A DNA stretch of 58,998 nucleotides, filler included, from Basidioascus undulatus (taxonomy: Eukaryota), in the NCBI GenBank assembly GCA_000826855.1. It is 9 parts of 9 records of this genome, joined end to end, with 100 filler letters (N's around TTAATTAATTAA, not from the genome) between each part and the next. Parts side by side here need not be neighbours in the genome. Positions count along the whole stretch, not along the records: positions 45,993 to 52,446 come from JTLS01001738.1; 8 more parts are not named here. One strand, written 5' to 3'. How positions within the stretch are numbered: position 1 is the first letter of the stretch; each line of letters starts with the position of its first letter. Made by a program: the position numbers and the translations under genes. Shown one piece after another: positions 1-58,998 of this stretch. The notes below the pieces were generated by a model that saw only the letters and a list, made by a program, of their open reading frames with translations, searched no databases and had not been told where the DNA came from.

Positions 1-13
1 GCTCTTCCGATCT
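1..13 (+). other. Illumina adapter remnant (GCTCTTCCGATCT)
   Basis: The first 13 nt exactly match the common 3' end of Illumina TruSeq adapters/primers (…GCTCTTCCGATCT) and sit at a contig start. Confidence 0.85.
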
Positions 14-562
14 CCCTCCACCCCTCCCCCGCCCGAGTCGTACGACCCCTCTCTCGCGCTCTACCCGCTCCACACCCGCACGCGGCGCGTCCCCGCGGGC
101 CTCCCGCCCTCCGCACTCACCCTCCCGCATTGGGACGACGCGACCTCCTCCCCTCCGCCGGGGTGCCCGCGCCCGCTCGACCCCTTCCGCCTCGTGCTCG
201 TCTACTCGCGCGCGGCCCTCGGCCCCGCAACCGCCGACGGCCTCCTCCGCGCCGTGTCTGCGCTCGCCCGCCCGCGTGCCCTCCGCCTCGCAATACGCGA
301 GCACGAGCGTGCGGCGCTTTCCCGCGACCCGGCGCGGCTCGTCAAAGGCGAGGTGCGCTTTCACCCGCTCGAGGGCGCGGGGAGGCCCGTCGTCGTACTA
401 GGCCTTGCGCCGGAGACGGTGCAGGAGTGGTTGGGGCCTGCGGTGAGGGGCGAGCTGGACGCGTTTGCGGGGCGCTGGGTCGACGAAGCGGACAGGAAGG
501 GTGTGGAGACGGTGCTGAGCGGCGCGGAGGACGGGGAGGAGGACGAGCAGGAGGGGTATTAG
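14..562 (+). CDS. 5'-truncated hypothetical protein (C-terminal ~182 aa)
   Basis: Frame is open from 14 to TAG at 560-562 with high GC3 (PSTPPPPESYDPSLALYPLH…GEEDEQEGY). GC drops sharply after the stop. No family recognised. Confidence 0.6.
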   Translation, partial: PSTPPPPESYDPSLALYPLHTRTRRVPAGLPPSALTLPHWDDATSSPPPGCPRPLDPFRLVLVYSRAALGPATADGLLRAVSALARPRALRLAIREHERAALSRDPARLVKGEVRFHPLEGAGRPVVVLGLAPETVQEWLGPAVRGELDAFAGRWVDEADRKGVETVLSGAEDGEEDEQEGY

Positions 563-1229
563 GGGTTGAAGGAGGGGAGCGGGCTCGTATAAGGGGGAAC
601 AGTCGTTAGTACTTCTCACTTCGCAGTCATTGGTACCACTCACTCCATCTATCCCTCTCCTTCCGAAATCTCCAGTTATCTTTCGCTTTTCACGTTTCAC
701 ATTCCGTTTTCCCCAAATTTATGCTCTTCGCTCTTTCTCCCAGGCTCTGTTCGTCGGGTTTGCTTCGTTTCGGTTCACATTGCACTGCAGAATACCCACC
801 CACCCACTCGCCCCTTGTCTCCGAATTTGCCAACCTTTCCACCACGTCGTCATGTACCACGACAAACTTCCTTATGATACCCTTGGACAGTAGCAGAAAC
901 ACCACAATGTTCATATCACGTCTCCGCTCGCAATGTGATGCGGGAGGAGCGGCGAGGCATCTGCGGGATTGCCTGTGGACTCGTTGATAAGGAAGACCGG
1001 AAACTATGCACCGTGTCGGACTACTCGTTGAAAGTCTGCCAAGTAATATGAGCACCAGAGAAGGGAAGCCTCAAGATGGGAGCAAACCGTCGACCCCTTC
1101 TAACATGCCCCAGGCCGTCCTTTCCCTTGGGCCACAGCCATCGCCACAAGCACTTCCACTTCGCCGCACTCAGTGGTCCCAATCGCACAACGTCAGTTCA
1201 TACCCTTCCCCCTCGATCATAACTTCACT

Positions 1230-2323
1230 ATGGTCGCTTTTTCCGATCTCCCTTTCGAGCTGCTCGGCGAGATCGCTTCGCACCTACACGTCTACCAGCG
1301 GTGCTTTCCCCCCAAAATGGACATCTCGGAGCGCCATCTGCAGGCATTCTCACTGGTAGACCGAGCTTCTCGGAGGGCTGCTCTGCCTCCTTTTTCACTC
1401 CATGAGCATAGGCACCGTAATGAAGCTCGAGTTCTTCACCTCAGATGAGGGCATGGGGATGCTGGAGCTGGTACGGGGCGTCGTGATGCGATTCGTACAC
1501 CTTACATTATCCTTGACAGCGCTTTCGCAGAGGACTCGAGGTCTTCTGTGACGTCGCGTCTAGCGATGCTCTGAACGGTTTACTCTAGAAGTGCACCTCT
1601 TTGCAGTGCCTTTTGCTGAGCCCGGTGGATGGCACGAACTTCGCCCAATGGAACCCTTCGCTGCTCGGCTCATTCGAGAACATCACCACGTTCTTCTACA
1701 ACGGCAGGTAGACCGACCTGCTGATCTCACACTTCCCGAATATCAGACGCGTCTGTCCGTGGACTTACAAAGGGCCTGCGAATCGTGACGCACTCGCACG
1801 GCTTCTCGATGCACTGGCGAGCACATCCCTTCTCGTGGTTGATCTCCATTGTTTCGCTCTCGCCCCTTCGGAAAGCGATATCATAGACTTGGCCGACAAA
1901 GCTCGGAACCTGCAATATTTCGAACGGGCCATGGGTGATGCCGTCTTGATTCTGCCCCAACCGTACGACATCTTCCTCTCACGTGGATATTCCCACTCTT
2001 CGCTAACATAGTTCCGTCATTCCTCCCTACTCAAAGTTCTATATTTACATTTAATGGCCCCGCTCACCAATCTGGGTCGGCTCTGCCTGCCGGCTGGTCT
2101 GGACCGCCACCTGCATACCCTCGTACGGCATCAAGACATCAATGACTCCCGGAAGGCTCTTTCCGATCAGGTTAAGAGCTACACAGAGAACTTCCGAATC
2201 TCTAGCAGCCCCGGCAAGGCTGTGCAATGTTCAGCATTCGCATGGTGCACGGGGCCATGGCGGCCAAACTTGAGCATGTCGATTCTAAATGGGTGCATAT
2301 TGAGGAGCGGTGAGAGGCAATAG
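1230..2323 (+). pseudogene. F-box-like protein, apparently disrupted
   Basis: ATG at 1230 gives MVAFSDLPFELLGEIASHL…LVDRASRRAALP, an F-box-like start. The natural continuation LLFHSMSIGTVMKLEFF is in another frame after ~1385 with no intron. Downstream pieces are fragmented and the end is approximate. Confidence 0.5.
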
Positions 2324-3133
2324 CCTATGCAATGGACGAAGGTATAACTTCCATGCATTTTTTTGCCATTATATCATGCTGCGCTGGGAGGTCTAGGCAG
2401 ACGCGTGTAGCGAAAGAGAAGGGCACTTCGCACTCCACAGCCTGTGGTGGGTAACTCGGGCATTGCTGCCAGGTGTACCTGTGGCTAAGCGTACTTTGAA
2501 TGTCACCACCAACCACCTACCCACCTCTCTCCTGTTTTGGTTGGACTGAAACATGTCTAGCTCTTGCGTCACAAACGGTCACGGAACAGCGGTTCGCCTC
2601 GACATGGAGATTACTCGCGCTATTAATTTTGCCGTTTCTGAGCATGTTGTCTCTCTGAGACAGTCCTTAGTGACCTGAGGCCTGTGCATCTTGTCGAAGG
2701 GATGCCGTGGTTCGATACTTTTGCGACAGACTTACAACCAATGGCGTGGAAAACAACTGCGCAGAACGGCAACAAGGCTACAAGCAAATACACATTGGAT
2801 GTAATGTTCATTTATGCAGTAGATGTTGCCCCAAGCTTGTGCGCGCGCTACTCGAGCTCCTCCAACTCGGTTAAGAGGCATCCTTTTTGACGTCTTCTTG
2901 GAATTCAGGTCCTGAAAAACATCATAAAACCGGAGAGAGATTACCAGCAGTCGTCAACGATCAGGTTGCGATGGTGCTGGCAGACAATGGCATTTACCAG
3001 CGCCTCGGCGATGTCTGCGGGTTCACCCCGAAACCAGGCTTTTGAGCCTCCTCCCCGTTTACCGAACAGTCGATAGCGACAAAAAAAAATGCTCGATGGC
3101 ATGAAGACTTTTGCGGCTGTACGCTAACTCAGC

Positions 3134-3733
3134 TTGGATGTTGCGTCATTCAGTGCGTATACGAACCTACGCGGAACTGCCTGCTTGCAGGCGATCATGA
3201 CAACCTCAATCGGGTACTCTTTGACGGCTCCTTCCAGGTGCGTTTCCTCATATCGGGCCATGGCGTACTTGCGTTCCGGCATGTCGTACATTGTTGAACG
3301 GAACATGCTGCTACTACTCCAGCCCAACGGGCGTGACGGAGCAGGTCAACCTGTGGACGAAACGGCGCACGAGCTGTACGTTTTTCTTTGCCTGCTGGAG
3401 AACCGCCTGCCTTTGCCGCCCATCAAGCGCAACATCGACGACGCCATGAAGATGTTGGGACTGCCTCACAAATACGATTGCCCCCGGGCTCTCGCTATTG
3501 CAGGCTTATTTCTGGAGCGTGTCGTCACCTGGAACGGAAACGAATCGCAACGGATGCGCGCCTACGTCGCAGCTGGAAAGTATCAAGTGAAGGACACTCG
3601 AAAGGAGCTGCTTCCGTGGACTCAAGATTGCTCTCTCAAAGACCTGTCTGAGGAAGAAGCAGGGATAATGGGGCCAACTGCTTTCAGGGAGCTGGTGTTC
3701 GCCCGGATGAGGGGATCGCCAACGGCCTGGTAA
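3134..3733 (+). pseudogene. BTB/POZ-like fungal protein, probably degenerate 5' end
   Basis: AYLRSG…PVDETAHELYVFLCLL…LPHKYDCP…AYVAAGKY resembles basidiomycete BTB-like proteins. There is no clean start or upstream exon structure. Confidence 0.4.
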
Positions 3734-4969
3734 GGGTTGGGCGGTGGTAGAGGTCGGACAGTTTTGGCGTATTAGTGAACTTGCGCTACTTCGGACCATA
3801 GACGGACGTAGATAGACCTTGCAACCCTTTCATGCCTTTATCTCGAGTTCGCGCGCTTTCGATCACCTTTCTTTGGCTGTACACAAAAAGATGATACATT
3901 AATTTCCACATCAAGCTATCAGGATCTGGGTCGACAAGGCGAAGCTTAAGAGAACAGCAAAATACGTGCCTGGAAGATCTGAAAACGTAGACGTAGATCA
4001 GCGACGTTGCAATGTAGACGTAGTCGTGAACTACGTACTAGCCAGCCACGTCTACGTTCACGTTCCAGCGCAAGTTTTCTATTGGGTGCTTTCTATGTTC
4101 TCCTCTTCTATTGAGTTGGCCCCCTTGGCCCCTTGAGCTATGCATAAAGCCGTTGGGCCACTATTGAGCTCGCAATTTGGCTTCGTCCCAGATGCACGGC
4201 GTTACAATGTTCGCCTGTACCACTCTACTGACAACCTGTGCGTGTAGTGATATAAAGCTTACGAAGGATTTATGGGTGGGAGAGGGGAAGCGAAGCAGAT
4301 GCGGGGGGAGAGTATTAAAAGCAGGGCTTCGCAGAGAAGGTATGCCTCAAGTTCCTGAAATGGCGTTGTACTACCGTTGCGGCATCTAGACGGGTAATAG
4401 CGTATGCAAAGCGCACCGATGCCTTATGATTGAAGTTTATAAGGAGGAGTGAGGAAGAGCAAGAGCAAGAGCCTCTGGGGGTACTACATGCAAGTGGGTG
4501 TAGAGGTGAAGTGCCAACTCGAGCAGCGCATCCGTCATGTCTTCTCCATGCCAACTGCGTTCGCTGGCCCACGTCCTTTGTATGGCACTGCATAGCTATA
4601 AAGCGTGGACCTTGACATAATTGAGGCGTATTCTTGGTAGTTGAAGTCATTTACGGGCTTAAGTAAGAAAGAGTATTAGGTGGTGTGGCTTAACTAACTA
4701 CTTGACGGGCTACGCACTCATCTTGCACTCCGTGTCTGTACGCAGATCATTGTGGCAAGATATGTAGCAAATGTTTGCATTGAAAACACATAGATGCGAA
4801 TGGGTAAATGAAACAGGACAGGATTATCAACAGCAAGGTGTCGCTGCGCAGCACAGCCGACGTCGCGAAGCTGGATGTGGTGTGCATGTTAGTGACTGAA
4901 AGGAGACAGGCAAGAAGCGCAGTAAGATGAAATCTCATAGTGCACGAGGAAGAAAGTAGAACGAAAAGT

Positions 4970-6484
4970 CTAATGAATACGAGGAAATCCGTGAGGAAAT
5001 TTCATGTGCATATTTTGCTTCGGCCTGCACGAACGGAAGAGGGTCATTTCAATGCGACAGCGACACGACGAGAACAGAGAATGCACTTACTTCCTGAGCG
5101 GACCCGGCTTCTTCCACTTCATGGTGGTCGATTGAAGGGCCGTGTCGCGGTCGTCGTATTCCTTCACAGCACTGCGCTCCTCCCGCTCGAGGTCAAGACC
5201 GAGATCGACATCGTTGCCGACATTGATACCCTCACCGTTGTTGGGCGCGCGGCGGTCGTGCTTCTTCTTGCCCTTGTTGTGGTGGTGGTTCTCGCGGTGG
5301 TGCGGGTAGAAGGGCACGTCGTCATCCGAGTTGCTGTCGTCGTGCGAGCGGCGGCGTCGGCTGCACCCGCCGTGGTGGTTCTTGTTCTTCTCCCGCTCCC
5401 TGTGCGGGGCCTGGAGGAACCCGTGCGAGTCCTTCCCGCCCGAGTGGTGGTTCCGGAGCTTGTCGAGGTCCATGTACGAGTCGACCTCGTTGTCGATGTT
5501 GAAGCCCTCGGGCGAGAACAGCCCGCGGCGCAGGCGCTGCTTCGCGCCGTCGCCCTCCTTGTTCAGTATGGGGATGCTCTCCTCGCCGCCGGCTAGGCGG
5601 TCCTTGAAGCTCTCGAGCCCCTCGTCCAAGTTCGTGTCCGCAACACTATCCATGTTAACGCCGTCGACAAGCTGGCGACGCGCGTACTTCTTGGGCTTCT
5701 CGACGAGAACGATTTTCTTTGGCCTGTGGGTAAGCGCGGACGCAGTCAGTTTCAGCCTGTTTCTCTCGACTTGTGCGGTGGCCTGATCGAGTACGTACTT
5801 CTTCTTCTCCTTCTTCTTCTTCTGCACCTCGTACTCCTCCTCAATCTTGTGGTGCTCAAACTCCTCCTGCTGAAACTCAAAGTCGATGTCGACGTCGTTC
5901 TCGATGTTGATCCCCTCCTTGGGCGCGAGCGGTGAAGCGCGACGGCTGTGCTTTTTCTTGCCCGCGTTGTTGTGGTGCTGGCGGTGTGGGAAGTAGGGGA
6001 CGTCGTCGTTGCCGCCCTTGCCGCCGATGCGGTGGCTCTCAAAGTCCTCGTGCTGCAGCTCGAAGTCGACGCCGACGTCGTTCTCGATGTTGATGCCCTC
6101 CTTGGGCGCGAGCGGCGAGGCACGGCGCTGGTACTTCTTGGGCTTCTCGACGAGGACGATCTTCTTCGGCCTGAAAACATTCCAGAGAGTCAGGATACAG
6201 AAGGTAGAGCGGTGATGAGCAAGACGACTTACTTCTTCTGCTTCTTCTTCTTCTTCTCCTCGACCTCCTCGTGCTCCTCGAGCTTGTGGCTCTCAAAGTC
6301 CTCGTGCTGGAGCTCAAAGTCGATGCCCACATCATTCTCGATATTGATCCCCTCCTTGGGCGCGAGCGGGCTCGCGCGCCGGTGCTTCCTTCCCTTGTCG
6401 TTGTGGTGGTGCTGACGGTGCGGGAAGTACGGCATGTCGTCGCCGCCGCCCTTGCCGCCGAGCTTCTTGTGCTTGAACTCCTCG
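4970..6484 (-). CDS. 5'-truncated repeat protein with RR-delimited modules (candidate Kex2-processed peptide precursor)
   Basis: Exons 6484-6233, 6170-5799, 5723-5091 and 5024-4970 (TAG). GT-AG introns 6232-6171, 5798-5724 and 5090-5025 are all phase 2. The unit RR|ASPLAPKEGINIENDV(G/D)(I/V)DFE occurs three times, plus diverged copies. Confidence 0.85.
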
Positions 6485-6584
6485 NNNNNNNNNNNNNNNN
6501 NNNNNNNNNNNNNNNNNNNNNNNNNNNNTTAATTAATTAANNNNNNNNNNNNNNNNNNNNNNNNNNNNNNNNNNNNNNNNNNNN
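6485..6584. other. Artificial contig spacer N44-TTAATTAATTAA-N44
   Basis: Identical 100-nt spacer with stops in all six frames, present 8 times in the window. Confidence 0.97.
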
Positions 6585-6708
6585 CTACCCTACCTCCTTG
6601 CCAGCCATGCTCCTCTATTCCTCTATTCCTCCCCCTCCTTCCCCCTATCCTCCTCGGCCTGCTTACAGCGCGTCTTGTCACAGAATCATCAACTAGTGCT
6701 ACTTTAGG

Positions 6709-9700
6709 ATGACATCCGCCTCGTCTGGTCCGCACATCAGCACCGGCGAGATCCCCTCTCAGAGCGCCGCCGCGAACCTGGTACTGGCGCAGGGACACAG
6801 CGCCGTCCCTGCCCCGCCCGTCGCAGACGTCTTCGCGACAGAGCTCGAGCAGCCCCGGCGTGTCTTCCTTGGGCCCATCCGGACATCCCCCAGCGCCAAG
6901 CGCACGGCGGCCCGTCGGCTCCATAGCGGGAGCGGCAGCTGGAGCACGTCGGAGGTGTGGGGGCGCGAGGCGCGCAGGCAGGGGAGCACCGCGACGGACG
7001 GTAGCGAGGCGGGCCAGTGGAAGGGGGACGAGTTCGAGATTGGGGCGGGGTTGAGGCCGCCGGAGGGCCAGGCGGGGGACGAGCAGGATCAACGGCCCGG
7101 GCATCATCGCAGAGTCTCGGAGCCCGAGTCGTTCGTCATAGCTGCGTCGGCGCCGCATAGTACGGTGGAGGGCGAGGAGGAGGAAGGGGAGGAGAGCGGA
7201 TCGACAGACGACGTTCCTGTCGTCACGGAGATCTTTACCGCATCCCCAACGCAGTCCCTACACGACGTCTCCCCCGTCTCTCTTCACCCGCCCGACTCCG
7301 GCGGCTCCAAACGCGCTCTCCTCCCGCCTTCCCCGTCTCTCCTCGCACACGCCCCCGCTTCCGCCCCGCCCGGCACGTCCGCGCCGACCAGCGGGGCCCC
7401 TTCCCTCCGAATCGACACCAAGCCCCTGCGCTCGGCGCTCAAGGAGCCCACCACGCTCTTCCCCTCCCTTCCCAAGTCCTCCGGCTTCCCCTCTTTCCGC
7501 GCCGGCAACAAGGACAAGACCGTCCAGTTCCCGCCATCCTCCCCCTCGACCGAGTTCGACCGCTCCCGCCGCTCCTTCAACAAGATCCTCGAGCCCCTTC
7601 GCCGGGGAAGCAAGATCCTCTCGACCGCCTCGTCTGGGGCTGCTCCGCCAGGCGATCAGGCGCCCGCCACGCCGAGCGAAGTCCTCAGCCGCGCCGGGAA
7701 AGTAGGGTTCGAGGCGGTCTTGCCGAGAGGCGAGCAGGAGGAGGTCGAGCAGGAGGAGGAGGACCCGCTTCTCCCTCCCCGCACGGCCCTCCTCCGCGAT
7801 CGCTTCCTGCTGCGATCGGCGTGGTGCAGGCACGAGGACTTGCCGAGGGTGTACGATGAGCGCGCGGCGCTGAAGTACCCGATGGACCGCGTCGATGACT
7901 GGGAGGAGGTCGTCGCCGTCTGGAGGAGCACGGGTTACGTCGACATTTACGCTGAACGGGTGTGTCCGCTTTCGTTTGCGCCTCTCCGTACCCCTACTGA
8001 CCCCTACGACACTGCAGTCTACGCCCTTCCGCAAGTCCAAGGAGCTCCGCTACTCGATCGTACGTTCCCAACTCAACTTACGTTGTGCCGTGAGCCCTAC
8101 AATCAACTTTACGCATGTTCTCTTCGCATTCCCGCAGGACCTCCTCCACCGCGAGACGACCATCAGCCTGTATGCGGCCGCGGACCTCTCGTTCGCGATC
8201 TGCTCGCCGCCGGTCCGACACCTCGCGCGCGTGTCCAAGCGCAGCGTCGCCCACCGCCGCGGCGGGGTCGGGACGAACGTATACCTTTTCAAGGCGCTGA
8301 CGGACGAGCGCGCGAAGGCGTGGCTATGGGGAATCTGGTGCATTCACTGCTCCTTCCGCTCCGCGACTTCCCTGACATCGATCGGTTGAACGATTCCGCA
8401 CCCTACAGGCGCGTAGTGAACCCCCAGCTCCCGCCCTTCCTCGACGTCACCATCCCTGCCATCCTTGCGCACATCCAGTTCCCTCTCCCCGAGCCGCCCC
8501 TCAACCACGCCACCGCGCGCGAGATCTTCCACGACAGGATCAAGGACATCTGCCGCCGGCTCACGGACCGGGTCGACATCGCGAACCTGCCCGACGAGGT
8601 CCGTAAGCAGAAACGCCTCGAACTCTGCTGGCGCCGCGGACAGTTCGGACTAGAGTGGCTCCGCGATGGCGCGGATTGGTGGGATGTGCTGAGCGGGCTG
8701 GCGATGGAGCAGGTGCTTTTGCGGCGCGAGGGTCGTGGAGGGAAGGGGGCAGGCTGAGGTGCTGATGGATGGCAGGGGAGCAGACGCATGTCAAGCCTCG
8801 ACTGGAGTTCCGCAAAGCCGAGCATGCACCGACTTCGGTTCGACTCGGGACGGACGAGATCTTGCAGGAGCCCCCGGCGGTTGAGGGCTTCCTCTGGCGG
8901 TGCGCTTGATGTGTACCTGCGTGTGCGCTCCAATCCCGCTGACAGTACGCGTTTCCCCCAGCATCAAGCCCGTCTCACAAGCCCGCGCACGTCTCTACGT
9001 CTCCTCCTACGACTCCCTCCTCTTTCTCTCCCGCCCCGGCAGCGCCGTCCCGCCCCCGCTCCCTTCCACCGCGCACCCATCTGACCCCGAAGCGGCGTGG
9101 GAGGACCTCTGCGCGGACGAGACGGAGCGTGCGGGACGGCAGATCCGGGGCGCGAGCGGGTTCGTCGACCTACGGAACGTCGTGCTCATCCGGCGGGCTG
9201 GGACAGGCCCGCTGGAGGGCGAAGGACGCGACGAAGGAAGGCGCGAGAGCGAGGTTGGGGACAGGCAGAGAAGGATGCCGCTGTTTGAGGATGGGGAGCT
9301 GTGGGACTCCGGCGAGCACGAGGGCGAAGATGGGGGAGATGTGGGCGGGGAGGCGGGCCTGGCGCAGACGAACGACCGCCCGGCCAGGAGGCTCGCCAGG
9401 CAGTTCGAGGTGGAGCTGCGGTCCGGGCGTGTGATTCGGTTCGAGGTTCGTTTCGTCGCTGTACTCATCCTTTGCATTCCACGCTAACGAACATCGAGCA
9501 GGCCTACTCGACCCGCCTCGCGCTCCTCTGGATCCGCCGACTTGCTTCGCTCGTCGTCTACTGGACCAAGCGCTCGCGCGTCGATGCCCGCCTGCTGATG
9601 GACATCTCCGCCGCCGCGGCGCCCTCGGCGTTCGCGATGCCCAGCCGCAAGAGACGCAAGTACGACGACCCTGACGCGGTCCCTGAGGACCCAGACGCAG

Positions 9701-10416
9701 CGGGACCGATGCTCGGCATCCTCTGGAACTGGACGATCCTCACCGGCGCGCGGCCGGTCGTCAAGATCGGGACGTGCTTTGCCAGGACAGGGACGAGGGG
9801 TCTGTGGAGGTGCGTAACGTTGCTTTCGGCTTTTACAGCACTCAAAAGCCTCTCGGTGCTGACTTCGGTACTTCGTCCATTTTCAGGGAATACGTTCACG
9901 TCCTCACCGCCGACGGCCAGCTGCACCAGTTCCAAATGACCGCGCCCCTTCCCAATCCGAACGACCCCCCGCCGAAGCCGTCTAAGAAGTCGGGCGACCT
10001 GCTCTTCCACCCGAAGAACGCGTCCATCTCGCTCCACCACGCGTACGTGATCGTCACGGACAGCGTGACGGAAGCGGGCGCGCGCGCGCCGTACAGGCTG
10101 TACGACGACGGGCTGGTCGAGCCCCAGAACGAGGCGGACGAGCTCGGCTTCGTCGTGTGGTGGCGCAAGGGGGCGGGGAAGAAGACGGTGGGCACGCTGG
10201 GGAAGAAGGGAAGGAGGAGGCTCGAGATTCGCGCGAGGAGCAGGGTGAGTTTCTTTTTGGTCGGATTGAGTATGCGGGTCACTGATGCGGGAATGGGGTG
10301 ACCAGGTTGAACGCGATCATTGGTGTTGGTGCCTTGGCGTGGAGATCCAACGACTTGCGGGCAACGACCCGGAGAGGGAGGAGTCCCTTCGGATGGCGGG
10401 CGGAGCATTGCCTTGA
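6709..10416 (+). CDS. SPO71: Spo71/Mug56-like PH-domain sporulation protein (multi-exon)
   Basis: Disordered N-terminus, then LLRDRFLLRSAW…LPRVYDE…WEEVVAVWR, GFVDLRNV, RQFEVELRSGRVIRFE|AYSTRLALLWIRRLASLVVYW, LWNWTILTGARPVVKIG and RARSR|VERDHWCWCLGVEIQRL. Multiple GT-AG introns; last exon ends at TGA 10414-10416. Confidence 0.75.
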
Positions 10417-11311
10417 TCATTTATTTCTAATTATTCTTCTGACGGTTTCCTTCTCTTGCGTTGCATTAATAGTAATCTGACCTTATCATTAAGCATCACA
10501 CTTGGATCCATTGCGCGTCGCTGCGGTGTTGACTGTGAATCACAGGATAAGAAGGGCTGCCCTGCTCATCAAGCCTTTCCTCGTCTCTTCGACAAGCTCG
10601 GCGCTCGTGAAAATCAAAATTCTTCCAGAGCTCGCAGTGTGTTCATGGATTGCCTCAAAGCTGTGTCGCTCGTGGGAAGCGGAGCATTTCGTCCGTCGCT
10701 TGGGGCAGCGGGGGCGACACCTACTCTTCAATCCTTGATGAGGAATGAAGGGTCTTCCTAATCTTTATAGTTTCTCACCAAAGGAAGATGCTTGAAATGT
10801 ACTTCGTTTGAGACCTTATGCTGGGGTTTCGTCGTGCACGAACCACGAACCGCGGATGTGCCTCAAAGGCCTCAAAGGCAAGTCAAAGGCGAAGGGGCGG
10901 CAAGCGCTGGCCGGCGTTGTCTCTTGCCCCCTTTCCATCATCATCTGCTTATCTGACCGTCTTTGCAGGCTTACGGCTCATCCTGAATCAGGATGCTTGT
11001 TGGGCGATTTGGAAACTCATGTTGCGGTCTGAATGCTAACGGACGCATGCCACTGACCGGACTGGACGTACTTTTCGAACTGACCGTCGTCGACGACTGA
11101 CCCGCTCGAAAACGAGGCCAGCTCAACTAGCGCCGTCCGCCCCTGCACACGCACAACATGCTCCTTCCCTCGCACACACAGAATGTGCCCTTCAAAAACA
11201 CTCTCCCCCGCCATCTCTTTCGCTTTCGTGTTGCTCTCCCCTTCGTTCGCTTGCTCGCTCGCTCCTCGCCGTCCTCCCGCTCGTCGACAACAACCCCCCA
11301 CTCCCATCGCC

Positions 11312-13055
11312 ATGGCGCCGATACCACCGCTCGAGATTCGCGCGTACCACTCTCTGCTCCGGCACGAGGCCCGTTTGGGCCCCAGCAGGGGCGAGGGGAT
11401 CTACTGGGACCTTCTGGAGAGTATCGCCGGCATCAGGTACATCCAGCCCTTCCAAACCCCCCATGAAGGACCGCAGTGGCTGATGCCCGATGTCGCCCTC
11501 TTGCAGCAAGCGTCAACTGCACGACAACGCCTTTAACTCGCTATCTCCGCCTCCATCCGAAGCCCGCATCCCTCTCGGAGACGCCGCGTTCACCGCCGAA
11601 AGGTCGATATCCGTCTCGCCTTCCTCCTTCATCTTCTCATCGTCGTCCCTCTCCCCCGACCCGCACTACTCCCCCGACGCGGACGCCCACGAGACGCCCG
11701 TCCCTACCGCCGCGATAGGCGCGATCGCCGGCGTCGCATCCATCATCCTCCTCGTCATCGGCGGATGGTGGCTGATCCAGCGCCGCAAGATGGCGGCGAA
11801 GAACTCGCGGGCGACCGCTGTCGCGCTTGAGAGTGGGATGCAGGACGGAGAGGGAGAAGGTGGACAACGGCGGTACCGGGGCCTGTCGAGGATCGCCAAG
11901 GAGAACACCAGTTTGTCGCTGGTCGAGGAGGAGCGTGTATGTTTTGTCCCTCGTTGACTTCATCCCGGCACGCCATCTGACTCAATTGTACTTTACTTGC
12001 AGGACTCTGAGGTCTCCGCATCTACCTCGCCATCGATCAAGCTCGGTTTCTCCCGCCCTTCCTCCATCGACTCGGGCATCGGCCGCGCCTATACCGCCAA
12101 CGCTGGCCCGTCCGCGTCTACACCAAATCTCGTTCCGGCGCCTCCCGCCGTCATGACGCGCCACAACGTCTCCCGCAAGCCCGCGCCCGCCTACGCCCCT
12201 TCACCTACTCGCTCTCGCCCGTCCATGGCCGAGCCCTCGTCTCTTCCGAACGAGGCGCCCGCCGCCCGCGACGAGGAGCCGACGCAGACCGAGCAGGGCC
12301 AGCAGCTCCCGCCCAAGAACAAGCACCGACGTCGCTCGACCGTCTCTCTCGCTTCGCTCCGCAAGCTGTCGCTGTGGCCCAGCAAGGACGTCGACGATAA
12401 GCTCGGGACGGCATCGCCGGGGTTCAACAAGCCGAAGAAGCCGCTTACGATCGACGTCCCCCCTCCCACGACGAACTTCCTCCGCGTCGCGCCGATCGGC
12501 GGGGACTCAGACGCCTCGCACCCGCCTTCGGCCTTCACGCCCATCACTCCAAGCCCTCCCCCCGACGCGCCCGTCGAGATTCTCGCCCCATCCCCCGCAT
12601 CCGCCTTGGCGGCCGTCGAGTCGCCGTCGACGCGCCGGCTCTCGATCATGTCCATCCTCCCCTCCTTCTCCACCCTCGCGTCGGCCGACCTCGACGCCTA
12701 CATCGACAAGCACTTCGCGAGCGGCGGCAATGGTCAGGTCGACCTCGAGCGCGAGCTCGCCGTCTTCGGGAGCCCCCAGGCCGGGTACACCGACGGCTTT
12801 GAGCCGTACTACCCCGCTGCGGGCGAGTTCGGGCTCTCGCCGCGGTCGTCGCTCGGCAGCGAGAAGACGTGGAACATCGCCATGGAGAAGGCCACGCCGG
12901 TCTTCGGGGATACCTCGTTGGACGCCAGCCTCGGGGAGAAGCGCGCGTCGCTCTTCGTCTTCCCCGCCCCTCCGCTCTCCGCGATCCTTGGCGACGCCAT
13001 GTCCTCCTCGGCGCCGACCACGCCTTCCGACACTGGCCTCAACACCCCCTCGCCG
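11312..13055 (+). CDS. Single-pass membrane protein with S/P-rich flanks (3'-truncated)
   Basis: ATG 11312; introns at ~11437-11505 and ~11937-12003. Hydrophobic helix AIGAIAGVASIILLVIGGWWLI is followed by QRRK. A long S/P-rich cytoplasmic tail runs into the contig end. Confidence 0.65.
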
Positions 13056-13155
13056 NNNNNNNNNNNNNNNNNNNNNNNNNNNNNNNNNNNNNNNNNNNNT
13101 TAATTAATTAANNNNNNNNNNNNNNNNNNNNNNNNNNNNNNNNNNNNNNNNNNNN
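13056..13155. other. Artificial contig spacer
   Basis: N44-TTAATTAATTAA-N44. Confidence 0.97.
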
Positions 13156-13734
13156 ATGATGTAAGGTAACATGATATCCAGGTAAACTAAGGTACGATCT
13201 CAGAGTCGACCGAAGCAGCGGGTCATTTAACGGGTGGCCTGCAGCTATGCATTCCACCTCATGTAACACCGCTGAAACATCACCATGTCGTTCAGAAGAT
13301 CCTCTCGTATGTGTCCTTTGGTAATTTCTTTGGGACTGTGGAGCCGTATTACGGTCTTATAGTCGACCAAGCCGCCGTGAGGTGGACGGGAGATGGCATA
13401 GCGACATGCAGAGTTTCTGGATGGGTCGACAGGCGGAGCGCGAGTATAAGGCTTTAAGTTTCGGTACGTGATGTGATTTTTCTAAGTATTTATGGTGGTA
13501 TGACCACGAGAGGAACTGCTGGTACAAGTGTTCGTCGAGGCAGTTTGGGCTGAAAGTAGACGCAGTCGGCGGAAAGGGTGGCTGTGACCGAAATGAAAAC
13601 TGCTTCGGTCGTTCCGGCCCCTGATACGCATCAAGCGCCGGATTCGCGTCCTCGGCGCGACTCGACTTCATCCACATCCTCATCGTTAACACTTTCGTCG
13701 TCGCCGTTGGCAGTGGGCCGGTAAAGGCGCAAAA

Positions 13735-14561
13735 ATGGTGAGGGAAAGCAGCTTGTGCGTCTTGCTCCTGTGCGGCTGAGGCTGATGGTCACGGTCGGGG
13801 GCGCCAGAACAACCCGTCGCACCCGTCCTCGGCGAGTCCCACAGATTCACGCAGACGTACGTCCCTTCTCGCACTCGATGGCCGGGCATGAGCGCCTCAG
13901 GATCAGAGCCTCATTATTTCCTTCCCCCTCAGCCCAACTCGGACAGCCGCCCTTCCCCTCTCTCCCCCCGATCAACCTCCCTCCCCTCGGGCGCGGCGGC
14001 GCACCCCCTTCCCAGCAGACCACCGGCGCATCCTCTGCCAGCCGCGGGCCTAGCGCCAGCCCCAGCTTGTCCCAGGACCAGGTTCAGGGCGGCCAGCATC
14101 CGCTCAGCGGCACCGGGGGAGGCGGCGGCGGCTTTGGGTCTTCCAGTGCGTAGTTTTTGTGCCCATCTCTTCCTCCAACCCGTCAACCAATTCACCCCGC
14201 CTACACAGACCTCTTCCGCCCATCCCACTCGCCTCCGCGCCCTGTCCCCTCCTCAGCCTCCTGGGATCGCGCCCCAAGCTCCAGCTCCTCTTCCAACACC
14301 CCATCCGACCGCCCCTACCTTCCTCCGCCCTCCGCCCCCACGCCCTCCCCGAATCTCGCGCGCCTGAGCGCCTTCTCCGCTCCCGACATCTTTGGAGACC
14401 GCCGCAGCTTGCCGAGCCCCTTCGGGCCGCAGGGCGTCATGGGCGTCAGCGCCATCCTCGGGCCAGGGGCGGGCGCGGGCGCGTATCAGCGCAGTCCGAG
14501 TGGCGGCGCTGAGGCGCCGGGAGGAGGAGCGTATGCCTCGTTCGGTCCTGGGCGTCCGCAG

Positions 14562-14593
<32 letters not shown>

Positions 14594-14695
14594 GCACGCC
14601 CAACACCAACAGCGGCAGGCACACTACAAAGCGGCCGAGGAGGCGCACGCGTACGCGTACGTTCAGCAGCAACAGCAGCAACAGCAACAGCAGGT

Positions 14696-14726
<31 letters not shown>

Positions 14727-17700
14727 GCGCAGCGCCAACAGCAGCAGCGCAAACGCGAGGAAGAGGCAGCGGCAGCGGCAGCAGCAGCAGCAGCCGCTCA
14801 ACAGCAGGCTCAGCAGCAGGCTCAGCAGCAACAGGTGAGAGTTTTCCTCGGACGCGCTCGGCATGAGAGGGAAATTGATGAAACCCAGCAGCAGCAGCAC
14901 CCGTACCGTCCACGCTCGCACTCGGACCTCACCCGTGCCGCCCAAGCCCAAGCACAGGCTCAAGCACAGCAGCCCTCCCTCCACGCGCACCACGCCGCTC
15001 AGTCGCACGCTCTTGCGGCATTCGCACCCCAGGCCGCGCATGCATCCCCTCGCCGCTCTCATGCGTCTGCCCCGCCCAAAGCCGCTCCCGCCGCCCAGCA
15101 GCAAGCCGCGGGGCCGTGGGACGCTGGCGCTAGCTCCGGCGGCGGCGGCGGCGGTTTGCGCAAGACTGTCTCGTCGTCCTCGGCCAAGGCGAACACGGTC
15201 CCGGACCCGCACCGGCCGGTGTACCACCCGGCGCCTCCCCCGCCAAGCGCGACGCCCGACGATTACGCGAGCACGTACGTGTACCGTCCGCGCACGGAGG
15301 TGGGGAGCAGCATGGACGAGGTCGTTGCGCGGAAGGGCGCGAACGGCGCGGGAGGTAGCGCGCTCAAGAGGGACGGGTCCGGCTCCGCGGGCGTCAAGCG
15401 CAAGCGCAGCGTCGTCACCGCCGACGGCACGGGCGCGGGCATGACGAAGCACCCGCGAACAGCGGCCGCGGTCGCCGATGCCGCCGCTGCAGCCGAGGAG
15501 GAAGAGTGGGAGGCAATCCGCCGCCAACGCGGGAACCGCCCGCTGTTCACGCAGGCCGATCTCGACGCGCTCGACGCGCGCGGATCGCTCATCGTCTCCT
15601 CTTCGGCCGTCTCCGCCTCGCTCGCGGCCCTCCCGCGCCACTCGCTCGGCCGCGTAACCTACTCGCCCGGCGCGCTCCTCCCCATCGGCGGACCGAGCAA
15701 GAACCAGTTCGAAGGCGGCGTCGTCGACGTGATCGTCTCCGCCGGTTGGCTCGGCGCCGGGTGGTCCGTCCGCGGCGGGCGCAGCGTCGGCGGCGTGGAC
15801 ACGGGCTACAACGTGCACGACCTCAAACCCGTTATCGAGCGCGCCGTGTGGGGCACGGACGTGTACACGGACGACTCGGACCCCGTCGCAATCGCGCTGC
15901 ACACGGGCATGCTCCAGCCTGTGCTGAACTCTAACCCCGCGGCGTTTGTCCGGAGCGGAGACCTCAAGCTCAGCTTCCGGGTCGCGCCGAGGCTGGTCGC
16001 GTACCACGCGAGTCTCCGGAACGGCGTGCGGAGCAGGGGGTGGGGGAACGGGCATGACGGGCTGAGCCTGGTCCTGGAGAGCGCGGAGGTCATCCCGGTG
16101 CGTCACCTCCCTTTTCTCCCATCACAATCCACTTGTACTGACGACCGACCTTGACATAATCAAACATAGTCCGGTGCCGCTCAGTCGCTCACCCTTCCGA
16201 ACCGCAAAGCACGTCTCGCCCTTTACGCCGCGGCGCGCGCCTGTGCGCTCACGGTCGAAGCTGAGGCGGAGCTGTTCAACGCATCGCCGCCGTCCGCGGC
16301 GGACGAGGACGAGGGCGACGAGGACGAGACGCGGGAGATAAGCGCGATTGAGTTCGCCCGTAAAGGCGACCATGTCGGGTGGAAGTACCGCCCTGAGCTT
16401 GTCAAGGCTTTCGTCGACTTGCGCATGGGCTTGAGGGTTGCCAGGGAGAAGGTTGGAGTGAGGACCCACGATTTGATACTGGATAACGATGATGAGCGGT
16501 ACGTTTTCTCGATTATATTTTTTTATGGTTGCGTAGAAGCGCGAAGCTGACGAGTTGCGTTGCGATGCAGGTACAACCTCACACTCCTCTCCGCCCCATC
16601 GTCCACCAGCGGCGAGCCGACGTACAAGCTCGTCATCTCCTCCTCCTCCGCTGTCCTCGCCGAGTCAGCGTCGCCAAGAGACCTGGACTGGACGCCCGAC
16701 GGCGTCGTCGTCCGCACATCCGGTGCGGGGGTGGATGGCTGGTTCTGCAGCGTCAGCCGCGTGTGGTGGACTCCCCGCGCGCACGCGCTGGAGCCCACGG
16801 AGGAGATGGAGGTGGATGGTGCGGACGAAGGTGTGGGAGCCGCTGGCGTGGTCGTGAAGGAGGAGCCGGGATTGAAGGAGGAGCCGCTGAGGGCGGCCGA
16901 AGCGGATGCGGATGCGGGCGCGGCTGAAGCTCCGGCGCTCGAAGAGACTCCAGTCGCCCCGGCGCCCGCACCGATGGAGGAGAACGTGGAGAAGGCGCCG
17001 GCGGAAGAGATAGAGCACGCAATGGAGGTGGAGGAGGACAAGCGTGAGACGGAGATTGAGAAGGACAAGGAGGGCGAAGACGCGACGACGGCGGCGGTCG
17101 AGGAGCGCGAGCCTGCAGTAGCTGAGCCCCAAGCTGCCGCTAAGTCGTCATCCGCCCCTCCCGCCGAAGCGGAACCAGCGCCCGCTCCTGCCGAGCCGAC
17201 TTCTGTGCCTCCTCCCGATATCACCGCCGCAGCCGCGCGACCTCCGCCCGTGGAGATGCAGCCCGATACGCAAACGCCCCAGATCCAGCCTCCCGACCCG
17301 TCTCTCGACCCGTCTTACGAGCCTACCGTACGTCCCGTCTTCCTGTCTACTCATCCCCCCTTACGCACGCGTTTCTCAACATCTCGTCCTTTCACAGCGT
17401 GACCTCGATCTCGCCCCGCCCGTCCCGACGCCGCCGGCCGACCCAGCACTGGCGAATCCCGCCATCGTATCCTCACTCCATCAGCCCCTCAACACCTCCG
17501 TGAGTGCGGAGCTGCCGCCCCCTCCGCCACCGTCTGAGGCGCCCGTGGCGCCCCTCGAGCCCGAGCGCCCGAACACCGTCGATGAGGCCGAATTGGGGAT
17601 TACGCCTGCCCCGGCAGAGGGGAAGGAGGGGGAGGCGAGCGTCGACCCGCGCGAGGCGGAGGCCAGAGTGCACGAGGTGGACGAGAAGCTCAAGAGCCCC

Positions 17701-17823
17701 AGGATCCGCCCGCCTCCTGGATGGGTCGATCAGCCGCCCCCCGAGGAGAGCGGCGCGGCGGAGGAGAAGGCGAAGGAGAAGCCCGAGGAAGAGGAGAAGG
17801 AGGAGGGGGAAGTGGAGGAGTGA
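13735..17823 (+). CDS. RXT3: Rxt3-domain protein (Rpd3L histone deacetylase complex subunit) with polyQ N-terminal region and acidic C-tail
   Basis: Rxt3 signature RAVWGTDVYTDDSDPVAIALHTG…VAPRLVAYHASLRNGVRSRGWGNGHDGLS. Multi-exon. The start is inferred as ATG 13735-13737 immediately followed by a GTGAGG donor. Stop TGA at 17821-17823. Confidence 0.8.
14559..14832 (+). repeat. CAG/CAA polyglutamine and GCN polyalanine coding repeats within RXT3
   Basis: Several (CAG/CAA)n tracts and (GCA/GCG)n are visible directly. Confidence 0.9.
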
Positions 17824-18250
17824 GATGAGGAGTGATATGAGGTGGAGGACGGTCGTTTCATTTGGCTTTCTCTTTCGGGTCCTGTGTGCGCCGGTTCACG
17901 CTGTAGTATCATGTAACAGGCTGTATTGGATCTTGGACAAGTACGCTTCTCCTTGGTCGAGCCTGGCGAAGACGAATATGAAAGCGGCAGAGTGCACGCA
18001 GTTGTCAGGTTTGTCAGTGCCCCACCGTTGAGTTCTTGGCTCTCGATGGAATGCATGCATGGGTGTGGAGTGTTACCATAGTACATGAGCTTGCGTGGGC
18101 ATCACTCGTGAATGTTTTGCACATTGAAACCCTCTTACCTGTTTTCAAGTGTGCTTACGTGAGCGAGCATTTTACGGCGCGTCTGCATCGCACACCCCTT
18201 CCTCTTCCGCACACCTTCAAGGCTTCACTTTCCCCATCTTCATCTTGACC

Positions 18251-19208
18251 ATGCCTCCCCGCGCAGCGCGCCCCATAGACCCTCGACTCTTCGGTGCTGC
18301 TCAGCCAGCGTCTCCTCATCCTCCCACTTTCCGTCCTTCCAGCCTGTCCCCCTCTTTCCCACCTGTCCTTTCTTGCTCCCCTGTCCCATCGTTCTTCGCT
18401 CTCCATAGGCCCGCTGACGTGCGAACCGCAATAGGTGCGGCCCTGCTGTCGTTGCTGCCGTCGAGCGGGGGCTTCGTGTGCGCAAAGGCGAGGCGCAGCC
18501 TCCGCGGGAGGCGAACACTTGCGATGCGGTGGGATGTGGGAAGGGGACGGGCGTCAGTCTGAAGAACTGTTCGCGCTGCCGGGTCAAGCGCTACTGCAGG
18601 TGCGGTGGCGTCCTTCCGTATCTTTTTATGCGCTTCTACTTCGTCGATGCTGAAATTGCCATGGCATGCAGCGCTGAGTGACAACGTGCGGACTGGAAGG
18701 CGGGTCACAAGTGCGTGCCGGTTTCCGTCTTCCAAACCACCTCTGTGGTCTCTCTGGCGGGAAAACTGACGCGTTACTGTCGTTCCAGGACAACCTGTGT
18801 TCTCTTCGCCGCGTCCGACAACTTGACCGTCCCCCTCTCGCCCATGCCCGACGGAGACATGTACCGCGTCTTGGACGTCGTCCGTCTCGCGACCGGCCTC
18901 CGCCCCTCCTCGCACAACCCCACCACCACCTCCGGCGGTCCGTCCGCGCCCTGCACGGGTGACCCCGCGACGGACATGAAGGTCCAGCTCCCTGTGTCCG
19001 GGAACGACCTGCTCGTCTACAACCGCAAGCGCACGCTGCAGGGGCTCGTGAAGAGGAGCGAGTGCAAGGATGAGTACGACCGGATTGCGGACGTCAGCAA
19101 GAGGAGGGAGTTTGCGGGTTGAAGGCGTACTTCAGGGCTGACGTGAAGGATGCGGGCGCGAAGGTGGAGATCATGGTGGCGGAACCGTTGGCGCCGCAGG
19201 AGTGGTAG
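18251..19208 (+). pseudogene. MYND zinc-finger protein with premature stop and frameshift
   Basis: CDAVGCGK…LKNCSRCRVKRYC|SAE*QRADWKAGHK|TTC has TGA at 18679-18681 where the MYND Cys is expected. The C-terminal GLKAYFRAD…LAPQEW* is out of frame after ~19105. Confidence 0.75.
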
Positions 19209-19520
19209 GGGGGTGCGGCTGCGCTGAAAGGGAAGACGCTGTTCGGACTGATCATGCACTGCTGCTTGATTAATCCATTCCTATCAACTGCGACTGCAAT
19301 GGTTGGAATGAGACTCCATGCAGTAAGCTTATGCAGCAAGAAAAGCAAGACCCCAAGCTGAACTCATCTACATGCCGCTTAGATCGCGCTACGTATTGGA
19401 ACGCGCGCGAAAGTTGCTAATGGCGCGTACGCGCTGACAACTACTATAGTACGAGAATGCAAGGCCCCTTCCGCACACAGCACGCACGACGATGAGGGCA
19501 GCAGAGCGAGATGGATTTTA

Positions 19521-19626
19521 TTCCTCCTCGCCTTCCTCCTCCTCTTCCTCATCTTCCTCCTCTTCCTCCTCTTCCTCCTCTTCCTCCTCTTCCTCCTCTT
19601 CCTCCTCTTCCTCATTCTCTTCCTCA
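19521..19626 (+). repeat. (CTTCCTCCT)n / TCC-TCT microsatellite at contig end
   Basis: Near-perfect 9-nt/3-nt periodic pyrimidine tract. Confidence 0.9.
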
Positions 19627-19726
19627 NNNNNNNNNNNNNNNNNNNNNNNNNNNNNNNNNNNNNNNNNNNNTTAATTAATTAANNNNNNNNNNNNNNNNNN
19701 NNNNNNNNNNNNNNNNNNNNNNNNNN
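19627..19726. other. Artificial contig spacer
   Basis: N44-TTAATTAATTAA-N44. Confidence 0.97.
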
Positions 19727-20974
19727 CCGCCCCGGCCGCACCCGCCCCCCCGACGCCCAACCACCCCGCGACGCCGCTCAAGCTCCACATGCTGCGGCTG
19801 CGCGCGTGCTCGCCGGGCGTGCGGAGGCTCCCCCCGCCCACACTCATGCGCCCCCCGCGCGCGGTCGCAGTGCGGAGGGCAGAGAGGTCGACGAGAGCGG
19901 GGGAGGGCTCGGCGGACCCGGAGAGGTGCGCGAACGCCCAGAGGAGGAGCGCGTGCCCTGGGAGGAGCGCGAGGTGCCGCGCCGGCGGGAGCTGCGAGGG
20001 TAGGGAGGAGGAGGAATAGGTTGAGTTTGCGTGCGTGTAGAGTGTGGGGGCGGGCGAGAGGGAGGGGGAGGGCGCGATGGATGGGAATGGAGAGGGCGAG
20101 GGTGAGGGTATCGGACCTGGGGTCGTTGGTGGGGCGGGGGACGGGGAGGCGAGGAGGGATAAAGGCGCGGGGCCGTAGAGCGCGGAGACTTTGCGGGCGT
20201 GGGGATGGGAGGAGGGGACGGGACGGGCCCGCGGGGAGGGCTCCACTGCTGCAAGAAGGCCATCTCCTGTCCATCGTCGCTTGCGGGCCCTCGAGAGTTG
20301 AGAAAAACCGACTCACGAGGCGCATCCTCACCAGCAAAGTTCTCGCTCTTGACCCTCGCCCTTTCAGCGCCGTTCGTCCTGGGAATCGCGTCCTTCCCAT
20401 CCGTCCCCGCCCCCGCCGCGCCTCCTCGCGGCGGCGTCTGTAGCGCTGCCTCGATCCCAAAGCCCTTCGCGATACTCAAGCTCTGGCTGCGGGGGTTATG
20501 GCTTCTCTGCGGCCTCCCTCTTCTGGCGGGGGGCGCGCCGATACCCAACTCGCCTATCAATCCCGCCCCGAGGCCGGGCTTCTCGCGCTCCTCGTCCCTC
20601 GCCTCCTCCTCGCCCTCCCCGTCCCCCTCCTCCTCCCTCCTCGCCCTCCGCCGCCCAACAAGCCCCAGCCTTTCCGCACCCCTCTTGCGCTCCTCCCCCG
20701 CGGCAGCCCACGTCTTCGGCGGCAGCGGCGCCGTCATGGGCGCGGCGTCCGCGCCGAGGCTGACGCTCTGCACGGCGCGCGTGTGGCCGTGCGCGCGAGA
20801 GGGCGTCTGCGCGGAGGGCGGGACGGGAAGCGTGTTGCGGAATCGGATGTGGAACGTGAGGGGCTCGCCGGCGAAGTAGGCCGAGGAGGAGGGCGTCACT
20901 GTTATCGCGATGGGCGGGGAGGAGGACGAGGAGGACGTCGTGGGCGAAGTCGGATGGTGCGACGGGGGCACCAT
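19727..20974 (-). CDS. RGP1: Rgp1-like (Ric1-Rgp1 Rab6/Ypt6 GEF subunit), 5' part, 3'-truncated
   Basis: N-terminal ITVTPSSSAYFAGEPLTFHIRFRN and later LLLWAFAHLSGS…GGGSL match the fungal Rgp1 pattern. There is an intron at ~20316-20250. Confidence 0.65.
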
Positions 20975-21605
20975 GGTGTGGTCTGGGAGACATAGCATGC
21001 ACTGTTAATTCGATGATTGTTCTTTGGAAACACAAAATCTGTGACATATACGCGTACATTGATGTCGATGGCCAGATCTCCAGCTTGTCTCCAGCGCTCC
21101 CTTCAGCCGCAGTGTCCTTCCTTCACGTGCCAGCGCAGTCCCAGCGCCTAAGGTCCACCTGGCTGTTTACCTCTGATCAGCCATATCTACACATATTCTG
21201 TACAAGCACACCTCGCACCTGTGTAAACGTGTATTGAGAGCAAAGAAGCGCTGAGCTGGCCCCCGCGTTGGGCGAGTCGGTCGCGGTCAAGATGCAAGCG
21301 AGCATGCGATCGAGGCCGCGGGCCAGGAACGCCGGGCCGAGCGCTGCGCTGCGAACTCCTACGCGATGACTGTGCGGTATCGCCTCGCGTCAACAGAAAT
21401 GTTTCTGTGGTACTCAGAGCAGATAATCCAGAAGTTTTGTTGGGGAGCTTTGTAGTTGCAGGAGGGCGGCCATTGAACTGCACTTGTCGCTGTGCGCTGC
21501 TGTGTCTCGAAACGGTACGCAGCCAACGCCTACACGCTGTCCCACAAGCACCCATCTCCCAAAGCGCGCCAAAATACCCATCCATCCGTCCCCAACACCC
21601 CACCC

Positions 21606-22724
21606 CTACTTCTTCCCCTGCAGCTTATCCATTTGCTTCTTCGCCCTCCCCAGCTTGCCCCCAAAGCGATCCACGTCCTCCGTCAATCCGTCAAGCATCT
21701 CGTTCTGCCCCTCGATCTCCGCGCCGATCGCCACGCCGAGCATCTTCTGCCTCGCCAGAATCGCGCTCAGGCCCTTGAGCTGCTCGTCCTGCTGGTCTAT
21801 CACGCTCCGGTGCAGGTGCAGCACGCCCGCGTTGTCGAGCGGGCGCGTCTGCGCCGTCTCCTGCGGCGGGGCGGAGGGCGCGCGGCCGAGGACGCGCCCT
21901 GGTCGTAAGGAGGAGGAGGAGAGAGCGGAGAAGGCGGAGGAGGAGGAGGCGAACAGTTCTGCGCGCTGGGCGGTGGGCGGTGGAGAGGGGCTTCGGGAGC
22001 GGGAGGACAGCGCGCCGGCACTCCTGGCGGCCACCACGAGCTTCCCCAGCGTCTCCGCCTCGTCCTGCAGCCGGCTCACGAGGTCCCCGCGCCGCCGCAG
22101 CTCGCCCTCCGGCATCCCCGCGCGCCCCAGCCCCTCCAGCCCCACCGCCAGCTGCCCCAGCCGCGTAAGCAGCGCCGCGAGCGCCTTCTTCGCCTCGAGC
22201 CCCGTCGCGTGCGCGGATGACGCGCTCGCGCTCCCTTGCGTAAGCAGCGCATCCCGCTTCGCGAGGAGCGAGCGGATTGTGCGCGCCGAGGACTGCAGCG
22301 TCGCGTGTTCCTCGAGCCAAGACGAACTTGAGAAGCTCGACGGCCCAGCGCCAGAGGAGGAAGACGCGGAGGAAGGGATCCCTAGAAAGACTCTGAACGC
22401 CTGGGACTCTCGCCAGCGGGCGTCCTTGTCCGCGAGGATCGCGCGGAGGTAGCGCTCGAGTGCGAGCCGGCGCTCTTCGACGACGGCGGGGTCGGTGCCC
22501 TTGCGCCCGAACAGGCTCAGCGCATGCTTGGGCGGGAGCGGCGCGGGCGGGGCGGACCCCGTCGAGGACGTGAGGTCTGCGTGGAGCGCGTCGAAGGACG
22601 AGTAGCGGTGGAAGGTCGACCAGGTCCGGACGGGCGCGGAGACGTGTATCTCGTACACTGTGTGCGGGGAGGGCGACTGGCGGAGCGACGTGCGCGGGAT
22701 GGAGACGCTTTGAATCGGGTACAT
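21606..22724 (-). CDS. VAM7: PX-domain Qc-SNARE Vam7 (vacuolar fusion)
   Basis: N-terminal PX domain (HTVYEIHV…RYSSFDALHADL…PLPPKH…EERRLALERYL) and C-terminal t-SNARE (QQDEQLKGLSAILARQK…EIEGQNEMLDGL) with no TM helix. Single exon, 372 aa. Confidence 0.92.
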   Translation of the reverse strand: MYPIQSVSIPRTSLRQSPSPHTVYEIHVSAPVRTWSTFHRYSSFDALHADLTSSTGSAPPAPLPPKHALSLFGRKGTDPAVVEERRLALERYLRAILADKDARWRESQAFRVFLGIPSSASSSSGAGPSSFSSSSWLEEHATLQSSARTIRSLLAKRDALLTQGSASASSAHATGLEAKKALAALLTRLGQLAVGLEGLGRAGMPEGELRRRGDLVSRLQDEAETLGKLVVAARSAGALSSRSRSPSPPPTAQRAELFASSSSAFSALSSSSLRPGRVLGRAPSAPPQETAQTRPLDNAGVLHLHRSVIDQQDEQLKGLSAILARQKMLGVAIGAEIEGQNEMLDGLTEDVDRFGGKLGRAKKQMDKLQGKK

Positions 22725-23106
22725 CGCGGGGGGGGGCGGAGGGGTTGCAGCTAGGACTAGGGTGGTTTATGATGGGTTTGTTAAGGGAGAGATATTGCCA
22801 TCCCAGCTGAGATGGGAGAGAGGATTTGAGGAGGAGGAGGTCCAGAGGGGCACAGCGATCAGAGCGGGCGGCCCGGCTGTCCGAGCAGGCACGTCAGCGG
22901 CTGACAGCAGCGACAACCAACAGGCAAACACGTCTCCCGCAAGTCTTCGCACTTCCGAACTTCGCAACTCCCAAATTGCGGCACATCTCTCACAATTCTA
23001 CACATCTATCATAGAACAGTGTTACAATACACACATCACGGATCTCCACAGCTCACACACAATATACACATCAGGGATCTCCCACAGCTCACACACCACC
23101 TCCTAC

Positions 23107-25221
<2,115 letters not shown>

Positions 25222-26014
25222 CTGATGAAGGTGGGCTCTGGATGGGCAGGATGAGGGCGGTGTCTCTGGGCTGTGAGTGAGGTGTAGCGAGCGGACATGG
25301 GCGTCAAAGGAGAACGCGTCGTCCCTGCGTCCGCAGACGTCAGGCGCGCCTCGCGTATCAGAAAGCGTCCAATGAATTTCTACAGGGGTCCTCACGTTCG
25401 TCCATCTTGGCCACCGGCAGCGACCTCATATACTTTGGGTGATTGGCTCGCATACACAGCATTAATGCGCATGCTTGCAGAGATTGAAGCACTTGAAGCG
25501 TTGGTGCTGCGCGAAGATCATGCATGCAGCCGCCCGGAAAAACCCATCTCGCGATCGCACATTCAGCACTTGACTGCACACTCGACCAACTCGACCGAGC
25601 GCCAGATATCAATTGTGTGCTTCTTTCTTCTTCGACATTGACACGTATGCTTTGCTATAGACAAACAAGTCAACCACTCCCCTCTCCCCTCTTCCCCTCT
25701 CCCTCTCCTCGTTCCCTCTCTGCCACCCTGACTGTATCGAAAGAGCCCTCAGAAAAAGAAAGAACGGAGCCCGAAGGGGGGAGGCGAGACTCTGTAAAGT
25801 ACGAACGAGAAGGACGAAAGGAAAGAAAGCATAGAGAGCGAAAAGGGGGTGTGAATATATCGACATGAAAGAATGAACAAGAAGTGGAGAGCGGGCAGGG
25901 GGAAGGGAAGAGAAGAGCGCATGGTGGCGCGTGAAAAGCGTGGTATCATCATAAAGGACACGGCGGCGAGCGCATAAAGGACATAGCCCAAAAAGAAAGG
26001 AAGGGAAAGGGAAC

Positions 26015-26197
26015 CTAAGACGACGCAGCGGCAGCGGCAGCGGGCTCTGCCGCGACCTCGCCCTCCTCCATCTGCGCCTCGGGAGCGGACGGCGCAGGCG
26101 AGGAGGGCTTAGCAGGCGGGGCGGGCGACGGCTGCTTCTCTGCTGCTGGCTGGGGCGCCTTGGTGGCCGCCGGGGGGGGGGGGGGGGGGGGGCGGGG
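26015..26197 (-). CDS. C-terminal fragment of a P/A-rich protein (5'-truncated)
   Basis: PAATKAPQPAAEKQPSPAPP…MEEGEVAAEPAAAAAASS* with TAG at 26015-26017. The contig breaks in a G homopolymer. Confidence 0.5.
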   Translation of the reverse strand, partial: PRPPPPPPPAATKAPQPAAEKQPSPAPPAKPSSPAPSAPEAQMEEGEVAAEPAAAAAASS

Positions 26198-26297
26198 NNN
26201 NNNNNNNNNNNNNNNNNNNNNNNNNNNNNNNNNNNNNNNNNTTAATTAATTAANNNNNNNNNNNNNNNNNNNNNNNNNNNNNNNNNNNNNNNNNNNN
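26198..26297. other. Artificial contig spacer
   Basis: N44-TTAATTAATTAA-N44. Confidence 0.97.
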
Positions 26298-28687
26298 CGC
26301 GCCGCGTCCGAGCAGGCCGAGCTCGAGGCGCGCGCGCGCCGGGACCGCTCGGTGCAGCGCGCTGTGGTGCGGACGGTGGACGACCTCGTCGCGGAGCACG
26401 CGCTGCGGGAGGTCGCGGAGGTCGTAGCGGACGAGTACCGCCGGCGAAGCCTGGCGGCGGACGCGTTGGACCGGTGGAGGCTTGCGGCTGTGCGGGCGGA
26501 GGATGCGCGCGAGTGGAGAGAGCGGAGGCTCGCTGCGTTTAGGAGGGAGGCGAGCGGGCTGTCGTTTGGGAGGAGCGTGCTGGAGCGGGCGGCCCGGGCG
26601 GAGGAAGCAGAGGTGGAGAGGATGAATGAAGAAGAAGAGGAAGAGGAGGAGAAGTTGGTCGACTGGGAGGAGACGGACGCGGGCAAGTCGTCCCACATGC
26701 GGGACGAGGAGATGGCGCGGATACTGAGCGAGGTCAGTCCCATCATCTCCTTTTTTTTTTTTCAAACGCAACAACGCTGACAACCTCGCGAGCAGAACGA
26801 ACGGACGCGACGAGAACTCTGGGCGCGCGGACAGCTCCTCGACGTGCTTTCGGACCACGTCGGCCTGCTCTTCGAGCGACAACGTCTCGCGGTCGGCCGA
26901 TGGGACGCGATCGTGTCCGTCCCGGACCCCGAACGCGCGAGCGCGCTCTGGCTGCGCACCAAGCTCGGGCTTGACGGCGGGCGCGTGGAGGCGCGGATGC
27001 GACAGGGCGGAGGGGCGGACGTTGGGGTTCTTCTGGGGGAGGTGCGTTGATCCTTCCAAGTTTGAGGGCTCGCAAAATGGCTCGCTGATGCGGTGGTTTG
27101 TGGACAGCCTTCTGAATGGACGGGCTTGGTCCTGTTCGAGCTGTCACCGGATCTCGCAACGGTGTCTGACACCCGACAACGGTGCGCCGCCTGTCCGCTC
27201 ACGTTTGCGCGCTGGTGCTGAACCTGCTGTGGCCTCCGTTAGATCAATGTTCCTCCGGCATGATCGACAGCGGCTCGACGCCCTTCTCGTTTCCCTACCT
27301 AAAACCAACGCCTTCGAACCCGCGCTGCTCGTCCTGAGCTGGGACAACGCCGCCGAGGGCGGGGACGCTGAGGTATGTTTTGGAGATGTCGTATAAGGCT
27401 TCCAATGGTGACTCACAGTCGGAAGTTCTCACAGCTTGCCAACGCGCTCGGCCTGACAGACCCTGCCTCCCCGTGGGTGGCAGCGTCCATGCTCGAGATT
27501 TCGCCCCCGACGATCGAGGAGCAAGCGCGAGAACAACTGGTCCGGCTCCTGCCAGGCTTAACGCCGCGACGGATGAAAACGATGACATTGTTCGGTGCGC
27601 ACTCCCCTCCTCTGCAGCGCTACGGCAGCTCTGACAGATGTTCCGGGCACAGACGTCGCTCTGCCGTTCACGGCGCCTACCGCCGCGGCTCTTCAGCGCG
27701 TGGTGAAAGCCTACGGCGAGAGCGAGAGTCAGTCGTTGTCTCTCAGCTCCGTTGCAGACCTGCTGACAACGTCTTGATGTAGTCGATCTCTGGCAACTCT
27801 GGACACGTCTCTTCAACACCGTCATCAGCATCCTCAACGAGCTCACGTGCGCGACTGCAAGGGTCGCCGCCGTGCCCGAGCACGGTCCGGACGACTTGAT
27901 GCTTCTTCCGGCATTCGAGCACAGTGCGACAGACGATCGGTACGTCCGTTTTGGTCCGTCTCGAAAGGTGTCCAGCGTAGCTGACGCTAATGGTCAACAA
28001 TGCAGGTCTGCGCACGAGGCCGTCCTGGCCTATCTCGACCGCGAGGACTTCGACCGCTCGCCAGATGCCATCCTCCTTCGCGCGGAGGTCTGGCGGTCGT
28101 TCGACGCTTTTTCCGGTTCGTCTGCCCAGCACCCTGATACAGTCCAGCATATGCTGACCCCCAGACATCAGCTTTCGCGACCACCCCCTTCCTCGAACGC
28201 TTTGCCGAACTCGTTCTCGCCCACTTCCGGACCGTCGTTGTCACCGCGCCGCCTGAACACGCCGCAGCCGACAACGTCCCTGCCCTCGAACAAGCGCTCC
28301 GCGTGCACGCCCGCGCGTTCGACAAGTACGTGCGCCAGGCGCAGGCGCTTGAGCTCGTTGGACGGAACAAGCGCCCGAATGTGCCTGTCGCGGAGGAGCC
28401 GGAGCCCAGGCGAGTCGTAGCGCCTCTTCTATTCAAAAAAATTATGTCTGTGCCGTGGTCGTCGGAAGCTGATGCTTGTCCGTCTACGCAGCGCCGAGGA
28501 CACGCCGAAGCGCAATCGTGTCGAGCGGCCACCCTCGGCCTCCCCCTCTCCAAAAGTCAACGGTATCGCGTCACCGTCGGCTGCCGGCGCGATGGCGGAG
28601 ACACAGGAGCCGAAGCAGCCTGCTACTACGCGGCGATTGAAAGACCTGATGGCGAATGTACGGGCGATGCTGGGTGGTGGTTCATAG
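26298..28687 (+). CDS. C-terminal half of a Sac3/GANP-like nuclear export factor (5'-truncated, multi-exon)
   Basis: Helical CID-like region (ADEYRRRSLAADALDRWR) followed by DEEMARILSE|NERTRRELWARG…SALWLRTKLG, similar to the basidiomycete Sac3 C-terminal pattern as recalled. The diagnostic SAC3 domain is not in the window. Ends LMANVRAMLGGGS*. Confidence 0.5.
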
Positions 28688-29172
28688 TCTTCGCATTTGC
28701 TGTACTGTATTGTTTATGGAGTTGCTTGCATTCTTCTGATGTTCGTGAAACTTGTCATGGGCGCGTGCCCTTTGGCGAGAGGCTGGGAAGTGTGCATACA
28801 ATCAGGCATGTACCGTCTCCGACGGGGCGCTTTTCGGGTGTCTGGGACCTCTCAGCCGCGCAGCAGGTGCCGCTGTCGGTTGGCTGTGTATACCTATTAA
28901 AGCACACCTGTACATGAAGAAGGGAAAGACGGCCCGCGGCTGTGTTCGCGGATAATGTCAACAGTACTGATTTGAGCTTCAAGGGGTGCCCGTGATACTT
29001 GTACTATTGTTCTGTATTTGATTTCGCCGCAGCCTTGATCAAAATGCTCTGTGCACGAGTTGAGGATCTCGAGTTCAGATCTCCCCCTGTTATCATCGCC
29101 TTCGACCTGATCTCAGCTCCCTTCCATGCCATACCACCCCTAAGCCCTACGACTTACCATGCATTCCAGAAA

Positions 29173-30320
29173 ATGGTTCTCCCACCTTTACTCTCCCTCT
29201 CCTCCGATGTCTTCCTCGTCATCGCCGACTTCTCCTCCCAGAAGGATCTCGTCCGCCCCAGCCTGGCCTGTAGAAAGCTACACGAGGAGCTTCAGCCTGG
29301 CGCCTGGCACACCTTACATCTCGATACGGAAGAAGACGTTTCCCGCTTGCAGGAAGTTACCAGCGTTCTATCGCTTATCCAGTACGTCCGGACCAATGAC
29401 CTTTCACCCCATCATATATGCCCCTTGACTTATTTTCACCATCAAATTCGTCATGGATTTAGACACTATAATCCCGGTCCATAGCCTCTTTTCGTCGAAC
29501 ACAACCCCGCGCTTCCCCAACCTCACCCACCTCACCGTTCACGACGCCGACGTCAACGGCTGCTCCGTCCCCTTCGAAACGCACAAGCACTTCATCTTAG
29601 ATACCTCGGCCCTCTCGAACCTCCGAACCCTCACCCTCAACCGCATCGTACTAGACCCTGGCGCGGCCGAGAACCTCTCGGCGCTGGAGGAGCTGAAGTC
29701 GGCCTGCTCCGCCGGGACGTCGCGCGAGGCTGCATTCGAACTGTCGCTAAGGGCTTGAACAGCTTGCCGCAACCGGCGCAGCTGAGGCGGCTGCGGGTGA
29801 CAGGTCCGCTGAAGGAGGCAGAGCTGGAGATGGTGGCGATGCGGTTTAAGGGGCTGAGGGAGCTCGACCTCTTGCACTGGTCTCGGAGGGGTTTGGAACT
29901 GGGAGCAGAGGTGCATTGCCCGGCTGCGGATCTGGTCCGTGCCTATCGTCTTCGATACCGAGAATTTCTTCAATATAGCTTAAAAATCTGAAAACTCTTT
30001 CAGGGCTTTTGCCCTCGTCTCCTCTCCACTCTGCCCGATCTCGAACGCCTGGCGCTTCCAGCCACCTTGCCCTCGGACGACAGCAGAACGCCGACGGATA
30101 TCGGCCTGCAGCCTGCGGAGGTCCTGCGGGATACCCTGGCCAACTCTATGGAGTCTTTGAGGGTGCTTCAACTCTCGGACGATGAGGTCAGCACTGGTAT
30201 TGCTTGGGCGAGGGATGACGCGGACAAGGCGTGGCATGAAGTGTAGGGGTTCCGGTGCGTCTCTTGGCTCACCCCCCTTACCGCTCTCCTCGTTGCGGTC
30301 CTCACAGCTCTTTAAACCTA
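29173..30320 (+). pseudogene. F-box/LRR-like protein, frameshifted
   Basis: MVLPPLLSLSSDVFLVIADF…LVRPSLACRKLH is F-box-like. LRR-like segments FPNLTHLTV, LRTLTL, LRRLRV and LRELDL lie in frames that switch near 29695 without an intron. End approximate. Confidence 0.55.
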
Positions 30321-32766
30321 CTAAACACTTCCACAGGCACTGGACGTCGCGCTGCATGACGGCGCTGGTGTGACCCGACATTGATGGACTGCCCACTTCT
30401 ATTTCTCCCCCCCTCACCACTTTTCTTTCTATTCTCGCATTGGCACTCCCTCTAGTTTAACTCAACCTCCCTACATTCTCGCTCGATCTCCCGAGAGTTC
30501 CTGTACCTAACCAGTGTCTTGCGAAAAAGCGTGACTGCGTCTGACTTGCTGCGCCGTCCGCTACCGCCGACATTCAAACCAATTGTGCAGTTACCGTGAA
30601 ATACCACAGCTCAAATCAACACACTGTAGTGCCGCATCTGCCGTCCTTCAACTGTAGTACTCACAAGGCAATCGGAAAACAAATCAATAACGCTTGTCAG
30701 ATAAACTGCCAGGCACATTACGAAGTGAAATGCGACGAATAAATGGCTTAGACTGCGCGATTAGACGAGCGTGCTCCGGTAGAACTCATTCACTACCTGA
30801 GCAGTGAAGCTCAACTCAGTCGACGGGCTCTTTCCCGTCATTCCCCCAAGATTGCAGTTGACAGCAGCGGCTCCTGACGGCCGCTGTGGGGCTTGATGGG
30901 ACAATACTTTAGATGCTCGGTTTTAGCACACAACGAGTTTCGAAACGCAGTCGTTCTGCGCACGCGTCGAACGGGACAGCAAGTCAAGGTCATCCGCAAT
31001 CCCGACAGCCAGCCCACTCGAACTACATCCAATAGTGATTGCAAAATCCCAAGACAGAAAGGTGGTAAACTGAAAGAGCTATTAAAAAGGTTCACCTTTC
31101 CTTGACGCGGTAGAAAGCGTCTTTGTAGGACAGGCTCTGCATGGGGCAGTTGATCTTGCTGGCAGCGTCACGCACGGGATTTGGTCCCCCTATTGCACAG
31201 CCTCGGCGATCTCGTTTGGGCGTTTCAATGCAATGTTTGTTACTTGCTGTGGCTGATGTGATCCTAAAGCGACAGGCCGCTCACTGGCCTTGGCTCCCCT
31301 CTCAACGCGCCTTCCTTTTCCGCCCTCGCACCGTCTAGACTACTTCAACCTCCCCAGATGTCTTCCTCGTTGATATTGCGGCCTAATGTACTTGTCCGAA
31401 CCCTTCACGTCAAAGTGCAACCCCGCTTGACTTGCTATGCCATCTGCTACCGCCGCCAATACACTCATTTGGTGAGACGTTTATGGGCGTACTTGTGCTC
31501 GTGATGTTATGTCAATGAAGAGAAAAATATCAACAGTAAAACGTTCGCACTTCATGCGTTCAGACAGAAATGCGAAAGATGGCAGCGATGTCGTTGCTTT
31601 CGCTGCTGAATGTAAAGCCGCCCGAACAACGCAGAGACGGAGGGCTCGGGTAATACACTCAAAGTTTTGAAGCAGCGTTATGATTCTCGGGAACTTAGAC
31701 CGGCGCAGAGTTTTGTGGGTTGTTCTATCTGATCCCACTCGTAGACTAGAACCCCTCCGCGGCAGCTGCAGCGAGAGACCGGGAAACGTACTCGTGGTCA
31801 ACCCACCACTCCCACTGCCGCGTTCACGTCCTAAGCACGGGATAACCTCAGCCACATCGTATCCCGTTGAAGGCTACTTTCCTGATAATCTTGAGGAAGG
31901 CCCCTTAGGCTGTGGCTGCGGTAGTGCGCTGTGCGTCGATTCTTCCTTCAACTGCTCCCTCCCCTCTACACTCTCACCGCTTTGCGCCTTGAGTCATCCA
32001 TGTACCCGGTGAAACGTCCAGAAGTTCAAGAGGGCAGGCTTGTCAACATGCCTTTATCGCCGGTGACTACCTCCCATTCTTTCGCTCAAAGTACTGCCAG
32101 TGACTGTCCACACCTAGAAGATGGACAATAGTGACTGATTTATTGTGATCGCGTTCAGGTACCGTATGCTTTGGAAGAGTGAAGTCAATACATAGTTTCA
32201 ATGCACAAGACTCGTCCAGCCTGGGAGCTGTCAAGCGCCGCGAAATTGCATCCGAGCTCGGTCTTTGTCCAAACTCGTTCATTGCTTCGTGCGTCGTCTT
32301 TCCCCTCGGTCGTGCTGCTTGCCTGGCGCGAGCAGCTGTCCATCACTAGCGAAATGGTGCGCGTCTTTCTCAACGCACAGGTGGACGGAGGAACGGCGTG
32401 TGGGAAAGACGGCACGCGCATGGCGGAGGCGGCTTGTTCGCGACACGCCTTCTCTTTCTCGACTCGCTCGTTGGGCTTGATCCATCACCACCGTGTGCTG
32501 ACTTGCGCTGGCTGAAGACGGCCATAATCAGTCGACTGGAGCAGTCGATCCTGTCTGGGTGAGGCACGCATACACCCGCTGTGAAGATGTGAGCTCATCG
32601 GTGTGCGTGCGTAGGTGTCCCTCCCAGCTCCAGCTTGAGGAGCCCAAGTTCTTTGACTGTGGGCCATCGATTGATTCTCTGTTGCGCTCCACGACCCACC
32701 AGTGCGCCCGTCCTCCCACCTTCCACTCCCATCTTGCCCTCTTACCACCACCACCCCCCCCCCCTC

Positions 32767-32866
32767 NNNNNNNNNNNNNNNNNNNNNNNNNNNNNNNNNN
32801 NNNNNNNNNNTTAATTAATTAANNNNNNNNNNNNNNNNNNNNNNNNNNNNNNNNNNNNNNNNNNNN
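32767..32866. other. Artificial contig spacer
   Basis: N44-TTAATTAATTAA-N44. Confidence 0.97.
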
Positions 32867-32904
32867 CCTCCCCCATCTCCAACTAACCGCCCTCCCCCCC
32901 GCAG

Positions 32905-32967
32905 TCCAAGAAGAGCGCAGTCCCCGCCGAAGCGGACGCGGCGCCGGAGGACGACGCGTCGGAATGA
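32905..32967 (+). CDS. Terminal exon of an unidentified gene
   Basis: CTAAC branch point and CAG acceptor, then SKKSAVPAEADAAPEDDASE*. Confidence 0.45.
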   Translation, partial: SKKSAVPAEADAAPEDDASE

Positions 32968-33328
32968 TCCTTCGCCCGCGTCCCCCCCGCTCTCCTGCCG
33001 TTCCTTGTTCCGTCTTTCGCCTGTCGTTCTTATACCACTCGCCTGTCCCTTCCCGACCCTTCCTGACCTCTGTCCATTATGTGCCCCTGTAACCCTCGCT
33101 CGCTTCGCCCGTTTCTCTCCGACTTGGCCGGTGTACGTTCCCCCGCCTCCTCCCCTTCCTGGAGTATATGAGCCCGTGTCGTGTGGCGCCGATATCTGTA
33201 CAATACCATCGCTTTCTTCTACATGCGCGTGCGCGGAGTGTGTGTGGCTTGACTGAGAGCGTGCAGTGATCCCTCAGTGTTGGAGAGTTGGAACGCAGTG
33301 CATCTCGCATCAACCCTCGGCGTGACGC

Positions 33329-34052
33329 TCACAAGCTCAACGGCGCCTCGGCCGTCTTCACATCCTCCGCCTTCGCCCCTGCCTGCCCTTGTTCTCCCTC
33401 CCCTCCAGAGCCCGGCGCCGCCGCTGCTGCCTCCTGCTTCCGTTTCTGCTCGGCGAGCCGTTCCCTGGTTCACCGTCCCCGTGGGGAGGTCAGCTCGGGG
33501 GGTCATCTCGTGGGAGGAGAGGATCGTGGAGGAAGGTGGTGAATTGGAGATAGGGCATAGAGGAAATGGGAGGGGGGAAGGAAAGTGGTTGGAAGGGATG
33601 AGAGGGGTTGAATGGTAGAGGGCGAAGAGAGAAGATGCACCTGTTCCGCTTCACCAGCACCCTTAGCGTCCGGGACTTCTCAATCTCGGTCATCTTATCC
33701 CAGCCCGTCTTTACCACGTGGAACCCGTCAGAATTGCTCGATTAATGCCGGGTGCAGATGTGGCGCAGGTGGAAAGCAGGAACAGAGAGGGCACGCACGA
33801 TCCGCGACAACGTCCCATCCGAATTAACCACCATCGGTCCCAGACTGCTCGCCGCTCCATCTCGCGTTCAGCACCACCCTGGAAAATGGGGAAACGGACG
33901 GGGGGGGGAAGGGTGAGAATGAGGGAGGAAGGGGAACGCAACTGGTCCAACGAAATAGACGCCCCGTCCACTTCGAGCGTCTGCAGGTCGTGCGGGTCGC
34001 GCGTGGGCGGGGCGGGGAGCGCGAGCGGGGGGGAGGTCGGTTGATCTGACAT
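33329..34052 (-). CDS. Small conserved fungal protein of unknown function (multi-exon)
   Basis: MSDQPTSPPLALPAPP…ISLDQL|GPMVVNSDGTLSRI|…WDKMTEIEKSRTLRVLVKRN|…ERLAEQKRKQ…PLSL*. The GPMVVNxDGTLSRI motif recurs in fungal hypothetical proteins. Confidence 0.75.
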
Positions 34053-37000
34053 GGCTGGTCGGGTGAGGTCTGGTGAAGGTGGTAAGGCAGGGAGGGGCAG
34101 AAAGGAGGCTGGAGGGAAGGGGAAGGGAGGCAAGGAGGGAGGGATAACCAAGTGAGGTGGGCGTGGGAGAATGACGCCAAAAGACGTTTCTCGGCTCGAC
34201 GCGTACTTTCCTTTCTGTTTTTGTTCATACTCATCCGTGCCACAACGACACCATAGCCAGCGGTAGGCCATGTGAGTTGACGGTGGTGTGGGGTGGGGTT
34301 CCATTCGCTTGCGCCGGAGCGGGAGACGAAGGTGAGGCGGGCGATGGCTTTCTGTCCCGGCTAACCAAAAGGACCCTTCAGTGGTCGGACTAATAGGTTT
34401 GTGTAGGGGGTGGTAGGTAGAGCGTGTGGCGGTGAGAGGAAGTGATAAAATGACTAGGCGATTGTGTGGGTGCTTGGGGATGAGGAGAGGACGAACATCA
34501 GTGCGTCTGCCAACTGCATTCTGATTTCAGCTCCGGTATTAGGACTGGCCTGCTAGATATAGAGCTACTTAGAGGTGGGCCGCAAGAGAATCTGATAAAT
34601 AATGAAGTAGTCCGGGAAGGTCAAGGGCGACGCGGCACTCAGCCCACCACCACGCAGTCCCTGGCTTAAGCAATCTTGTGATCCGGCACGCCCGCGCACA
34701 GACACTCGTTGACGTTCGCTGCAACTCCTTCTTTTCTCGCTGATTTCCTCTCGTGTCCAGTCGCAGCGACACTCCAACTTCTTTCGGCGCTGCGGGAAGC
34801 TCAGGACGTGGAGGGGAAGGGGGGGGAAGTGGGCCGGTGCTGGAAAAGAGAGAAGGAGGGGGAGGGGTGGTGCTTGTTTCGGCCTGAAACACAAGAGCAA
34901 GGCGGGCGGTTGGATTAGGGAGGAGGACAGGAGGACCGGGGACAGAGACTTGCAAAGCGGAGGATAGGCAGTAGGGCGGTTGTCAGTCTGATGTGACCTC
35001 GGCTGGCGCGCGCGCATGTGCTATGGAACTTTACATGTGTAATTTGGCCGCTTGTGGCCTGAAATACTTGCTACACAGCGAGGTCGGTAGAAGGTCTTGA
35101 GGCTGTTGTCGCGCATGCCTGAGAGCGTGCCTAGAAAGTGGCAGCGCAAGCATGCTCTTCAATGTACAATTTCCACCTGAAGCAGCTATCCTCCCAATTC
35201 AATCACCTTTTAAAAGCACTCCCACAAGTTTCTGAACAACAGCGATGGAAGCCGGGGCATGTCTTGGCCCCTTTTTCAGACTTCAAAATGAGTACCGCCA
35301 TGCCATGCCTCCCCTTCGCCCTCACTGCGATTGGGATGGGAAGGTCAGACCGGCTCTTCAAGTCCTGACGAGACGGTCGCAGAATGGGGACGCTCTCACT
35401 CACACTCATCCTGCATCTCCTCATCAGACTTCTCCAGTCCGAGCCCGCCAATGCATCTTCCCATCACCGCCTTGGCCTCCTCCTAGGGAAGTAACTCATA
35501 GTCCACGAACCGGAACTGGGGCCAGTTGAAAGTAAGAAGCTGCAGCTTGATGCGCAACGCGCGACGCGTGCAGTGGGCGCGATCGACGTCAAGCTCGAGC
35601 GCGATGGAATGCGACTACCAGATACGGTAACGATTCGCCGAATGCCATGCCTGCAGCGCTTCGGCCTCGTTCGAGATGCGCTCGCCAGGCGGCGGCGGCA
35701 AGTTATGCACACCGCTGAAAGCGATGGCAGCCCTGGCGGCGCAGTCGCCCTTGTGCTGGGGCCGGTCGGTGCGCTGGCAGTTTTTAGATCAAGAAGACAC
35801 TGCGGAACAGCATTCCATGAACTCCCATTGTACAGTTCTAGCAGGGCTGGGCGTTGCGATTGAAGACGAACCGCACTTGCACCGACAGCAGAGCCGATGT
35901 TTCGCCCCAGCGGGCTTGGCTAGTTCACCGCAGGACTCGCATTTGCCCATGATGCGAGATTATCTGGAAAATTCCTTGATCATGCTGTGTAAGTAAGAGA
36001 AGGTTGTAAACAGGTGGCATGGGGCGGCCTTGGTCGTCAGACGATGAGGATGAAAGTCGGAGGCAAGAGGGGAGGAAGAGCGCGCTGGCCGCGGAATGCG
36101 AAGTCTGGGGGCCCCTGTCAGTCCGCTTACGGGGTTGATAAAAGTTCCAGTGTGCGCCTTAACAAACGGTTGACAACTGTGCGGCAGCCGTAGAGCGCAA
36201 TGTATGTCTGACAGCGGGTAGATCGACAAATTATTGCCATGGCAGAGGGTTCCAGGGAATGGTCTCAAGCGTAAGGTTATGGAGGTAGTTGAGATTGAAC
36301 GCCCTTCGAATGACGCTCACCCACAATGAAGCGGTGCCTACATTGTTCGGGACCAAGGACGTCGGTGATCGCTGAGGCCACCTGACACCGCCGTTCCAGC
36401 TCTGGCGAAGCTTATGACCGGGATGGGTAATACAAAGTCCTTGGTAATTCAGATTTCGATAAAAGTTGCTGGAGCCAAACTTGATCTCAAGTTTTGCAGC
36501 ACGTCTATAGGCAAAAGAATTGAAATTGGCCAGGTTCCCTCCAGCACTCAGCGTCTGGTGCAACCTCACCCAACGGAGAGAACACTGTTTTTTCTATAAA
36601 AATGAATGCTGAGCACTCTCGCCTGTTTATTTATTTATTTAATAACATGCAGCGACATCGTGACACCGAGGGGGACTTCTGTGTTGCCTGCATCAGCTTG
36701 TTACGGCACCAAGTACCCCTGCTTCCGCAGTTGCTGTTAACTACTGGTATGAGGGCCACAGCTCCGCATTTGCTTTTTAGAAGGGGATGACATATGCGAA
36801 TGGGCCAGCAGCTGAGCTTAAGGCGACGCAGGAGCGCTTCACCACGAAAACAGGCAGGCTACCCCCAAGCTAATGATGGTAGGGTCAATCTGCATAATAT
36901 TAAATTGCCTTGGTTAGCAGAAACTCACTGTACGAAACGTAGACGCGACTGCATGGAGCATACTCACCTTTCGGACCATTGCCATTTCCTTGCGGAGCCG

Positions 37001-37074
37001 TTTCCGCCGATACCAACATCGCAAGATCTTCGCTCGCATCCTTCCTCATCTTCCCCATCTACACGCCACTCAGT

Positions 37075-38110
37075 ATGCGCGTACCCCTCGACGTCTTCCG
37101 TCTCATCATTCTCGAGATCATCGCTCCGGAATATCCGCTCGCCTTCGGGCATCCTCCTGAAGTGCAACGGGCGCTTTTCGGGCTCTCCCTGACCTCCAAG
37201 CCGATTCGATCGCTCGTTCTCCGCTATCAGTTGTCGCCCATAAATCGTCTACACTCTTTAGGCTCGAGAGCACACCGTATGCTGCTGTCGACTCGTTGGC
37301 CATCCGACTTACAGCTTGTCACGTGCCGCATTCCGTACTACGTTGCCAATCGATGTCTTGCCTTCACTTTTCGCCAAGCTCGGCCCCTCACTGCGGCGGC
37401 TCGCTCTGGGTAGACACAAGCCCATGCTGTCAGCCCCATGTTCGTTTTTGAATACCTCTACGCTGCTTTCGCACCGAACCTCCATGGGCCGAGCTGCATC
37501 GGAAATCCATCCTTCTTTTCTTCACTCTACCCGGTCAAAAGGCGTGCGTTCACTGCGATGGATGGACGGCCTTGGGAAGCGTGTTCGAATTGGGGGAAGC
37601 TCAAGCGTCTCGCTCTCAGACAGGACATTGTCGGCCTAACAAAATCGATCGAGCACCTTCCGGCTCTCACTCATTTTGTTTTGGCTATCCGGCACTGTGT
37701 TCGAGTTCGAATAACTCTTCACGATTTTGCCCACAGGGCTACGCTTCGTCTTCGTCTTCCCGAGAGCACTGACCACTGGGAGCTTGACCAGACTCAACGA
37801 GTTCACGCGCCGGGCGCAGGTCGCAGGATTCGAGGTAGTCCTTGTTTTCGTGAGCACAGAGCTTGCTAGTTGTTGCGTTCGGGACTATGACCGCCCAGAA
37901 AAGGCGGTGAGGGAATGGATGTGGGAGCGCACGATGGATCGGACCTTGTGGGACTGGACGAGTGGGACGGTGCATCATGCGATGGAGTTTGTGGGGTCCG
38001 ACGTTTATAGCTCGGAGGACAGCTGGCATGACAGCTCGGAGAGCGATTGGGGATTCGGCTCGGAACTTGATTCGGAGGAGGTCTCGGAGGATGGGGCGAA
38101 CGATGCATGA
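37075..38110 (+). pseudogene. F-box-like protein, possibly disrupted
   Basis: MRVPLDVFRLII…LFGLSLTSKPIRSL start, then LKRLAL/LPALTHFVL and VREWMWERTMDRTLWDW plus an acidic tail. The pieces lie in different frames without convincing introns. Confidence 0.45.
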
Positions 38111-39129
38111 TTCGGTCGTCGTCCATGCTTTGGACTGGCTCACGCCGCCATGGCAACAGTTTGGGACTTCCTAAAGCTGTCGGCCTCCGCTGCAGACAGT
38201 ACACTCTCGCACGGCCCGCAATGGTGTGTCATGAATGGGCAATTGAAAGGTCCCTGCGGCCGTAGGCTGAAACTCGCAGACAAACAAGCCTGCTGTTTTG
38301 AACAACCACACATTCATTCATTGACGGCTAGCTCTTCAAGTCCAGTCCACGCCAGCCCCGTGTCCAGCGGAAGCGATACAGGATTGGCGGCAACGTCGCT
38401 GTGAGGCGAGTCCTCCGCTACGAACTTTGCCAGTGCGTCCAGGCCCACGACCTATCCCACAGCCCGCAATCCCTTGATGCGCTCGAGGGCACGACCTATA
38501 TATGGAAAAATCTTGTAAGCGTCGGAAAGAGCAACTACAACACGATCCAGACTTACGGAAGAATGATGCGAAAGCAGACTGGCACTCCTGATTGACAGCT
38601 CGCTCGTACGCCTCTAGCGCAGCTTGGAACGTCTCGGCACACCAGACGATGCGGTCGTTGGCTTTCGCTCCGAGCTGGTGAACGATGATGAGTGAGATGA
38701 AAGAGGCCCGGAGAAGGTAGGTGCCATCTGTTGACCGTCTTTGCCATCAGATGTCGCAGCGCTGTCGAATGGAAAGCAGCCAAGGTGTGGATCTGCCTGT
38801 AGGATCTCCGACGTCGCCTGCAGGCTTTCTTTCAGCGAGTCACCAGGCCTCCGCGGCAGTTGCCCAACGCACCTCTGCAGCCCCGACCGTATGCTTGATG
38901 GCCGAAACGAAGTCAGGGCTGGCGATCCACTCGGCATCCTGCATTATCGTCCAAACGTCCCACTTCCCGTGCCCCGAAGGCTTTTTGAACAGAGGGAAAT
39001 ATTTTTAAAAGAAAATCTGGAAGGAGTCGCACTCCCCTGAGCAGATAGGTACGGGCGCGTAAAATGACTCCAGAAAGCAAGACCGGTTCGGCGCGCCCGG
39101 CCTGGCCTTCTCCGTCTTCCTCCCATCTC

Positions 39130-39331
39130 ATGTCCACCCACGTTCAACACCCACTGCACCCTCAACGCGGGCGATGGGCCATCGCGGTACACGCGGGAGC
39201 GGGGTTCCACTCGCACGCGCCGGAGCGGGAGAAGGAGGTTCGGCGGGCGATGCGGAGGTGCGCTTTCTGTAACCCATTTAGCGTGCGCGAGTGGTTTGTC
39301 TGATGAAGATGAGGGAGCGATGGGGGGGTTG
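39130..39331 (+). CDS. Taspase-1/isoaspartyl peptidase-asparaginase (Ntn hydrolase) N-terminal exon, 3'-truncated
   Basis: RWAIAVHAGAGFHS motif (asparaginase type 2 family IAVHxGAG), followed by a GTGCGC donor at ~39258. Confidence 0.65.
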
Positions 39332-39431
39332 NNNNNNNNNNNNNNNNNNNNNNNNNNNNNNNNNNNNNNNNNNNNTTAATTAATTAANNNNNNNNNNNNN
39401 NNNNNNNNNNNNNNNNNNNNNNNNNNNNNNN
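39332..39431. other. Artificial contig spacer
   Basis: N44-TTAATTAATTAA-N44. Confidence 0.97.
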
Positions 39432-39573
39432 CCCGGTGCGGTCAATATCTTTGCAGCCTGTTTGGAGCGGATGAGACGCGGATGAGACGCGGACGTGCAT
39501 GCACTGTCCTAAGTGTCAGATCTTGCCATCTGACCTTGAACACCAGTCTTTTTTACTAGTACTACACCCTTTG

Positions 39574-40844
39574 CTAGCTGCCTCCATATATTTGCGGAAG
39601 GACCTCGTTGCGATACATACCGAGCGAACACCATGAGAATACCTCCAGCCCGCTGGCTTTAGTGTGCCTATCTCCCCCATACGCACCGGCTCCTGCCACG
39701 TAGTTGTGGACCCAGTTGGCAAGGAAGCTGTCGTGGCAAAGGCGAGCCAGGTTGTACTCTGAGATGTCAGCGTTCCGTATGGTCATGGTCATGATGGAGG
39801 GGGTTCTGAAGGAGCAGAGCGAAAGAGGTGATCAACGGCGGCGAGGGAAGAGAAAGGAGGCTGGAGGCCAACGAAGGGTATTGCTGAGTCCTCAGCTGAT
39901 ATTCGCAGGAAATGATGATGTTTTCAAGTCGAGCCTGACAAGCGGACCTTGGGCGGATGTTGGATGGTTCTCGTGGAGGGGCCCTGTGGCAGTGCAGACA
40001 CCTCCGTGGCGAAATCGTCTGCCCGCAATGCACTCAACGTTTTGCCCGAGGACCTGAAAGAAATTGATACGGGAAGTTTAAACATTCTTCTCAGTGTCAC
40101 ATTAACGATCAAACAGTACCCAGCGCGGAGCACAGCGTGTTCACGCCGAGTGCTCTTTTGCAAACGTGCTTGGACTCACAGTTAAGTCAGTGCTTCACTG
40201 TGCTCTTTGGAATGTTTATCAAGTGAAGTGTGTAAACACCATAGCAGTGATTTTAGGTAAAAGCCGGTAGCAACTCGAACCGATGGGTTCAGCGGTGTTG
40301 GCAAAAAGTGGCCACACCGACATACCACACTTCTCGAGCTCTTCGTTGACTTCAAGTCAAAGAAGGAATCACGGCTTGGCTCTCCATCCAAAGAGAGCCA
40401 AATTTACTTCGGCTTCATTCAAGACCGCGCGGTGTACCAAGAAAGATAATTAGGCATGACCTCGCCGTCCCGGATGGCCGCCAATGCGCGCTCCATAACC
40501 TAAAAAGCAGCCCCGTGAGCCCCGAGGTCGGCTTTGCGCGCGTACCGGAGGAGACCATCGGTCTGAAGAGGAATTTACAGCAGTACGTGAGCCCCAGATG
40601 TCCCCCGCAGTCGGCAACACCAAAGGGACTCACCACTGCCGTGCATTCCCACAACAGTTCCTCGTCTGGCTGGCCGAAGGCGGTGTAGCCGAGGTCAAAG
40701 TGGCTGACCGCCCACACTGCGTAGTCATGGTTTGTAGTCAAGTGAGCAACTAGCAGCGAGATCGACCGCGAAGCCAGCGCTGATCATGATCTTCGTAGCA
40801 GTGCCGACATCAATGCCGATAGTGGCAGCGACGTCTTCCCACAT
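39574..40844 (-). pseudogene. Possible decayed membrane-protein gene (MBOAT/Ale1-like?)
   Basis: Weak, fragmented resemblance only: MWEDVAATIGIDVGTATKI, GGHLGLTY and NADISEYNLA…NWVHNYV in separate frames. Confidence 0.2.
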
Positions 40845-41377
40845 GGCGCGGGGTGTTGCCAGATTGACAGAGGATGCCGGAATTGAAAGCAATGACTCCA
40901 AGGAGGGTAAAGGGAGGGCGGTGTTGTGAGGAGACAAGGGCGCGCCGATGAGGCAAGAGCGGAAGAGAGGAGGGAAGAATGCGGAGGAGTGTTTCACAAC
41001 CTCATCTCAGTCAATTGGCTGCATGACAGCGGCATTTGTTTTGGAGGACGTGGGCGGGCGGTCGTATTGGGATTATGTGGCGTAGTTGTCAAGAACACCA
41101 GCATGTCTTGTTCTTCGTTTACCTTGATTTGCATTGCCGCACATGAATTTGCGATTTGCACATGGAGACAAAGAGAGTGCGCAAACGGGGGCAACAGCCC
41201 GGCAGCAGTGCGGACTGTCGAGGCAAGCCCGGCGCTGCGCAGGAATGCACACGCTTCCAACGAGGCGGAAGCAGGATGGTGCTGTTGAGTGGGGTATCGT
41301 CGATAACTTTGGTAGAATACAGCCTTTGGGGTTCAAAAGAGCACAGGAGAAGAGTGATACAAGAGTCTAGGGAGCGA

Positions 41378-42921
<1,544 letters not shown>

Positions 42922-44437
42922 CGTAAGGGCTGATCGAGCGTGGCAAGCTAGAACAAATCGGTGCTCTAACACCCCGAAATTATCTGAACACAAACCCCGC
43001 GGCTTCCTCAAGGAAGTAACTCACGATTATCTGAATGTAATCCACCCTGGTCGGAATGACAAAAAGAAGGCGAGAGGAGAAGGAAGGCGATCGTGGTGGA
43101 GGAAAAGCGAAGACGCAGGCCAAACGCAGGCTGCCGCTGACGGCTGTGGGCGGGCTCGATCGGTCCGAAGTTGCCGACGCCGGGGCCGATGAACGGCCGC
43201 GGCCTTGCAGAGTCGACGGGCTGAGGGATCGAATCCCATCCAGAGCGCATAATATCCACCGTGCAATTCCGCTTGTGAAGTAAGTTTTATCTGTACTCTG
43301 CCTCTAATTTAATAGGCTAGACTTTTGAAGTGGGCGTCCTGACTGTGGGGGACGCCGTTTGAAGCTGCTTGCAGTCAGCTTTACAGACTCTCTGTGACTG
43401 ATTCTGCAGTGACTGCAAAAGGGATCTACCCCGAGTCTAAATTCTTAAGCCACATACCCAAGAGGTCAAGCATTCGGGCAAGGGGGCTGCAGTAGCCCAG
43501 GTTGGTGGCTACGACATTCCCACGTCCGTATCCTTCTTGTTCAGGGAACATGTCTGAGGAGTTGTGTTTTCCCCAAGTCATTGGGTTAAGGTGCTTCCTA
43601 TCTATCAGCTCAATGCTAAACTACGTTGTATCAGCGAATTGTCGCCGAGGAAGGGAAGACGGGGGTCGAGATTACCAAGACCTCGTCAGGCAGGTCTTGC
43701 CAAAAATGTTGTTTCCCCCTTTCTTTGTTGAAGGCATTGCACTTTTTGTACCTTTCTCTAAGAAGCGGCAACTGAGCCAGGCGTAAGAACGAGTAGTACA
43801 AGGGGCAAAGCCGTAGCTCTGCAGCACTGAACAGACGCGCTGCAAACGATCAGGACTAGGTTAAGGTCAACCCCTCCCAATCTTGCTTCACCGATACACT
43901 TGCTCTTCCTGCATAGACCCTTGGGAGAGGGCAGGGAACCCTACGAAGTATACGACAGAAGCGATGAGTAAAGAAGGGTGTGTGAGGAGTTGACGACCCT
44001 GTGCATGTCACCCCTTTTCCTCGCCTTTTGTCTGGGTCCGACTCCACTTTGTCTAGAGACTGTGCGCGTTAAGGACACGGGACCGTTTCTTCCGTCTAGA
44101 GGCGATGCATGTAAAGCAAGGAAGGCCGGCGGGCTCCAGACTGCGAACCTCTTGCCAAGTGTGTCTCGACACTTCCGCCTCTAGCTTTTTAACGGCTTCT
44201 CAGAAAACCCATTCTATCAGAAAGTTCCTTTCTGTATCATACGCTAATATTTAAGAACAAAGCGCAAAGCAACGAGCCATAAGCGACCCCAGCAGCGCCC
44301 ATGTGAAACTGACTGCGCCCCTGACTCAGCATTTCTCATTTCCTTCCTTGCCGAAGATTTCGACGAGCCTGCTGCTCAAAACGCACCCTCACCATCTTAT
44401 ACCCCCTCACGCACTCGTCCACTCTACACCGCTCACG

Positions 44438-45858
44438 ATGGCGTCGATGCTGAAAACTGCGTCCAAGAAGCGCTCTGCAGACGCGCTGGCGGAGGACTCT
44501 GAGGCGCAGCCGCAGAAGAAGAAGGTGCAGAACAAGCAGCGGGTGCTGATGCTCGCCAACCGGGGCGTCACCCAGCGCATGCGCCACCTCATGGGCGATC
44601 TGGAGGCGTTGTTGCCGCATATCAAGAAAGGTGGGTCCCATCCCCCTCTACCTCCGGTGTACAAGGAATGCCGCGATACTGAACTTGGGTGGGCAGACTC
44701 CAAGCTCTCCTCCTCCACATCACTCCCCGTGCTCAACGAGCTGGCCGACCTGGCATCCTGCAACAACGTCATGTTCTTCCAGGCGCGGCACCACTCGACT
44801 GTCACCGACCTGTACCTTTGGCTGGCCAAGGCGCCCAATGGGCCCTCGGTCAAGTTTCACGTCCAGAACGTGCACACCATGGACGAGCTCAAGATGACCG
44901 GCAACTGCCTCAAGGGCAGCCGCGGCATCCTCAGCTTTGGCGAGGAGTTTGACGGGGAGCCGTGGTTGCAGTTGCTGAAGGAGATGTTTACGCATGTGAG
45001 TCCGCAGGGACGAGGGTGGGAGTGTGGGAGGATGGGGCTGATATGCTGTGACGGGGCAGATGTTTGGCGTCCCCAAGTCCGCCCGCCGGACAAAGCCCTT
45101 CACCGACCACGTCCTCTCCTTCTCCTACCTCGACAGCAAGATCTGGTTCCGCAATTACCAGGTGCGTTCTCCGGCCCCGCTTCCTTTTCCTCCCTCCCCC
45201 CTTCCTTGTCCCCTTGTCCCCCCTTCACCCTCCTTTCTTCCCTCTGCTTCCCTCCCCTCTCTTACCCCTCTTCCCTGTGCGGTGTGCGGTGCGCAGATCG
45301 TCGAGAAGGACCCAACGACGATCAAAGCCGAGCTCGGGTCAAAGAAAAAGTCACCGCAGACGACGCTCGTCGAGATCGGCCCGCGCTTCGTCCTCACCCC
45401 CATCCGCATCTTCGAGGGCTCCTTCGGCGGGCCGACGGTGTTCGCTAACCCTGGTGCGTGCCTTCTTCCACCTTCCTCCTCCTTCCTCCTGCTCCTCCTT
45501 GCCCTACGTTTCCCTCTGCTCCTTCCTGCTCCCCTTCTTCCTCCGTGCTCTTCTGTCCTCCTCCGTCCCTTTCTCTCTTCCCTCCTCCCTTTCCCTCCTC
45601 CTTCCCTTCCCCTATCTCTTCCTCACTCTTTCCCCGCGCACCTTCTCTCATCTCCGAGCTCCAGACCCTGACTCCCTCTTTCTCCCCACAGAATTCGTCG
45701 CCCCCACCGCGATCCGGCGCGAGCAGCGCAAGCTGCAGGGCGCCAAGTACGGCGCGCGCAAGGACGCGGAGCACGACCGCCGCGAGCGCATGGACAAGCT
45801 CCACCAGCGCGATCGCGGGCTCGCGGGCGAGCTGGAGGTGGCGAAGCTGTTTGGGTGA
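44438..45858 (+). CDS. BRX1: Ribosome biogenesis protein Brx1 (Brix domain)
   Basis: NKQRVLMLANRGV…RHLMGDLEALLPH, DLYLWLAKAPNGPSVKFHVQNVHTMDELKMTGNCLKGSR, KPFTDHV…KIWFRNYQ, LVEIGPRFVLTPIRIFEGSFGGPTVF. Four introns. Confidence 0.96.
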
Positions 45859-45892
45859 GGGACTGGGGGACGCGGGTGGGCGGGCGAGCGGA

Positions 45893-45992
45893 NNNNNNNN
45901 NNNNNNNNNNNNNNNNNNNNNNNNNNNNNNNNNNNNTTAATTAATTAANNNNNNNNNNNNNNNNNNNNNNNNNNNNNNNNNNNNNNNNNNNN
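45893..45992. other. Artificial contig spacer
   Basis: N44-TTAATTAATTAA-N44. Confidence 0.97.
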
Positions 45993-46741
45993 CCATCCCC
46001 AAATATACCTCTCCCTCCTCCCAACCCCCCACACCAACAATACCATAGCTCCTCCCTCTCCAACCCACTCCCGCCCACCTCCTCCTCAAACCTAATCACC
46101 GACGCAGACGGCGACGTCCAAATGGAGCTCATCTCCTCAGACGGCAAAGGCGAATGGCCCGCCCTCCGCCCGCCCCGGTTCTTCGCCCCGCAGGACGCGG
46201 CGCGGACGGGGCTTGAGGGCCTGTTCGGGGGGTTCGGGCTGGACGAAGGCGCTCCCCACTCGCAGGCCCAGCGGCACCCGCAGCCCATAACGATAGAGGG
46301 GTGGGACCTCGCGAAGTGGGTCCCTGCGGCCTTGTGGGCCTGCGCTGCGGCGGACAGGATGCGCGAGCGAGAGGGGCCGTCAGTGTGGGCTTCGTCTGGG
46401 CTGCTCGAGGTCGGCGCGGCGCTGGGGTCGGTGCTGGTCGTCTTCTTTGGCGTCAAAGAGAACCGAGGCCCGCGTTTATCCGTGCGCCCCCCTTCCCTCT
46501 CCTTGCCACCTCCCCATATTCGCTAACTAGAACGCTATACCGCCAGCAGCACCTCGCCCTCGCCTTCGCCCTACTGGGGATAATTCGTATCGCCGCGCTG
46601 CACCCCGCGTTCCCACTCCCGCGCGCGATGTCGGGGATGGAACACGCGGCGGCGGATGGGGCGCTCGCGGGCTTCGGGGGGTTGCTGGCTTTGAACTGGG
46701 GAAGGGACAGGGGGAAGGGCGGGAGGTTGAAGGGAGAATGA
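45993..46741 (+). CDS. C-terminal part of Ima1-like inner nuclear membrane protein (5'-truncated)
   Basis: LRPPRFFAPQD…TGLEGLF resembles the fungal Ima1 C-terminal motif and is followed by several hydrophobic segments. One intron lies at ~46474-46546. Confidence 0.5.
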
Positions 46742-47064
46742 ACATTTTTTGGGCTCTTCGAGAAGAGAGTTTGGGGAGCTGCGCTTCAAATGCGGGATGG
46801 CAGTAAGGTGCTTCGGGAGACTTTAGTACGCTGAAGGAGGCAGTTAAAGGCCGGCTTGGCCAGGGCGTGAGCAGCTCTGCTGAGATTCGTTGTGATGGGT
46901 GGGGGCTGGGACGCAAGAGGGCAGTGGGAGCCATTCGCGCTGACGTTGTGCGGTCGGGAGCGTTCAACATGGTTCGACTGTCATTATGGCCAATCCTGTT
47001 TCGCATGTACTTCTTCCCGGCTTTCGTGCAAGCATATGCGAACTGCGTGTTCAAGCGATGCATG

Positions 47065-47870
47065 CTAGGCGCTTTCGGGCGCGCCACGGAAGCCAATGCA
47101 AACGAAGTAGCCCTCCCCGCTCTCTTTCCTGCTCGCCTCCGGCTTCTCGTAAAGGACGCGATCGAAGCGGGGCATGAGTCGCTCTTTTCGAAACTTGGTG
47201 GCCCCGGTCGAAGCGAAGTGCTTGATGCTGAGGGAGAGGATTGCGCGTGAGAAGGGTAGGTCGCAAGGCAAGCGGAATTGAATTGGACGTACATGAGCAC
47301 CGACGAAGACCCAGCGCGCCGCTTGCTGCTCTTCTTCTTGCTCGCGTCCGGAGACAAGGCGTCGAGGGTGGGGTCGATGGAAGGCTCTGGATCCGGCCGT
47401 CGGTCGACGCGGAGGTTCTGGACGGCAAAGTCGAGCGCCGCCTCGCACAGCTCAAGCGAGGCCTCCTCGTCCCTGATCTTATTCCCCGAGATGCTGGGCG
47501 CCATATCGCTCAGGACAACGTCGACCTTATCCTGTCCAAGCAGCGCGCAAACGCGCGCGCGAACGCGGGGATCGAGAAAGTCGCCTTGAACCACCTCGGC
47601 GCCGGGGACGGGCTGGATCGGGAGGAGGTCGACGCCGACGACTTTGCGCGAGCGCGGCGCGGCGATTTCGAGCCACCCTCCGGGGGCGGCGCCGAGGTCG
47701 ACGACTACCCGCGAGGGGGAGAGGAACCGGTAGGCGGCGTCCAGCTGCTGTAGCTTCGGCGCGGCGCGAGAGCGGAAGGAGGTGAGCCCTGTGCGGTAGG
47801 GGTCGCGCTTTTGGCGGGCGAGGTAGCGGTTCGAGGAGGCAGAGGTCGCTGGGCGTGAGAAAGAGGACAT
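47065..47870 (-). CDS. MRM2: FtsJ/RlmE-family mitochondrial rRNA 2'-O-methyltransferase moiety, in frame with upstream MTQ1 moiety
   Basis: SSNRYLARQKRDPY…FRSRAAPKL, VVDLGAAPGGW, GVDLLP, QGDF, VVLSDMAP, IKHF and KPEASRKESGEGY show the K-D-K-E tetrad is present. One intron lies near 47290-47229. Confidence 0.9.
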
Positions 47871-48986
47871 GAGAGAGGGGAGGAGGGGAGGCCGAGCCCA
47901 ATGCGAGAGAAATGCGAGAGGGGATAGAAGCGGAGAGGCGAGGTGCCTCGCGGACGCGGAAAGGGTGCTGTAGTTTCGGCGCTGCCCATGCGGCTCGAAC
48001 GTCGCACAGACAACCCTATCGAAGTCCCCGTAGGGATCCACCCATGACTCGACGTTCGGAGCGGCAGGAGACTGTCGCATGATCCGGGAGACGTCTGGCG
48101 CCTGACCGCGCCCGACCTCCATGACGAGCCTCCCTGGGCCCGAAGGCCGCAGCAGCTGAGGAGCGATCTCCGCCAAGCGATGATAGAACCTCAATCCGCC
48201 GACCAGCGCGCCGACGTCCTCCCAATCCCGCACCTCGGGCGAGAGCCCCGCGTACTCCTCTTCCGTCACATACGGTGGGTTGGCAGTGATGACGTCCCAT
48301 CCCTCACCCGCGTCCGGACCGTGCGCAAGCTCCTCCGCGAAGTCAGGCCGGAGCACGTCGCGTTGTACGACAGAGACGCGATCGGAAACGTTCGATTGCG
48401 AGGCGTTCTCGCGAGCAAGCGAGCAGGACGAGCGGGAGAGATCGACGAGGGTGCAGCGCGCGTGAGGGAGAAAGTGCGCGAGGAGGAGCCCGACACAGCC
48501 GGACCCTGTGAAGAGGTCGAGGATTCGAAGAGGGGTTTGTGGTAGGGATGAGAGGTTCGAGGCGAGATCGAGCGTCCACTGCTCGGTTTCTGGACGAGGA
48601 ATGAGCGTCGGCGGTCGGACGCGTAGAAGCAGGGGACCGAATGGTTGGGTGCCTTTTAAAGAGCGGTTCAATTGTCAAATTTCGATGTGAACTTCAGAAT
48701 CCTGGGCAGCGGATTACCGAGGATGTATTGCAAAGGCTTCCCAGCGACACGATCGGCCACCATCGCCTCCAGACGACCAGGCGCGAGGGGCGTGCCAGTC
48801 AAGCCCTCTTGCTCGAGCGCCTCGCACATCCACCTGAGCTCGCTCGACGCGTCTTCGGGACCCAGTGCGGACGAAAGCCGGGCGAGGAGAGGATCGCTGG
48901 ATGCCTGCGATGCCGCAGATACGCTGCGGGTGAGAAGTCGTCGACCTCGCAGTGCGCAGGCTCTCCCCGCCCGCAACAGCGAGCAT
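47871..48986 (-). CDS. MTQ1: HemK/PrmC-family mitochondrial release factor glutamine methyltransferase moiety plus linker, with no stop before MRM2
   Basis: ELRWM, RVAGKPLQYILG|TQPFGPL…RPPTLIPRPETEQW, LDLFTGSGCVG, ITANPPYV, EVRDWEDVGALVGGLRFY, MEVGRGQA, DPYGDFDRVV. The start codon is uncertain. Confidence 0.9.
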
Positions 48987-49539
48987 GGCGCCCGGACTAG
49001 AAATGAGACCAATCAATAAGCCTCAAATCAGCTTGCACATGAAAGACTCTGGCGCACCGTCTGAAAGTAGACTGGACAGCAGCATGAGCACGCCCCTCGA
49101 TCGTGCGGGTATTCTCCACCTCCAGCTGGTGCAGAATTAGCCGTCCTGCGGTCTAGTATGGATGCGGTCGCCTTTTGACGAAGTTATGTGCTTCGTGAAA
49201 GAAAGCAGGGATGGTGAAAGGCAAGGGACGGAGTCTTCTGAGGAGGGAAGGCTCGTCTGTCTCGGGTCACGTGATTTTCGTTTTTTCATAAAGACCGAAA
49301 ATCGATCTTTCCATGCAGCGGTTTGATTCTTGGTGTGAGTCCAAGTGGAAATTGAAACAAAAATGAGTGCGTGAATGGACTGCACCCGTATTACAACAAT
49401 CGAGGTGGACGTACTCACCAGCTGAACGTGTTGGACTCAGGTGTCTTGCACTACAGCTTGTTCCCGTGAAGCACGGGAAGAGTCATAAATAAGTTTCTTG
49501 TGTTAAGTTATATGCTGGCCGAAGTCAAGTCCATTTTCA

Positions 49540-51300
49540 GGGCCTTGAACTATCCCCTACCATCTGTGGTGGCCTCGCAGGCTGGAAGACGCCTTGCAGT
49601 GGGCAGAACGCAGGCCGCACACGGCTCGACAGAGCAGACGTGGAGGACGGCAGATGCATGACATGACCAGATACGAGCGAAGAGGATTGAAATTCGTAAA
49701 CCGAGATAGTCGGGGAGGACAGAGTCGAGCTGGGAGGGTTGAACCTATGAAGAGAGAAGGTGCTGTATGGTGACGGAGGTTGAACCCCGCACATGCAGAA
49801 AGAGTACGCTGCACCCCGACCAAGGCGATATAGGGTGAACATTGTTCTGGTCAAGAGAACTCGCCCACCTGAAGAAGAACGGGTCAGGTTAAACCGTCAC
49901 CGAAGATAAGCCGTCTCCGTCCCACTTACGCTAGGACCGAAATGCTCTCCGTCCGCTAGCTCGTGGAGGACAGATCCGTAACAGGAGGTAGCACAGTCTC
50001 AGTCGAGTAGTCATCTTATAGATCCGAATGTTGCTTCCCCTCAAAGCAGCCGTTGTTTTCCCACCAGCTTATGCCTGATTTCCATCGTCAGTTTTACACC
50101 CTCCTCAACTATAGGGCAATGTGAACCTGAGGAGTAGTCCGAGACGAAGAAGGACACTTCTCAGCTCAACACATTTCAGTCCCACCTGGACTGCCGTGAC
50201 AGAGGGAGCCACATACCGATGCTGACAATGGCGATGGGCGATGGCTGACTGAAAAGACGTGGTGAGGACGTAGCTTCTCCCAGAGTTTACCCATAGGGTA
50301 GGAGAGCAGTTGGACGATGTAGATGCTCAAGCTGCGCAGTGCGCACGGCGGCGTGATAAGCACAACCTCCTTCCCGCCTTTCTTTGGAGTAACGCACGTA
50401 ACTTAGACAAGACCATATCGGCACAGAAGGAAGCCTTGCTACGTGCTGAAGAACTGGTTGACGGCCGAGACGCTGCAGGCAGGCAGTTGTCATGGTCTTT
50501 TTCCGGGAGCGCTTACGACATACCCTCCGGCCCAGATAAGCCAATCACCCATGCCCTTACAGTCGAAACAGGGAGTGTCGGATCGTCGGTGTTGTCGACA
50601 GCGGCGCGAACCTGCACGTCGTGCTAATGGACCGTCTTACGCTAAGGTCCATGAACAGCGTACCATGTCGTAAGGCAAGTTGTCCCAAGAAAGAGCGACC
50701 TGGATCTTGAGCTCGCCCTCAATCTTAATTGAACTCCTGTGGGTCGTCTTCGAGGGTCTCGTCGTAACTGTGGATGCACGTGAGTACCCATCCGACTGCA
50801 CATCTCTGACTGAGGTCGTACAGGTATGGCTTGGGGCTTTCGATGATCTGCCCCGAAAAGTGCGGGTTTGAAAGAAGATTCCCAAAATCAGAACGACTGA
50901 GCCTCCTCAGGGTCAGCCTCACAGCAAGACGGTGTGCACCCATGTCATGCTGCTCGACCATCTCGGTGAGAGCCGAAACGAGCTCGTCGCGGGAGATGTG
51001 AGCCGCATGCGCTTCAACCTGCAGTGTGATTTGAGGGCGAATGGTATTTGATAAAGGAGATGTGCACTTACAGCCACAATGTCTTGGCCACAGCTCCGAT
51101 TTCGTGAAGCGCGAGGTCGTCCTGGACCGGGCGCGTTAGCGAGCTCTTCGAAGACCCGCTCGGGCGTGCCTTGCAAGACTCACATCGGCCAAGACGTCGA
51201 TTTCGACTTCCTTGACGAAACCTTGTCCGGGTCTCTTCCATGGCCTTGTGAGCAATGGGTTCGCGGTCGGGCTGGTGGAAAGATTGGGAGAGAAATTCAA
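49540..51300 (-). pseudogene. OPT-family oligopeptide transporter, truncated/decayed
   Basis: DNLPYDM|VRAAVDNTDDPTLPVSTVRAWVIG, AVNQFFS and IVQLLSYPMGKLWEK are classic OPT N-terminal motifs. Downstream sequence has stops and far too little space for the remaining TM helices. Boundaries approximate. Confidence 0.7.
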
Positions 51301-52446
51301 GGACAACCGCACTGCAGTATAGCGGTTTTCATGCGCCCAGTGGCAACGGCGCCTTATCTGTTCCACGATACAGAGCTTTCTTTAAAGAACTGCTCGTGTC
51401 AGGGTACGCGAGACGATGATATGAGGGACTATTTTGATGCAAGGCCGCATGCTACTTCGCTTCGGGCGGCCGTACAATTTTGCGGTCTTTCGAGTCGCGG
51501 CGATGAGACTCAGTGACTGAAGCACCTGGATGAGCCTGAGGTATTATTCTGCTCGTATCTATCTGAGCCATGTTCGAGAATAAAGTACGGGCGAGAAGCA
51601 TGTCGTCCTGCGAAGCACGTCAGCGGCGTACTCAGTGGGCATCAGTAGCAGCCATTCGCGTGGACTCCATTGGCGAGCACCACCGGATCATCATTTTGCG
51701 TGATAGGCAGTTGCTATTTTGATGTTATTCGGTAGTCTTACGACTGTCACCGAACATTCACCTCCGTAGTGCACTATGCTGCACGAGACGGGGAGTCTGG
51801 CAGCTCTGGCTCATCCGTCTTCGACAGTGTCAGTGTCGACTCTGACCGCCGCTCGTCCCCACTGGAAGCGCGGAAGTCACCAAAAATACAAAATCTTGTC
51901 TTAAATGGAAAAGGGAGAGGATTTCCAAATGCGGAGGAGGCCATTGGAAGTACGAAGAACCAACCCATTCGCCTGCAGCGGCGCGCGGCGATGCAACACA
52001 CAGCTCGACTGCTGGCAGCGGGTGGGAAAGACGTACTGTGAACCTCGAATTTGCGAAGCTCCCCAAGCGGATGGAATACTACTTCCAAACGACTGTATCC
52101 AATTATGGGCGATAATGCGCTCTCTCGGGCAAGACTTCGTACTGCCAGTCAGAAATTTCAACCCACGGATGCTTGCGACATGCCATTTTTGGTTGTAAGC
52201 TCCAGCGCCGTCTGCAACACGACGACAGCATGTGGAGGAGGACAGTGCAGTAACACACCCAGCGCCGTATCGGGCCAGTATCGTCTGCATGATCAGGCAT
52301 GTCAGACCTGCTTGCATTCAAACGAGATGGGCGCAGCCGTGTCAGCACCGACTGAGCAAGTAGCCCAGCATCCCACCGCACAACCGTCCGATACCTCAGT
52401 ACAATGACCCCCCGCGCTAGACCAATCTCCCCACCTCCCCTGCCTT

Positions 52447-52546
52447 NNNNNNNNNNNNNNNNNNNNNNNNNNNNNNNNNNNNNNNNNNNNTTAATTAATT
52501 AANNNNNNNNNNNNNNNNNNNNNNNNNNNNNNNNNNNNNNNNNNNN
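52447..52546. other. Artificial contig spacer
   Basis: N44-TTAATTAATTAA-N44. Confidence 0.97.
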
Positions 52547-53878
52547 CCTCCTCCCCCCCCCCCCCCCTTCTCGCGCTTCCACTCGACGAACTCGTCTATG
52601 AGCGAGGGCCCTGCCGCACCGCAACCCGTATGTCAGCCAGCCGCTTCGCAGCGAAAAAGGATGGTGCGGAGGGAGAGGGAGGAAGGCGAGCACGCACACG
52701 CCGCGGACTCGTCATAGCCGCCGAGGTCGGGCTGGACCGTGTCCAGGAACACGCCGACCATGTTCCACGAGTCCTTGGTGAGTCTTGCGCATCGTGTCGG
52801 TCAAGCATGTCAGCTTGGGTTTCCGTGCGCCTTGGGAGATGATCGCGGAGGAACAAACGCACCCCTTCAGCTTCTCCTTGCTCTCGAGGAACTCAACGAG
52901 CTCCGACCCAAGCGCGCCGTACCGCGGCGGGAGCGTGAGTGCCCAGAGCGGCTTGACCATGTCGATGTCGAGGCTCTTCTGCTCGCCGCGCGCCCACTGA
53001 TATGCCCGCCTGTCAGAGCGGTCAATTGATTGGCTTGAGGGTTAGCCCAGAAACAAGTACGCACGTTGAACAGCCACGCATAGAAGTCCTTCCACTTCTC
53101 GCCCCCTCCGAGCGCCTTGGTGTCCTTGACCACCTGCTTCGCGAGCGCATCGAGCGACGCGATCTTGTGCACAGCGAGAAAGTTGAGGAAGCCCTCCGAG
53201 CGTATCTCGCCTGAACGGAGTGCGGAAGATATCAGTCAGTTGAGGTGAAAGCGTGCGGGAAAGGTCGAAGACGCACCCATCTGCTTGCTGCCCGTCGACC
53301 AGCCCAGCACGATCGGCTCGAGCCCCTCCATCGAGATCTTGGCGTCGGTACAGAGGCGCTCGAGTCCCTCCGCAGCGATCAGGTCCACGTCGTCCTCGTC
53401 CGCGTACTTCTTGAAAATGGTCTGCGGAAGTAGCTTTACGCATTAGCGTTCACAGCGAGACCGGCCTGCAACAGATAACGCACCTGCGCGGCGCTTGCGT
53501 GGTACTTCTGCTTCTTGGGGCTGACCACCTTGACCTCCTCATCGTCCTCCTCCACCGCCGGCGCCGGCGCTGCCTTCTTCCTGCTGGTGCTGCCCTTCGC
53601 GGTCGCCTTCTTGGCGGGCGCGGCCGCCTTGGTCGTCCTCGTCGAGGCCTTGCGCATCTTCGCCGCCGGCGGCGCGGGCGCGGGGTCGTCGTCTGAGGAC
53701 AGCTGGATGGTCTTGGCCGTTTTCTTGGAGGACGAAGCGGCGGTCGAGCTGCGGGTCGTACGCGTCGACTTCTTAGGCTCCCCCGTCGCGGCGGTGGCGG
53801 CCTTACGCTATGTAATCAAAGCGCGAGCTCAGATAAGGTTGCGTGCGGGTTTGGCTGGATGCGCACCTTGGGAGGCAT
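52547..53878 (-). CDS. DCN1-like (PONY/cullin-binding domain) neddylation E3, stop just beyond contig end
   Basis: Basic disordered N-terminus, then IFKKYADEDDVDLIAAEGLERLCTDAKISMEG, DFYAWLFN, QKSLDIDMVKPLWAL, TKDSWNMV…DLGGYDESA|…SLIDEFVEW. Confidence 0.88.
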
Positions 53879-54172
53879 GACAGAGAAGAGCCGCTTGAAC
53901 GAAGTGAGGAGGCCTATGGCTGGCGACAGGACGGCAGAGAGTCGGGTGAGTTGGGCTGCTCCCGGCGACGATCTTTCAGTCATGCTCCCATCTCTGTCCG
54001 AGCTTCAAGCTTACTTTGAGTGGTTTGTAGGCGACCAGTCAGTAGCGAGGCGGATGATGCTCGGTGGGCAAGCGGCGGCGAGAGGCCGGTCCAGCGAGAA
54101 GGAAGACACTTGCGGGCGTTTCTAGGCGACCCTAATAATGAATCCAATACAAAGCAAGTAGATGTATAGTAG

Positions 54173-54260
54173 ACGCGTGGTCGACGCGACTTTGGCGAAG
54201 TCGCGCCCTGGGCTCATTTCGCAACCTGCCCGCCGCCACCATCCATCCCCCTTCACGCGT
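54173..54260. promoter_or_regulatory. MCB-like (ACGCGT) cluster in the divergent DCN1-like/RAD18 promoter
   Basis: ACGCGT at 54173-54178 and 54255-54260, and ACGCGA at 54184-54189, just upstream of the RAD18 ATG. Confidence 0.4.
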
Positions 54261-54273
54261 TTATTTGGCAGCA

Positions 54274-56450
54274 ATGGACCCAGCGCTGGCCAAGCTACTC
54301 GAGGACGACGACGTATCGGACCCATCAGGTACGTCTGAGGAGCTCAGCAACAACGAGCGAACTGGCTGACATTTGGGGCGAGCAGACTGGCCGGAGGGAC
54401 CGCTGCAGGGTGGGATCGCAAAGCTCGACTCGCTGCTGAGATGCGATCTGTGCAAGGATGTGCTGGAGGCGCCGGTGCTATTGGCTTGTGGACATGGAGG
54501 GTGCAGCAAGGTGAGGCCATTCTGTCTCCAGCGAGGTTCTTGGCGGATGGGCAGGCGGACTGTGTTCCTCGGGCGAAGCGGGAGGATGGCTCCTGGCCTC
54601 GAGCGCAGTTTGGGAGGCGATACGCGTCTTTGAGCTTCCGGCTTCTGGAGACGCCTGTATCGGTGCTTCGTCCATAAATACCTTTGAAGCTTGCTTCATT
54701 CGGCTGCACGCGATGGGCTGCGTCGCACCGGGCAACACGGCATCACCGCGCCCGACCGACCTCCTCCTGACGCCTCTTCGCTTCGCAGTGCATACGCTCG
54801 TCCTTCTCCGGCTCCACCGCCAAATGCCCGACCTGCTCAGCCCAGACATCCGATAACCAGATCCGCAAGAATACCATGCTGGAGGAGGTCTGTTTCGCGT
54901 GGGGTGCTCTTCGGTAGGCCCAGTCATTTTCGACCCTGCGCAACGTCCGCGCATAGTGAACCCACCTCCTGCAGTCCCGGACTCCTGCAGCACATGCGGG
55001 ACTACTCCGCGCCCTCCTCGAAGTCTGCCAAGCGCCGGCGCTCGCCGCCTCCCCCGTCCGCGCCGGCCCCAGCTACGGCAGAGCACCGCGTGACTCGCTC
55101 GCGGAGCAACGGGACGCGTTCGGCGCCGAGCGAGACGGTCGTGATTCCCTCGACATCGGAGGCGGAGGAAGAGGACGAGGACGCGTACTCGCCGTCGCCC
55201 AAGCAGAAGCGGAGGAGGGAGGAGTCGCCGCCGGCACCTGCTGCGCGTGGTGCGTTTCGTTTCGCCTATTGTCAGCAGGAATCAAGCTACCGAGGTTGAC
55301 GTGCTGCGAATCGGATCCAGATGGAATCGTCACTTGTCCCATGTGCCAGACGACGGGTCCAGAGGCGGACATCAACGGTACGTCTGCCGTCCCCGGGGGA
55401 GGCGTGTTACGCTGACGATGACACCCTTCCCCTCTCAGAGCACCTCGACAACGACTGCTGCTGGCCCAAGCCGAAGAGGTCAATATCGGACAAGCTCATC
55501 AAGAAGGGTAACGGGCTGGCCGGTGGTGCGGTCGCGGGAAGCAGCAAGAGGTGCGTCTTTCGCCCTGTTGAGCTGTCAGCCTTTCCACAACAGGGGACTG
55601 AAGTTTTCTTTCGCTGCACGTCCTTTCCAGCGCGACGCCCGCCCGGAAGCCGAGCAAGTCGTTCTTCTCTGCGTCGTCCGACAAGTCGACGCGCTCGCCT
55701 GCGGCTCCCGCGTCCCGGATACCCAAGACGAACTACAACGTGCTGAAGGACAAGGCGCTGCTGAAGCTGCTCGAGGTGCGCCTTCCGTCCAACTCCGCAA
55801 TATCCCCTCGCCTCCTTTCCCCTCGCTCTGCTTCTCACACTACGCTCGAGCAGGACGCGGGCATCCCCACGAGCGGCGACCGGACGACGCAGATCGAGCG
55901 GCACAAGCGCTGGACGCTCATCTGGAACGCGAACACGGACAGCGCGCGGCCGAAGACGCGCGCGGAACTCAAGCGCGAGCTGGTGGAGTGGGACCGCGCA
56001 AGGGAGAACGATAGGAAGGGCCGGAAGGGTAGCAAGGCGAGCGAGGTACGTCGCATTCTCTGCGCTGTTGGGCGGGGAGGCGATGCTGATGCGCGGGATG
56101 GACAGGACGACTGGCGCAGACTGATTGCGCAGGCGAAGCCGAAGGACAAGGGCAAGGGCATGGCGAGGTCGAAGGCGATCAACGCCACGCCAGTCAGCGC
56201 CATCTCCGTCGACAGCGACGTCTCGGACCACGAAGCGGGCGGCAGTACGAGTCCGGTATCGGCTCCTGCCTCTGCCCCGGCGGCGCAGGACCAGGAGCCC
56301 GAGCGCTCGCGGTTCTTTGGGAACGACGATGATGGCGAGGCGGGGGAGAAGGAGGGCAAGCAGAATGGGGCGCAGGGAGAGGAGGCCGCGGTCGTTGCGC
56401 CGACACAGCCCGGCGCGTTTGGGGAGCCGAGCTTGTTGATGGAGGAATAG
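54274..56450 (+). CDS. RAD18: Postreplication repair E3 ubiquitin ligase Rad18 (RING, UBZ4, SAP)
   Basis: DVSDPS|DW…LDSLLRCDLC…CGHGGCSK|CIR…KCPTC (RING), VTCPMC…IN|EHLDNDC (UBZ4), YNVLKDKALLKLL|…GIPTSGDR…RHKRWTLIWNANTDS (SAP region). Confidence 0.92.
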
Positions 56451-58223
56451 TCGGTGGTGTTCGAGCGGGATTGCAGAGCGCATTTTGACTCTGGTTTTTC
56501 TTGCGTGTTGCTTGGGGCTGGTGAAGAAGCTACGACGCTCGCCACAATGCGGCTATTGATCACCTACCGCTAGGTCTGCAGTTCCGCGGCCTCTTACGAA
56601 CTTGAAGCATTGTGGCACGACTGTGATGAGCCAGCCTGGAAAGCGAGCGTGCGTGGTGGCCGCAAGATCTTGTCAGATGTTGCTTTGCAGTAGTCATACC
56701 CTTCACTTGGTGAAGTAGGTCGAATTCTTTCTTATAGAAGATCAGCTTACGCACCCACCCAACGTAGTTTATTGAGCAATGACCGACAAGCAGGCAGTGG
56801 ATGCTCGCAGGCCCACGGCGGGCGGGAGCTTCGTGGACACACATGTCCAGTCAAGGCACAGTTCGGGATGTGAATTATGAATGAAACATGAGAGGGCCGG
56901 GCCAGGACTTCCGAAATTATTGGCCGCAAAACGGTGGAGGTAGGTGCTGCATCACCATCGAGGCGCAGCTTTCCAAGCTTTTCTTTCTTTGCGCTCAACC
57001 GCGACCAGCTTTGACTTGCTGGCTTTGCACCTCCTCATCGCTCGCACTCACAATCCCATACCTTCAGTGCCAAATTGAGGGCTCCTCGTTCTTATACCCG
57101 CTCGCAATGGCCTCCTCGCTATCATGTGGCCCGCTCAGCAACAAACTGTATCGACCGCCGCCTGAGACTCTCCCTCCTCCTCTGGTTGAGCCTCGCTTCC
57201 CTTCGTAATACCCACCAGTACTTCCCCTGGATGCCGACCCCTCGCACCCTTCCGGTGATGAGGGACTCACCAAAGAGCAGTGGATCGAGATCTGCGAACG
57301 CGACGAGTTTATCGGAGACGGAATGGCTCAGCTGGTTCGTGACGTTTCACTTCTTCCATCTTTCGGACTGCCGTGTGACGATGAGGTGGGGCTGTATGAT
57401 TTTGGCAGGGAAAATAAAATAAAAGAACAGGTCCTGGCCGGATTGTACAGTGGTCGTTCTGTTATTCCGTGTCAGAGCACGCGTTTGTCTGCCGGGAACG
57501 CAGTCAAGTGCTGCCTCGACGCTTCACATGATTTTCAAACCGGTGTGTTTTCATAAAGCGTGAGCTTGGTTGAGGTGCCAGGGAAGACTTAGGGGGCTCA
57601 GGGAAGGGTGTTCATCGCATGGAATGTTGAAACCGCGTACCAAAGAATGGGCTGCCAGCTGTGTACCGCTAAGCACTGAATCCCTGGAAGTGTCATAACC
57701 TAATAGGGTCGCTTGTACGTTTAACCTTGTTCATGTGGGCGTGAATGAGAGTCTAATTACAGCCGCTCGACAGCCGGCCGCACTATCGCAGTTGCGCAGT
57801 TTCAAACTGTACCGCCGGACAACCTGAGCGACCACGGTGGCCAAGAACTATCTATAGAGTCAGTTCATAGCATATATAATCCACTGAACCGTAAATATCG
57901 CCAAGAAAATGCGCAAGGAGGCCAAATCTCGCGGTAACCTGGTGGGAGGCGCTGCACCCACCCAAGGCTGCAACGCGACGTCCGGGGAAGGCACCAGCGC
58001 CATCATAGCCAGATTCTTTTACTTTTAAGCCTTGAATTTTTCCTCTTTACTAGATTGATTACTCGAAAACATTGACATCATGAATGCCATGCAGCACAGC
58101 TTTGGCGCCTGGAGCTCCGCCTCGCTCAACCACCATTACCTCCCTCCGCCTCTTCAAAAATTCTGTAGGAAGTATGGAATATTCAGACAGTCCCGCAGCT
58201 CTCGGGTTGCCAATCGTAGGGAT

Positions 58224-58998
58224 TCACGCACAAGCCTTTCCACTCGGCCCGTGAGTCTCTCGCTGCTCAAAGATACAGTTGCCCTGCACGATCTCCTGGA
58301 ACGCGAGGAGGATGTAGCTGTCCCCCCATAACCACTTCAACAAGTCTCCTTACAACCAAGGAAGAAGCAGAAAATCGAGCGCGTCGACCCCCGGCGTTGC
58401 CGAACGGCGCCGGCGCGAGGATACTCTCTAGGTGGAAATGCTTCCCCAACGCTGGCGACTCGACCCCCAGCTGCGCGACGACCTTCCAGAGCGGACGGCG
58501 CTGGGTCTGCTCAGTCTTGAGCGCGGAGTAGAGCTGCGCGGTGTCGATCACGTAGACGCGCGATGGCAGCGCCACAGGCGCGACGGCAGCACGCTGCTGC
58601 TGCTGCTCGCTCGGCTTGATGTCGGGCGGGGGGAAGAGGGGCTCGTCGATGTGCTCGGGCTTGACAAACGGGTGGGAGGGAGAAAGGAGCGACGGACGAT
58701 CGACATCCATCTGGTCCAGCCGGGGCTTGACGTCGACGTCGACGTCCAGTATGAAACCGTCGTGATTAGCCTCGGGCACAGCTTAAGCATGTAAGGTCAT
58801 GCACGGCAAGATGAGCCGGAGTGTGAAACGTGGCGATACCTACGTGCGCGGAGCATAAGGACCATGGGGGCTTGGAATGGCACAAAACGGCAAACGGTCT
58901 CGAGCTGCAAAGAAGTGTAGTACAAAGCAGCGCTTCTGCGCCGCCGACGGAGAGCTCGCCCATTTTGGTTCTCTCCGCCATGCGCTCGAAACACAATA
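58224..58998 (-). pseudogene. Gfd2/YDR514C-like RNase H-fold (DEDD-type) protein, 5'-truncated and apparently disrupted
   Basis: VYVIDTAQLYSAL…LWKVVAQLGV…FGNAG(V)DA…YILLAFQEI resembles the Gfd2-like C-terminal 'NAGNDA' motif. An extra G in the run at ~58388-58392 breaks the motif and no clear GT donor follows. Confidence 0.45.

Follow-up and report, generated by a model that had tools for sequence, protein, structure and literature searches.

The window analysed here, a joined stretch of 58,998 nt from Basidioascus undulatus (assembly GCA_000826855.1), very probably carries a genuine and expressed fusion gene of a basidiomycete-like fungus, in which a methyltransferase of the HemK/MTQ1 type runs on, in one reading frame, into a second methyltransferase of the FtsJ/MRM2 type. 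An earlier note on this DNA had proposed that MTQ1 and MRM2 share one frame and one transcribed unit, and this is borne out by 452 codons without a single stop in the translation of positions 47294-48650 (minus strand), by the presence of both domains, and by contigs of run X3 that cross the junction. The complete gene model extends from 49085 to 47065 on the minus strand, with four exons and three introns, and encodes a protein of 609 aa. Its features are the following.

49058..49085, minus strand: exon 1, 28 nt, with the start codon ATG at 49085-49083; based on the gene model and on the RNA-derived contig joint 48996>49058
48997..49057, minus strand: intron 1, 61 nt, GT..AG (CT..AC on the plus strand); the X3 contig joint skips 61 nt
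48718..48996, minus strand: exon 2, the remainder of the presequence-like N-terminus, then a PrmC_N-like region with GKPLQYILG at its end
48653..48717, minus strand: intron 2, 65 nt, GT..AG; the X3 joint skips 65 nt
47293..48652, minus strand: exon 3, 1360 nt, a single frame that comprises the HemK/MTQ1 catalytic domain, the linker and the greater part of the FtsJ/MRM2 domain
47994..48650, minus strand: HemK/MTQ1 methyltransferase domain, with LDLFTGSG at 48521-48498, NPPY at 48281-48270 and the C-terminal DRVVCATFE at 48020-47994
47829..47993, minus strand: linker, model residues 323-377, with RRNYST at 47981-47964 and Met364 at 47870-47868
47228..47292, minus strand: intron 3, 65 nt, GT..AG, within the FtsJ domain; the X3 joint 47227>47293 skips 65 nt
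47065..47828, minus strand: FtsJ/MRM2 domain, model residues 378-609, split by intron 3, with K402, D485, K558 and E594 and the stop codon TAG at 47067-47065

Structure and transcription of the fused gene

The introns are spliced, and in RNA the linker is contiguous with both halves. Contigs of run X3, which is labelled 'DNA?', have joints at precisely the three predicted GT..AG introns, where 61, 65 and 65 nt are skipped. In X3 record 4 the 5' exon and the HemK exons are joined to 47790-48651 without a break, so that the entire linker is covered and the record reaches 80 nt past Met364, into MRM2; the expectation that the linker would be left unspliced in RNA was thus confirmed by a contig continuous across it. 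The X3 cover comes in pieces, with 47722-47789 absent and the whole ORF contained in no single RNA contig. Transcript ends are not visible in such contigs, and an additional, shorter MRM2 mRNA would be compatible with them. An intron in the linker, through which MTQ1 would end at a stop of its own, was considered and rejected, as there is no donor of the GTRNGT type (the only donor-like strings nearby are GTTGTC at 48011 and GTCCGC at 47955) and the RNA contig is unspliced there.

The 5' boundary had to be moved. The earlier note gave the feature as 47065-48986, but the ATG at 48986 lies in the frame of an ORF at 48714..49016 and not in that of the HemK-frame ORF at 48668..49012, and in exon 2 the HemK frame contains no ATG ahead of the conserved N-domain. 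The true start is the ATG at 49085-49083, across the 61-nt intron, and the corrected span is 47065-49085. A stop codon lies in frame upstream of this ATG, an RNA-derived contig extends 58 nt beyond 49150 on the 5' side, and the 123-nt leader (49208-49086) was searched for ATG and holds none. The 3' end, by comparison, was placed correctly, with the stop at 47065-47067 reached after the 65-nt intron 3. No second copy of MTQ1 or MRM2 was found within the window by tblastn, and the 12 ORFs of the upstream neighbourhood (50274-53880) gave zero Pfam matches.

A sequencing or assembly indel that erased the stop codon of MTQ1, or shifted the frame between two genes that are really separate, would produce the same picture. 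No stop or indel following DRVVCATF, the refuting case named in the earlier note, appears in the contigs of runs X1, X2 and X3. The X1 and X2 DNA contigs, from two studies, show zero mismatches and zero gaps against the window, but since they may have given rise to the assembly itself they are weak as an independent check of the sequence. The linker is nevertheless identical to the window, with no mismatch or gap, in contigs of three runs from two studies, including X3 record 4, which comes from a different library. The frame is also maintained over the 55-60 codons of the linker into a fully conserved MRM2 domain, and an independent organism encodes the same fused order (P0002, below). The fusion is missing from all named relatives, as an artefact would predict, yet on the evidence as a whole we consider this explanation very improbable.

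The two methyltransferase halves

Judged by sequence, each half retains its full set of catalytic motifs. Residues 28-131 of exon 3 form a class-I methyltransferase domain of the HemK type, with matches above the cut-offs to Pfam MTS (2.8e-09) and Methyltransf_25 (7.7e-11). The motifs LDLFTGSG and NPPY, as well as RRNYST in the linker, lie at the positions previously claimed for them. NPPY, the motif that binds the substrate amide, corresponds to model residues 227-230 and is aligned with the NPPY of 4dzr, a release-factor-specific glutamine N5 methyltransferase and the best PDB match (5.8e-25); E. coli HemK (1t43/2b3t) follows at 5e-14. The N-terminal domain is less clear-cut: the match to PrmC_N (PF17827; E=0.0023) scores 18.9 bits, below the cut-off of 23.4, and covers just the final 19 residues of the profile, while the conserved GKPLQYILG is present at the end of the region. 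The named homologues of this half are basidiomycete release-factor methyltransferases. HemK/MTQ1 enzymes methylate the glutamine of the GGQ motif in release factors, and we infer from these similarities that the HemK half would act on the GGQ glutamine of a mitochondrial release factor. It resembles S. cerevisiae Mtq1, human HEMK1 and bacterial PrmC (HemK) in having motif I and NPPY after a PrmC_N-like region; unlike them, it has a PrmC_N match below the Pfam cut-off, and its domain has no stop and continues into a second enzyme.

The second enzyme is recognised more strongly, as residues 292-415 of exon 3 match Pfam FtsJ (PF01728) at 3.1e-36, scoring 125.4 bits where the cut-off is 24.1. This match ends at position 131 of the 181 in the profile, at intron 3, and the rest is encoded in exon 4. 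The K-D-K-E residues, which form the catalytic tetrad of the FtsJ family, had been reported as intact and are so: K402, D485 and K558 do not vary over the 17 rows of the alignment, and of the 16 rows that extend to the column of E594, 15 agree with it (P0191 has K there, and P0163 is truncated before it). FtsJ/MRM2 is the 2'-O-methyltransferase of the A-loop in large-subunit rRNA. PDB E-values are nearly equal for FTSJ3 (1.5e-20), E. coli FtsJ (1eiz, 1.9e-20) and human MRM2 (9hcg/7o9k, 1.3e-18). In the tree, this half falls within a 27-row clade (97% SH-aLRT) of basidiomycete proteins, a number of which carry the name 'rRNA methyltransferase 2, mitochondrial'. By its sequence it belongs to the mitochondrial MRM2 branch and not to cytosolic or nucleolar Trm7/Spb1, in a tree that holds no rows of Trm7 or Spb1. 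The FtsJ domain and the K-D-K-E positions are shared with S. cerevisiae Mrm2, human MRM2 and E. coli RlmE (FtsJ). In contrast to these, MRM2 of the window lacks an N-terminus with a presequence of its own and is tied to MTQ1 by a linker of ~55 residues; it also has an insertion of ~30 residues before the third catalytic residue, which is partly common to P0148.

The linker, import and possible cleavage

Some 55-60 residues separate the HemK/MTQ1 and FtsJ/MRM2 domains. The linker had been described as lacking acidic residues, and this is accurate: the run free of Asp and Glu covers 63 residues (model residues 323-385) and includes 8 Arg, and a run of that length was reached in 117 of 5000 shuffles of the protein. 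The DNA encoding this run is 69% pyrimidine on the coding strand, compared with 54% in the remaining CDS. Such pyrimidine-rich DNA is enough on its own to account for the richness of the linker in Ser, Leu and Pro (7 prolines) and for its zero GAN (Asp/Glu) codons, with no need of selection. Both domains are confident in the AF2 model, whereas the linker, with pLDDT below 50 (P0001 residues 226-228 and 231-265), is predicted to be disordered.

At the N-terminus of the model, an arginine-rich, acid-free stretch (residues 10-43) looks like a presequence. A crude filter, requiring a net charge of at least 3, no Asp/Glu and a hydrophobic moment of at least 0.40, was passed by 19 windows of the protein, 17 of which lie in this stretch and one in the linker. 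No window of P0002 or P0125 passes it, from which nothing follows, given the insensitivity of the filter. An N-terminal presequence of this kind would import the whole chain into the mitochondrial matrix, with MRM2 carried on the signal of MTQ1. The linker, for its part, may most simply have come from an MRM2 gene that once lay next to MTQ1, whose intergenic spacer, 5' leader and presequence would have been captured when MTQ1 lost its stop.

It is close to an even call that the imported chain is cut in the linker by MPP, the alternative being a single bifunctional enzyme. We hold only tentatively, at somewhat less than even chances, the stricter reading that the protein is a composite precursor that must be cut after import, as in Arg5,6, to give separate MTQ1 and MRM2. 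According to Friedl et al. (2020, PMC8734313), in the part of that paper available, internal MPP cleavage needs a strong N-terminal presequence, and every composite mitochondrial precursor examined has at its junction both an MPP motif and an internal segment that resembles a presequence. The fused protein is comparable to the precursors described there (Arg5,6, Atp25, Rsm22-Cox11, Etp1), in that two complete proteins, related in function, are encoded in one ORF behind one presequence-like N-terminal stretch, and in that its junction is acid-free and contains Arg and an R-x-Y-S motif. It differs from them in that its cleavage is putative and the composition of its junction may reflect no more than pyrimidine-rich DNA; moreover, Arg5,6 is given in the same available part as conserved across fungi, which the MTQ1-MRM2 fusion is not. 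The pair is absent from the list of known composite precursors as far as it is contained there.

Cleavage at RRNY/ST is plausible from the sequence. The motif stands at the very start of the linker and fits R-x-[FYL]-[SA]; on the composite-precursor reading, itself a special case of the gene fusion favoured here, the cut could fall at RRN/Y-ST, either as an R-2 site with Tyr then removed by Icp55, or as an R-3 site as written. Such cleavage is favoured by the length and the Arg content of the acid-free run, by the predicted disorder, which would make the linker accessible, by the strong presequence-like N-terminus found with the crude filter, and by the junction of P0002, which likewise has an RRSF and just one acidic residue. 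However, R.[FYL][SA] carries little information, with 4 matches in the protein where 2.2 are expected from shuffles, and the RRNY of the window and the RRSF of P0002 are out of register in the alignment. The 7 prolines and the single linker window that passes the amphipathic filter also count against an internal presequence, as does the explanation of the composition by DNA alone. Finally, a fusion of the two enzymes in reverse order has an acidic junction of 18 residues that is unlike a cleavable presequence and suggests that a bifunctional protein can be viable without being cut. Should MPP cut the linker, one more natural substrate would be added to the short list available for studies of internal MPP processing; should it not, the protein would be a natural bifunctional enzyme whose MRM2 tolerates a 35-kDa N-terminal passenger.

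The linker could also hold an internal promoter. Core promoters and leaders of fungal genes are pyrimidine-rich, and the CT-rich tract directly upstream of the ATG at 47870 resembles them; two overlapping expression units, with a short MRM2 mRNA translated from Met364, would leave the fusion protein as a by-product of the lost MTQ1 stop codon. Met364 lies ~11 residues ahead of the conserved MRM2 start, and the nearest MRM2 relatives are unfused. Those ~11 residues, with one Arg, are nevertheless all that MRM2 would keep ahead of the conserved start, compared with roughly 25-50 in the alignment of unfused homologues, which would make import doubtful. The ATG has a pyrimidine at -3, and word depth, a poor measure, is 15.7 in the linker contig against 9.5 in the downstream MRM2 contig, with no sign of extra downstream transcripts. 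The long RNA would in any case encode the fusion, because no stop intervenes. We regard two such units as improbable.

Occurrence of the pairing in other organisms

MTQ1 and MRM2 are normally separate, as had been assumed: every named fungal homologue examined, including all named basidiomycete ones, is single-domain. A search of 1.84 billion representative proteins returned one other fusion in the same order (P0002) and one cluster in the reverse order (P0125/P0262/P0263), and on this count the fusion is rare. A metagenome scan with P0001 gave 139 pattern matches and 2 confirmed loci, neither with a fusion or with the two genes adjacent (L001 has the HemK half only, at 39% identity, and L002 is a weak match of 70 residues). 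The ten matches listed from the ESM Atlas, with scores of at most 0.87 and to be taken as leads only, are all of HemK type, none with both families. No paper on the pairing was found in the literature search, which included the available part of PMC1282579, in agreement with the view that it was undescribed.

The reverse-order proteins (573-644 aa, unnamed; P0262 is found on 14 contigs) consist of FtsJ followed by PrmC_N and HemK. Like the protein of the window, they combine both enzyme families in one ORF after a presequence-like N-terminus, but the order is reversed and the junction is short and acidic (in P0125, 18 residues between the end of FtsJ at 262 and the start of PrmC_N at 281). For their HemK half the closest match is an MTRF1L release-factor methyltransferase-like protein of a sponge (44%), which points to a non-fungal eukaryote as their source. 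The cluster is, by these sequences, an independent join of the two enzymes.

Gene fusion is one of the few clues to functional coupling that sequence by itself can offer, and a pair that has been fused in three lineages, in one order or the other, gives a testable hint of co-ordinated modifications. We think it possible but rather unlikely that two things hold together: that MTQ1-MRM2 is a composite precursor separated by MPP after import, and that its recurrence marks a real coupling of the two methylations. In that case the GGQ loop of the release factor and the A-loop uridine would be methylated in concert, whether in dose, place or time, as the peptidyl-transferase centre of the mitoribosome undergoes late maturation. 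In the literature searched, nothing was found to connect the mitochondrial release-factor methylase with the methylase of the rRNA A-loop. As a lineage-restricted fusion of two ordinary enzymes, the finding is modest in its reach.

The same-order protein, P0002, is an unnamed, N-terminally truncated product of 489 aa encoded on a 1783-nt Logan contig, with HemK followed by FtsJ. It is 36% identical to the protein of the window by BLASTP (92% query cover) and 44% by phmmer. The two share the domain order and a Ser/Arg-rich junction, whereas the junction of P0002, with its RRSF and only one acidic residue, is ~25-30 residues shorter, and NPAY replaces NPPY. Trees of each half made by a quick method are largely unresolved and silent on a single fusion event for the two proteins. 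Trees constrained to place them together were better than the free short-search trees by 7.05 and 8.88 lnL, and in the AU test their monophyly had p-AU 0.67 for both halves, so that a shared origin of the fusion is not rejected; P0002 forms a long branch. As nearest relatives of the MRM2 half the tree gives P0148 and P0191 (84% SH-aLRT); both are unfused, each with its own Met and presequence, which implies that the fusion is young or has been lost elsewhere.

Gene structure and the two enzyme domains

The stop-free minus-strand translation of 47294-48650 comprises 452 residues and, as the earlier note had described, carries two methyltransferase domains in one frame; Pfam recognises both within a single exon. 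A HemK-type class-I domain occupies residues 28-131 of 452 (MTS, 2.8e-09; Methyltransf_25, 7.7e-11), and an FtsJ domain residues 292-415 (3.1e-36), its profile match ending at position 131 of 181, at the site of an intron. The motifs named in that note are present: LDLFTGSG at 48521-48498, NPPY at 48281-48270, and RRNYST at 47981-47964, where it had placed it. Among solved structures, the HemK half best matches 4dzr, a release-factor-specific glutamine N5-methyltransferase (5.8e-25), with E. coli HemK (1t43/2b3t) also among the best; the FtsJ half best matches FTSJ3, E. coli FtsJ (1eiz, 1.9e-20) and human mitochondrial MRM2 (9hcg, 1.3e-18).

The proposed start, ATG 48986, had to be abandoned: it falls in the frame of ORF 48714..49016, not in that of the HemK N-domain (C-terminal end GKPLQYILG; ORF 48668..49012), where no ATG occurs before the conserved region. 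The frame is restored by a 28-nt exon from ATG 49085 across a 61-nt GT..AG intron (49057-48997), which also results in an arginine-rich N-terminus.

Features of the fused gene and its neighbour
49085-49058, minus, exon 1
48996-48718, minus, exon 2
48652-47293, minus, exon 3
47227-47065, minus, exon 4
Introns of 61, 65 and 65 nt; product of the full four-exon model, 609 aa (model residues)
47400-47300, minus, insertion in the MRM2 domain (model residues about 518-552)
44255-45448, plus, Brix-domain gene (PF04427, 1.5e-22)

Because a pyrimidine occupies -3 of the start codon at 49085, leaky scanning to ATG 48986 is conceivable; the latter opens an out-of-frame ORF of ~90 codons (48986-48714, minus) overlapping exon 2.

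The K-D-K-E set reported for the MRM2 half is intact. K402, D485 and K558, which with E594 we take to be the catalytic tetrad, are invariant in a 17-row alignment, and E594 is the same in 15 of the 16 rows reaching its column. A Pro-, Asp-, Ser- and Lys-rich insertion of ~30 residues precedes the third catalytic residue, with low pLDDT in the AF2 model; it is partly common to P0148, an unfused relative, whereas bacterial RlmE lacks it.

RNA across the junction

The stretch is present in three public runs. X1 and X2 represent two studies, either of which may be the source of the window itself; one contig of each covers 46900-49150 with zero differing letters and zero gaps. X3, labelled 'DNA?', shares its sample with X2. 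In this run, contigs are joined at 47227>47293, 48651>48717 and 48996>49058, omitting 65, 65 and 61 nt, respectively; on the plus strand each skipped segment is bounded by CT..AC. These are exactly the three predicted introns, and X3 is therefore RNA-derived.

Unspliced RNA over the junction had been named beforehand as a check, and X3 record 4 (1293 nt) is continuous through the linker. It reaches into the leader, 58 nt beyond 49150, and continues through exons 1 and 2 into an unbroken 48651-47790, spanning the entire HemK domain, the entire linker and 80 nt past Met364. RNA with the MTQ1 exons thus continues stop-free into MRM2 coding sequence. Record 3 joins 47721-47293 to 47227-47115, leaving 47722-47789 uncovered. 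This hole is an assembly matter rather than a transcript boundary, because it contains the K402 codon (within 47774-47751), which a functional MRM2 needs. Contigs are blind to transcript ends and to any additional short mRNA.

Linker composition, probable targeting and possible cleavage

The linker had been described as lacking acidic residues, and model residues 323-385 indeed form the protein's longest acid-free run (63 residues, matched in length by 117 of 5000 shuffles), holding 13 Ser, 10 Leu, 8 Arg, 8 Ala and 7 Pro. AF2, with a 48-row alignment, gives a model of mean pLDDT 79.3 in which both domains are confident, and pLDDT falls below 50 at residues 226-228 and 231-265 of the query protein. 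On the coding strand, pyrimidines make up 69% of the run's DNA versus 54% of the remaining CDS. CT-rich DNA produces codons for Ser, Leu and Pro but not GAN codons, so that no selection for presequence-like character is needed to account for the composition. The tract is most simply read as intergenic, leader and presequence sequence captured from a once-separate downstream MRM2 gene.

A crude charged-amphipathic filter for presequence-like windows was passed by 19 of 592 windows of the fused protein, 17 at the N-terminus (residues 10-43) and one each at residues 327 and 547. The whole chain would be imported via this putative N-terminal presequence. Read from Met364, MRM2 has only ~11 residues ahead of its conserved start, versus roughly 25-50 in unfused homologues; its targeting is therefore probably supplied by the fusion.

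Whether the mitochondrial processing peptidase (MPP) then cuts the chain within the linker, as proposed earlier, is a little less than an even bet. RRNY/ST opens a disordered, acid-free segment downstream of a presequence-like N-terminus, and known composite precursors bear an internal presequence-like segment plus MPP motif at the junction: Friedl et al. 2020 (PMC8734313) describe this for Arg5,6, Atp25, Etp1, Rsm22-Cox11, SPAC22A12.08c and rice RPS14. However, the R.[FYL][SA] motif is low in information (residues 328, 338, 378 and 411; 4 observed versus 2.2 expected in shuffles), the linker is proline-rich, its composition is explicable at the DNA level, and the junction of a reverse-order fusion is just 18 residues long, with acidic residues. 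MTQ1-MRM2 joins two ordinary enzymes in a fusion restricted to its lineage, and may represent a new member of the composite mitochondrial precursors.

Distribution, origin and surroundings of the fusion

A word-index search gave 1797 proteins at E <=0.001 among 8000 scored candidates. Among the 120 matches listed, P0002, an unnamed 489-aa protein, is alone in spanning both halves, with 92% of the query covered; coverage is at most 50% in each of the remaining 119. An exhaustive search of 1.84 billion representatives gave 34,648 proteins at E <=0.001; ten of the best 150 were Pfam-scanned (all nine of at least 400 aa and one of 365 aa). P0002 has HemK then FtsJ, P0125 has FtsJ, PrmC_N and HemK, and the other eight each lack one of the two families. 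The P0125 cluster has three members, of which P0262 occurs on 14 contigs. No further fused forms were found with P0002 (120 of 168 matches at E <=1e-20 listed) or with P0262 (14 matches). The closest named relatives of either half among the matches listed are single-domain proteins, from Botryobasidium, Exidia, Sistotremastrum, Abortiporus, Malassezia, Tulasnella, Serendipita and Mycena. Neither an MTQ1-MRM2 nor a HemK-FtsJ fusion was found described in listings and abstract openings of the literature outside subscription-only papers, nor in the matching passages of PMC1282579.

In the MRM2 tree the window falls inside a 27-row clade with basidiomycete sequences (97% SH-aLRT), adjoining the unfused unnamed proteins P0148 and P0191 (84%); branching in the HemK tree was not resolved. 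Trees constraining the window and P0002 together were 7.05 and 8.88 lnL better than short free searches, and p-AU was 0.67 for both halves, P0002 being a long branch in these trees. A single fusion event common to the two is not rejected by these comparisons.

The NPPY of the HemK family reads NPAY in P0002, at about residues 143-146, which may point to an altered or relaxed release-factor methylase half in that protein. Two other MRM2 'fusions' are annotated in basidiomycete gene sets, P0113 (789 aa, Tulasnella sp. 331, PF00149 + FtsJ) and P0068 (465 aa, Serendipita sp. 399, PF04588 + FtsJ), which may be real or merged gene models. Separately, a three-member cluster from ENA (P0189/P0264/P0265, 515-517 aa) carries a HemK methyltransferase followed, within one ORF, by peptidyl-tRNA hydrolase (Pept_tRNA_hydro, 1e-26). 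This is a second example in which the release-factor methylase is fused to an enzyme of translation rescue or termination.

The Brix-domain (ribosome biogenesis) ORF is convergent to the fused gene, and none of 12 ORFs tested in 50274-53880 has a Pfam match. G+C content is 58-64% in 46001-50000, which probably explains why so many ORFs overlap on the two strands. Runs of 44 N occur in pairs separated by 12 bases, with a period of about 6,570 bases over 6485-52546 (16 runs, 704 N in total). The pair nearest the fused gene lies 1 kb downstream (45893-45992), and the runs have the appearance of regular masking, not of assembly gaps.
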